NCBI GenBank assembly: GCA_047517145.1
Contig: JAKZTI010000073.1
Span: 1-46,662 of the forward strand
Source of the DNA: Gammaproteobacteria bacterium
Lineage (GTDB): Bacteria; Pseudomonadota; Gammaproteobacteria; Eutrophobiales; Eutrophobiaceae
Length of the DNA stretch: 46,662 nucleotides
Direction of reading: 5' to 3'
The translations under genes were made by a program, and so were the position numbers. The notes under the pieces are model-generated. The model was not told the DNA's origin. It was given only the letters and a program-made list of their open reading frames with translations, and ran no database searches. Positions 1 to 46,662 of this stretch are shown piece after piece. Each line of letters begins with the position of its first letter. Positions within the stretch are counted from its first letter, which is position 1.

Positions 1-713
1 TTCTGGATATTCAATCGGGTTCGGGTGGTACAGAAGCGCAGGACTGGGCTGATATGTTATTACGCATGTATGTGCGTTGGGGTGAGCAACATGGATTCAA
101 GACTGAGTTGATAGAGGTTTCTCCTGGTGATGTGGCAGGCATTAAAAGTGCGACCATCAAATATGAAGGAGATTATGCATTCGGTTGGTTACGTACAGAG
201 ACCGGTGTGCATCGCCTGGTCAGGAAATCACCCTTTGATTCCGGTAATCGCCGACATACTTCATTTGCCTCTGTTTTCGTCTCACCTGAGATAGATGACA
301 ATATTGATATAGAAATCAATCCTGCTGATCTACGTGTAGATACCTACCGCGCCAGCGGTGCGGGTGGGCAGCATGTGAACAAGACTGATTCTGCAGTGCG
401 GCTGACGCATTTACCAACGGGTGCCGTAGTTCAATGTCAGAATGACCGTTCACAACACAAGAACCGGGACCAGGCTATGAAGTTATTACGTGCCAAACTT
501 TATGAAATGGAAATGCAAAAAAGAAACTCTGATAAACAGGCACTGGAAGATTCGAAATCTGATATTGGCTGGGGCAGTCAGATTCGTTCTTATGTACTGG
601 ATCAATCTCGGATCAAGGATTTACGTACAGGGGTTGAAACTGGGAACACGCAAGCGGTACTTGATGGAGATTTGGACAAGTTTATTGAAGCCAGTTTGAA
701 GAGCGGACTGTAA
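1..713 (+). CDS. prfB: Peptide chain release factor 2 (5' end outside window)
   Basis: Frame is open from nt 3 ([16 protein letters not shown]). SPF anticodon motif (RKSPFD) and GGQ motif present; directly upstream of lysS. Confidence 0.98.
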
Positions 714-784
714 GCCTGCTGATAGAATAATTCCCCTGTAAACTGTTACACTTCCTTATCATTTTTACACATTAAATAACAGAT

Positions 785-2311
785 ATGTCTGACAACAAAG
801 ATAATAAACCAGAAAAAAACAAGCCCGACGAGAATAAACTAATCGTCCAGCGCCGTGAGCAGTTGGAGGCTCTACGCAAAAATGGTCAGGCCTATCCGAA
901 TGATTTCCGCCGCGATTCACTGGCAGATGAGCTGCATAAGACACATGCTGAATCTGACAAAGAAACTCTGGAGTCTCTCGGCATACGCGTCAATGTTGCC
1001 GGTCGAATGATGACTCGCCGGGTAATGGGCAAGGCTTCGTTTGCTCATATACAGGATATGTCAGGCAAGATTCAGCTTTATGTAAGGCGGGACGATCTGC
1101 CTGAAGGTCTTTATGCTGAATTTAAACAGTGGGATCTGGGAGATATTATTGGCGCAGAAGGCCAATTGATGAAAACCAATAAAGGTGAACTGAGTGTCCA
1201 TGTTGATAATATTCGTTTACTGACCAAATCATTACGGCCGCTGCCTGAAAAGTTTCATGGCCTGACAGATCAGGAAACCAAATATCGACAACGTTATGTC
1301 GACCTGATTATGAATGAAGATACACGTAGAACGTTTGCTATACGTTCAAGCGTTGTTGATTTTATCAGAAATTATTTAAAGGACGATGGCTTCATCGAAG
1401 TTGAAACACCGATGATGCACTTGATCCCGGGCGGTGCAGCAGCAAGACCATTTAACACGTATCACAATACCCTGGATATGGATTTGTTTTTACGCATTGC
1501 TCCAGAGTTATATCTGAAGCGTCTGGTTGTCGGTGGTATTGAAAGAGTCTTTGAGATTAACCGTAGTTTTCGTAACGAAGGATTATCACCCAGACATAAT
1601 CCTGAATTCACCATGCTCGAGTTTTATCAGGCATATGCGGATTATGAAGATCTGATGGATCTCACAGAAGATTTGATGCGGAAATTGGTGACAGAAGTAA
1701 CAGGCGGTACCACAATCACTTATCAGGAAACTGAATATGATCTTGGACAACCATTCTCAAGGATGACGGTGAAGGAATCAATCCTGCAATTTAATCCTGA
1801 TATTAATGCGGCTGACCTGGAATCTCTGGAATCTGCCAGCGCAATAGCTGAAAAACTGGGCATACATCTAGAAGAGAGTTATGGCCTTGGCAAGGTACAG
1901 ATAGAAATATTTGAGAAGACAGTGGAGTCGCGTTTAATGGCTCCAATATTTATTACCGCCTATCCCACTGAAGTTTCACCTTTAGCCCGTATGAATGATG
2001 ATGATCCATTTGTTACTGATCGATTTGAGTTTTTTATTGGCGGAAGAGAGATCGCCAATGGTTTTTCAGAATTAAATGACCCGGATGATCAGGCAGAACG
2101 CTTCAAAAAGCAGATGCAAGACAAAGAGGCCGGTGATGCCGAAGCCATGCATTTTGATGAAGATTACATTACTGCACTGGAATATGGCATGCCGCCAACG
2201 GCAGGCGAGGGCATCGGTATAGACCGACTGGTCATGTTTTTGACTGATTCCCCCACGATTAAAGACGTTATTTTATTTCCACATATGCGTCCTCAAGGAA
2301 AAGATAACTAG
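785..2311 (+). CDS. lysS: Lysine--tRNA ligase (class II)
   Basis: [31 protein letters not shown] and GEGIGIDRL motifs; prfB-lysS synteny. Confidence 0.98.
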
Positions 2312-2341
2312 GGAAAAGATAATTAGAGAAATTCTAATTAG
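2297..2341 (+). repeat. 15-bp tandem repeat spanning the lysS stop codon
   Basis: GGAAAAGATAACTAG / GGAAAAGATAATTAG / AGAAATTCTAATTAG; includes the inverted pair TAATTAGA...TCTAATTA (2320-2340). Confidence 0.6.
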
Positions 2342-2386
2342 GTCGTTGAAAATAAGGGCTTGATTCGATTTTTTCGCTGAGGGACG

Positions 2387-2414
2387 GGAACTTCTCCTAT
2401 ATGCCCCAGTCCAT
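2387..2414 (+). promoter_or_regulatory. Candidate ECF (sigmaE-like) promoter for hvfABC
   Basis: GGAACTT-N15-GTCCAT, close to the RpoE/AlgU consensus GGAACTT-N15-GTCnAA. Confidence 0.55.
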
Positions 2415-2569
2415 GAGTTTAGGCTCTGGATTGAACAGGATTTTCGCCGAAGATAGTCGACGGGAACCATTTTGGGAAGAGCAAGATAACATTTGTATAT
2501 CTATTTTTATGGAACCCGATTGTTTTGATGTTCGGGAAATTTTGTTAACAACTTGAGAGGACTCCTCAA

Positions 2570-2908
2570 ATGTCTAAAGAAAGAAAATTAACACCAATTG
2601 CTGCAGTTATGGGCGCAACCTTTGCCGTTTCATTAATGGCTAGCCCAATCACACAAGCAGCAGCGAACCCTTTTACCATGACGGATCATGGCGCCGGTTA
2701 TATGGTTGCTGAAGGTAATTGTGGCGATAAGAAAGGCGAAGGTTCATGTGGCGACAAGAAAGGTGAAGGCTCATGTGGCGATAAGAAAGCTGAAGGATCT
2801 TGTGGTGACAAGAAAGCCGAAGGCAAATGTGGTGAAGGTAAATGCGGCGAAAATAAAAAGAAAGAAGAAGGTAAATGTGGCGAAGGTAAGTGCGGCGATA
2901 AGAAATAA
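2570..2908 (+). CDS. hvfA: HvfA-family (oxazolin/bufferin-type) RiPP precursor
   Basis: Signal peptide, ANPF..GYMVA leader and eight EG[N/S/K]CG motifs; adjacent to DUF692 and DUF2063 genes. Confidence 0.9.
   Translation: MSKERKLTPIAAVMGATFAVSLMASPITQAAANPFTMTDHGAGYMVAEGNCGDKKGEGSCGDKKGEGSCGDKKAEGSCGDKKAEGKCGEGKCGENKKKEEGKCGEGKCGDKK
2711..2818 (+). repeat. Four 27-bp coding repeats (EGxCGDKK[G/A])
   Basis: Four in-frame units differing mainly at synonymous positions, followed by EGKCG pairs up to about 2896. Confidence 0.9.
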
Positions 2909-2925
2909 TCCAGAGACTTCATCAC

Positions 2926-3783
2926 ATGTCTGAAACATATCCTGTACAGGGTGCAGGATTAGGTCTGCGGCGAGCCTTCATTGGCTCGCTTGCAGATGAC
3001 ATTCCCTCCCAAATAGATTTTATGGAAGTTGCACCGGAGAACTGGATCGATGTAGGTGGCCGTCTAGGACGCCAATTCCGGAAAATCTCAGAACAAATAC
3101 CGATGGTCTGTCATGGATTATCTCTCAATATCGGCGGTCCGGCACCTCTGGATGAGCCATTTGTAAAACGTGTTAAGCAATTTCTTGAAACGCATAACAT
3201 ACGTGTTTATAGCGAACACCTGAGCTATTGTGCAGATGATGGTCATCTCTACGACCTGATGCCAATCCCCTTTACCGAAGAAGCTGTGCATTACGTGGCT
3301 GAAAGAATTCAGCGCGTACAGGATATTATTGGTCAAAAGATGGCGATGGAAAATGCTTCTTATTATGCTGAAATGGGAAAGGAAATGGAGGAGATAGATT
3401 TTATTAATGCGGTACTGGAAGAGGCCGATTGCCTGTTCCATATTGATATCAATAATATTTATGTCAACAGCATTAATCATAAATACGATGCAGAGAAATT
3501 TCTTAAAGCATTGCCAGGCGATCGAATCTCCTATGCACATATTGCCGGTCACTATGTTGAAGCTGAAGATTTAAGAGTCGATACCCATGGTGCGGATGTT
3601 CTTGATCCGGTCTGGAAATTATTAGATGTCGCTTATGAACACTTTGGTGTGTTCCCGACTTTACTGGAAAGAGATTTTAATATTCCTCCTATGGAAACCT
3701 TATTGAAGGAAGTCGATAGCATTCGTTACTATCAACAGAAGCATCAGGCAGATGACGACAACATCAAACAGCAACAACGCTGA
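2926..3783 (+). CDS. hvfB: MNIO (DUF692) RiPP maturase, HvfB/BufB-like
   Basis: GLGLRR, EVAPENW, HGLSL, SEHLS, DLMPIP, HIAGH, DTHG and LLERDFN motifs. Confidence 0.93.
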   Translation: MSETYPVQGAGLGLRRAFIGSLADDIPSQIDFMEVAPENWIDVGGRLGRQFRKISEQIPMVCHGLSLNIGGPAPLDEPFVKRVKQFLETHNIRVYSEHLSYCADDGHLYDLMPIPFTEEAVHYVAERIQRVQDIIGQKMAMENASYYAEMGKEMEEIDFINAVLEEADCLFHIDINNIYVNSINHKYDAEKFLKALPGDRISYAHIAGHYVEAEDLRVDTHGADVLDPVWKLLDVAYEHFGVFPTLLERDFNIPPMETLLKEVDSIRYYQQKHQADDDNIKQQQR

Positions 3784-4534
3784 GGATTTTAAGAAAGTGC
3801 AATATGCCTTTACCCGGCATATGCGCGATCCTGAAAATAATCCCGCACCAGAAGGCATAGAGGACAGACGTATCGGCGTCTATCGAGAACTGGTCTATAA
3901 CAACATAGAAGGATTTATTGCTAACAGCTTTCCAGTGTTGCGCAAGATTATACCGGATGAACAATGGCATGAGATGTTGCGCGATTATGTCTGTCATCAT
4001 CAGGCACATACACCCTTGTTTCCAAGAATGCCGCTGGAATTTATACAGTATCTTAAGACTGAGCGTGATGGACATCCGCAAGATCCGGCTTTTATGCTGG
4101 AGTTGGCGACCTACGAATGGGCAGAAATAGCTATTTCTCTGGATACCAGAGAAATTGAGTTAGATGGTATTGATGTTGACGGCGATTTATTAACAGGTAT
4201 TCCGGTACTGAATCCTATTGTCATGCCACAAACCTATCAATACCCGGTGCATCAAATCAGCCCTGACAATTTACCGGATGCGCCTCCTGAGTTACCGACT
4301 TATTTACTGGTCTACCGACGCAAGGATGATGAAGTCGGATTTCTCGAGTTAAATCCGGTTTCCGCGCGGTTGATTGAATGTATCCAGAGTAATAATGATA
4401 AAACTGGTTTACAGTTATTAGAAGGGATTGCCGAGGAACTTGATCATTCTGATCCACAGGTCGTTATCAATGGTGGCCAGGAGATTATGCGGGATATGCA
4501 TAGCAAGGATATTCTCCTTGGCGTTAGAACATAG
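3752..4534 (+). CDS. hvfC: MNIO partner protein (DUF2063), HvfC/BufC-like
   Basis: FTRHMRDP, RRIGVYRELVYNN, FPVL and LELATYEW motifs; overlaps the hvfB stop. Confidence 0.88.
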   Translation: MTTTSNSNNAEDFKKVQYAFTRHMRDPENNPAPEGIEDRRIGVYRELVYNNIEGFIANSFPVLRKIIPDEQWHEMLRDYVCHHQAHTPLFPRMPLEFIQYLKTERDGHPQDPAFMLELATYEWAEIAISLDTREIELDGIDVDGDLLTGIPVLNPIVMPQTYQYPVHQISPDNLPDAPPELPTYLLVYRRKDDEVGFLELNPVSARLIECIQSNNDKTGLQLLEGIAEELDHSDPQVVINGGQEIMRDMHSKDILLGVRT

Positions 4535-4652
4535 TTTCTTAATCTTAAAGAACAAAAAATAAAAATCATTGATTTAATTTTAACGACCATTAACAATGGC
4601 TGTCAGGAGTTGCCGTACCTGGAAGTTCGATTAACTTTTAAGGGAGTCATCC

Positions 4653-6287
4653 ATGAAAGCAGCAGAACTATTCGTAAAGTGCCTGGAGAATGAAGAAGTC
4701 GAACGTATCTACGGCATACCCGGCGAAGAAAACATCGATGTCATGGATGCCTTGCTGGATAGTAAAATTCAGTTTGTTACCACGCGTCATGAACAAGGTG
4801 CTGCTTTTATGGCTGATGTTTATGGACGTCTTACAGGTCGAGCGGGTGTTTGCCTCGCAACATTAGGACCAGGTGCAACCAATCTAATTACAGGTGTTGC
4901 CGACGCTAACATGGATCTGGCACCTATCGTTGCCATTGCCGGTCAGGGATCAACAAAAAGATTACACAAAGAAAGTCATCAGATCCTTGACCTGGTCAAT
5001 TTATTTGATCCGATTTCAAAATACAGTACACAAATTCGAGAAGGCGAGATCATCCCCGAAATTGTGCGTAAGGCCTTTAAGGTTGCGCAGACAGAAAAGC
5101 CGGGTTGTAGTTTTATTGATTTTCCAGAAAACATCGCCGGTGAAGATGTTGAAGATAAAGAACCATTGCTAGTTCAGAGTCCCGTTACACCGACACCACC
5201 TGAATCTATGATGGATGAAGCAGCAAAGGTCATCTCCAATGCTCGTTTCCCGATGGTCATGGCCGGCAACGGTGTGATTCGTGCCGATGCAGAAGAACAA
5301 CTGGTAAGCTTTGCAGAAAAATTAAATATTCCTGTTGCCACGACATTTATGGCCAAAGGCGCCATTCCTTTTTCACATGACCTGTCATTGGGCGCAGTAG
5401 GTCTTCAGGCCAGTGATTATATTTCCTGTGGATTTAGTCGCGCGGATGTTGTGATTTGTGTGGGCTATGACATCGTCGAATATCATCCGCATCTCTGGCA
5501 TAAAGATAAAGACATCAAAATTATTCATGTTAACGCATTGCCAGCCGAAGTTGACGAACACTATATTGTTGAAGTTGGTGTCATAGGAGATATAGGTCAG
5601 GCACTGAATGGCATCGCTGAAAGAGCTGATGCCAAAGATGAATACCTGGCGGCAAATCTAAGACAAACCATCGTTGATGAAATGGCTGCTCATGCTGATG
5701 ACAGTGGTTTTCCCATTAAACCACAGAAAATATTATGGGATCTGCGTCAGGCATTAAACCCTGAAGATGTTGTGATCAGTGATGTGGGTGCGCATAAGAT
5801 GTGGATGGCCAGAATGTATCAGGAAGAAGTCTCCAATACCTGCATCATTTCGAATGGTTTTGCATCAATGGGAATTGCTGTGCCGGGCGCTCTGGCTGCC
5901 AAGTTTGTGTTTCCGGAACGGACAATAGTTGCGGTAACAGGGGATGCAGGTTTTATGATGAATTCACAGGAAATAGAAACAGCACTGCGACATGGACTGG
6001 CATTTGTCATTTTGATCTGGACGGATTCTGAGTATGGCTTGATTAAGTGGCATCAACTCAGAAATTTCGGTAGACCCTCCAATATCTCTTTTAACAACCC
6101 TGATTTTGTTAAATATGCCGAGAGTTTTGGTGCCAAAGGTTACCGAGTTGAAAGCGCGGGAGATTTACTACCTACCCTCAAAAAAGCCATCGCCGATAAA
6201 ACGGTTGTGATCATTGATTGTCCGGTTGATTACAGTGAAAACATGAAGCTCACAGAAAAACTTGGAGAGCTGGTGTGTCCGATTTAG
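4653..6287 (+). CDS. ThDP-dependent acetolactate-synthase-like enzyme (cyanobacterial 2-oxoglutarate decarboxylase-like subgroup)
   Basis: GIPGEEN, RHEQGAAFMADVYGRLTG, GDAGF ThDP motif and C-terminal PVDYSEN. No ilvH/ilvN small subunit nearby. Confidence 0.85.
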   Translation: MKAAELFVKCLENEEVERIYGIPGEENIDVMDALLDSKIQFVTTRHEQGAAFMADVYGRLTGRAGVCLATLGPGATNLITGVADANMDLAPIVAIAGQGSTKRLHKESHQILDLVNLFDPISKYSTQIREGEIIPEIVRKAFKVAQTEKPGCSFIDFPENIAGEDVEDKEPLLVQSPVTPTPPESMMDEAAKVISNARFPMVMAGNGVIRADAEEQLVSFAEKLNIPVATTFMAKGAIPFSHDLSLGAVGLQASDYISCGFSRADVVICVGYDIVEYHPHLWHKDKDIKIIHVNALPAEVDEHYIVEVGVIGDIGQALNGIAERADAKDEYLAANLRQTIVDEMAAHADDSGFPIKPQKILWDLRQALNPEDVVISDVGAHKMWMARMYQEEVSNTCIISNGFASMGIAVPGALAAKFVFPERTIVAVTGDAGFMMNSQEIETALRHGLAFVILIWTDSEYGLIKWHQLRNFGRPSNISFNNPDFVKYAESFGAKGYRVESAGDLLPTLKKAIADKTVVIIDCPVDYSENMKLTEKLGELVCPI

Positions 6288-6311
6288 CTGCTATGAAATA
6301 GCAAGATTGAT

Positions 6312-7751
6312 ATGACTGATCATTATTCAATCATGGTTCCCGGAGCAAATTCAAAAGATGGTTTGCTTGAAGTGTATGCGCCTTATGACCAGACTTTAAT
6401 TGCCACGGTTGATACAGCCGATGCAAGTGTTGTTGAGCAGGCATTAACAACAGCAACAGCACTTTATAAAGATCGTGATTCCTGGTTGCCAGCCGAACAC
6501 AGGATTCAGATACTCGATAAAACCATCTCTTTGATGGAAGAAAGACGAGAAGAGCTTGCGATAGAAGCCGCGCGTGAGGGGGGCAAACCACTCATTGATT
6601 CAAATGTAGAAGTTGCACGTGCTATTGATGGTGTGAGGCTGTGTATCGAGACATTACGTACAGATTCAGGACGTGAAATTCCAATGGGTCTGAATGCAGC
6701 ATCATCTGGACACCTGGCTTTTACTCGCAAGGAACCTATAGGTGTGGTGGTTGCAGTCAGTGCCTTCAATCATCCTCTGAATTTAATCGTGCATCAGGTC
6801 GCACCAGCGATTGCTACTGGCTGTCCTGTCATCGTTAAACCTGCCGAAGATACGCCACTCTCCTGTTTTCGATTTGTTGAAATATTACGAGAAGCAGGTT
6901 TACTAGATGAATGGTGTCAGACATTCGTTGTTTCTGATCTGGATGTTGCAACACAACTGGTGACTGATGATCGCGTTGATTTCTTCAGTTTTATTGGCAG
7001 TGGCAAAGTTGGCTGGATGTTGCGTTCAAAACTTTCCCCGGGAACACGTTGTGCTCTGGAACATGGTGGCGCAGCACCGGTAATTGTTACAGAAGATGCC
7101 GATATTGATGATGCATTACCTTTACTGGCAAAAGGTGGCTTTTATCACGCGGGCCAGGTATGTGTTTCGGTACAGCGAATATTTGCACATGCCTCAATTG
7201 CAAAAAAGCTTGCACAGGACATTGCAAAGCTTGGTGAGAGTTATACAGTTGGTGATCCGGTTCTGGCAGAAACAGATATTGGTCCTTTAATCAGACACGT
7301 AGAAACCGATCGTGTAGAAACCTGGGTAAATGAAGCCATTGAAGAAGGTGCTGAATTAATTAGTGGTGGGAAAAGGTTATCGGATTCCTGCTATGAATGT
7401 ACTGTTTTATACAATCCTTCGAATGAATCTAAAGTAAGCCAGATGGAAATATTTGGCCCTGTGATCTGTGTTTATCCTTATGATGATATTGATGTGGCCA
7501 TTGAGCAGGCAAATACATTGCCATTCTCATTTCAGGCCTCGGTCTTTACCCGTGATATTGACAAGGCGATGCGGGTATCCAGTCGGATTAATGCCTCTGC
7601 CGTCATGGTGAATACACATACTGCATTCCGCGTGGACTGGATGCCATTTGCAGGCCTGAAGCAATCAGGTCTGGGAGTAGGTGGAATTCCCTACACCATG
7701 GAAGATATGCAGATAGAAAAAATGACAGTTTTACGCTCAAGAGAATTATAA
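6312..7751 (+). CDS. NAD(P)-dependent aldehyde dehydrogenase
   Basis: AFNHP, VKPA, FIGSGKVG, LEHGG, catalytic GQVC and EIFGP motifs. Confidence 0.92.
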   Translation: MTDHYSIMVPGANSKDGLLEVYAPYDQTLIATVDTADASVVEQALTTATALYKDRDSWLPAEHRIQILDKTISLMEERREELAIEAAREGGKPLIDSNVEVARAIDGVRLCIETLRTDSGREIPMGLNAASSGHLAFTRKEPIGVVVAVSAFNHPLNLIVHQVAPAIATGCPVIVKPAEDTPLSCFRFVEILREAGLLDEWCQTFVVSDLDVATQLVTDDRVDFFSFIGSGKVGWMLRSKLSPGTRCALEHGGAAPVIVTEDADIDDALPLLAKGGFYHAGQVCVSVQRIFAHASIAKKLAQDIAKLGESYTVGDPVLAETDIGPLIRHVETDRVETWVNEAIEEGAELISGGKRLSDSCYECTVLYNPSNESKVSQMEIFGPVICVYPYDDIDVAIEQANTLPFSFQASVFTRDIDKAMRVSSRINASAVMVNTHTAFRVDWMPFAGLKQSGLGVGGIPYTMEDMQIEKMTVLRSREL

Positions 7752-7788
7752 TGTTCAGGTATCAGGAAACCACGAGAGGTAGCTGATA

Positions 7789-9297
7789 ATGTCAGACAAA
7801 ACACAGGAATTTTTGCTGTTTTCAGTGGAGTTAATGGCTGCATTGTTCATTCTTGTTATAGGCCTCATTGTTATTGCCATCATCATTGTCTATATCTTTG
7901 ATGTTACTCAGACAAAATCTGCAATTAAACGAAATTATCCTGTCGTTGGTCACTTTAGATATTTCTTCGAGCATATCGGGGAATTTTTCCGTCAGTATTT
8001 CTTTGCCATGGATCGTGAAGAGTTGCCCTTTAACAGAGCGCAGCGGTCATGGGCTTACAGGGCAGCAAAAAATATCGATAACACTGTTGCCTTTGGATCG
8101 ACAAGAGACCTGAGGCCCTCGGGGACAGTAATTTTTGTCAATTGTCCATTTCCTACTTTAGAAGAAGATACCGTTGTACCTTTACCATTAACGATTGGCC
8201 CTTTTGCAAAAAATCCTTATACGACGTCATCACTATTTAATATTTCTGGCATGAGTTATGGCGCGATATCTAAACCAGCGGTATTAGCATTATCACACGG
8301 TGCCAAAAGAGCGGGTTGCTGGATGAATACCGGTGAGGGTGGTCTATCCCCATTTCATCTGCAAGGTGGTGCGGATATTGTTTTTCAAATCGGTACTGCA
8401 AAGTATGGTGTCAGGGATGAATCAGGTGAAATGTCAGATGATAAATTGCGTGAAGTGGCAAGTCATGATCAGGTAAAGATGTTTGAGATCAAGCTGAGCC
8501 AGGGTGCTAAACCAGGTAAGGGTGGCATATTGCCAGGTGGCAAAGTGACTAAACAAATTGCAAAGATTAGAGGGATTGACGAAGGTGCCGCTTCTATTAG
8601 TCCCAACCGGCATACGGACATCAACAGTATTGCTGATTTACTGGATATGATTGATCGCATCAGAACGGTCACAGGCAAGCCAGTCGGATTTAAGGTCGTA
8701 ATTGGCGCATACGGGATGATTGATGATTTGTTTAATGAGATTAAAAAACGTGGTGTGGAGAGTGCACCAGATTTTATTACTGTTGATGGTGCAGATGGCG
8801 GTTCGGGTGCAGCACCCATGCCTCTAATCGATGACATGGGTTTGCCATTGCGTGAAAGTTTACCCCTGGTGATCGATAAGCTGAATGAACACGGCTTAAG
8901 AGATAGAATAAAAATTATATCTTCCGGTAAATTAATTACGCCAGCAGATGTTGCCTGGGCATTGTGTGTTGGCACCGACTTTGTCACATCGGCAAGAGGA
9001 TTTATGTTTGCGCTTGGATGTATTCAGGCTTTGCAGTGTAATAAAAATACCTGTCCCACAGGTATAACGACTCACGATAAAAAATTACAACGTGGATTGA
9101 ATTATCGTGACAAAACAATTCGTGTCATGCACTACGCACAGAATATGATGAATGAAGTAGGCACCATCGCCCATTCCTGTGGTGTGAGCTCCCCACGGAA
9201 ATTGCGCCGTTTTCACGCAAGGGTTGTGACCGAGAATGGGCTCTCAATCCCGCTCAATGAGTTGCACCCGGATATTGAACCACCATCAACATTCTGA
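7789..9297 (+). CDS. FMN-binding glutamate synthase family protein with N-terminal TM helix
   Basis: MSYGAIS, NTGEGG, EIKLSQGAKPGKGG and the 3Fe-4S motif CIQALQCNKNTCPTG. Confidence 0.9.
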   Translation: MSDKTQEFLLFSVELMAALFILVIGLIVIAIIIVYIFDVTQTKSAIKRNYPVVGHFRYFFEHIGEFFRQYFFAMDREELPFNRAQRSWAYRAAKNIDNTVAFGSTRDLRPSGTVIFVNCPFPTLEEDTVVPLPLTIGPFAKNPYTTSSLFNISGMSYGAISKPAVLALSHGAKRAGCWMNTGEGGLSPFHLQGGADIVFQIGTAKYGVRDESGEMSDDKLREVASHDQVKMFEIKLSQGAKPGKGGILPGGKVTKQIAKIRGIDEGAASISPNRHTDINSIADLLDMIDRIRTVTGKPVGFKVVIGAYGMIDDLFNEIKKRGVESAPDFITVDGADGGSGAAPMPLIDDMGLPLRESLPLVIDKLNEHGLRDRIKIISSGKLITPADVAWALCVGTDFVTSARGFMFALGCIQALQCNKNTCPTGITTHDKKLQRGLNYRDKTIRVMHYAQNMMNEVGTIAHSCGVSSPRKLRRFHARVVTENGLSIPLNELHPDIEPPSTF

Positions 9298-9321
9298 TGA
9301 TTTTTAGTCCTCGGGTTGATA

Positions 9322-9349
9322 TGAACCTCTGACATCTTCGGATGTCGAA
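9322..9349 (+). promoter_or_regulatory. Candidate ECF promoter for hvfX/doxX
   Basis: TGAACCT-N15-GTCGAA, same spacing as the site before hvfA; overlaps the hairpin GACATC-TTCG-GATGTC (9331-9346). Confidence 0.5.
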
Positions 9350-9397
9350 TAGTCTCACAGGTATTTAAAAATAATTATAGAAGAGCAGGGGACTGAC

Positions 9398-10018
9398 ATG
9401 ATCATATGTATTGCCAATAAGGCGCAGGATATCTTTGATAAAATACGATCATACGTTGATTTTATCGGACCATTACTACTGAGAATATATATTGTCCCTG
9501 TTTTCTGGGTGGCCAGTAATAACAAATGGAATCCATTTGACAGTGACAGTTCTCTCGATTCAGTGATCCAGTGGTTTGGAAATACCGAATGGGGACTTGG
9601 TTTACCATTCCCAACACTGATGGCTTATATGGCGTGGGGAACTGAATATTTTGGTGCCATTCTGCTGGCTTTGGGGCTGGCAACACGCTGGATTTCCATC
9701 CCACTGATGTTCACAATGATCGTTGCTGTCGTGACTGTGCACTTAGAGCATGGTTGGCAGGCAGTACATGATTTATCAAGTCCATATGCCTCTGCCAATG
9801 CAGGTGAAGCCCTTGAAAGGCTCAGTAGCGCAAAAGATATTTTAAAAGAGCATGGTAATTACGACTGGTTGACGGAACATGGAAATATTATTGCTTCCAA
9901 TAACGGCATTGAATGGGCGGCAACCTATTTTATTATTTTGCTGGCACTGTTCGTTACCGGCGGTGGTAAATTTGTCAGTGTTGATTATTGGCTGGCAAAG
10001 AAATTCAGGGCTAAATAG
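9398..10018 (+). CDS. DoxX family membrane protein, HvfX-like
   Basis: LLLRIY, WFGNxxWGLGLPFP, VHxxHGW, EHGNYDWLT and NNGIE motifs, typical of the long DoxX that accompanies Hvf clusters. Confidence 0.8.
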   Translation: MIICIANKAQDIFDKIRSYVDFIGPLLLRIYIVPVFWVASNNKWNPFDSDSSLDSVIQWFGNTEWGLGLPFPTLMAYMAWGTEYFGAILLALGLATRWISIPLMFTMIVAVVTVHLEHGWQAVHDLSSPYASANAGEALERLSSAKDILKEHGNYDWLTEHGNIIASNNGIEWAATYFIILLALFVTGGGKFVSVDYWLAKKFRAK

Positions 10019-10055
10019 AGAAACGGTAAATATTTAGCAGCCTGTAGTGAATTAC

Positions 10056-10107
10056 AAAATGACCGATCTGACTTTCAATTATTTTTTGAAATCGGGTCGG
10101 TCATTTT
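10056..10107 (+). terminator. Long hairpin, probable intrinsic terminator
   Basis: AAAATGACCGA...TCGGTCATTTT perfect arms, extended by G-U pairs and TTTCAA/TTGAAA. Confidence 0.65.
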
Positions 10108-10126
10108 TCATTTAGGACGCAGAGAA

Positions 10127-11350
10127 ATGTTAACGTCTCATACCGCTCTGTTTTTAATGGCCTTATTGCTTGTGGCTGCGCTCATTGAACCGTTGGCAAA
10201 AAAGATTCACCTGCCTTTCAGTATTATCCTGGTCATCATTGGTTTCATTGGTTCAGAACTGGTCGTTAAAAAATTGGGGATAGATACCGGCATACGCTGG
10301 GATAATTTTGGCACGATTATCTTTTATTTTATTTTGCCCATTCTTATATTTCAGGCAGCCTTGGAAATTGATATCAAACTTCTGTGGAAGAATATTGTTC
10401 CTATAGGCTTACTAGCATTGCCATTGATGCTGGTTTCAGCTTTAGTGATTGCAGCAGGTGTCTATCATGGAATTGATCATGCAACTGGTTTTCCATGGAT
10501 GGCCGCCCTCATCACGGGCGCCTTGCTTTCAGCGACAGATCCTGCTGCTGTACTTTCCTTGTTAAAAAGTGTCAATGCGCCTGAACGATTAAGTATGTTG
10601 CTGGAAGGTGAAAGTCTATTTAATGATGCAACCGCAGTGGTTATGTTTAGTTTGCTGATCGCAATTGCCACAGGGGCACAGTCAGCAGATTCAATGAATG
10701 AGGTCCTGTTTCGTTTTATAACGGTATTCTTTGGTGGTCTGGTCGTTGGTTTGATTTCAGGCCTGATAATTACTTTATTCACAAAAGTGTCTGGCCGGTC
10801 ATTATTCCCCTTACTCAGCCTCATCTGTGCTTATGCAACATTCCTGATTGCTGAAGATTTACTACATTTATCCGGGGTAATGGCTGTCCTTGCCGCAGGC
10901 CTGACCGTAGGAAGATGCCGACGGGAATCTTCTGCAAAAATTCACAATGACTTTGCCGAAAAATTCTGGGGCTTGTTAGGACATATTGCTGAATCGACAA
11001 TCTTTCTATTGGCCGGCATTACCATTACCTTGTCTATGTTTACAGAACAATGGCTGGCCATAGTGATCGGTATCATTGCTGTGGTCATCGCCAGGATTAT
11101 GATGGTGTTTGGAACCTTCCCAATATTACAGATTATTCCTGGTATTGATGCTGTACCGCTGAAACAACAGACAGTCCTGGCTTGGGGAGGTATCAGAGGC
11201 ACAGTAACATTGGCACTGGCGCTATCATTGCCACTTACGCTGGATTATTGGTATACAATTCAATCTATCGCCTATGGCGTGGTGTTGTTTACACTGTTTG
11301 TACAGGCAACCACAATCGGACCGTTAATACGAAAACTTGATATAGCATAA
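10127..11350 (+). CDS. CPA1 cation:proton antiporter
   Basis: Highly hydrophobic; SATDPAAV, EGESLFND and WGGIRG motifs. Confidence 0.92.
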   Translation: MLTSHTALFLMALLLVAALIEPLAKKIHLPFSIILVIIGFIGSELVVKKLGIDTGIRWDNFGTIIFYFILPILIFQAALEIDIKLLWKNIVPIGLLALPLMLVSALVIAAGVYHGIDHATGFPWMAALITGALLSATDPAAVLSLLKSVNAPERLSMLLEGESLFNDATAVVMFSLLIAIATGAQSADSMNEVLFRFITVFFGGLVVGLISGLIITLFTKVSGRSLFPLLSLICAYATFLIAEDLLHLSGVMAVLAAGLTVGRCRRESSAKIHNDFAEKFWGLLGHIAESTIFLLAGITITLSMFTEQWLAIVIGIIAVVIARIMMVFGTFPILQIIPGIDAVPLKQQTVLAWGGIRGTVTLALALSLPLTLDYWYTIQSIAYGVVLFTLFVQATTIGPLIRKLDIA

Positions 11351-11363
11351 TCAATTCTCTGTT

Positions 11364-12083
11364 TTGAACACGCAGTCAAAATTTAAAATTCATTCGCTCG
11401 AACTGGGGCCGATGGAAAATTTTGTTTATCTGATCGAGGATACTGAGTCTAAACGCGCTGCGATTGCTGATCCTGCATGGGATGTTCCAAAAATGTTGGA
11501 ACTTGCTGAAAAACATGGCGTAACTATTACAGATATTTTATTAACACACAGTCATCATGATCATATTAACGGTGTAGGAACGGTACTTGATAAATATGAT
11601 GCTGAATTACATTTATCCCAGCCCGAGGCAGAATTCTGGGGTGCAGAATTAAGCAAGCCTTCTTTGCATTATGGTGGAGACATCATTCAGTTGGGTGAAA
11701 CAGAAATTGAGGTGTTACACACGCCAGGTCATACACCAGGGTCTGTCTGTTATCGAATTGATGATCAATTAATCACGGGTGACACCATGTTTGTTTTTGG
11801 TTGCGGACGTTGTGATCTTACCGGAGGCGATCCGGAAGAGATGTTTAATACCTTAAGGCATCTGAAGGAAACTTTATCTGGTTCAACAGTAATACATCCG
11901 GGACACAACTATGCCGTAACATCGACTGCAACCATGGAAGATCAGGTCGGGGGCAATCCGTTTATGCATTTTGACAAGAGTGGTGATTTTGTTGAATTCC
12001 GTATGCATGCACATTCACGCGCTCGTAGTACACCCTACGATGCCGTCACACCTGAGCAGGCTGCTCAGATGCTAAAAGGGTGA
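11364..12083 (+). CDS. MBL-fold metallo-hydrolase (glyoxalase II-like)
   Basis: THSHHDH, TPGHT, TGDT, GCGR and PGHNY motifs; TTG start. Confidence 0.88.
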   Translation: MNTQSKFKIHSLELGPMENFVYLIEDTESKRAAIADPAWDVPKMLELAEKHGVTITDILLTHSHHDHINGVGTVLDKYDAELHLSQPEAEFWGAELSKPSLHYGGDIIQLGETEIEVLHTPGHTPGSVCYRIDDQLITGDTMFVFGCGRCDLTGGDPEEMFNTLRHLKETLSGSTVIHPGHNYAVTSTATMEDQVGGNPFMHFDKSGDFVEFRMHAHSRARSTPYDAVTPEQAAQMLKG

Positions 12084-12128
12084 TGTAATTGATATTCAAT
12101 ATACCGAACGTCTTACAGGAGAGTCAGA

Positions 12129-12471
12129 GTGATCACTTGTCTGGGTGATTCCGGCAGGACTAAAGAGGGCTTCGTGGTTATGCCAAACAAAGCAATGCCA
12201 TGGAATCAGCGCATGGCGTGGTGGCGTGAAGGAAGTTATTAGTGTAACAGAGGATAATATTAGAATTGAAACCGGCCATGATTCTCCGGAACAATGCCAC
12301 GAATTAAAAAGAGTATGGGCGCAGGTAGTATTGGAGCGCCCCTGGAATAATTGGTATCCAAGTCGCCTGTTTATAAGGTCTCACGGGCGACAGGTCGAGA
12401 TAGGACGTTTTTTAAATGAGTCGGAACGCCAGGGCCTGGCAAAAGAGTTACAGAAACTGATTAAGAATTAG
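12129..12471 (+). pseudogene. DUF2244-family gene with internal deletion and frameshift
   Basis: RBS plus GTG at 12129 gives ...FVVMPNKAMPW, a family-like N-terminus. The +1 frame continues ISAWRGGVKEVIS...SHGRQVEIGRFLNESER, a family-like C-terminus. The hydrophobic helices between them are absent. Confidence 0.65.
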
Positions 12472-12540
12472 TTTGTAACAATAAAATCAAGAAATATCAA
12501 AAAATCTCAGCTAAAAATAAAGTCATTTCTGGTTAAATCT

Positions 12541-12560
12541 TCGTGAGTCACGACTATAAT
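12541..12560 (+). promoter_or_regulatory. Palindrome abutting a -10 box
   Basis: TCGTGA-G-TCACGA at 12541-12553, followed by TATAAT at 12555-12560. Confidence 0.35.
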
Positions 12561-12652
12561 TGTTCATTATTAGAGACAAGTTATATTATTTAACAGGCAA
12601 ATGAAATGCACAAAATTCTGTGTCATCAACGAGTGAATTGGTGGAGGTCAAC

Positions 12653-12859
12653 ATGAATGAAGATACATTGAATATGGAAATCAGGAAATTTCTAAAAAAG
12701 GTTGGGATAAGTTCGCAACGGGAAATCGAACGTGCGGTACAAAATGCTATAAGTGACGGATCGCTCACCGGGTCTGAAAATTTGGCGGTGAAAATGACGT
12801 TGGAACTCCCCGAGCTGGATATTAAACATGAGCTCGACGGTTCGATAAATTTGGGTTAA
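12653..12859 (+). CDS. DUF6494-like small protein
   Basis: MNEDTLNMEIRKFLKKVGISSQREIE; GGAGG RBS before the ATG at 12653. Confidence 0.75.
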   Translation: MNEDTLNMEIRKFLKKVGISSQREIERAVQNAISDGSLTGSENLAVKMTLELPELDIKHELDGSINLG

Positions 12860-12927
12860 AGGAAAGGAAACTAACTACCTCTTATCTATCGTGTTAAGTC
12901 ATTTTATTGCAGAACTAGATAATAATT

Positions 12928-13587
12928 TTATTTTGGTTGTTTGACAGTCCGCAAGTAAGGTTTTATTTTTTTAAATCCTTCAGGATATTTTTTCTCTGCT
13001 TCTTCGTCTGACACGGTAGGCACGATAATCACATCCTCCCCATTTTTCCAATTCACAGGTGTAGCGACCTGATGTTTGGCAGTGAGTTGCATGGAATCCA
13101 GCACGCGCAAGATTTCATCAAAGTTACGTCCGGTGGTCATGGGGTAGGTCATCATCAAATTAATCTTTTTGTCAGGATTAATAATAAAGACTGAGCGGAC
13201 TGTAGCATTTGTGGCCGCTGTACGGCCTTCGGAAGTACCCGTGATGTCAGTCGGAAACATGTTGTAGGCTTTCGCTACGGCCAAATCCTTATCTCCAATC
13301 ATGGGAAAGTTAACGGCATTCCCCTGGGTTTCTTCGATATCCTTTGCCCATTCATCATGGTCATCAACCGGATCAATGCTTAAGCCGATGACTTTACAAT
13401 TTCGTTTCTCAAATTCAGCCTCCAAACCTGCCACATAACCTAATTCAGTGGTACATACCGGGGTGAAATCTTTTGGGTGAGAGAATAAAATTCCCCAGCT
13501 ATCACCGAGCCATTCATGGAAGCTGATCTCTCCTTGCGTCGTTTCAGCTGTAAAGTCTGGTGCTATATCGTTGATTCTTAGTGTCAT
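12928..13587 (-). CDS. 1-Cys peroxiredoxin (Prx6 type)
   Basis: FSHPKDFTPVCTTE, YPMTTGRNFDE and ATPVNW motifs. Confidence 0.95.
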   Translation of the reverse strand: MTLRINDIAPDFTAETTQGEISFHEWLGDSWGILFSHPKDFTPVCTTELGYVAGLEAEFEKRNCKVIGLSIDPVDDHDEWAKDIEETQGNAVNFPMIGDKDLAVAKAYNMFPTDITGTSEGRTAATNATVRSVFIINPDKKINLMMTYPMTTGRNFDEILRVLDSMQLTAKHQVATPVNWKNGEDVIIVPTVSDEEAEKKYPEGFKKIKPYLRTVKQPK

Positions 13588-13823
13588 ATCTATTCCTGTT
13601 TTGAGAAGACTTGCAATATTCGGGATTTAAGGATTGTTTGCTGCAAGGTAAGTATAAGCCACCAGTATCGATATCTCTACATGATAACTTGGACCTAACA
13701 TTGCAAAGTTTTATTTAGTTGAACGTCTGTTTCAGTATAAATCTGTCTCTTTTTGATTCTAGAGAAATACCAGATTAATGAGCCAACCAGAACAAAAAAT
13801 GGACGAATACTCCATTAGTTGAT

Positions 13824-14138
13824 CTATTCTGCTACATCAATTTCGATCACATCATTCGATAAACGAACATCATATGTACTCACATCCTCATCGGCCGGAT
13901 CAAGAGTAACCTTCCCGGATCTAATATTGAAACACGCACCGTGCCACGGACATTCGATCTCGTCACCATTAATATTCCCATCACTTAGTGGTCCGCCTTC
14001 GTGCGTGCACGTGTCATCGATAGCAAAGAACTCTTCACCGAGCTTAAACAGGGCTATACTTCTCCCCCCTACCTCCACGCATTTGGCCTGTTGACTGTCG
14101 AAATCTGAAACTTTAGCTACGGAAACAAAATTTGACAT
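13824..14138 (-). CDS. Rieske [2Fe-2S] ferredoxin
   Basis: CTH...CPWH motifs; GGAG RBS. Confidence 0.93.
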   Translation of the reverse strand: MSNFVSVAKVSDFDSQQAKCVEVGGRSIALFKLGEEFFAIDDTCTHEGGPLSDGNINGDEIECPWHGACFNIRSGKVTLDPADEDVSTYDVRLSNDVIEIDVAE

Positions 14139-14160
14139 AATTATACTCCATTTTTAAATG

Positions 14161-14177
14161 GACTAATCGTATTAGTC
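14161..14177. promoter_or_regulatory. Candidate operator upstream of the Rieske ferredoxin
   Basis: Perfect dyad GACTAAT-CGT-ATTAGTC, 23-39 nt before the start codon. Confidence 0.35.
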
Positions 14178-14352
14178 TTTTGTGTTTATAAAGATCACAA
14201 AACCTCTGACTTCCATTCCAAAGCATAGAACCTGCAAACTCAGAATGCCAGCCTTACGCCTGTATAAACATACGGACATTCAGCTGGACAAGAATGCCGA
14301 CCTTGGTTTTGTGAGAAAGGTTGTACCTAATTATTCTAAAAGCTGAAAATTA

Positions 14353-15567
14353 TTATTTTTTCCTGTTGAGAATGCGTAAACGCAACGCATTCAGTTTGAT
14401 GAAGCCTTCAGCGTCCTGTTGATTATAGGCGCCCGCATCATCTTCAAAGGTAGCAATGTTTTCATCAAACAGGCTATCTGATTCAGACTTGCGTCCAGCA
14501 ACCATGACGTTGCCCTTGTAGAGTTTAAGGCGCACCGTGCCATTGACCCGAAGCTGTGTTTGATCAATCAGAGTTTGCAAGGCTTCGCGCTCTGGGCTCC
14601 ACCAGTAGCCGTTGTAGATCAGGCTTGCATAACGAGGCATCAGATCATCTTTAAGATGTGCGACTTCTCGATCCAGTGTGATCGATTCAATGGCCCGATG
14701 TGCTTTTAACATAATGGTACCGCCCGGTGTTTCATAACAACCACGGGACTTCATACCAACGTAACGGTTTTCGACAATATCCGCACGACCAATACCATGT
14801 GCACCGCCGATCTTGTTCAGGCTTGCCAATACTGTCGCAGGTGACATTGATTCCCCATTAATGGCAATAATATCTCCTTTGGTAAATTCCAGTTCAATAA
14901 CTTCTGTCTTGTCCGGCGCCTGTTCTGGAGAAACACTCCAACGCCACATATCTTCTTCAGGTTCACTCCATGGATCTTCCAGAATGCCGCCTTCATAAGA
15001 AATGTGTAATAGATTCGCATCCATAGAATAGGGTGAACCGCCGCCAGGTTTCTTTTCGACAACGATATTATTTTTCTCGGCATAGGCCAGCAGCTTTTCA
15101 CGAGAAGTAAGGTCCCATTCACGCCAGGGCGCAATCACCTTGATATCCGGATTCAATGCATAAGCACCGAGTTCAAAACGCACCTGATCATTGCCTTTAC
15201 CGGTGGCACCATGTGAAATGGCTTCCGCACCAGTTTCGTTTGCAATCTCAATGAGTCGTTTGGCAATCAAAGGACGCGCGATAGAAGTTCCTAACAGATA
15301 CTCACCTTCGTAGATGGTATTGGCACGAAACATAGGGTAGACAAAATCACTGACAAATTCCTCTGTCAGATCATCAATATAAATTTCCTTGATACCCATG
15401 GCTTCGGCTTTGGCGCGCGCTGATTCGACTTCCTCACCCTGACCGATATCTGCGGTGAAGGTGACGACCTCACATTGGTATTGTTCCTGCAACCATTTCA
15501 GGATCACGGAAGTATCCAGACCTCCGGAATAGGCGAGAACAACTTTGGATGGTGCGTTTTCAGTCAT
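14353..15567 (-). CDS. argG: Argininosuccinate synthase
   Basis: [22 protein letters not shown] and SRGCYETPG motifs. Confidence 0.98.
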
Positions 15568-15634
15568 TAATAAAACTCCAGCTACTAAATACCTGTCAGG
15601 ATAATTTCAAGACAGGGCAAACAAAAAGGGCGCT

Positions 15635-15663
15635 ATTGTAACTGCTCAATAATACTGCGTGAA
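15635..15663 (-). promoter_or_regulatory. Candidate sigma70 promoter of argG
   Basis: Minus strand TTCACG-N17-TACAAT, followed by GC-rich AGCGCCC. Confidence 0.4.
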
Positions 15664-15737
15664 GGGGCTATGAACAGGGAAATTTCGTGATTCTATTATA
15701 AATCCAAAGATTAAGGGTTATTTAATCAACACACCGC

Positions 15738-15830
15738 CGTCATGCTGGTGTATACCAGTATCCAGTCTAAAAGGTCCGCTTTTAGCGGTATATTGTTTCA
15801 CTAGATTCCGGGACAGAGCCCGGAATGACG
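15738..15830. repeat. Inverted doublet of CGTC-type REP palindromes
   Basis: CGTCATgctggtgtataccagtATCCAG ... CTAGATtccgggacagagcccggaATGACG. Confidence 0.75.
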
Positions 15831-15876
15831 AGGCCACATATTCTGAATGCCGGGTAGGAGTCTGGAACGACAGATA

Positions 15877-16662
15877 TTATTTAATGAATTTACTGATTTC
15901 CTGCACGACAAAATCAGGATTTTCAGCATGCAACCAGTGGCCTGTATCTGCGACCGTAATGAATAAAGCGCGTGAGAATAGCTTGAATATTTTTTGCTCA
16001 TACAGATGCTTTATATAGTCAGATTTTTCACCCTTGAGAAAAAGCACCGAATTTTGATATTGCATGACACGATGATCAACAGGAAAGTCCATGAGTGCAT
16101 CAATATTGGCCTGGATAGCGTCAAGATTGATTCGCCAGCGAAATCCATCTTCAGAAATCTTTAGATTCTGTAGTAAAAACTGTCGTAAGGTCTTCGGCTG
16201 GACAGTGGATCGTAAATGTTCGTCAGCATCCTGTCGATTAGATATTTGCTCCAGCGGTAAAGCCTTGAGTGAATCGATCAGATCATTAAAACCATGTTCG
16301 TACTTCACCGGTGCAATGTCGATAATGACTAGCCTTTTAATGATTTCCGGATGCTGCAGTGCCATTTGCATGGCGACCTTGCCGCCCATGCTGTGCCCGA
16401 CAACAGAAACATCTTTAAGGGAATGCTCTGATATGAACTGGAAGACATCATCAGCCATCACTTGATAAGTCATATCATCATGATGTTCTGATTCTCCATG
16501 ATTCCGTAAATCCAGCGTAAACACCTGAAATTGGTCGCTGAGTTGACGGGCTATCGATTGCCAATTTCGTTTTGAGCCAAACAATCCATGTAAGACAAGA
16601 ATAGTTCTCCTGTCTGAGTCAGAATCTTCGGTGACGTTAAATTGGTTGAATGCGAGTTGCAT
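15877..16662 (-). CDS. Alpha/beta hydrolase, YbfF-like esterase
   Basis: LHGLFGS, DLRNHG, GHSMGG, DIAP and GHWLHAE motifs. Confidence 0.9.
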   Translation of the reverse strand: MQLAFNQFNVTEDSDSDRRTILVLHGLFGSKRNWQSIARQLSDQFQVFTLDLRNHGESEHHDDMTYQVMADDVFQFISEHSLKDVSVVGHSMGGKVAMQMALQHPEIIKRLVIIDIAPVKYEHGFNDLIDSLKALPLEQISNRQDADEHLRSTVQPKTLRQFLLQNLKISEDGFRWRINLDAIQANIDALMDFPVDHRVMQYQNSVLFLKGEKSDYIKHLYEQKIFKLFSRALFITVADTGHWLHAENPDFVVQEISKFIK

Positions 16663-16784
16663 GTGTTAAATCATATCGTATCTGTTGTAAGTCGTATTCG
16701 TCGTGGGCAAAAAAATTTAGTGAGATAAGCCATTTCATGGTATTAATAACGTATAACAATAATTAATCCGATTTCTGAAATTCC

Positions 16785-18995
16785 ATGACTGATACAAAAC
16801 AATCCGAATTAATGGGTGATATTTGGGGAGGCCTGACTGCGGCGATTGTTGCCCTGCCACTGGCGCTAGCATTTGGTGTCGCGGCCTTTGCGCCACTCGG
16901 ACCAGAACATGCGTCGACAGGTGCCTTGGTCGGTTTATTGGGTTCAATCTTTACTGGTTTTGCTGCAGCCAAGTTTGGTGGTACCCCTGCTCAGATTACC
17001 GGTCCAACAGGTCCAATGACAGTGGTCTCCACGGCATTCGTTGCCCAGATAGTTTCCGTCCATGGTGCAAACTTGTCTGTTATTGCCGTACTCATGGCCC
17101 TGGGGATAGTTATTGGTGGCACAGTTCAAATTTTGATCGGCCTGAGTGGCGGTGGAAAGGTAGTGAAATATATGCCTTATCCTGTGGTTGCCGGTTTTAT
17201 GAATGGCATTGCCATTATTATTTTCATCGGTCAGATCAAACCTTTCCTGGGAATCAGCGGGGACTGGTCAGAATTTGATTTCTCTGTGGGCTGGGTACCT
17301 ATGTTGGTTGCCTCTGGCACTGTCGCAGCCATCCTGATCAGTCGTAAGGTTTCCCAGGCCATTCCCGGTGCATTGGTGGGGCTTGTTGCGGGGATTTTAA
17401 TTTATCTTGCCCTGGCAGCATCAGGACTAGCGCCTTTTACCAGTACAAACAACCCCTTCTTGATTGGTACTGTCCCCAATCCATTTGCCAGTTGGGAACA
17501 GATGCAACGCCTGATGCCTGTCTTTCAGTTCGGTGCTCTTGAAAATCTGGGTTTCTCTGATTTTAAAATGGCCTTCACAGCTGGCCTGGCACTGGCGATT
17601 TTGGGTTCGATTGACTCATTGTTAACCTCATTGATTGCAGACTCCGTGACCCACACGCGGCATGATTCACGCAAGGAACTGATAGGGCAGGGCATTGGTA
17701 ACATCCTCAGTGGTCTGGGTGGCGGTATTGCCGGTGCCGGTGCGACCGTACGAACATTGGTCAATGTGCGTGCAGGTGGACGTACCTCACGTTCTGGTAT
17801 GTTGCATTCAACGGTTATTTTTCTGGTGGTGATGGTGTTTGGTGCTCCGGCTGGTTGGATACCTTTAGCAGCCCTGGCTGGCATTCTGTTTTATACGGCA
17901 GTCACTATGGTCGATTATTATTCCCTGCGATTAATCAAACGCCGCAACGTTCGCAGTGAATTTATTATCATGATCATCGTAACAACAATGACTGTGGTGG
18001 TAGATTTAATGGTGGCTGTGGGTGTTGGTTGCGCAATTGCCGCGATATTATTTATTACTCAACAGATCAAACAACCTGTGATTCATCGACGTGAAAGAGG
18101 CAACGAAATATTTTCAAGACGTGTACGTTCTTCAGCAAAAGAAACAGCTATTTTAAAAGAATTTGGGAAACGAACGTTGAGCTATGAACTTAAGGGTTCA
18201 CTGTTCTTTGGTACCACAGATGCACTAATTAACGATGTTGAAGCCGATCTTGAGTCAGCAGATAAATTTATTTTTGATTTTTCTCGGGTGAAGGATATTG
18301 ATTTAAGCGGGGTCAAGATTCTGTTATCAATCATAGAAAGATTACATAGTAATAAGAGACAAGTATATTTCAGTGGTTTGGTTGAATTTGAACAATCCTC
18401 AGCATTGTCCATCCGTGAGATGTTACAGGATATGGGTGTAATTACCGAAGTCGGTGAAGAAAATATTTATGCGGATCATGATCTTGCCCTGGAAGCCGCA
18501 GAGGAAGCATTGTTGCATGAACACCATGAAGGCTATAAAGAAGGTCAGCCTGCATTAATGCTACTCGATTTTGAATTGTTTCAGAATCTGGAAAGTGATG
18601 ATGCAGAAAAATTTAGCACGCTATTAGTAGAGCAAACCATTAAGGCTGGTGATTATCTATTTGCGAAAGGCGAAGCGGTCGATAGTTTTGTGCTGGTTCG
18701 TAAAGGCGAGTTGAATGTATTTAAGCAGGCAAAGAACAAAGATGTCCGTATTGCAACTGTCAGTCCTGGTGCTTTATTAGGATGGCGCGCGCTCATGAAA
18801 GAGGAGCAACGCATCACCGGCGGCATACGTGCACAGACAGATGTAGATGTTTATCTCATATCAAAAGCATCTTTTGATAAACTGGAAAACGAACATCCAA
18901 CGGCCTTGTTACATTTTCAGAGAGAACTACTCAAAAATGCCGTTGAACGTATGCAGGTGTTAACCTCCGAATTGATGATGTTGGAAGAACGCTAG
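16785..18995 (+). CDS. SulP anion transporter with STAS and cyclic-nucleotide-binding domains
   Basis: GGLTAAIVALPLALAFG, GPTGP, ELIGQG, STAS (LFFG...DLSG) and a C-terminal cNMP-type fold. Confidence 0.9.
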   Translation: MTDTKQSELMGDIWGGLTAAIVALPLALAFGVAAFAPLGPEHASTGALVGLLGSIFTGFAAAKFGGTPAQITGPTGPMTVVSTAFVAQIVSVHGANLSVIAVLMALGIVIGGTVQILIGLSGGGKVVKYMPYPVVAGFMNGIAIIIFIGQIKPFLGISGDWSEFDFSVGWVPMLVASGTVAAILISRKVSQAIPGALVGLVAGILIYLALAASGLAPFTSTNNPFLIGTVPNPFASWEQMQRLMPVFQFGALENLGFSDFKMAFTAGLALAILGSIDSLLTSLIADSVTHTRHDSRKELIGQGIGNILSGLGGGIAGAGATVRTLVNVRAGGRTSRSGMLHSTVIFLVVMVFGAPAGWIPLAALAGILFYTAVTMVDYYSLRLIKRRNVRSEFIIMIIVTTMTVVVDLMVAVGVGCAIAAILFITQQIKQPVIHRRERGNEIFSRRVRSSAKETAILKEFGKRTLSYELKGSLFFGTTDALINDVEADLESADKFIFDFSRVKDIDLSGVKILLSIIERLHSNKRQVYFSGLVEFEQSSALSIREMLQDMGVITEVGEENIYADHDLALEAAEEALLHEHHEGYKEGQPALMLLDFELFQNLESDDAEKFSTLLVEQTIKAGDYLFAKGEAVDSFVLVRKGELNVFKQAKNKDVRIATVSPGALLGWRALMKEEQRITGGIRAQTDVDVYLISKASFDKLENEHPTALLHFQRELLKNAVERMQVLTSELMMLEER

Positions 18996-19013
18996 CAATC
19001 AATCCTTTGTACC

Positions 19014-20798
19014 TTACTTCTTGCGTTTAGGAATAAATAGGTCAGTAATCGTCCCTTCAAAGACTTCAGCAGCAAAACCAATCGTTTCCGAGAGTGTCGG
19101 GTGCGGATGTATGGTGAGTCCGATGTCTTCGGCATCGGCACCCATTTCAATGGCCAGAGCACATTCTGCAATGAGATCACCGGCATTGGGACCAACAATC
19201 CCGGCACCGATAATCCGGTTGGTTTCTTTTTCAAATAATACTTTGGTGAGACCGTCATCCCGGCCTAAAGATAAGGAACGTCCACTGGCAGCCCAGGGGA
19301 ATGACCCTTTGCCATAGTCGATGCCTTTCTCTTTAGCTTCTGTTTCCGTGACGCCGACCCAGGCAACTTCTGGATCCGTATAGGCAACCGAGGGGATCAC
19401 ACGATTATCAAAACCGACCTTTAAGCCAGTGATAACCTCAGCGGCAATCTTGCCCTCATGCGAGGCTTTGTGTGCCAGCATGGGCTCACCGACAATATCT
19501 CCAATAGCAAAAATATTTTGAACATTGGTCCTTTGTTGATCATCGACAAGAATAAAGCCCTGTTCGCTGACATTCACCCCGGCATTTTCTGCACCTATCT
19601 TTAATCCGTTGGGCCGTCTGCCAACGGATAATAATATTGCATCGAACCGTTCAGATTTTGGCGCTTTTTTACCGTCGTAAGAAACCTCCAGATGATTCTT
19701 TGCTGCCTTGATTTTTGTGACGGCTGTACTGAGGTATATATTTTCATAGAGTTTTGTAATACGTTTTTGCAAGGGTCGAATAATATCCTTGTCACACTCG
19801 GAAATTAATACATCGAGCATTTCAACAACAGTAATCTTTGAACCGAGGGCTTCGTATACCGTGGCCATCTCCAGGCCAATCACGCCACCGCCTATAACCA
19901 ATAAGCGTTTAGGTATTTCATCAAGCAACAAGGCGCCTGTGGAATCCATGATACGTGGATCGTCCGGGAAAGAAGGAATACTGGCGGGTTGAGAGCCTGC
20001 CGCGATGATGGCATGTTCAAAAGAAACTGTTGTTTTACTCGTGCCATTATCTACTTCGATCATGTTCGGCGAAATAAATTTACCTGTGCCATGCACCACT
20101 TTTACTTTACGTTGTTTGGCCATGGCCTTCAGACCGGTGGTCAATTTATTAACGATATTAGTGGCAAACTCTCGAACAGATTTTATATCAACGTTCGATG
20201 TGCCCAGATCAATCCCTTGTTCTTTAAGTTCATCAACTTCTGAAATGACTTTGGCAATATGTAACAGAGCCTTGGAAGGGATACAGCCCACATTCAGACA
20301 GACACCACCCAGTGTTTCATAACGTTCAATGAGTATGGTTTGTTTGCCAAGATCAGCTGCACGAAACGCTGCGGTATAACCGCCAGGGCCACCACCGAGT
20401 ACGACAACTTCACAATGCTTATCACCTTTATCGATATTCGTATTTATTGCTTGAGGTTCTTCATTGCTTGCAGGCGCATCTTCAGGTGCGTTTGTGCCTT
20501 CAGTAGCTGACTCGGCTTGCGGCGTCTCTTTTGTTTCTACCTCACCGTCTTGTTTTCCTTCAACTTCCATGGTCAAAATTAAATCACCCTGTGAAACCTT
20601 GTCGCCGACCTTGGTGGATACACTTTTAATTGTGCCACTATATGGGGAAGGGATATCGATGGTGGCCTTGTCACTCTCCAGAGTAATCAGCGTATCTTCC
20701 TGTTGTATGTTGTCACCAACATTCACTGGAACTTCAATAACCTCAACGGCTTCAAAATCACCAATATCGGGAACCAGAACTTCTTTAATATCAGGCAT
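19014..20798 (-). CDS. lpdA: Dihydrolipoyl dehydrogenase with N-terminal lipoyl domain
   Basis: LESDKA, GGGPGGY, GGVCLNVGCIPSK and HPHPTLSE motifs. Confidence 0.96.
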   Translation of the reverse strand: MPDIKEVLVPDIGDFEAVEVIEVPVNVGDNIQQEDTLITLESDKATIDIPSPYSGTIKSVSTKVGDKVSQGDLILTMEVEGKQDGEVETKETPQAESATEGTNAPEDAPASNEEPQAINTNIDKGDKHCEVVVLGGGPGGYTAAFRAADLGKQTILIERYETLGGVCLNVGCIPSKALLHIAKVISEVDELKEQGIDLGTSNVDIKSVREFATNIVNKLTTGLKAMAKQRKVKVVHGTGKFISPNMIEVDNGTSKTTVSFEHAIIAAGSQPASIPSFPDDPRIMDSTGALLLDEIPKRLLVIGGGVIGLEMATVYEALGSKITVVEMLDVLISECDKDIIRPLQKRITKLYENIYLSTAVTKIKAAKNHLEVSYDGKKAPKSERFDAILLSVGRRPNGLKIGAENAGVNVSEQGFILVDDQQRTNVQNIFAIGDIVGEPMLAHKASHEGKIAAEVITGLKVGFDNRVIPSVAYTDPEVAWVGVTETEAKEKGIDYGKGSFPWAASGRSLSLGRDDGLTKVLFEKETNRIIGAGIVGPNAGDLIAECALAIEMGADAEDIGLTIHPHPTLSETIGFAAEVFEGTITDLFIPKRKK

Positions 20799-20804
20799 GA
20801 TGAT

Positions 20805-22109
20805 TTATAAGAGTATGTGACGAATGTCAGTCAGAATGGTACTGAGAAATTGTGTGAATTTAGCAGCAGCAACGCCATCAATAACACGATGATCATATGA
20901 CAATGCATAAGGCATTATCAAACGCGGAACAAATGCTCCATTCTCATAAACTGGCTTCACGGCGGATCGTGAGACACCCAGGATGGCGACCTCAGGCGCG
21001 TTAACGATAGGTGTAAAGGCCGTGCCACCGATACCACCAAGACTGGATATGGTGAAACACCCTCCCTGCATGTCAGCAGGACTTAGCTTGCCCTCCTGTG
21101 CCTTACTACTAAGCTGGCTGATTTCATCTGCGATTTCAAACAAGCCTTTCTTGTCGGCATCTTTAATAACAGGCACGACAAGACCATTCTTGGTATTCAC
21201 TGCGACACCGATATGAAAATATTTTTTGATAACCAGGTTTTCACCATCTGATGTAATGGAAGAATTAAACTCTGGAAACTTCTGTAGGGCAACAACCACA
21301 GCTTTTACCAGAAAGGTCACTAAAGTAAGTTTGACACCTTCGGCCTTTGCCGATTCCAGTTTAGATTTTCTGAATTCTTCAAGATCAGAAATATCGGCTT
21401 CATCGAATTGTGTAACATGAGGCACGGTGATCCAGCTGCGATGTAAGGCCTGACCACCAAGACGTTTAAGTCTACTGAGTGGCTGCATTTCGGTTTGTCC
21501 AAATTTGGAAAAATCAACCGGTGGAATTTCAGGAAAACCAAAACTACCGCTACCGCCTAATTTATTTCCAGACAACATGCTTTTGGTGAAGGCTTTAATG
21601 TCTTCTTTGAGAATGCGGCCCTTGGGGCCTTTGCCATAGACCAGTCCAAGATCAACACCAAGTTCTCTGGCAAAGCGACGTACTGAAGGGCTGGCATGAG
21701 CTTTTTCAGAACGGCTACCACCCACGACCTGTGAACTTTCCAAGATAGCCGGAGCTGGTTTGGGTGTTGTCTGTACGGGTTCTGCAGGTGCTGTTGGTTC
21801 TGAAGTCTCGTTTTTAGATTCAGGTTGTGTCTCTGCAACAGGCTTTTCTGCTGCTGAAGTATCTGATTTAGACTCATCCATCAGCAGTATCGGTGTGCCC
21901 TTTGAGATTGAATCTCCAACATTAACTAAAACTTTGGTAACTTTGCCTGCAGCAGGGGATGGAATATCCATGGTGGCCTTATCACTTTCCAGTGTGATGA
22001 TAGTGTCTTCTACATTAATGTTATCGCCGATATTCACCGCTACTTCAATGACATCGACGGTGTCGAAGTCTCCAATATCCGGGAGCGTGATTTCTTTGGA
22101 GTTAGCCAT
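20805..22109 (-). CDS. aceF: Pyruvate dehydrogenase E2 (single lipoyl domain)
   Basis: [18 protein letters not shown] and YDHRVIDG motifs. Confidence 0.96.
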
Positions 22110-22110
22110 G

Positions 22111-24780
22111 TTAAACCGTTACAGGGTTTGGTTTCTCTGGATCGATGCCATATTTCTTGATCGCCTCTGACACTTTTGCCACGGGAATCAAACCATCATC
22201 AGCCAGTGCTTTTAATGCAGCAACGGTCACATAATAACGATCTACTTCGAAGAATTTCCTCAATTTGACTCGGGTATCACTGCGACCGTAACCATCCGTG
22301 CCTAATACGACATAACGACCCGGTACGAACTCTCTGATCTGATCGGCATGTACTTTCATATAATCTGTCGATGCAATCACAGGGCAATCAGCACCTAGCA
22401 GCGAAGAAGTAACATAAGACGTCTTTGGCTTTTTCTTAGGATGTAACATATTCCATCGTTGAACATCCAGTCCGTCTCGACGCAATTCATTGAAGCTGGT
22501 TACGCTCCAGATATCCGAGGCCACACCAAAATCTTTTTTAAGCAGTTCTGCTGCAGCAATGACTTCGCGCAGGATGGTGCCCGAGCCAAGCAGTTTTACC
22601 TTAAGTTTTTTCTTGCCACCTGGCTTAAGCAGGTACATGCCTTTAAGGATGCCCTCTTCGGCCATGTCTGGCATCGGTGGATGCTGGTAATTTTCATTCA
22701 TGACCGTAATGTAATAGAAGATATCTTCACAATCCTGATACATGCGCTTCAGGCCATCCTGAATAATAACTACAAGCTCATAGGCATAAGTCGGATCATA
22801 AGAAACACAGTTTGGAATAGTCGATGCCTGCACATGGCTATGACCATCCTGATGTTGTAAGCCTTCACCATTTAAAGTGGTTCTACCTGCGGTGCCACCG
22901 AGAAGAAAACCCCTGGAACGCATGTCACCACCGGCCCAGGCCAGATCGCCAATGCGTTGGAAGCCGAACATGGAGTAATAAATATAAAAAGGAATCATGT
23001 GTATGCCATTATTCTTATAGGAAGTTGCTGCAGCAATCCATGATGAATAAGCACCAGCTTCATTGAGTCCTTCTTCGAGGATCTGGCCTTTGATATCTTC
23101 GCGGTAATACATGACCTGATCTTGATCAACTGGTTCATAGAGCTGTCCAACAGATGAATATATACCCAACTGTCTGAACATGCCTTCCATGCCAAAGGTG
23201 CGTGCTTCATCCGGGACGATGGGGACAATATTTTTGCCGATGTTTTTATCTTTCAGTAGTGCATTGAGAATACGAACAAAAGACATGGTCGTAGAAATTT
23301 CTCTTTCACCGGTACCATCTAATAATTTTTGATGAATATCCATGCCTGGTATTTCAAGCGGCGGTAGCGGTTCCCGTTTACGGAAGAAATAACCACCTAA
23401 TGCCTCGCGATGTTCTCTGAGATATTTGAGTTCTTCGCTATCTTCCGGTGGACGATAATAGGGTGCATCTGCAATTTCTTCATCGGAGACAGGGATATTG
23501 AAACGATCACGAAATTGTTTAAGGGCCTTCTCGCCCATTTTTTTCTGTTGATGACTGACGTTCTGACCTTCACCCGCTTCACCCATGCCATAACCTTTGA
23601 CAGTTTTCGCGAGAATCACTGTCGGCTGGCCTTTGTGTTTCATTGCGGCGGCATAAGCTGCGTATACCTTGTGCGGATCGTGTCCACCACGATTGAGTCG
23701 CCAGATATCATCATCCGTCATGTTGGCGACCATGGCTTTTAATTCAGGATATTTACCAAAGAAGTTTTCTCTGACATAAGCACCATCGTTGGCCTTATAG
23801 GCTTGATATTCTCCATCGACAACTTCTTCCATACGTTTATAAAGCAGGCCACTGGTATCACGTGCAATCAGTGGATCCCAGTAGGAACCCCAGATGACCT
23901 TGATGACATTCCAGCCTGCACCACGAAATGTCCCTTCCAGTTCCTGAATGATCTTGCCATTGCCGCGTACCGGGCCATCCAGTCGTTGCAGATTACAATT
24001 GACAACAAAGATCAGGTTATCGAGATTTTCGCGCGCAGCAAGACCAATGGCCCCCATTGATTCTGGTTCGTCGGTTTCACCATCACCAATAAAGGCCCAG
24101 ACTTTACGATTACTCGGTTCTTTTAAACCTCGGTTTTCCAGATAGCGCATAAATCGTGCCTGGTAGATGGCCATGATCGGCCCAAGTCCCATGGAGACCG
24201 TTGGGAATTGCCAGTAATCCGGCATCAGCCAGGGATGAGGATAAGATGACAAACCCTCGCCATCGACTTCCTGACGAAAGTTGTTCATTTGATTTTCGGT
24301 AATTCTGCCCGTCAAAAAAGCACGTGAATAAATTCCCGGTGCGGAATGGCCCTGAACAAACAGCATATCGCCACCATGATCTTTACTTGGGGCATGGAAG
24401 AAATGATTGAAACCAACATCGTATAAGGTTGCGGATGAGGCGAAGCTTGAAATATGTCCGCCCAAATCTCCCGTTTTACGATTTGCCTGAACAACCATGG
24501 CCATGGCATTCCACCGCACAATAGATCGTATACGCCACTCAATCGCAGGGTCACCTGGTGATTGCTCTTCTTTAGCAGGCGGGATGGTATTGAGATAAGC
24601 CGTATTTGCAGAATAGGGAAGATAGGCACCGGACTTACGTGCCTTGGCGATCAGCTGTTCAAGAATAAAATGGGCACGTTCGACCCCTTCACGTTCAAGA
24701 ATGGACTCCAGTGCTTCGAGCCATTCATGCGTCTCTTGCTGATCAATATCTTTTTGTTCTTCTGTCATGATCTGGCCCAC
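22111..24780 (-). CDS. aceE: Pyruvate dehydrogenase E1, homodimeric (start may be 24768)
   Basis: [24 protein letters not shown] and GEGLQH motifs. Confidence 0.97.
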
Positions 24781-24906
24781 CCATGTTGGTGTCCTTAATA
24801 AGGTACATTCTAGAATTATTTTGAGTAAATGTAGAGAAAATTAGCTTGATATAGATACAATGGCATCATCTTTCAAACTAAACAATGCAATCAGGGGAAG
24901 TATTCA

Positions 24907-26376
24907 ATGCAAGTGAAATTGCGCCAAAACAAAGCGACTGTAAAAAAGCTGAATATCGATAAAGTTTCCAACTGGATCTTGATGTTTCCTGAGAAAATCA
25001 ATCAATATCACCCTTATGCATCTGTATTTACGGCAAGAAGAAAGGCAACAGGAAGTAAAAAAACAGAAACAAGCCCGGTTGTCTGTGATTTACCGAATAA
25101 ACAGGCAAGTCATGTTGCATTGGCCTGTATCAAAGAAGACATCTCAAGTTTTGCATTACTGAGCCTGGCAAGAAAACTGGTTGCTGAACACGATGCCTAT
25201 GAGGCAAAAGAAATTGGTGTCTCGGTTGCAGGTTTTGATGAAGCACAGACTGAAAGAATTACTGAAGCAATCATTGCTGCCATTCTTACAGCCTCAGCAG
25301 AGATGCCCAGTTTTAAAAGTAAGAAGAAACAATCAGAAAAACTTTCCAGGATAATTATCTATGGGCTCAAAAAGTCTCATGGCTTTAAACGCACCTTTGC
25401 AGAAGCAGAAGGTAATGCCCTGGCACGTTCATTGAGTATGTTGCCATCGAATAAATTAACACCGTCTATATATTTAAAACGGATTAAGCAACTGGCGAAA
25501 GACAATAAATGGAAACTGGAATTCTATGACACTAAAGCGTTACAGAAGAAAAAGGCAGGCGCTTTCCTGGCGGTATCGCAGGGTAGCCCAACAGCTGATG
25601 CAGGCATCGTCAGATTACAGTACCAACCGAAAACCAAAACACGCAAAGGGAAATTAACACTGGTCGGTAAAGGTATTTGTTACGACACCGGAGGAACAAA
25701 TCTAAAGCCCGCTAATTACATGTTTGGTATGCACGAAGATATGCAGGGTAGTGCGGTTGCATTGGGGACATTTTTGGCACTGACACGAATGAAAGTGAAT
25801 TATCCTGTTGAGTGTTGGCTGGCATTGGCAATGAATCATATTGGACCTAAAGCCTATAAACCCAATGATGTCGTCACCGCATCCGATGGTACTACGATAG
25901 AAATTGTGCATACCGATGCAGAAGGCCGCATGGTCCTGGCCGATACACTGGCAATGGCCTCGAAATTAAAACCCAAGCTGATAATAGATTACGCAACATT
26001 AACTGGCGCCTGCATATATTCATTAGGTACGGCTTACAGTGGTGCCTTCACCAATAAAGAAGAATTGATTCCAACCCTGCTTGAAGCAGGCAAGGACAGT
26101 GGCGAACGCGTCTGGTCTTTCCCAATGGACGAAGATTTTGACAAGGCCATAGAGAGTGATATCGCCGATGTTAAACAATGTTCTCTGGAAGCAGGCATGG
26201 ATCATATCCTCGCATCAAGATTCCTTCAGCGCTTTGTGAAGAATGACACGCCCTGGGTACATATCGATTTGTCCAGTAGTAATCGTAAAGGTGGTCTCGC
26301 ACATATCCCTACAGATACCACAGGCTTTGGTATTCGTTTCACACTCAATTTTTTACTAGATAAAAAAATGATGTGA
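24907..26376 (+). CDS. M17 leucyl aminopeptidase family protein
   Basis: LVGKGICYDTGG, LKP, EDMQG, HTDAEGR and ATLTGA motifs. Confidence 0.9.
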   Translation: MQVKLRQNKATVKKLNIDKVSNWILMFPEKINQYHPYASVFTARRKATGSKKTETSPVVCDLPNKQASHVALACIKEDISSFALLSLARKLVAEHDAYEAKEIGVSVAGFDEAQTERITEAIIAAILTASAEMPSFKSKKKQSEKLSRIIIYGLKKSHGFKRTFAEAEGNALARSLSMLPSNKLTPSIYLKRIKQLAKDNKWKLEFYDTKALQKKKAGAFLAVSQGSPTADAGIVRLQYQPKTKTRKGKLTLVGKGICYDTGGTNLKPANYMFGMHEDMQGSAVALGTFLALTRMKVNYPVECWLALAMNHIGPKAYKPNDVVTASDGTTIEIVHTDAEGRMVLADTLAMASKLKPKLIIDYATLTGACIYSLGTAYSGAFTNKEELIPTLLEAGKDSGERVWSFPMDEDFDKAIESDIADVKQCSLEAGMDHILASRFLQRFVKNDTPWVHIDLSSSNRKGGLAHIPTDTTGFGIRFTLNFLLDKKMM

Positions 26377-26412
26377 TTCGATCTGCCAACTAAAAAACTA
26401 TAAGGAAATAAA

Positions 26413-27204
26413 ATGGCCGGTGGAATGATAAAAAACTTTAGAGTCGTAATTCTACTCTATATATTGCTCATGGTGGGTCTATCATCTATATGGGCAAGGG
26501 AACGTAGTACCGACTGGGACGCCCCTCTGGTAGTTGCAATCTATCCCATCAACGGTGATGGTAGAGAGGCAACTACAAAGTATATTAGACAGCTTGATAA
26601 GGACACCTTCACAGGCATTGAAGATTTTTTTAGTCGTGAAGCAGAACGCTATCAGCTCGTTATTAAGAAACCTGTTGATATTGATCTGGCGAAACAGATT
26701 CGTGAGTTGCCTCCAAAACCACCTGGAAACAATGCATCAGTACCGTCCATCATGGCCTGGAGTCTGAAGATGCGTTACTGGTCGTGGAACATAGACAATT
26801 ACGACTATCCAAAAGATATACAGGTATTCGTTATCTATTTCGATCCGAAAATACACAAGAGTGTTGCACATTCACTTGGACTGCAAAAAGGATTGATTGG
26901 TGTGGTCAATGCATTTGCAGACAAGAAAATGTCTAAACAAAACAATATCGTTATTGCCCATGAAATTCTCCACACTGTAGGGGCGTCAGATAAATACGAT
27001 CCCCGAACAAATCAGCCTTTATTCCCCATTGGTTTTGCAGAACCAGACAAGGAACCTTCATTGCCTCAAAAGAAAGCAGAAATCATGGCTGGTCGTATTC
27101 CTGTAGACGTAAACAAGACAGAGCCGCCCAAGAGTTTAAAGAAAGTACTGGTGGGTGAAACTACTGCAACAGAAATACGATGGGTCGGTATAGACAGCAA
27201 ATAA
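26413..27204 (+). CDS. Membrane-anchored conserved protein with HEXXH motif
   Basis: N-terminal TM segment; AHEILHTVGASDKY. Confidence 0.65.
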   Translation: MAGGMIKNFRVVILLYILLMVGLSSIWARERSTDWDAPLVVAIYPINGDGREATTKYIRQLDKDTFTGIEDFFSREAERYQLVIKKPVDIDLAKQIRELPPKPPGNNASVPSIMAWSLKMRYWSWNIDNYDYPKDIQVFVIYFDPKIHKSVAHSLGLQKGLIGVVNAFADKKMSKQNNIVIAHEILHTVGASDKYDPRTNQPLFPIGFAEPDKEPSLPQKKAEIMAGRIPVDVNKTEPPKSLKKVLVGETTATEIRWVGIDSK

Positions 27205-27206
27205 GC

Positions 27207-27566
27207 ATGAAAAAACTGATAGCTCTATTTTTTTTGAAAATCATATTAATATCCCCTGTTATTGCCAGTGAGGCCGATGTGATAGATGCAGAAGTGAAGC
27301 AGGAAGATGACGGCAGCTATTCCTTTAACGTGACCGTGCAACATGCAGATGAGGGCTGGAATCATTACGTTGATCACTGGTTAATACTGGATAAGAATGA
27401 ACAAGTCATCGCAGCGCGAAAATTAGCGCATCCCCATATCAAAGAACAACCATTCACTCGCAATCTTTCATATATAGAAATACAAGATGAAGTTACAGAA
27501 GTGATTATTCGTGCGCATTGTTCAGTGGATAATTATTCCGGCAAAGATATGACGCTCAAGCTATGA
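27207..27566 (+). CDS. Secreted His-rich conserved protein, putative metal binding
   Basis: Signal peptide MKKLIALFF...; HADEGWNHY, LAHPH, EQPFTR and RAHC motifs. Confidence 0.7.
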   Translation: MKKLIALFFLKIILISPVIASEADVIDAEVKQEDDGSYSFNVTVQHADEGWNHYVDHWLILDKNEQVIAARKLAHPHIKEQPFTRNLSYIEIQDEVTEVIIRAHCSVDNYSGKDMTLKL

Positions 27567-27579
27567 AGCAGGAAAAATC

Positions 27580-28044
27580 ATGAATAATAACGATGTCTTA
27601 CGCCGAATACGTTATGTCTTTGATTTTGGCGATTCGAAAATGATTGCCATCTTTGCCAAAGCTGATCATGAAGTTACGCGAGGACAGGTCAGTGATTGGC
27701 TGAAGAAAGACGATGACCCTGCATATCAGGAATGTAGTGATACTCAACTGGCGATCTTTCTCAATGGTTTGATCAATGATAAACGAGGCAAAAGAGAAGG
27801 GGCACAGCCAGAACCTGAGAAACAATTAAACAACAACATTATATTTATGAAGCTGAAGATTGCATTAAATCTCAAGGCTGAAGATGTACTGGAGCTCTTG
27901 GAGCTGGCTGAATTTCGAATCAGCAAACACGAATTAAGCGCCTTCTTCCGTAAGCCCGGTCACAAACACTACCGAGAATGCAAAGATCAGATCTTGCGAA
28001 ATTTCCTACAGGGGATGCAACTAAAATACCGTAGCAATATTTAA
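27580..28044 (+). CDS. DUF1456 (YehS-like) protein
   Basis: NNDVLRRIRY, FLNGLI..KRG and SKHELSAFFRK..HKHYRECKDQ motifs. Confidence 0.88.
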   Translation: MNNNDVLRRIRYVFDFGDSKMIAIFAKADHEVTRGQVSDWLKKDDDPAYQECSDTQLAIFLNGLINDKRGKREGAQPEPEKQLNNNIIFMKLKIALNLKAEDVLELLELAEFRISKHELSAFFRKPGHKHYRECKDQILRNFLQGMQLKYRSNI

Positions 28045-28079
28045 TCGCTTATTTAGATTAATATCGCCTATCAATATTT

Positions 28080-28400
28080 TTATAGTGAATTCTCAGCCCG
28101 GGCAATGCCGCAATTCCAGCAACTGGTGAACTGGCCTTCTATTTTCTCTCCACATTTGCATATCCATGAAGTGCGATATTCAGTCGACTCCTTTAATAAA
28201 TCTTCGACAATACTGTTTGCGCGATCATAATCTTGATCTGCCATGACCCAAACCTCAGGCCAGCACTCAATCGGTGGTATTTCACCCATGCCACCAGACA
28301 GACTCAGATTTTTTATCATGCAATCTATCCCTTCTTCTTCAAGGATATCCTTAATGCGTTCTGTCATCAGGCCATGTTCGGCAGCATAGACTCTTTTCAT
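28080..28400 (-). CDS. DUF2007 protein with C-terminal Cys ribbon
   Basis: LEEEGI, GEIPPIECWPEVWV and WICKCGE..EGQFTSCWNCG motifs. Confidence 0.8.
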   Translation of the reverse strand: MKRVYAAEHGLMTERIKDILEEEGIDCMIKNLSLSGGMGEIPPIECWPEVWVMADQDYDRANSIVEDLLKESTEYRTSWICKCGEKIEGQFTSCWNCGIARAENSL

Positions 28401-28409
28401 GGTAATTAT

Positions 28410-29174
28410 TTAACGACTCTTTAGTTCTTCCAGTGTTTCAGTAGCTGCCTTGATGACAAACAGGGTATCAACACCTACCGTAATCAAAGTAAAACCATTC
28501 TCCATCGCTGGTTTGACCGCACTCGCATTAACGCCAAAGTATCCAAGCTTGATATTTGCAGCTTTGCACACATCAGCAACCCGATTAATGGCTTCCTGAA
28601 CTTCAGGATGATTGACCTCGCCAATCCTGCCGAGACTGGCAGACAGATCATAAGGACCGATGAGGATGGCATCGAGTCTGGGCACCTTCACAATATCCTC
28701 TATGTTATCTATCGCCGCACGACTTTCAGCTTGTAAGATAACTGCGGTTTCATCATTGGCATTTTTGATTGTATTTTCAAAATCCAGACCATAAGTATGC
28801 GCGCGTCCGATACCAACACCACGGTTACCTACAGGAGAATATTTACATTTATTGATAATCTGCTCGGCCTGTTCTGCAGTATGCACCTGTGGAACGATAA
28901 TTCCGGCAGCACCAATGTCTAGGGCCTTCTTGATCCAGACGTCATCTCCTGCAGGGACACGAATGACACAGGGTGTTTCTCCAGCAGCCTGTAACATTGA
29001 TTGAGTTTGTTGCGGGTTAAACGCGCCGTGTTCGGCATCGATGAATAACCAGTCATAGTCTATATAAGAAAGAATCTCTGCAATTTCCGGAGAATTTAAA
29101 CTGATTAAAGTTCCGATAAGCAAATCACCGTTACGGAGTCGTTCCGTAAATGCCTTGTTATTTTTCATTGCCAT
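28410..29174 (-). CDS. HpcH/HpaI aldolase family protein
   Basis: DWLFIDAEHG, KKALDIGA, GNRG and IGPYDLS motifs. Confidence 0.9.
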   Translation of the reverse strand: MAMKNNKAFTERLRNGDLLIGTLISLNSPEIAEILSYIDYDWLFIDAEHGAFNPQQTQSMLQAAGETPCVIRVPAGDDVWIKKALDIGAAGIIVPQVHTAEQAEQIINKCKYSPVGNRGVGIGRAHTYGLDFENTIKNANDETAVILQAESRAAIDNIEDIVKVPRLDAILIGPYDLSASLGRIGEVNHPEVQEAINRVADVCKAANIKLGYFGVNASAVKPAMENGFTLITVGVDTLFVIKAATETLEELKSR

Positions 29175-29235
29175 GCCTCATCATCGTCGACAGCAGTCTT
29201 TATAGTTCTTACATATAATAACATTATCTATTTAT

Positions 29236-29366
29236 GGAACCTCTGGCTAAGCCCAAAAATACATTAAGTCGTCATTCTGGCGCATGCCAGAATCTAGTCA
29301 AAACAATAACTTACTGGATGCTGGTATTCACCAGCATGACGGAGTGCGTACTTGATCAGAGATTCC
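29236..29366. mobile_element. Putative IS5-like MITE carrying a REP doublet
   Basis: Ends GGAACCTCTGGCTAAG and (reverse complement) GGAATCTCTGATCAAG, 12/16 identical; flanks TTAT/TTAG. Confidence 0.5.
29270..29341. repeat. Inverted doublet of CGTC-type REP palindromes
   Basis: CGTCATtctggcgcatgccagaATCTAG ... CTGGATgctggtattcaccagcATGACG; the right unit is nearly identical to the unit at 15738-15766 (reverse complement). Confidence 0.78.
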
Positions 29367-29393
29367 TTAGATAGAATCTTTTACAGTGTGCAG

Positions 29394-29762
29394 ATGTTAA
29401 AAATACTCAAAGCAAAAGGGCGAGAGCTTAAGTCTAATGTTTTCCTCCTTTATCGAAGCTCAAGAGATCCGCGCATGCCCTTGCATGTAAAGATACTGGC
29501 CTTGTTGATTGTCGCCTACATTATTAGCCCGATAGATATTATTCCTGACTTTATCCCCGTGCTGGGCTTGCTGGATGAAGTGATACTGGTACCTATATTC
29601 CTGAAATTTACAGTGGGCCTTATCCCGGATGAAATCAGGCAGGAATATCAACAGCAGGATGTATTAAAGATCGAAGACCGGGGCCTGGCAGTAATGGGCA
29701 GTGTCATGGTGCTGCTTATCTGGAGCGTGCTAATTGTTTTGTGTGTATACGCTTTTGTCTAA
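29394..29762 (+). CDS. DUF1232/YkvA family membrane protein
   Basis: DPRMP..K and AYIISPIDIIPDFIPVLGLLDE motifs. The ATG at 29394 is preferred because the TTG at 29352 lies inside the MITE. Confidence 0.88.
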   Translation: MLKILKAKGRELKSNVFLLYRSSRDPRMPLHVKILALLIVAYIISPIDIIPDFIPVLGLLDEVILVPIFLKFTVGLIPDEIRQEYQQQDVLKIEDRGLAVMGSVMVLLIWSVLIVLCVYAFV

Positions 29763-29775
29763 CGTCTATGTTTTC

Positions 29776-30162
29776 TTATTTTTTATGTTTTCTTAGACGT
29801 TCATTACCTGGCTTTCTTACAGGTTCTTCTGTAAGGATATCAAATATTGATCTATCGGAGCTCTCTTCTTCGGCTGTTTCCTTCTTGGCAGGTTCAATAG
29901 CAGCAACGGCCTGTTGATTATCCGTCTGATTAAATTGTGTCCTGCAGGTACTGGTAGCCAGTTTTACAATCTTATTGGACTGTATTGAGTCCATGTCTGT
30001 GTAAATCTCAGATTTTAATTGATTGACCAAAGAGACGGCTTGTCTCAAACATGCATTATCAATTCGATTTTTAGTATTTTCAGAGGTCTCAGCATAAAGG
30101 TTTACTGAAAGCAGTAATAATGTGCCTGGTATCGAATAATGAACGACGCTAATTAATTTCAT
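29776..30162 (-). CDS. Hypothetical secreted protein
   Basis: Signal-like N-terminus, two Cys, C-terminal KPGNERL; co-oriented with upstream genes. Confidence 0.6.
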   Translation of the reverse strand: MKLISVVHYSIPGTLLLLSVNLYAETSENTKNRIDNACLRQAVSLVNQLKSEIYTDMDSIQSNKIVKLATSTCRTQFNQTDNQQAVAAIEPAKKETAEEESSDRSIFDILTEEPVRKPGNERLRKHKK

Positions 30163-30210
30163 AATGATATTTACTCTGAATGCCCCGTTTGAGTATGTCT
30201 GTTATAAAAT

Positions 30211-30582
30211 TTATGATTTGATGATGCCGACAGATAAAAACAACCAGGCAAGGATAAATGCCATGCCACCGAAGGGCGTAATCATACCAAGCCAGCGTAT
30301 GTTTGTAATACTCAGCGTGTACAAGCTTCCGCAAAAAAGTACAATCCCCATGACCATGAGCCAGGCTGACCAGCGTAGATAATTGGAGTTGGGAATATGC
30401 CAGGCAATTAAACCTACGAGTATTAATCCAACCGCATGATAAAAATGGTATTGCACAGCGGTATGATAAATTGCCATATTGTCCATAGTGAGTTTGGCTT
30501 TCAGGCCATGCGAACCAAAGGCACCGATAATGATTACCAGTAAGGCGTTGATGCTTCCCAGCAGCAGATAAAATTTAGCCAT
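30211..30582 (-). CDS. DUF423 (YgdD/TMEM256) membrane protein
   Basis: GAFGSHGL, TAVQYHFYH, LFCGSLY and ITPFGG motifs. Confidence 0.9.
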   Translation of the reverse strand: MAKFYLLLGSINALLVIIIGAFGSHGLKAKLTMDNMAIYHTAVQYHFYHAVGLILVGLIAWHIPNSNYLRWSAWLMVMGIVLFCGSLYTLSITNIRWLGMITPFGGMAFILAWLFLSVGIIKS

Positions 30583-30601
30583 ATGTGTAATTTTTACAAA
30601 T

Positions 30602-31426
30602 TTATTGTTTGATGAATTTCATTGTCATACGATCACTTTCACCGATGGCCGTATATTTTGCTTTGTCTTTTTCTTTCTCTCGATAAGTCGGAGGTAATGA
30701 CCAGACACCTTCAGGGTAATCCTTGCTGTCTGCCAGATTGGCATTAATATCAGATTTTTTAACCAATTCGAACCCTGCATCTTCTACCAGATTGATCAGA
30801 TACGATTCAGGTACATAACCTTTTTCAGCAGTTGTTTTGGCATCAGTACCTTTATCGGCACGATGTTGCACAACACCCAAAATACCTCCCGGTTTCAGAA
30901 CACGATTAAATGCTGCATAGATTTCTTCAATGCCACCGTATCTGATCCAGTTGTGCGTATTTCTGAAGGTTACGACCATATCCATAGAGTTATCCGGAAC
31001 GTCTTTCAAGTAACCGCCATTATTAAATACAACGACTTCTGCCTTGCCATAGGTTTCGGTGTCTGCATTTATTTTTTTCATGAAGTCGATGTGAATGTTG
31101 CGTAAATATTTTGTTGGATGCGTGTCACCAAAGCTGGCGACGGTCAATTCACCTGAGCCTTTCATTAATGGTGCAAGTATCTCGGTATACCAGCCGCGTC
31201 CAGGTAATATTTCCAGGACTTTCATATCCGTCTGCATATCGAAAAACATTAATGTTTCTTTTGGATGACGATAAACGTCTCTGGCGACATTCCTGGCATC
31301 ACGATGTGTGCCTTGAATGACACTGTCCAGTTCAGCAGAAGTATCGCCAGCCATAACAGTGCCTGGGAGTATTAAGGGTACAAGTATCATATAAATGGTT
31401 TGCAACAGTTTCATATTATTTCTCAT
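30602..31426 (-). CDS. Exported class I SAM-dependent methyltransferase-like protein
   Basis: Signal peptide; RDVYRHPKETL, EILPGRGWYT, LKPGG, GVWSLPP and IGESDRMT motifs. Confidence 0.85.
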   Translation of the reverse strand: MRNNMKLLQTIYMILVPLILPGTVMAGDTSAELDSVIQGTHRDARNVARDVYRHPKETLMFFDMQTDMKVLEILPGRGWYTEILAPLMKGSGELTVASFGDTHPTKYLRNIHIDFMKKINADTETYGKAEVVVFNNGGYLKDVPDNSMDMVVTFRNTHNWIRYGGIEEIYAAFNRVLKPGGILGVVQHRADKGTDAKTTAEKGYVPESYLINLVEDAGFELVKKSDINANLADSKDYPEGVWSLPPTYREKEKDKAKYTAIGESDRMTMKFIKQ

Positions 31427-31444
31427 AATTATCGTATTATCGTA

Positions 31445-31882
31445 TTAGTGATCATCCCAGTATTTCTGCATTTCGAAATACATAAATGATGCGGTCCATG
31501 TGATTAAAACCAGACCAGTTAATGCTTCCAGGCCGGTCAGGAAGCGTAGTGATCCCGTGGGGATGACATCACCAAAACCAAGCGTGGTATAGGTAACAAA
31601 TGAATAATAAATACAGTCCATGACGTTATGTATTGATTCTCCACTATCAAAGGCAATCAGTGATCCCTGAGATGTGAACCGGATCAGGAAATAATAACCG
31701 AAGGCAAACATCCATATTTCGGCAATGTGTGCGAGCAAGGCACCAAAAATTCCAACAACCAGGCGATAACGATGTTTGATACGCAGTGTTGGCATTAATC
31801 TGGATAATTGATAAAGCATTTCATAATGGATCATTATCGCTATAGCGACCAGTATTGAATTTATGAAGAAGGCGGCGAACAT
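31445..31882 (-). CDS. Small two-TM potassium channel family protein
   Basis: YYSFVTYTTLGFGDV pore motif. The ATG at 31882 avoids overlap with msrB. Confidence 0.85.
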   Translation of the reverse strand: MFAAFFINSILVAIAIMIHYEMLYQLSRLMPTLRIKHRYRLVVGIFGALLAHIAEIWMFAFGYYFLIRFTSQGSLIAFDSGESIHNVMDCIYYSFVTYTTLGFGDVIPTGSLRFLTGLEALTGLVLITWTASFMYFEMQKYWDDH

Positions 31883-31901
31883 TTGCTGATTATAGAGTTT
31901 C

Positions 31902-32303
31902 TTAATCAGACTTATCCAGATCAAGCGAAACAGAGTTAATACAGTAACGTAAGCCTGTCGGTTGTGGTCCATCCTCGAACACATGTCCGAGATGAGCATC
32001 ACAGGCATTGCACATTACTTCGACCCGTTTCATTCCATGACTGGTATCAGTTTCTGTTTTGATGGCATCTTCATCCATTGGCTGGAAATAACTTGGCCAA
32101 CCAGAACCCGAATCGAATTTTGTCTCAGAACTAAACAAGGGATTACCACAACATGAACAAACATAAGTGCCGCTATCCTTGCAGTTATAATATTTCCCGC
32201 TAAAGGCACTTTCTGTTCCTTTCTGTCTGCAAACGGCAATTTGATCCGGTGTCAGTTCCTGTTGCCATTCCTCTTCAGTTTTTTCAATGCGTTCTTTTGT
32301 CAT
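31902..32303 (-). CDS. msrB: Peptide-methionine (R)-S-oxide reductase
   Basis: [10 protein letters not shown], two CxxC, HLGHVF and RYCINS motifs. Confidence 0.97.
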
Positions 32304-32327
32304 GAACGATGCCTTTTATTAATTATT

Positions 32328-33338
32328 TTAAGGACAGGTAGCAAGTATCAGTGAAAAATATTGGTTATCTGGTTCGTAGTGCTTACAAATATTCAATCCA
32401 CTTTCTTCCAGTAATTTTTCAAGCCCATCAGCAGTAAACTTATGACTGACTTCGGTAAGGATGCTATCACCTTGTTGAAAGGTGATTTCTGCGTCCAGCT
32501 TTTGCAGGCGAACAATATGATCCTGTATGCACAGCAGATGCATTTCAATTCTATTATGTTCTGAATTAAATTCAGCCCGATGCTCAAAATGTTCAGGATT
32601 AAAATCTGCTTTCAGTTCACGATTGAGTACGTGCAGGAGATTCAGATTAAATTCCGCCGTAATACCTTGTTCGTCGTTATACGCCGCATCCAGAAGATGA
32701 TTTTCTTTCACGCGATCAGCACCGAGCAAGAGATAGTCTCCGGGTTGCATGGTGGTCTTGATCTCTTTAATAAAGTCCTGCGCCTGTTCCGGATAAAAAT
32801 TACCTATAGTGCCACCGAGGAAAACGTAAAGTCGTGTGCCACGTGTTTCTGGTAGATGTTGCAGGCCGGCATGATAATCACCTAGCAAAGGATGAACATT
32901 CAGCCAGTCATAATCAGATTGTAATTGTTCCGAGATGTTCTCCAGCATGGTTTTGCAGACATCCAACGGTGCATAGCTGCAAATGTGCTCGGTTTGTTCG
33001 CAGGCATCAAATAAACGTCTGGTTTTCTGCGCATTGCCACTGCCCAGTTCCATGATCTCGGCTGGCCTTACCTGAGCAATAATTTCATTGCTGTAGTTCG
33101 AGAGTAATTTTTCTTCTGTACGGGTTGGGTAGTATTCAGGTGTGTCGCATATCTGTTCAAACAACTGCGAACCACGTTCGTCATAAAAATATTTTGGCGG
33201 CAGACTTCGCGGCGCAGACAGTAATCCAATACGGACATCTTCTACGATGTCAGGGATATCTCGCGCAGGTTCAACTATGGTGCATGCTGTAAATGCACTT
33301 GCGGCTGCTTTTGCTTTTAATTGTTGGTTATTTTGCAT
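32328..33338 (-). CDS. egtD: L-histidine N-alpha-methyltransferase EgtD-like
   Basis: PPKYFYDERGSQLFE, PEYYPTRTE, ELGSG, IGNF, AYND..G and TEVSHKF motifs. Start placed at MQNN. Confidence 0.85.
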   Translation of the reverse strand: MQNNQQLKAKAAASAFTACTIVEPARDIPDIVEDVRIGLLSAPRSLPPKYFYDERGSQLFEQICDTPEYYPTRTEEKLLSNYSNEIIAQVRPAEIMELGSGNAQKTRRLFDACEQTEHICSYAPLDVCKTMLENISEQLQSDYDWLNVHPLLGDYHAGLQHLPETRGTRLYVFLGGTIGNFYPEQAQDFIKEIKTTMQPGDYLLLGADRVKENHLLDAAYNDEQGITAEFNLNLLHVLNRELKADFNPEHFEHRAEFNSEHNRIEMHLLCIQDHIVRLQKLDAEITFQQGDSILTEVSHKFTADGLEKLLEESGLNICKHYEPDNQYFSLILATCP

Positions 33339-33422
33339 GCCTTTCCCCTGTCTCCCTCTCGAACAGGCTAACATTTCAATACGGTGCTGCCCACATTAAT
33401 AAGATAGAATGAATTACGAATT

Positions 33423-36119
33423 ATGGCTATGGAAATTAGACAGTCTATCGAGCAGGGGTTCACCATTGTGACGCCGACCAAGCGTCTCGGTCGGGCATTA
33501 CAGCAACAATACATTTCAGAGCAGTTATCAGCCGAAAAGAAAGTCTGGGAGACACCAGATATCCTGCCCTGGGCGGCCTGGATATTACGTAGCTGGGATG
33601 ATTTCGCAGCGCAACAACAGCAGGTTCCTCTATTACTCAACGCGCAACAACTGCAATGGGTCTGGCAAAAAATTGTTTCTGAATCCAGCTTTGCTAAAGG
33701 GTTCCTGCAACCTGCAGCCGCCGCAACCAGGGCCTATGATGCCTGGAAGATTACGCGCCAATGGCAATTGGAGCGTTTTCCAGAAGACCTCTGGCTCAAT
33801 AATGATGCCTTTGCCTTTCAATCCTGGGTTGAAACCTTTCAGCAACAATGTAAAAAACATAATTGGCTGGATGCAGCCAGTCTTGAAGGCTATTTATTAA
33901 ACGATGTCTCACAATGGGCAACACACTCTGCTGCAAAACTATGCCTGGTCGGCTTTGATGAGCTGACACCGGTTCAAGAGGCCTTACTTAAGGCCATGAA
34001 GGAAACCGGTTGCGAGATCAAACATTGTCAGGAGAATCTCGAGCCGGATCAAAGCGCAGAAATCATCAGGTCAGACTACGTTGACACAAGGCATGAAATA
34101 AAAGCCATTGCACTTTGGCTAAGAGAACAACTAAATCAAGATGCCAGTGCCTCGATCGGCATTGTCGTTCCAGAAATGGAAAGCCTGCGCACAGACATAG
34201 AAAATATTTTTGATGATGTACTCACACCCAGTAACCTTTTCAGCACTGATGGCGAGGCACACAACAATCGACCATATAATCTGTCTTTAGGACAACCCCT
34301 TTCCGAATATCCCATAATCCATGCTGCTTTTGCCATCCTTGGCCTGGAAAAGAAGGCCATCGAGCTGGAAGATCTAGGTGCCTTATTACGTTCTCCTTTC
34401 CTGGGCGGAGCAGAAACAGAAATGATCTCCCGTGCGCAACTGGATGCGCGTTTAAGAGAGCAGGGCGAACCAGCGGTCTTCCTCACCATCCTGCAAAAAT
34501 ACCTGGAGAAAGATAAATTCTGGTCGGAGCATTGTCCGCAATTGATTGCATCATTGCAGAAATGGCGTGAGGTTTTTCAAAACCTCATGAGAAAACAATC
34601 TTGCACAGAGTGGATTGAATCTTTTATTGCCTTGTTAAATACATTGGGTTGGCCGGGGGAACGCCAGATCCAGGGAGATGAATTTCAAACTATAGAAGCA
34701 TGGAAAGGATTGCTCGATCAATTTGCGTCACTGGATCTAGTCTCGGGAGATTTAACTTATAACGGTGCGCTGTCGCTATTGCAGCGCCTGGCACGCGAAC
34801 AAACCTACCAGGTAGAGTCGGAAGAAGTCCCGGTTCAGGTCATGGGTTTGCTGGAAGCCGCCGGCCTGCAGTTTGATCAACTCTGGGTTATGGGTCTGCA
34901 TGAAGAAACCTGGCCATCAACGGCCAGAGCCAACCCTTTCATCCCGATTAAATTACAAAGACAGGAAAATATGCCTCATGCCTCTGCCGAGCGTGAACTG
35001 GAATACGCACGCAGGATCACCTCGCGTTTAGCGGCATCGGCAAACAAAGTTATTTTCAGCTCACCTTTAAGTGAAGCGGGTAGAGAGCTGCGTCCAAGCC
35101 CACTGTTAAAACAATATACGTTGCAGAAAATAGAACAACCTGCAGACATTAATTATGCAGCAAGCATCTTCGACTCCAGCAAGATAGAACACTTTCATGA
35201 TGAGAGAGCACCCAAGCTTAAAGAAGCACAAGCCAGTGGTGGTACGGGTTTGTTTAAGGATCAGGCTGCCTGTCCATTCCGCGCCTTTGCCAGACATCGT
35301 CTCGGTGCCAGATCATTAGACGAGCCAGAGATTGGTTTAAGCCCGATGCAACGCGGCCAGTTAGTGCACGATTGTATGCAATTGTTCTGGGAAAAAATCA
35401 GCACCCACAAAGAACTGATCGAATTAACTGGTGGTGCACTGGCATTGCATATCAATCAGTGTGTTGCCAAAGTGATTAAACGTTTCCAGGCAAAGCGTCC
35501 GTTCACGGCGACCGCACGATTTATGCTGATTGAACAAAGCCGGCTGCAGACCATGATGCATGATTGGTTATCGCTGGAAAGAGAACGCCAACCCTTTACC
35601 GTTATCGAAAGAGAACAAAAACATTTTTGCAGCATTGAAGGTTTAAAGATTGAAATCCGCATGGATCGTGTTGATCTACTCCCTGATGGCAGTTTGATCG
35701 TGATTGACTATAAAACTGGCAGGGTTGCACTGGCAAGCTGGATGGATGAGCGTCCCGATGAACCGCAATTGCCACTCTATGCCGTCACTGCAGAAGGTAA
35801 TATTGCCGCCGTGGTCTTTGCACAAATCAGACGCGGCGAAATGAAATTTGTCGGCCTTACCGATGATGCTTACGGTGAAGAAGACAGCCCAATATTAATT
35901 CCAGAGGTAAAAACATTATCAAAATCCAGAGTCAGAGGAAGCTTTACCGATTGGGGTACCCTGTTTATGTTCTGGGAAGCCAATCTGAAAACACTTGCAA
36001 AAAATTACCGTAAAGGTGACGCGCGTGTTGATCCGCATAAAGCAAACACCTGTATGTATTGCGATCTGGGAACCTTGTGTCGCATTAATGAGCTGGTTGA
36101 GGCACCCAAAAAATTATGA
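33423..36119 (+). CDS. addB: AddB-like PD-(D/E)XK nuclease subunit
   Basis: CPFRAFA, DRVD, IDYKTG, QLPLY and C-terminal CxxC-x5-C Fe-S ligands; overlaps addA. Confidence 0.8.
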   Translation: MAMEIRQSIEQGFTIVTPTKRLGRALQQQYISEQLSAEKKVWETPDILPWAAWILRSWDDFAAQQQQVPLLLNAQQLQWVWQKIVSESSFAKGFLQPAAAATRAYDAWKITRQWQLERFPEDLWLNNDAFAFQSWVETFQQQCKKHNWLDAASLEGYLLNDVSQWATHSAAKLCLVGFDELTPVQEALLKAMKETGCEIKHCQENLEPDQSAEIIRSDYVDTRHEIKAIALWLREQLNQDASASIGIVVPEMESLRTDIENIFDDVLTPSNLFSTDGEAHNNRPYNLSLGQPLSEYPIIHAAFAILGLEKKAIELEDLGALLRSPFLGGAETEMISRAQLDARLREQGEPAVFLTILQKYLEKDKFWSEHCPQLIASLQKWREVFQNLMRKQSCTEWIESFIALLNTLGWPGERQIQGDEFQTIEAWKGLLDQFASLDLVSGDLTYNGALSLLQRLAREQTYQVESEEVPVQVMGLLEAAGLQFDQLWVMGLHEETWPSTARANPFIPIKLQRQENMPHASAERELEYARRITSRLAASANKVIFSSPLSEAGRELRPSPLLKQYTLQKIEQPADINYAASIFDSSKIEHFHDERAPKLKEAQASGGTGLFKDQAACPFRAFARHRLGARSLDEPEIGLSPMQRGQLVHDCMQLFWEKISTHKELIELTGGALALHINQCVAKVIKRFQAKRPFTATARFMLIEQSRLQTMMHDWLSLERERQPFTVIEREQKHFCSIEGLKIEIRMDRVDLLPDGSLIVIDYKTGRVALASWMDERPDEPQLPLYAVTAEGNIAAVVFAQIRRGEMKFVGLTDDAYGEEDSPILIPEVKTLSKSRVRGSFTDWGTLFMFWEANLKTLAKNYRKGDARVDPHKANTCMYCDLGTLCRINELVEAPKKL

Positions 36120-39100
36120 ATCAGGTTGCCGACAGTCAACAACGCAAGACCGCACTGAATCCAGAGCAATCTTTCATTGTGCGTGCCCCCGCGGGTTCGG
36201 GGAAAACCGAATTACTCATCCGTCGTTATCTAAGATTACTCTCCGGCGTTGAATCACCCGAAGAAATTATTGCCATTACCTTTACGCGCAAGGCCGCAGC
36301 AGAGATGCGCGGACGAATTATTTCATCACTAGAGTTAGCGCGCACGGGTGAGACACCCGCAGATGATTATCAAAAAGAAACCTATACCCTGGCGACAGAA
36401 GTACTCAAGCGAGATGAAGCGCAACAATGGCAATTGCAAGATAACCCCGGACGACTACGCATACAGACGATTGATTCATTGTGCTCAAGCATCACCCGGC
36501 AAATGCCGGTGCTCTCACAACTAGGCGCACAGCCAGAAACGCTGGAAGATGCCAGTGAACTCTATCTGGAAGCCGCTGAACGTACCATCCTGGCAATAGA
36601 GGATGGCGAGAGTTGGTCTGATTCCGTCGCTGAATTATTGGAACACCTTGATAATGACCTGCCAAGGCTGAAAAATTTAATAGCGGACATGTTAGCAAGA
36701 CGGGATCAATGGCTGCGACATATCACTAACGAAAACATCAGCCGCGAAGAACTTGATCAGGCCTTACATAATATTGTCTCTGCAACATTAAAAAGCGCAT
36801 ATGATGCGATTCCAGAAGAACTGGAACTTATCGACCTACTACAATATGCCGCAATAAACTTAATCGAAGAAGACAGTGAATCTTTGATCACAGAATGTGC
36901 CTCACTTGATTCACTGCCCGAAGCCGATCCTGCTGCCTTGTCGCAATGGCATGGCATTGCAGAATTTTTACTCACCAAACAAAACGAATGGCGTAAAAGT
37001 GTAAACAAAAACAATGGTTTTCCTGCCAGCGATAGCAAAGCAGACAAAGAGTTTGAAAAAGAACACGCTAAAAACATCAAGAGTCGTTATAAATCCCTGG
37101 TACAAACCTATGCAGAAAATGAAAACCTGTTAGACGTCCTCACCGAGATACGCTACCTGCCAGAAGTATGGGTATCCACGGATGACGTACACAGTGCCTG
37201 GCTCAATGACAGCCAATGGAAAATACTTCAGGCCTTGCCGACCTTACTGGTCATTGCTGAAGCACAATTACGGATTCTATTTTCAGAACACAGCAAGATC
37301 GATTTTACCGGTATTGAGCAATCCGCGTTACTGGCCCTCAGAGATCAGTTGGGGGATCAATCGGGAGATGATGAGCAGCCAACAGATTTGGCCTTACAAC
37401 TCGATTATCGAATTCAACATATCCTGGTGGATGAGTTTCAGGACGTCTCCGTCAGCCAGTATGATTTGTTGGAAAAACTCACCGAAGGTTGGAGCGACAA
37501 TGATGGTCGTACACTGTTTCTGGTCGGCGATCCCATGCAATCAATCTATCGCTTCCGCGAAGCAGAAGTCGGTAAGTTCCTAAGCACGTTTACCAATCAA
37601 CAGTTAGGCCAGGTCCCGTTACAGTCACTGACATTAGGTGTTAACTTTCGTTCACAACAAGGTCTTGTGACCTGGGTCAATGATGCCTTTGAAAAAATCC
37701 TCCCAAAACAGGAAGACATCGCCAACAGTGCCGTGAACTATTCGCCAGTAATTGCCGCAGATGATTCAGGCGCAGGGCAGGTGGTGATACATCCACTATT
37801 TCAAGATGATATTATGGGGACTTCATACGACACCCACCAGGAAGAAGCGAAACAGATCGTTCATACCGTCAGACAAGTTCGAAAAGAAACTAAAGATAAA
37901 GACTTGCATAAATCAATCGCCATCCTGGTACGCAGTCGACCACAACTGGATGCAATTATCGCGCATTTAAAACAAGCCGAGATCCGCTTTCAGGCAGTAG
38001 ATATAGAACGCTTAAGTCACCGTGCCGCAATTCAGGATTGCCTGGCCTTAACGCGGGCATTATTGCACCCGGCAGATCGTGTTGCCTGGTTATCTATATT
38101 ACGTGCCCCCTGGTGTGGCTTAACACTGGCCGATCTAAATGTCCTGGCCGGCAAGCAACAGGCAATACCCATCTGGTCATGTATGAATGATGAATTAAGA
38201 ATGAAAAAACTCAGTAAAGATGGCCAACAACGACTGTTGAAACTGAGAGAAGTATTAAGCAAGGTAATAGCAAACCGTAGACGTAAACCGCTGCGCCGCA
38301 TGGTTGAAATGGTCTGGATAGAAATAGGCGGACCAGCGACATTGGAAGACGCATCTGATCTGGAAAATGTTCAAACCTATTTTGATGTCTTGCAGCAAGA
38401 AGAAGAAAGCAGTGATCTTAAAACACTGGCTAAACTGGAAAAAGCTGTCGAAGGACTTTATGCCGCCGCAGATGTGCAAAGTTCGGCCGATTCAAAAGTC
38501 AATGGTGCCTCAGATGAAATGAACGTACAAATCATGACCATCCATAAAGCCAAAGGCCTGGAGTTTGATATCGTCATCCTGCCGGGGCTGGGTCGTGGCG
38601 GCAAAGCTGAGGATAAGCGTTTATTACTCTGGCAGGAACAACAAAGAAAAGATGGTGGCAACGATTTGTTACTGGCGCCCATCAAGGAGACAGGAGTCGA
38701 TGAGGACAAGTTATATTGTTATCTGGAAATGCTTGAAAAAGCCAAACTCAAAAATGAACAAGGTCGCCTGTTATATGTCGCCGCGACACGAGCAAGAGAA
38801 CAATTGCATCTATTCGGCGCGACCAAACTGGCAAAAGAAAAAAATGAAATATCTCCACCACAAAAGAATTCATTACTGGCAAAACTCTGGCCGGTGGTGG
38901 AAGCAAACTATCAATGGGTCTATACATCAGGACATGGAGATGTTGTAAAAGAAACAAATCAGCCTGCTGAAACAGAAAATCACTTTCGTCGTCACATAGC
39001 CACCTGGAAAAGACCAAAGCCACCTAACAATGTGGATTGGCAACAGAGCGAAGCAATGGTGGCAGAAACATCAGACAGTGACATTGAATTTGAATGGGCC

Positions 39101-39631
39101 ACAGAAACCATTCGGCATGTCGGTATCGTGGTACATCGCTGCATTCAACTCATGACCGAAGATCAAACGAGCTGGGATAAAAAACGAATACAAAGTCAAC
39201 GACACTGGTTCCGACAAGCACTGAAACGACAAGGCGTTGGAGAAGAAGAAAGCCACGTGGCGTGTCAACAAGTCGAAGAAGCCCTGATGAATATGATTAA
39301 AGACGAACGTGGTCAATGGTTGCTTTCCAAAGAACACCAACAACAAAAAAATGAATATACCCTAAGTGGGGTATATCAAGACAAGGTTATCAGTATTAAG
39401 ATTGATCGCACCTTTGTAGATAAAGACGGTACACGCTGGATCATTGATTATAAAACCAGTCGTCATGAGGGAACAGATATAGAGTCATTTCTTGATCTAC
39501 AACAAGAACGTTATACAGAACAGTTGGAAAAATATGGGGCTTTAATGGGGTTGCACGGCGATGAACCAGTGAAACTGGGGCTTTATTTTCCGTTATTACA
39601 AGGCTGGAGGGAGTGGGAGTATAGTAATTAG
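36116..39631 (+). CDS. addA: AddA-like UvrD helicase-nuclease
   Basis: APAGSGKT, TFTRKAA, LVDEFQD, VGDPMQSIYRFR, MTIHKAKGLEF, YVAATRA and IDYKT motifs. Confidence 0.85.
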   Translation: MNQVADSQQRKTALNPEQSFIVRAPAGSGKTELLIRRYLRLLSGVESPEEIIAITFTRKAAAEMRGRIISSLELARTGETPADDYQKETYTLATEVLKRDEAQQWQLQDNPGRLRIQTIDSLCSSITRQMPVLSQLGAQPETLEDASELYLEAAERTILAIEDGESWSDSVAELLEHLDNDLPRLKNLIADMLARRDQWLRHITNENISREELDQALHNIVSATLKSAYDAIPEELELIDLLQYAAINLIEEDSESLITECASLDSLPEADPAALSQWHGIAEFLLTKQNEWRKSVNKNNGFPASDSKADKEFEKEHAKNIKSRYKSLVQTYAENENLLDVLTEIRYLPEVWVSTDDVHSAWLNDSQWKILQALPTLLVIAEAQLRILFSEHSKIDFTGIEQSALLALRDQLGDQSGDDEQPTDLALQLDYRIQHILVDEFQDVSVSQYDLLEKLTEGWSDNDGRTLFLVGDPMQSIYRFREAEVGKFLSTFTNQQLGQVPLQSLTLGVNFRSQQGLVTWVNDAFEKILPKQEDIANSAVNYSPVIAADDSGAGQVVIHPLFQDDIMGTSYDTHQEEAKQIVHTVRQVRKETKDKDLHKSIAILVRSRPQLDAIIAHLKQAEIRFQAVDIERLSHRAAIQDCLALTRALLHPADRVAWLSILRAPWCGLTLADLNVLAGKQQAIPIWSCMNDELRMKKLSKDGQQRLLKLREVLSKVIANRRRKPLRRMVEMVWIEIGGPATLEDASDLENVQTYFDVLQQEEESSDLKTLAKLEKAVEGLYAAADVQSSADSKVNGASDEMNVQIMTIHKAKGLEFDIVILPGLGRGGKAEDKRLLLWQEQQRKDGGNDLLLAPIKETGVDEDKLYCYLEMLEKAKLKNEQGRLLYVAATRAREQLHLFGATKLAKEKNEISPPQKNSLLAKLWPVVEANYQWVYTSGHGDVVKETNQPAETENHFRRHIATWKRPKPPNNVDWQQSEAMVAETSDSDIEFEWATETIRHVGIVVHRCIQLMTEDQTSWDKKRIQSQRHWFRQALKRQGVGEEESHVACQQVEEALMNMIKDERGQWLLSKEHQQQKNEYTLSGVYQDKVISIKIDRTFVDKDGTRWIIDYKTSRHEGTDIESFLDLQQERYTEQLEKYGALMGLHGDEPVKLGLYFPLLQGWREWEYSN

Positions 39632-39670
39632 AAGAAATTTATTAGGAAATATTGGGGTGAATTACTACTT

Positions 39671-39692
39671 TTTTTAATAGTTTTGGGTCTGT
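39671..39692 (+). repeat. Left att-like site (arm + core)
   Basis: TTTTTAATAGTTTTG followed by GGTCTGT. Confidence 0.6.
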
Positions 39693-39704
39693 TTATGTAC
39701 TTGA

Positions 39705-39929
39705 ACACAGTTTGAACTCCCACAGCCCAAAACTGTAAATGATGTTATCCTTAATCGGCCCATTGAAAATGGTATTGAAATACAGCAAGTAATGAGCGAA
39801 GTTGCCAACCACTATATATCTCGCATCATGAAGGAAACGGGCAATAATATAAGCCGCGCGGCACAGTTACTTGGTCTGAATAATTATCAAACATTAAAAA
39901 ACTGGATCCGTAAATATAACATAGAATAA
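39705..39929 (+). pseudogene. 3' remnant of a sigma54 enhancer-binding protein (Fis-type HTH)
   Basis: Hand translation: FELPQPKTVNDVILNRPIENGIEIQQVMSEVANHYISRIMKETGNNISRAAQLLGLNNYQTLKNWIRKYNIE*. In-frame TGA at 39702; AAA+ domain missing; not in the ORF track. Confidence 0.8.
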
Positions 39930-39932
39930 TTC

Positions 39933-39948
39933 TGGCACGGCACTTGCT
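39933..39948 (+). promoter_or_regulatory. Sigma54 (-24/-12) promoter facing brxE
   Basis: TGGCACG-GCAC-TTGCT matches the consensus TGGCACG-N4-TTGCW; about 100 nt before the brxE start. Confidence 0.8.
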
Positions 39949-40008
39949 AAAGTATCCGTATAAAAGATTTTTAGAAGTTAAATACCTTGGTTGCATAAAA
40001 CAAGGTGG

Positions 40009-40030
40009 GGTCTGTCAAAACTATTAAAAA
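40009..40030 (+). repeat. Right att-like site (core + arm)
   Basis: GGTCTGT followed by CAAAACTATTAAAAA, the exact reverse complement of the left arm. Confidence 0.6.
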
Positions 40031-40048
40031 TTTGAATGGAGGCATTTT

Positions 40049-40549
40049 TTGTCGAACTTGGAATTAATCAGTTTGCGTGTGAGCGTTGGCTATCTAGGTG
40101 AAAAAGCACAATATGATTGGTGGCCAACGGAGTTTTTCTCAGCGACTAGCGAAGCTTTTCTTAGCCCAGTGTTCAGTAGAACAAGATTTCTCGCTCGCTA
40201 CCACGGCATTACCACGGCAGCGCGACGCCTTCATGATGAACGGGTCGGAGTCGGCCGTGTTTTCCATTTATTCCGACTGCCCGCAGTTGCAGAGCAGGCT
40301 CTTCACGAGGAATTGCTAGCTGAAAGCATTGTTAAGTCTATGCTAGCAAACACAGAATCAAAAGATGCTGCATTGGCTGCCATCGAAATGCTGGCTGACT
40401 CTTCGGTACCGACCTCCGAAGGCCCCGTTCAAATCGGCGAAACAGCAGATTTGGTAGGGGTGGACTGGATTGCCCAAGCAGCCGCTTACTATCGAGACGC
40501 TTTTAAGGGGAATAATCAGTGCTTTCCGTATCTCAAAGATCCGATTTAG
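40049..40549 (+). CDS. brxE: BrxE family protein
   Basis: LRxxVGYLGE..WW, HDER.GVG..HLFRLP and terminal FPY motifs; GGAGG RBS with TTG start; heads the brx operon. Confidence 0.78.
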   Translation: MSNLELISLRVSVGYLGEKAQYDWWPTEFFSATSEAFLSPVFSRTRFLARYHGITTAARRLHDERVGVGRVFHLFRLPAVAEQALHEELLAESIVKSMLANTESKDAALAAIEMLADSSVPTSEGPVQIGETADLVGVDWIAQAAAYYRDAFKGNNQCFPYLKDPI

Positions 40550-41334
40550 TGGTGACACCGATTTATACGACTCAGCTGCAAGCGGGTCTGGGCCTGATCG
40601 AGGTGACGCGTGATTTGTTGGACTTGTGGCAAGAAGGTATGAACACTGCTGATTTGAATCATGCGGCGTTAAGTTCAGGCCGCTTCCCCAATGTTTCGGC
40701 CAGAAGGTTGCGAAACATCGTATCCGAGTGTTTTGCGCCTCGCTATTTGGTGCCACCGGGCCCGCCTGCAATATATTTAAAGCAGTTAGCGCCAATCGTT
40801 ACCACGATGGAACTACAACAATTACTCCTTATATATACGGCTCGCGCAAACACAATATTTGCCGACTTCATTCGCGACGTTTACTGGCAGCGGTACTCGG
40901 CTGGGCTGGATTACATCGATAAAGAGCATGCCAAGCGATTCTTGCTGCAAGCTATCGATGAGGGGAAAACCAGCAAACGATGGTCGGAGAGCACAGTTAA
41001 TCGTGTATCTGGCTACTTGCTAGGGTGCTGTGCCGACTACGGATTGCTTGGTCAAAGAATTAAAAGTGGAAGAATGATGGCGTCTTTTCGAATCGATTCG
41101 CGTGTTACCGCGTATCTAGCGCACGATCTGTATTTTTCCAATCGAGGTGATAATCTCGTTGTTGTCCACGAAGACTGGGGACTGTTTGGTTTCGAAGCGT
41201 CGGATGTGCGTAACGAGCTAAAACGTGTTTCGCTCCAAGGTCATTTCATTGTTCAGACAGCCGGTGATGTGATTCAAATTGGGTGGCGTTACGAGTCATT
41301 ACAGGAGTTAGTAGATGTCCTCGCTCAACAGTGA
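40549..41334 (+). CDS. brxA: BrxA (DUF1819) protein
   Basis: YTTQLQAGLG, SARRLRN, FAPRY, WSEST and DYGLL motifs; GTG start coupled to the brxE stop. Confidence 0.8.
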   Translation: MVTPIYTTQLQAGLGLIEVTRDLLDLWQEGMNTADLNHAALSSGRFPNVSARRLRNIVSECFAPRYLVPPGPPAIYLKQLAPIVTTMELQQLLLIYTARANTIFADFIRDVYWQRYSAGLDYIDKEHAKRFLLQAIDEGKTSKRWSESTVNRVSGYLLGCCADYGLLGQRIKSGRMMASFRIDSRVTAYLAHDLYFSNRGDNLVVVHEDWGLFGFEASDVRNELKRVSLQGHFIVQTAGDVIQIGWRYESLQELVDVLAQQ

Positions 41335-41887
41335 CTTTAAAGAACTCCTTGAGCGTATTCGTCGGGGACGAGAATTCATGGATTCAAGCTTTGAGCCCAT
41401 TTACTACCTTGTCTTCAGGCCAAGCGAAATACTCGAGGTCAAACGCCAGACACCCGCTTGGATGGCCAAATTACGTAATGAGGGCTGGGAAGTACACACT
41501 TTCTCAATTGCAGAGCATGTCTCAGCTGTTCTAAAAGATTCCCCTAGACGTAGATTTTGGATTGAGCGAGATAAGCAGCATCCACTGGACTGGGAGACTA
41601 CAAATGATTCTCTGGCCGATGCATTACGCCAAGGATATTTGCAGCAGCATTTGGAAACAACGCTGTCTGAACTCGAAGGGGAAGAAAACGCGATCATACT
41701 CGTGACTGATCTCGAGGCACTGCACCCCTATCTCCGTATAGGAGCAATTGAGGCACAGTTGCAAGGCAAATTTCATGTGCCAACGGTGTTTCTGTACCCA
41801 GGCGTAAGAACGGGAAAAACGCGTCTTAAATTCCTCGGCTTTTATCCAGAGGACGGCAACTACCGATCGGTTCATGTCGGCGGTTAG
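41315..41887 (+). CDS. brxB: BrxB (DUF1788) protein
   Basis: PIYYLVF, DLEALHPYLR, FLYPG and LKFLG..DGNYRS motifs; position in the operon. Confidence 0.82.
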   Translation: MSSLNSDFKELLERIRRGREFMDSSFEPIYYLVFRPSEILEVKRQTPAWMAKLRNEGWEVHTFSIAEHVSAVLKDSPRRRFWIERDKQHPLDWETTNDSLADALRQGYLQQHLETTLSELEGEENAIILVTDLEALHPYLRIGAIEAQLQGKFHVPTVFLYPGVRTGKTRLKFLGFYPEDGNYRSVHVGG

Positions 41888-41918
41888 TAAATATACTGAT
41901 ATTAGATGGTAACTTGAT

Positions 41919-44900
41919 ATGCAAATAAGAGAAATTTTTGACTCAAGTAGGGACATTTTTCGGCCGATCGAAAAAGTTATATCTTATGGAGCGACTCAGG
42001 AACAGAGTTTGAAAAAAGAGATCTCCGAATATGTTGTCACGGAGAGCATGGAGGAGCAGCTAGAAAAGCTTCTCAAAGGTATGCAGGCCGCCATGGATCA
42101 GGGCGGTGAATATGAGATTGGTGTTTGGGTTTCCGGCTTCTATGGCTCAGGTAAGAGTTCGTTTACAAAATATCTCGCGTTAGCGCTCGACGATTCAGTA
42201 GTCGTAGAAGGTCAACCATTTTTAAAGCATTTCCAGGATCGCTGTCATAAAGCAGGTACAAAAGCGTTGCTGGGTACTCTGGCGGCGCGGTTTCCCGCTG
42301 CCGTTGTTATGTTAGACCTTGCTAGTGAGCAAATTGCTGGCGCGACACTCGTGGAGGTCTCGACAGTGCTTTACTACAAGGTACTACAATGGGCAGGATA
42401 TTCGAGAAACGTCAAAATTGCCGCTTTTGAAAGGAAGCTGAAAAAAGACGGAAGGTATGAGGAGTTCCAGAAGCTATTTCAGGATGAAGTGAAGGAACCT
42501 TGGACCGAGTGTCAAAATGATCAACTTGTGGCCGATAGTGTGTTACCAAAAATCGCTCATCAACTCTACCCAACCATGTTTGAAACTCCACAATCTTTTA
42601 CAACAACAAGCACCGACATTATTTATCTCATGGATGACCGAGTACAAGAAATGCTCGATATTGTTCACGAGCATTCTGGTAAGGAAAATGTACTCTTCGT
42701 AATCGATGAAGTAGGCCAATATGTCGGTAGTAACCAAAATAAAATATTGGATCTACAGGGACTGGCGGAGAACTTTAAGAATATTGGCAATGGTAAAGTA
42801 TGGTTAATTAATACTGCGCAACAGACGCTGACCGAAGACGATCCTCAAGTTGCAATCAATTCGCCTCAACTTTACAAGTTAAAAGATCGCTTCCCCATTT
42901 CAGTGAATCTAAAGTCACAAGATATCAAGGAGATTTGTTTTCGCCGATTGCTAGGCAAATCGCCGGAGGGTGTCACAACATTAGAGGAGCGATTTCAACA
43001 GCACGGCCAGGCTTTGCGCCATAATACAAAGCTTGAAGACGCCAAATTCTATGACTCAAACTTTGGCGAAGAGGAATTTATTAATCTCTATCCGTTTCTA
43101 CCAGCCCATTTCGATATTCTGCTTTATCTCCTTGGCCAATTGGCAAAGTCAACGGGCGGCGTTGGATTACGTTCGGCGATCAAGGTCATTCAGGACATAC
43201 TAGTCGACAACGAACACGGGCGAATACCGGCGGCGGATTGCCTTATTGGCTGGCTTGCTACCACCGTTACGCTCTATGATTCGCTCGAACGCGACATAGA
43301 ACGGGCTTGCTCTCCCGAGTATCAAGCAGTCGGCAAAGTAATGATTCGTTATCCAGATTCTCAGTTACATCAGGATATCGCAAAAACAATTGCGGTACTT
43401 CAAATTCTTGGAAATCTGCCGATAACTAAGGTAAATGTTGCCGGATTGATGCATGCGAAAATTTCGGACTCATCACGTTTGGAGGAAATTCAGGTTGCAA
43501 TTGATGAAATGTTGGGTGATGCGATCGTGCCGTTGGGAGAAACCGATGGTTCGATCAGTTTTCACAGCGAAAAGCTCACTGATATCGCACAAGAACGGGG
43601 GCAAATCCCGCTAAGAAATGCTGACGCAAGGCGAATCTTCAATGATTCATTGAGAGAGTTGTTTACACCAGCGCACGAAAGTGCAAGTTCACATATCATT
43701 AGGCGTTTCCACAGGAATTAAATCGCAGAAAGGTGCTCAAGTCATTAGTTTATCGGGGGAACGAGAACCCATTCAGACGGTGATTCAGTTTGCAGATGAC
43801 GCGGATTTTGAGACGGATAAATCGAGCCTCGTGAGTGAATCTCGCGAACGCTCTTCGTTGCAAGTTATCTACTTGCTGGGCCAAAGTGCCGCTGATGCCG
43901 ATACGATGGTAATGGAAATCTATCGCTGCGAACGGATTGCTGAAGCTCACCGAAGCGATCCCGATCAAGAGGTTAGAGATTACTGCATCAGTCAAACTGA
44001 TAGAGCAACCAAGCTAAAAAAAGACCTGCAACAAAAATTAGAACGAGGTCTCAAACGCGGTGCATATGTCTTTCGAGGGCAGTCCACTGCCGTCAACGCA
44101 TTGGACAGCGAATTGACACAAGCGACCAAACTGCAGTTGTCGGCAGCCGCAACAGAAATATTTGATCGATATCCGGATGCCGCTGTTCGGGCTGAGACAA
44201 ACGTTGCGGAAAGATTCCTGCGTCTAGAGAACCTGAATGCCGTAACGTCACAGATTGATCCACTTGGACTGGTCGAAAAAGATGGCGGCAGCTTTAAGGT
44301 CAATACAGATCATGCCGCGATTATTGGTATTAGAAACTACATCGATCGAACAGGGACAATTGAAGGTAAGCGACTTCAAGAGCACTTTGGTGGAGCACCG
44401 TTTGGGTGGTCTCCAGACACGGTACGATACGTTGTAGCGGCGATGCTAATGACAGGGGAAGTAAAAGTTCGTATCAGTGGTAATGAGGTCACGGCTGCCG
44501 GTCAACAAGCGATCGATGCACTAAAGACCAATAACACTTTCAAAAACATTGGTATTTTACTGCGGGATGATCGGCCCTCAAATGAAGTAGTTTCGAAAGC
44601 TGCCGAGAGATTAACGGATTTGACGGGCGAGAATGTTGTACCGCTAGAGCAAAATATCAGTCAGACTGCTGCTAAGCATCTTCCGCAGGTAAACCAAAAG
44701 ATTGCTTCTTTACCACAAAAACTTGATGACTTGGCCATACCGGGCGGGGATAAGATAGCCGGGGCCGCTCAGGAAATTGCCGACCTTTTATTGACCGATG
44801 CCTCTGATGCTCCGTTTGTCTTGGGCAAGGAAGAATCAAATTTGTACGAGACGGTGATATGGGCACTAGCGGTCAAGAAGAGTTTGGATCAGGGCCTGGA

Positions 44901-45531
44901 GTCGACCATTAGCGCTGTGCGGAAGCATCAAAAGGAAATAGAAGCGCTTCCAGATAAAGGAACACCGGGTCAGCTCAAAAGCGATGTCGAAGACGAAATG
45001 CAACAGATAGATTCGCGTCTGGCGGCGGATGATTTTTATAAGCACGGTGCAGACCTGAGTACGCTGCTCACAGGTTTGAAATCAAAAGTGAATAATGCTG
45101 CATCGAACCTCATCAGCGAACAGCAGGATCGTGTGCGTGCAGCAGAGAAAGACCTGGAACGTTTGTCCGAGTGGGATGAGCTGACCAAAGAAGAGCAAAA
45201 TAACGTGCTCAACCAAATCGACGAACTGCACATCGAAGTCGAGACTGATCTCGAAGGCTTGCGACGATTGGTCTGTCACGAGTTCGATGTTCAATCAAGT
45301 ATTGCCGAATTGAAGGCGCGGGTTATTGAGGAAGGCCAAGAAAGGCGTCGTAAACGCGTTGAGAGAGAAAAGGGTAAGAAAGACGGCGATGCTAAAGAGC
45401 ACAGAGTTGTAAACGTTCCAGAGGTGATTTCGGATTTAGAGGAACTCGAGCAGATCATCAAGGCGCTCGAAAAGGTTAAGGCGGAAATGACCTACTTCGA
45501 TTCCTTCGAAATCCGAATTGAGAAGGAGTAA
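41919..45531 (+). pseudogene. brxC: BrxC P-loop ATPase split by a +1 frameshift near 43675
   Basis: ORF 41919-43721 carries WVSGFYGSGKS, LFVIDEVGQY and YPF. ORF 43681-45531 carries PFGW and a coiled-coil tail. Removing one base at about 43675 joins them into roughly 1200 aa. Confidence 0.82.
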
Positions 45532-45541
45532 GTGCGTCGTC

Positions 45542-46662
45542 ATGGCCTTCGATCAGACTACTCGTAAGCAGCTTCAGGACTTCGTTCATGCTGCCCGAAC
45601 GTTGCTCACGGATGAGTTCACACGGCAGCTGCAGCAGAACCATGGATTGGATCCGGAGACTGGGGATGTCACTGAACTTGAGACGCTCACACACCTTGAC
45701 GATCATACCTTTGAAATAGCTAGTCTACTCAGAGAAATCATGGCCCATTACGAGGCATCTGACATGGTGTCAGGACAAGAAGGACAGAAATTCGTTCTAA
45801 ATCGAATCGCTAGAGAGCAAGCGTTCACCGTTTTAAATCGACTCGTTGCATTTCGCATGATGGAGACGCGAGGATTACTGCGGCAATCCGTTGGGAGTGG
45901 ATTTCAATCGGAAGGATTCCAACTCTATGAGCGTCTCGCAGGCCGCGGACTGGGGGATACAGGCGAGGCCTATCAAGTTTTTTTATTCAGCCTCTTCGAT
46001 GAATTTTCGCAAGAGATGCCACAACTATTTGACCGATACTCTGCACACGGACAGCTCTTTCCCCGCGAGCGGGCACTGGTCGATCTGCTGGTTTTGATTA
46101 ATGCGACACACCTCGAGCATTTATGGGCGGAGGATGAAACCATCGGTTGGATTTATCAATACTTTAATTCGGCCGAAGAACGCAAAAAGATGCGGGACGA
46201 AGGCAAATCCGGCCCGCGCAACAGTCGAGAATTGGCCGTTCGCAATCAGTTTTTCACACCAAGATATGTTGTGGAGTTCCTGGTAGACAATTCACTCGGC
46301 CGCCAGTGGTACAACTACACAGGTGGTGAGTCCGCCATATTCGATAAATGCCAGTATCTGTTGGTCAAACCGGATGATCCAAAACCGGAGCAACCCGAGC
46401 TTTTGCCAGACCCTCGCGGTATTCGATTGTTAGACCCTGCTTGCGGTTCCATGCATTTCGGCCTTTATGCTTATGACCTCTTTGAGTTAATTTACAAAGA
46501 AGCCTGGGCGGCGGAACATGACAAAGGAGCCGACAAACTTAGAAGAGAGGACGGCATTGAACCACTCACACAGGTTTATCAATCTGAGCAGGATTTTCTC
46601 ACCGACCTGCCCCGACTCATTCTGAATCACAATATCTTTGGCGTTGAAATTGATTCCAGAGC
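45542..46662 (+). CDS. pglX: PglX/BrxX adenine DNA methyltransferase (runs off window)
   Basis: Hand translation MAFDQTTRKQL..., AFTVLNRL, IGWIYQYF, NQFFTPRYVV, LDPACGSMHF, NIFGVEID. Absent from the ORF track because no stop occurs in the window. Confidence 0.9.
   Translation, partial: MAFDQTTRKQLQDFVHAARTLLTDEFTRQLQQNHGLDPETGDVTELETLTHLDDHTFEIASLLREIMAHYEASDMVSGQEGQKFVLNRIAREQAFTVLNRLVAFRMMETRGLLRQSVGSGFQSEGFQLYERLAGRGLGDTGEAYQVFLFSLFDEFSQEMPQLFDRYSAHGQLFPRERALVDLLVLINATHLEHLWAEDETIGWIYQYFNSAEERKKMRDEGKSGPRNSRELAVRNQFFTPRYVVEFLVDNSLGRQWYNYTGGESAIFDKCQYLLVKPDDPKPEQPELLPDPRGIRLLDPACGSMHFGLYAYDLFELIYKEAWAAEHDKGADKLRREDGIEPLTQVYQSEQDFLTDLPRLILNHNIFGVEIDSR

Follow-up and report, generated by a model that had tools for sequence, protein, structure and literature searches.

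The 46,662-nt stretch of gammaproteobacterial DNA analysed here (the window) carries a sigma-54 promoter ahead of a BREX operon, and short inverted and direct repeats bracket this promoter on both sides. The layout raises the question of whether the bracket is a recombination device acting on the promoter, as an earlier note on this DNA considered, or the trace of an event of another kind. The bracket consists of the following elements:

39671-39685, + strand: left arm, TTTTTAATAGTTTTG, read from the sequence and recovered by the repeat search
39685-39692, + strand: left copy of the direct repeat, GGGTCTGT, the first G of which is common to the left arm
40008-40015, + strand: right copy of the direct repeat, GGGTCTGT
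40016-40030, + strand: right arm, CAAAACTATTAAAAA, the exact reverse complement of TTTTTAATAGTTTTG

In the window sequence the inverted 15-nt arms are both perfect and are spaced 330 nt apart. GGTCTGT lies directly 3' of the left arm (39686-39692) and directly 5' of the right arm (40009-40015), so that a direct repeat of 7 nt, or 8 nt with the preceding G, adjoins the inner side of each arm. The repeat ends there, the next base outward being T39684 on one side and G40007 on the other. The two cores are 323 nt apart from core to core, with 316 nt between them. This geometry is as the earlier note had described it: direct cores of 7-8 bp, perfect 15-bp inverted arms and a 323-bp interval.

The arrangement is unlikely to have originated by chance. 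The 15-nt pair is the sole exact inverted repeat of at least 12 nt with arms no more than 600 nt apart in the whole 46.7-kb window, and when the window was simulated 300 times with a first-order Markov model, 12 of the simulated sequences had any exact 15-nt inverted repeat within 600 nt. At the local base composition, a 7-nt direct repeat would adjoin both arms by chance with a probability of ~1.2e-4, which together with the arms gives a joint chance of roughly 0.04 x 1e-4. Additional local partners of each arm (85-86% over 13-14 nt) were discounted, their quality being that of unrelated pairs in the repeat list. The feature is real and non-random, and it sits at the edge of a decaying anti-phage island, the likely left boundary of which falls within the gene preceding the bracket:

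36116-39631, + strand: addA (UvrD-type helicase and PD-(D/E)XK nuclease), identified by Pfam
39373-39417, + strand: addA-derived segment of ~45 nt, a likely left attachment-type junction, identified from assembly contigs

The segment 39373-39417 is repeated in direct orientation ~16.19 kb downstream, where 32 nt are exact (39386-39417). This repeat is visible in contigs from two runs of two studies, X19 and X23, one of the runs possibly being the source sample. In X19 the 32-nt node 39386-39417 has a depth of 90, versus 42.9-49.8 for the three contigs that meet there, and the 16171-nt contig of X23 reads 39431-42000, then 13558 more letters, and after them 39373-39415 again, with 1 mismatch. 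The 16.19-kb unit opens with the final 214 nt of addA (after 39417); the bracket comes next, ~250 nt inside the unit, and is followed by the BREX operon. Islands that have integrated in a gene's 3' end are marked by such a layout, here a ~45-nt repeat flanking a 16.2-kb unit, and 39373-39417 is likely the left attachment-type junction of this BREX island. The right end of the island, ~9 kb past the contig, is absent from the assembly, and the 30-letter loose-end consensus was not found in the window's own genome.

Comparison with relatives revealed further activity at the same position. Six genomes of the same genus and three of the same family align to addA only up to ~39622, and the sequence beyond addA differs in 9 of the 9 relatives inspected, with G006 and G008 carrying similar sequence there. 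Duplicated addA 3' pieces occur in three relatives as well as in the runs:

L139 (G006:C132), 1166-1467 and 4230-4531: addA 3' copies of G006
L140 (G008:C50), 1-167 and 2016-2182: addA 3' copies of G008, the second partial and 96% identical

The second copy in G006 (302 nt, 77% identical to the first) lies 2.8 kb downstream, and AbiEi, AbiEii and a CDP-alcohol phosphatidyltransferase gene are found between the two copies. In G001 the duplication is limited to a blast segment of the addA end that recurs ~90 nt past the first one. Together these comparisons show that defence cargo has repeatedly integrated at the addA 3' end in the genus, in agreement with the integration hotspot after addA proposed in the earlier note. 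The addA 3' direct repeat around the 16.2-kb BREX unit, the second, diverged addA 3' copies of the relatives and the AbiE cargo of G006 all resemble known islands that integrate in gene 3' ends and bring a replacement gene end. The locus differs from them in that no integrase was seen here, where the assembly stops short of the island's right end; the duplicated length also varies between genomes, from at least 45 nt here to 302 nt in G006.

Downstream of the bracket the window contains the first genes of the BREX operon:

40038-40042, + strand: ribosome-binding site GGAGG, 6 nt before a TTG start, read from the sequence
40049-40549, + strand: 166-aa gene that opens the BREX operon, assigned to no Pfam or PADLOC family
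40519-41334, + strand: brxA (Pfam; PADLOC E 2.7e-109)
41315-41887, + strand: brxB (Pfam, PADLOC)
41919-45531, + strand: brxC, split in two overlapping frames, 41919-43721 and 43681-45531 (PADLOC)
45518-46660, + strand: N-terminal part of pglX, which runs off the contig (PADLOC E 1.2e-161)

The right arm sits in the leader of this operon, 18 nt before the start codon. The label brxE, which the earlier note had given to 40049-40549, could not be confirmed. Of 400 other genomes of the class, 2 have a homologue of this 166-aa gene, with 44-50% identity, immediately before BrxA (L025 5732-6244 and L024 5838-6350), and a search of genome_contigs for related loci of the 166-aa protein gave 601 pattern matches, of which 0 were confirmed. 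The frameshift in brxC, near 43681-43721, leaves halves of 600 aa and 616 aa that match positions 3-588 and 592-1208 of the 1212 positions of the PADLOC BrxC profile; in G061 one uninterrupted ORF of 1213 aa encodes the homologue. The split reflects either a genuine frameshift or an error in the assembly. A PglZ family search of the window's own genome returned no match, which places the rest of the BREX system outside the assembly. No sigma-54 motif was found upstream of the distant BREX relatives in G138 and G061, and in G061 the member of the 166-aa gene family has a WYL regulator ahead of it in place of a sigma-54 module. In the G061 locus (L143 7457-8859), one gene with a DuOB domain and one with DUF488 also separate pglX from pglZ, and a UvrD-like helicase separates brxC from pglX.

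The interior of the bracket comprises the 3' end of an activator gene, a promoter and a leader of ~60 nt:

39705-39929, + strand: 5'-truncated remnant of an RtcR-like sigma-54 activator gene, identified by translation, Pfam HTH_8 and homologues
39933-39948, + strand: sigma-54 promoter TGGCACG-N4-TTGCT, with perfect -24 and -12 elements, beginning 4 nt after the stop codon

The remnant frame has 74 open codons (39705-39926) and ends at a TAA stop (39927-39929). Upstream it is closed by an in-frame TGA at 39702-39704, and its first in-frame ATG, GTG or TTG is the ATG at 39792. Pfam detects a Fis-type HTH_8 domain in the 74-aa frame (E 3.7e-6), and an exhaustive HMMER search returned 387 homologues at E <=1e-3, the best with 57% identity, all 387 of which aligned to the frame at their C-terminal ends. 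The alignment to full-length activators extends to query residue 3. All 7 of the invariant family residues are kept in the remnant (alignment A1), which means either that the truncation is recent or that the piece is under selection. A separate search for longer proteins homologous to the 74-aa frame found none. When the five longest homologues (333-503 aa) were scanned, four carried Sigma54_activat, AAA_lid_14 and HTH_8, the HTH_8 match being absent at that threshold from the fifth, P0009; one of the five, P0041, also has an RtcR N-domain above the Pfam cut-off (24.5 versus 23.1 bits). The sensor and ATPase domains are missing from the 74 codons left here, and 39705-39929 is a remnant of an activator and not a functional member of the family.

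The sigma-54 promoter claimed in the earlier note is present at 39933-39948 and has gcac as its spacer (TGGCACG-gcac-TTGCT). The accompanying proposal of a self-contained promoter module did not survive: the interior is the decayed 3' end of an RtcR-like activator together with the promoter that normally follows that gene, not a designed promoter cassette. The window's own genome encodes rpoN and 7 full-length sigma-54 activators, the closest match to the activator tail having 33-35% identity. Because the activator is truncated and the assembly holds no close paralogue, the promoter is probably orphaned, having lost its activator, and would be expected to be silent. The same two observations and the frameshift in brxC indicate that the BREX locus is decaying.

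To place the remnant among its relatives, alignment A1, consisting of 17 homologues and the window frame, was used to retrieve 80 metagenome loci (L059-L138). The frame is at least 380 aa long, and typically ~500 aa, in 64 of the 80; 12 others are short through a contig end, and in four (L066, L082, L093, and L118) the frame is cut short by an upstream stop within the locus. Promoters were scored with the motif TGG[CT]A[CT]-N5-[TC]TGC[AT] within 400 nt after the stop codon. This -24/-12 motif was present in 37 of 80 loci, and it starts 1-4 nt after the stop in 23 of 80. In such an arrangement the enhancer must lie within the activator's own coding region. The first downstream ORF was sought in 37 loci, 29 of the 37 that bear a promoter and 8 without the motif. 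It was found in 34, and 24 of these ORFs were scanned with Pfam:

13 of 24 loci: HsdR-type gene (ResIII and HSDR_N)
5 of 24 loci: AAA_15/AAA_21 ATPase (OLD-type), 3 of them with DUF3696
1 of 24 loci: N6_Mtase and Methylase_S
1 of 24 loci: SNF2 helicase
1 of 24 loci: VWA
1 of 24 loci: Nucleotidyltransferase
1 of 24 loci: YhcG nuclease
1 of 24 loci: BrxA (L085)

AAA+ and HTH domains were present in all five full-length activators scanned from these loci; the L085 activator showed a weak RtcR N-domain match (18.7 bits, below the Pfam cut-off). A passage of Makarova et al. 2014 (PMC4012209) predicts RtcR-like sigma-54 activators, with a divergent CARF, AAA+ and HTH architecture, that are tied to restriction-modification systems. 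The window shares several properties with such systems. Its 74-aa frame is the C-terminal HTH of such a protein, its relatives of ~500 aa precede HsdR-type, OLD-type ATPase, methylase and BrxA genes, and the -24/-12 promoter follows right after the stop codon. It differs in that the Sigma54_activat AAA+ domain and the N-terminal sensor domain are absent from the window.

The bracket itself is not part of this activator-promoter module. We defined the equivalent position as the last 330 nt of the activator gene to the first 160 nt past the promoter. Across the 78 related loci whose flanks were long enough, exact inverted repeats there reach no more than 10 nt (4 loci), so that 0 of 78 have one of at least 11 nt, versus 15 nt in the window. 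Nor is there anything comparable to the bracket at the four loci with truncated activators, L066, L082, L093 and L118.

A bracket that recombines may leave traces in the form of an empty site, further site copies or alternative joints, and the empty junction and additional arm copies that the earlier note proposed to look for were found neither in the window's own genome nor in 125 family genomes or the contig collections. The 386-nt region is present once in its own genome. At 0 mismatches the arms occur genome-wide only as the two window copies, and none of the arm matches with 1-2 mismatches in that genome is preceded or followed by the core. Exact searches gave 0 matches to the left junction 22-mer in genome_contigs and viral_contigs, and 0 to the right junction 22-mer in metagenome_contigs and viral_contigs. 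The 125 other genomes of the family gave 10 junction matches (9 genomes) at up to 3 mismatches, versus 11 for the reversed control, and none of the 10 continues into the other arm. No DNA similarity to the region was detected in plasmids or phages.

Contigs from the two runs were equally uniform. One of 9848 nt from X19 and the 16171-nt contig from X23 span the entire bracket, with the filled form unbroken. These are Logan contigs, which drop rare variants, and within them there is one orientation and no joint that skips or flips the interior. At a single base, 39699, the X19 and X23 contigs both depart from the window (A>T); this base is one of the 12 nt that separate the left core from the activator remnant. 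Run X1, a sponge metagenome with a depth of 2-5, has no contig over 39578-40315 and is uninformative.

The whole genome contains 8 matches to Phage_integrase (PF00589), 0 of which are on C73, the contig of the window, and no recombinase was found among the family-scanned ORFs from 33423 on. The statement in the earlier note that the window holds no recombinase gene stands to this extent, as it was checked only in part, over PF00589 on C73 and over the ORFs from 33423 on. The inner flanks of the cores match the arms at 6 of 15 positions each (background P of at least 6 matches = 0.21), and 5 of 15 positions are complementary between one flank and the other. As the inner flanks are unlike the arms, a reaction between attL and attR would miss two of its four binding sites.

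These observations bear directly on the idea of a working recombination switch that sets BREX expression in a subpopulation, either by excision via the cores or by inversion via the arms. The earlier note had raised such a switch, and it found no support: the inner half-sites are absent, and because no empty site, no further arm copies and no bracket in the 78 related loci were found, most of what would count against that proposal is in place. We consider a working switch of either kind unlikely. For excision, the arm-core units would be attL and attR, and a distant recombinase would delete the 323-nt promoter piece and so toggle BREX. The direct 7-8-nt cores and symmetric outer arms, of lox-like length, do give a lox- or FRT-like geometry in the deduced empty site and recall attL/attR pairs such as CIME-type relics. 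The Phage_integrase-family matches lie on other contigs of the genome, and by our size estimate ~1.2 kb of the island beyond the contig is unaccounted for and could hold a recombinase. However, real attL/attR pairs have inner half-sites, a cognate recombinase and an empty site, whereas here the inner flanks resemble the arms and each other so little, exact searches of the contig collections gave no empty-site junction, the family-genome matches stay at control level, and no joint crosses the element in the X19 and X23 contigs. The element is, moreover, just 316 nt of decayed cargo, a pseudogene fragment and a promoter without its activator, and live excision seems to us very improbable.

Inversion is scarcely easier to reconcile with the locus. 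Inverted repeats that enclose a promoter facing an operon are the standard layout of an inverton, as in fimS, and the perfect repeats 330 nt apart around a promoter that faces BREX fit this layout, as they do that of the invertible promoters of gut bacteria, in which inverted repeats also lie a few hundred nt apart before an operon. In such a scheme the 15-nt repeats would be invertase crossover sites that flip the 330-nt segment and make BREX phase-variable. But inversion leaves the 8-nt direct repeat abutting both arms unexplained, and the window differs from known invertible promoters in having this extra repeat and a sigma-54-dependent promoter with a broken activator. No invertase was identified nearby among the ORFs scanned from 33423 on, the window's contig has no Phage_integrase-family match, and the arms are common to no other site in the genome. 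A mixed population should also break 31-mer contigs at a 15-nt repeat, yet the contigs of both runs are unbroken and in one orientation. We regard an inverton as very unlikely. Were a live switch of either sort real, it would amount to recombinational on/off control of a BREX promoter, of which we found no description in the titles and abstracts covered by our literature search.

Two further explanations were considered. The module may always have been the regulator of this BREX operon and have decayed in situ, a deletion having taken the first ~1.3 kb of the activator gene and the left arm-core unit having been made at the deletion junction by template switching or by patch repair from the leader. 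Regulator followed by operon is the rule among the related loci (64 of 80 with a full-length frame), and full-length relatives directly precede defence operons, including one with BrxA (L085). A strand-switch copy, however, would give the arm with a reverse-complement core, and the core observed is in the same sense, so that a second switch or a chance identity of 7 nt would be needed. The distance from stop to start is also 120 nt here, versus mostly 28-89 nt in 26 relatives when their earliest possible starts are taken. Decay in situ is possible in our judgement, but doubtful. The arms might alternatively function as nucleic-acid structure, by pairing in RNA that reads through from addA or by looping the DNA as operators, and so insulate or repress the BREX leader, in which the right arm lies. 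Their duplex has an energy of -12.8 kcal/mol. In the minimum-free-energy fold of 39640-40060, however, they are not paired with each other, this fold is no stabler than those of shuffled sequences (z = 0.74, with 78 of 100 shuffles at least as good), and no Rfam family was assigned. A search of 39000-40600 against Rfam (E <=1) did give two sub-threshold matches to eukaryotic families, mir-957 and snR64, which we treated as noise. Such a function would leave the direct repeat unexplained, and we hold it to be highly improbable.

The reading that we prefer, with a confidence that is no more than even, is that the bracket records an old insertion, accompanied by a 7-8-bp duplication, and is a fossil scar, not a working device. 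A 37-bp palindrome, made up of a 15-nt arm, the 7-nt loop GGTCTGT and the second 15-nt arm, would once have stood just past the end of the island-borne addA, where it may have served as a weak hairpin terminator or insulator. The palindrome would then have opened in its loop and taken in DNA, with the loop copied on both sides as a duplication of target-site type. This could have happened through a staggered cut of the loop or cruciform followed by fill-in, or through a site-specific insertion that has long since decayed; the two routes are indistinguishable here. What is left today would be the 316 nt with the activator 3' end, the promoter and the ~60-nt leader. We infer a one-step insertion with duplication, and favour it because one event covers both the perfect outer arms and the presence of the same 8 nt inside each of them. 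Two of the alternatives that the earlier note had listed, a shrunken relic and an 8-bp target duplication inside a hairpin, are those that fit best.

In favour of the scar reading, the bracket contains a pseudogene tail and an orphaned promoter, lacks inner half-sites and has arms that are unique, and the contigs run across it unbroken. The left junction of the bracket lies within 12 nt of the point at which the activator is truncated (the frame opens at 39705). Consistent with a scar, the 78 related loci show no bracket, the interior is single-copy in its own genome, and brxC is split. Several observations speak against it. The insert has neither terminal inverted repeats nor a transposase that would point to a specific mechanism of insertion, and the prior existence of the palindrome is deduced, as an uninterrupted copy was found nowhere in the searches. 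In the empty state deduced in this way, moreover, ~95 nt would separate addA from the BREX operon and no promoter would be evident for the latter, an odd design. Since modules of the L085 type head BREX operons, the promoter may instead be ancestral to the operon, and this is a poor fit with simple capture of a fragment. The intact set of 7 invariant residues in the remnant, pointing to recent truncation or to selection, counts against the scar reading as well.

The closest parallel to the proposed scar is the insertion of IS or MITE elements in REP or terminator palindromes. There, as here, a 7-8-bp direct repeat abuts the insert on both sides, and the flanks re-form a perfect palindrome once the insert and one copy of the repeat are removed. 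The window insert differs from those elements in having no terminal inverted repeats (its ends are complementary at 5 of 15 positions), no transposase and no other copies, and in that its content is a gene fragment with a promoter.

In itself a scar of this kind would carry little weight. It documents the remodelling of a defence island, in which a palindrome at its edge was probably split by a piece of a regulator module, a regulator was lost and brxC was broken. Its context is of more use. With the remnant, the class of RtcR-like sigma-54 activators predicted in 2014, which stand at the head of anti-phage operons, gains a decayed representative, and defence cargo is seen to land repeatedly at the addA 3' end in the genus.

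The best homologue of the tail, P0001 (203 aa, 57% identity), is a chimeric ORF. Its ~130 N-terminal residues form an M24 peptidase domain, which is followed directly by the activator C-terminus. This chimera hints that truncated tails of the activator family recur beside other broken genes.

Follow-up and report, generated by a model that had tools for sequence, protein, structure and literature searches.

A truncated RtcR-like activator gene and an orphaned sigma-54 promoter upstream of a BREX operon, probably a cassette leftover

The DNA directly upstream of a BREX operon in a gammaproteobacterium of the family Eutrophobiaceae holds the tail of an RtcR-like activator gene followed by a consensus sigma-54 box. 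Together they are probably the leftover of a regulatory cassette, that is, an orphaned promoter and an activator tail that most likely arrived before BREX as a fragment and that form no working switch. We analyzed a stretch of 46,662 nucleotides (contig JAKZTI010000073.1, hereafter the window), the 190-contig, 90%-complete assembly to which it belongs, and related loci in other genomes. The features of the window are listed in Table 1.

Table 1. Features of the window around the activator remnant and the BREX operon (nt positions in the window)
Feature	Position	Strand	Basis or remark
addA-like helicase-nuclease, last core gene	36116..39631	+	Pfam UvrD-helicase/UvrD_C/PDDEXK_1
Left arm of perfect 15-nt inverted repeat	39671..39685	.	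Repeat search; partner 40016-40030
Left 8-nt direct repeat GGGTCTGT	39685..39692	+	Immediately inside left arm
Piece with activator tail, sigma-54 box and 59 nt behind	39693..40007	+	315 nt, single-copy
Activator remnant (linker and Fis-type HTH only)	39705..39929	+	Last 74 codons and stop of RtcR-like CARF-AAA+-HTH gene
Longest ORF with start codon inside remnant (45 aa, HTH only)	39792..39929	+	ATG 39792 is first in-frame start
Sigma-54 -24/-12 box TGGCACGGCACTTGCT	39933..39948	+	Exact TGGCAC-N5-TTGCT
Right 8-nt direct repeat GGGTCTGT	40008..40015	+	Immediately inside right arm
Right arm of 15-nt inverted repeat	40016..40030	.	Repeat search and shuffles
brxE (166 aa, TTG start)	40049..40549	+	NCBIfam NF033447 BrxE family, 156 bits vs cut-off 40
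brxA	40519..41334	+	PADLOC PDLC02445 E 3e-109; Pfam BrxA
brxB	41315..41887	+	PADLOC PDLC02465 E 2e-102
brxC, split 41919-43721 / 43681-45531	41919..45531	+	PADLOC BrxC, E 3e-288 and 3e-213
pglX 5' part, cut by contig end	45518..46662	+	PADLOC PDLC02527 E 1e-161

The remnant is an open frame of 74 codons (39705-39926) closed by a TAA (39927-39929); on its 5' side lie a TGA (39702-39704), a 73-nt spacer and addA. In profile searches it matched the end of the PADLOC model PDLC01995 (RtcR_PspF2--CARF_AAA_HTH, model positions 417-481 of 481, E 9e-18), and the CARF-like (RtcR) sensor is absent, the profile match being confined to these positions. Pfam identified HTH_8 (E 5e-6) and HTH_28 in the 74-aa frame without other domains; the sigma-54 interaction AAA+ domain (PF00158) is thus missing from it. 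In BLASTP, residues 435-503 of a 503-aa full-length relative are 50% identical to it (E 4e-21), and the two proteins have a common C-terminal end motif. Profile and BLASTP alignments both place a C-terminal Fis-type HTH of the PDLC01995 type collinear to the protein end. As judged from its sequence, the remnant is what is left of a gene for an RtcR-like CARF-AAA+-HTH enhancer-binding protein, which bears out the original prediction of a Fis-HTH tail of about 74 codons that ends at 39929 and resembles RtcR-like activators. The whole gene would have encoded a CARF-type sensor, an AAA+ motor and the Fis-type HTH. The tail is single-copy in the genome by tblastn, and PDLC01995 positions 1-125 (the CARF part) match nowhere in the 90%-complete genome. 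That the frame is open and the conserved HTH residues are retained would be easier to explain if the loss were recent, or the tail under selection, than if it were an old relic.

A phmmer search with the 74-aa tail against 1.84 billion representatives gave 387 matches. Nineteen of the listed matches of at least 313 aa were scanned, and Sigma54_activat was present in 17 of these, 7 of which also matched the RtcR domain, the remaining two having HTH_8 only. Among the best 150 matches, 96 are short (<250 aa) and retain only the C-terminal 58-389 residues. Retained lengths in such short tail-only proteins are continuous from 58 to 389 residues, with no discrete left breakpoint among them, and 17 of 97 bear unrelated leaders. 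Dozens of these proteins come from metagenomes and may be gene-call fragments. One more activator-less copy of the tail is fused to a peptidase fragment.

The original prediction had also noted an ATG near 39793 and considered that the residual HTH might be translated and repress the operon. The start codon was placed correctly, because the first in-frame start is ATG 39792, and the entire HTH_8 match lies downstream of it. A 45-aa DNA-binding peptide made from this ATG would sit on the former enhancer sites, with repression or insulation of the operon as the result, and the 96 short C-terminal proteins among the best 150 phmmer matches speak for such a product, although they form a continuum of lengths and may be gene-call fragments. 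No Shine-Dalgarno sequence was seen 5' of the ATG, no promoter could be assigned to it, and in sigma-54 activators other protein regions hold together the dimers as which the DNA-binding domains act, all of which counts against such a peptide. A working residual HTH is therefore very improbable, and of this part of the prediction the ATG is what stands.

Three nucleotides separate the stop codon of the tail from the sigma-54 box, and 100 nt separate the box from brxE, toward which it points, as originally predicted. The box has 0 mismatches to TGGCAC-N5-TTGCW, its GG (-24) and GC (-12) standing ten bases apart, and transcription from it would be expected to start near 39959. It is the one exact match in the window (0.06 expected; at least one in 5 of 100 window shuffles) and the sole exact match on both strands of the 2,005,974-base genome. 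By our own rough estimate, chance would give about 2 exact matches to the 11 fixed bases in two-strand sequence of 4 Mb, and the weight of the box therefore lies in its place and its conservation in relatives, not in the count. Between the box and brxE there is no sigma-70-like promoter of any quality, one weak site being located inside the remnant. This leaves the sigma-54 box as the one strong promoter-like element in front of brxE. In the 240 nt 5' of the box, no dyad that could represent an enhancer site is shared by 18 relatives and the window, and the window lacks a perfect 6-nt dyad there. A loose dyad cluster present about 180-200 nt upstream in 7 loci is indistinguishable from coding constraint.

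Loci encoding the tail were collected from 800 genomes (class and phylum samples), plus L101, which has the activator upstream of brxE (see below); of these 35 loci, 25 have a CARF-type activator and 10 are CARF-less. A box with at most 2 mismatches begins 0-16 nt after the activator stop codon in 18 of the 25 CARF-type relatives, which belong to 14 genera, and in 13 loci it is flush with the stop (0 nt); the chance rate of such a box is about 0.0014 per locus by our own estimate. A 19th CARF-type locus has the box 84 nt after the stop, and none of the 10 CARF-less relatives has it. In 17 boxed loci the first gene behind the box was scanned: 15 of these genes encode type I HsdR, one an AAA_15 ATPase and one bpMoxR. 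On the Pseudomonas luteola plasmid NZ_CP044084, for example, the regulator is followed after 3 nt by TGGCACGATCCTGGCT and then by genes for a helicase, a methyltransferase and an S subunit. Intact relatives match RtcR_PspF2 far better than RtcR PDLC01993 (E 4e-198 versus 2e-58 in one example). Two side cases were observed among the tail loci: in L209 the activator head is cut by an IS4-type transposase, and in L204 the activator is split by a frameshift. From this comparison, the box is identified as the activator family's own sigma-54 promoter, predicted to drive the defense operon behind it, mostly type I restriction-modification. The original prediction had anticipated both that homologues would carry a -24/-12 box after their stop codon ahead of defense genes and that such activators stand beside restriction-modification operons, and the relatives agree with it on both counts. 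They also dispose of the view that box and HTH-like frame arose by chance and independently of each other in AT-rich intergenic DNA. The expected number of chance matches in the genome and the window shuffles given above would allow such a coincidence for the box, but the recurrence of the tail-stop-box arrangement in 18 of 25 relatives refutes a chance origin and the tail's E value of 9e-18 against the family profile speaks against it, which leaves this view with a negligible probability.

To place the box relative to BREX, brxE loci were searched with an 11-sequence BrxE alignment, a 25-sequence alignment being too diverse; the brxE homologues (66) all belong to PF26412. The exact BrxE protein of the window is also on record on a 2.3-Mb contig, and one that is 84% identical lies on a 24-kb contig. 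Among 126 other brxE loci whose upstream DNA spans 300 nt or more, none shows a box with at most 1 mismatch; where 1.7 kb or more is available (91 loci), a single locus has an activator of the RtcR-like family upstream of brxE. We therefore assign the box to the activator cassette and not to BREX, given its presence in 18 of 25 relatives of the former and its absence from the 126 loci of the latter. The original prediction that BREX was signal-inducible here through this activator is not supported by these counts, nor by the inserted look of the piece that carries the box. The single exception is L101, in which an intact activator ends 89 nt before brxE and is followed by brxA, brxB and brxC in one direction; no box was found in its 89-nt spacer.

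In-place decapitation of a complete activator-BREX unit is possible because of L101 and because BREX is named among the RtcR-headed superoperons in the accessible part of Bell et al. (2024). The island would then once have possessed the whole activator and its promoter, and a deletion or recombination at its left edge would have removed the first ~430 codons. The left edge agrees with this, the remnant lying within 75 nt of the end of homology with relatives: the DNA match of same-genus relatives ends at about 39616-39625 (query position about 217-226 of 1201). Loss of the activator head in L209 and L204 provides precedents. However, the remnant has a GC content of 37% versus 46-49% in the BREX genes, the L101 spacer is without the box, as are the 126 brxE loci, and an 8-nt repeat in a split palindrome encloses tail and promoter precisely, a pattern that does not arise by simple deletion. 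We consider decapitation in place a doubtful alternative, albeit one to be taken seriously, and the 315-nt piece is unlikely to be the head of this BREX operon in decayed form. No second copy of the addA 3' piece was found in the assembly. In contigs of sequencing runs, a joint hints at a 43-nt copy of addA 39373-39415.

The bracketing repeats bear on how the piece reached its position. It is flanked by perfect 15-nt inverted repeats, whose two arms are the only copies genome-wide; none of 300 dinucleotide shuffles reached a stem of 15 nt (largest 13). Directly inside the arms, the 8-nt direct repeat GGGTCTGT has the form of the target-site duplication of an IS derivative or MITE. By eye, the ends of 39693-40007 show neither terminal inverted repeats nor Xer-type arms, and no known insertion mechanism fits the piece because it lacks such terminal repeats and has no second copy. 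Its low GC (36.5% versus 46-49% in the BREX genes), the 8-nt repeat in the split palindrome and the sequence 3' of addA, which is different in 7 of 7 relatives examined, nevertheless indicate that it probably arrived as a fragment. Most likely the piece reached brxE in this form or as what a rearrangement left behind at the variable spot 3' of addA. We also compared the 59 nt behind the box (39949-40007) with hsdR, as a candidate decayed 5' end, and rejected this origin: tblastn gave weak, out-of-register alignments, and the best local DNA score of 14 lay below the shuffle mean of 16.9, 291 of 300 shuffles being as good.

Two other readings start from the same repeats. In the first, the tail and its stop-abutting promoter would be a portable module, a 315-nt copy of which was captured in a hairpin loop before brxE with an 8-nt duplication and rewired BREX to sigma-54. 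Because activator-less copies recur (L209, L204, the peptidase fusion and the tail-only proteins), cells may repeatedly discard the sensor yet keep the poised promoter, either to lock down a costly defense or to hand it over to another activator. We regard this reading as speculative and quite improbable. In the second, the 15-nt inverted repeats would recombine and flip a 330-nt segment, turning the box toward or away from BREX. BREX-like systems are known to phase-vary, and a perfect 15-nt inverted repeat flanking a promoter-bearing short segment is reminiscent of fimS-type switches. Unlike in those switches, there is no recombinase nearby (no such gene or domain among the window ORFs) and no flipped form in contigs. 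The contigs of 4 runs contain no strand-changing joint at the arms, with the proviso that contigs drop rare forms and that those of runs X8 and X12 are without cover over 39589-40114. The 8-nt repeats inside the arms are also direct and fit an insertion duplication better than recombination sites. Phase variation by inversion is accordingly extremely unlikely, and arrival of the piece as a fragment remains the preferred reading.

Sigma-54 promoters need an AAA+ enhancer-binding protein for opening. The host genome encodes sigma-54 itself (rpoN, PF04552 E 9e-70, a 505-aa frame on contig C34) and seven sigma-54 activators, all on other contigs, for which the strong PF00158 matches coincide with the strong PDLC01995 matches; three further weak PF00158 matches were not activators by PADLOC search. 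The seven show no match to the CARF part of PDLC01995 and no similar HTH (best other tblastn match E 0.07), and none of 120 genomes from the host's family matched the tail at E 1e-7. The promoter thus appears orphaned, because sensor and motor are gone and neither this genome nor those of the host's family yielded an activator of this type; no cognate activator was detected in the assembly, although with 190 contigs and 90% completeness its absence is not proven. Sigma-54 polymerase could occupy such an orphan promoter yet would not open it without an activator. BREX transcription would then depend on addBA read-through, on a weak unrecognised promoter or on a non-cognate activator occasionally firing the orphan promoter.

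A stronger version of the last possibility is that the promoter is still live, with a non-cognate or unassembled activator firing the box from solution or via sites in the tail DNA, which would make BREX sigma-54-dependent and induced by the signal of that activator. Activators usually act only weakly from solution, and the lack both of a resident activator with a similar HTH and of the family in the 120 genomes argues against this reading. The components for it are nonetheless in place: rpoN and seven activators in the genome, a perfect consensus in the only strong promoter-like element before brxE, and BREX genes that are intact in other samples. About 225 nt 5' of the box, the usual place of enhancer sites, have been retained as well, but no conserved dyad was found in the tail. 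The accessible part of a Salmonella study, in which a promiscuous activator without DNA binding fired sigma-54 promoters genome-wide (PMC3844500), also favors a live promoter. On balance we think a live promoter unlikely, and an orphaned one without a working switch probable.

Several elements of this locus have published counterparts. In the available text of Makarova et al. (2014, PMC4012209), CARF-AAA+-HTH RtcR-like/PspF-like regulators are described as frequently linked to restriction-modification systems. The window shares with these RtcR_PspF2 regulators the C-terminal end of the profile, and their intact relatives lie directly before type I R-M operons; here, however, all but the final 74 of the roughly 500 codons are missing, CARF and AAA+ parts included, and the cargo is BREX. 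That text, as far as it is available, places no -24/-12 box at the stop codon. The available text of Bell et al. (2024, eLife, PMC11090510) describes RtcR-headed defense superoperons with CoCoNuT, type I RM, BREX as well as Druantia III, and predicts activation via an upstream activating sequence, without promoter mapping. A 5' RtcR-type regulator, co-directional defense genes and BREX among the cargo are common to these superoperons and the window, whereas the regulator is here a stump and the 6.6 kb available contain no CoCoNuT. In the parts available of work on Escherichia coli and Salmonella, RtcR is a sigma-54-dependent activator of the rtcBA RNA-repair operon (PMC7790460, PMC9650030), with the domain order of the whole protein seen in this family. 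The window has neither rtcA nor rtcB, and the gene order relative to the target differs, rtcR being divergent from rtcBA. Literature matches listed for BREX together with sigma-54 included no report pairing the two, and for hsdR with RpoN and an enhancer-binding protein, PMC2725144 has hsdR in strain genotypes only. R-M and BREX operons headed by RtcR-like activators have thus been described in print before, and the locus itself is a relic; the gain is modest because a single-locus relic adds to a general idea that has been published. RtcR-like CARF activators heading defense operons have so far been a computational prediction only, and the stop-flush sigma-54 promoter (18 of 25 loci, 14 genera) offers a precise element that can be tested in type I R-M, BREX and related operons. 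A natural activator-less version before an otherwise intact BREX, as the window provides, could reveal whether an orphan promoter has no effect, acts as a roadblock or is cross-activated.

The operon behind the remnant is a type 1-like BREX with BrxE, in which brxA, brxB, brxC and pglX follow in this order and the best match of PglX is of the BREX-1 type (NCBIfam BREX_1_MTaseX). BREX can be controlled by BrxR, a WYL-domain repressor, and the window resembles that arrangement in having a regulator module directly 5' of the operon; here the module consists of a sigma-54 promoter and the stump of an activator, and no WYL, wHTH or BrxR-type gene was found by Pfam or PADLOC between addA and brxE. 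The interval 39632-40048 contains no ORF of at least 40 aa apart from the remnant frames. On its left, the addA-like gene scores below the cut-offs of the NCBIfam addA models. PglZ (PF08665) and the rest of BREX were not found in the 190-contig, 90%-complete assembly, the contig of the window ending within pglX. The start codon of brxE is preceded by a ribosome site, GGAGG, at 40038-40042 (6 nt upstream). The two halves of brxC cover PADLOC BrxC positions 3-588 and 592-1208 of 1212, and in contigs of runs X1 and X5 one base is missing at 43675, which gives a brxC frame of 1203 codons. The contigs lacking this base come from runs of two other studies and have the same 7.2 kb with 5 substitutions. 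The BREX genes are intact in these other samples, and the contigs of X1 and X5 extend 8.9 kb beyond the end of the window.

The original prediction took the frame of 74 open codons behind the addA-like gene (preceded by TGA and terminated by TAA) to be what is left of an RtcR-like enhancer-binding protein, namely its DNA-binding tail, and profile and sequence searches bear this out. The frame matched Pfam HTH_8 and the C-terminus of the PADLOC profile PDLC01995 'RtcR_PspF2--CARF_AAA_HTH' (positions 417–481 of 481, E 9e-18), and BLASTP aligned it at 50% identity with residues 435–503 of a 503-aa relative. A word-index search returned no longer relatives of the tail; phmmer against 1.84 billion representatives gave 387 matches, 69 of them at E ≤1e-10, with alignments always at the C-terminal end of the matched proteins. 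We scanned 25 of the best phmmer matches for domains (19 of at least 313 aa and 6 short). Sigma54_activat was present in 17 of the 19 longer proteins, 7 of which also carried the RtcR (CARF-like) domain, and the remaining 2 had HTH_8 only; 5 of the 6 short proteins had an HTH family or families only. The sensor and ATPase of the activator are missing from the remnant, as had been proposed. The top phmmer match (P0067, 203 aa) has part of an M24 peptidase ahead of the tail, and 96 of the 150 best matches (P0067–P0216) are shorter than 250 aa, keeping only the C-terminal 58–389 residues of activators. Among 97 short tail-only proteins, 17 begin with an unrelated leader longer than 15 aa; these short proteins may be real stumps or may result from fragmented gene calls. 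In the window, a 45-aa HTH peptide could on paper be translated from an internal ATG, but no ribosome-binding site was found in the sequence upstream of this codon.

Three nucleotides past the stop codon of the tail and 100 nt upstream of brxE, TGGCACGGCACTTGCT matches TGGCAC-N5-TTGCW exactly and points at brxE on the correct strand, in agreement with the prediction. This is the sole exact match in the window (0.06 expected) and in the whole genome, and since by our own estimate about 2 such matches would occur by chance in a genome of this size, the count by itself proves little and the weight of the box lies in its place. The host genome encodes rpoN, and its own near-consensus boxes adjoin its own activator genes (e.g., C165:2229). 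On that host contig (about 1123–2350), an activator is followed by the near-consensus TGGCACGGTATATGCA at 2229, with a 141-aa ORF 106 nt further on; the foreign activator-box cassette has this co-directional layout too.

To place the box in the activator family, we searched the tail in two samples of 400 genomes each, one drawn from the class and one from the phylum, and sorted by PADLOC the 34 strong matches together with L101, a locus where a whole activator of this family stands before brxE. Among these 35 loci, 25 were of the CARF type (22 whole, 1 frameshifted [L204/L175], 1 cut by an IS4-type transposase [L209], and 1 at a contig edge) and 10 were CARF-less relatives. Allowing at most 2 mismatches with GG/GC in place, 18 of the 25 CARF-type loci had a box ahead of defence genes that started 0–16 nt past the stop codon, as the prediction had anticipated. 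In 13 of the 18 it began at the very next base, typically as TGA followed directly by TGGCAT-N5-TTGCT. Of the other CARF-type loci, 1 had a box 84 nt after the stop and 6 had none, and no box was found behind the stop in any of the 10 CARF-less relatives. The 18 boxed loci span 14 genera, a count that overstates their independence because several are kin; we estimate the chance rate at about 0.0014 boxes per locus. The first gene behind the box, in the 17 loci scanned, encoded a type I HsdR (DUF4145, HSDR_N, ResIII) in 15 cases, an AAA_15 ATPase in 1, and a bpMoxR ATPase in 1, and HsdM, HsdS, and an AAA ATPase came next where more sequence was fetched. Two annotated public plasmids, Pseudomonas luteola NZ_CP044084 and Polaromonas pPNAP01, share this layout. 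On the former, the regulator end ...KYGIE is followed by 3 bases, TGGCACGATCCTGGCT, a helicase, a methyltransferase, and an S subunit; the stop-to-box distance is the same as in the window, whereas the window cargo is BREX. The unit of tail, stop, and box is therefore a conserved design of the RtcR-like CARF activator family. Judged by its sequence, the box in the window is a predicted σ54 promoter typical of the family, and the window keeps the last 244 nt of the conserved unit.

Variants of this arrangement were also seen. In L209 (G636:C327, 219–1938) the activator is decapitated too, with an IS4-family transposase (DDE_Tnp_1, DUF4372) in place of approximately its first 374 codons, and its last 163 residues are retained, their stop codon being immediately followed by TGGCACACTCGTTGCT, an exact box. 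In L204 (G150:C3, 12048–13560) a frameshift splits the activator into frames of 387 and 143 aa, the box directly follows the stop, and the place of hsdR behind it is taken by a gene for an NsnB/PDC-M55A/AriA-type AAA ATPase. On Polaromonas naphthalenivorans pPNAP01 (L235, 7687–18201), a whole activator is followed by a weaker box (GG/GC type, 3 mismatches) 30 nt ahead of a co-directional cluster of DUF4258, VWA, PP2C phosphatase, protein kinase, and large AAA proteins, with an integrase and IS5 pieces upstream. In L207, L210, L212, L215, L216, L220, L221, L233, and others, hsdR is called as starting 28 nt past the activator stop and approximately 12 nt past the box; the hsdR transcript would thus have little or no leader, unless translation really begins at the second Met, 5–6 codons on.

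The general idea is already known from Makarova et al. 2014 (PMC4012209) and Bell et al.: the former describes a family with RtcR-like CARF, NtrC-like AAA+, and HTH domains, 'often associated with restriction-modification systems', and predicts its regulation via σ54. The literature searched gave no earlier placement of the −24/−12 box at the stop codon of the activator and no relic lacking its activator in front of BREX; the supplements of both papers may bear on this. The window locus is a variant, a broken one, of this known kind of activator-headed defence system, and the σ54 promoter abutting a stop codon is a conserved, testable element of wider use.

The box is not a BREX feature. A BrxE alignment was used to fetch 63 genome and 80 metagenome loci. 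In 126 of them the N-terminus was present and the upstream sequence reached 300 nt or more; allowing up to 1 mismatch, no box was found in any of these in the 300 nt ahead of brxE, and scanning the first 63 loci less strictly gave nothing convincing. An activator of the tail's family was present in 1 of the 91 brxE loci with at least 1.7 kb upstream. In this locus, L101, the whole activator lies 89 nt ahead of brxE and the spacer lacks a box. Two co-directional features occupy the upstream side of L101 (653–4520): a helicase-like protein of 1166 aa (PADLOC PDC-M27C/ZacC-like) and an ORF of 125 aa.

Features of the window around the activator remnant and the BREX genes
Feature	Position	Remark
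MbnB/TglH/ChrH-type gene and DUF2063/NGO1945 gene	2926–4534	overlapping
Ordinary core genes	up to 39631	include prfB, lysS, pyruvate dehydrogenase genes, argG
addB-like and addA-like genes	before 39631	last core genes
43-nt piece inside addA	39373–39415	
End of match to same-genus relatives	about 39616–39625	
Low-GC stretch	39693–40007	315 nt
Open frame of the tail	39705–39926	74 codons
Internal ATG	39792	
σ54 box	39933–39948	
brxE	40049–40549	first BREX gene
brxA, brxB, brxC, pglX start	after brxE	pglX cut by contig end
Absent base in X1 and X5	43675	in a run of three A
Split in brxC	about 43681–43721	

Tail and box sit within the low-GC stretch (36.5% versus 46–49% for the BREX genes and addBA), in the 417-nt gap between addA and brxE. 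Two copies of GGGTCTGT in direct order immediately flank this stretch, and immediately outside them lie the arms of a perfect 15-nt inverted repeat, a length reached in 0 of 300 shuffles; the genome has no further copy of the arm sequence. Removing the stretch and one repeat copy would leave a hairpin with a 15-bp stem and the repeat as its loop, just upstream of the brxE ribosome-binding site. The layout is thus the picture of what an insertion with an 8-nt duplication into the hairpin loop would leave. However, the 315-nt piece lacks terminal inverted repeats and is single-copy in the genome, and we can name no known insertion mechanism for it. We place arrival as a fragment, or the residue of a rearrangement, somewhat above decapitation of the activator in place, a reading kept alive by L101 and by the RtcR-headed superoperons in print. 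That the 15-nt repeats form an inversion switch is a weak alternative.

The assembly (2.0 Mb, 190 contigs, 90% complete) contains the window as contig C73 in full. The sequence behind addA differed in each of the 7 relatives examined (L082–L088), and since the relatives' match also ends there, the DNA after 39631 is a variable, foreign region. The site behind addA (39632 onward) appears to be a hot spot of variable or defence DNA; in one relative (L083), the ORF starting there is presumably AbiEi-like. Near the other end of the window, the overlapping MbnB/TglH/ChrH-type RiPP modification enzyme gene and DUF2063/NGO1945 gene form a pairing typical of small modified peptides.

σ54 holoenzyme forms a closed complex on such boxes, and opening requires an AAA+ activator. 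Here the activator of the box is reduced to its DNA-binding tail, in a host with σ54. None of the seven enhancer-binding proteins of the host reached the CARF part of PDLC01995 or resembled the tail (best other tblastn E-value 0.07), and none of 120 further genomes of the host's family gave a tail match at E 1e-7; absence of a cognate activator is not proven, because the assembly is incomplete. The promoter before brxE would then be loaded but idle, and BREX might be transcribed by read-through from addBA, an option since no terminator-like site was found between 39631 and 40048, from an unrated weak promoter, or by occasional firing by a foreign activator. The original interpretation is right on what the pieces are; that BREX here was once under activator/σ54 control is unproven.

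brxC is split in the window. Contigs from 2 sequencing runs of two other studies (X1 and X5, depth about 128) cover 39433–46662 with 5 substitutions and one base absent, and without this base brxC has a frame of 1203 codons. The split is thus a one-base difference, due to an error in the assembly or to variation between strains, and BREX is intact in X1 and X5, where tail and box are identical to those of the window. These contigs extend 8.9 kb past the window end, enough to accommodate the remainder of pglX, pglZ, and a last gene. Within these 8.9 kb, the 16.2-kb X1/X5 contig holds a 43-nt piece matching the inside of addA, of which the assembly has no second copy; it could be a direct repeat bounding an island of approximately 16 kb.
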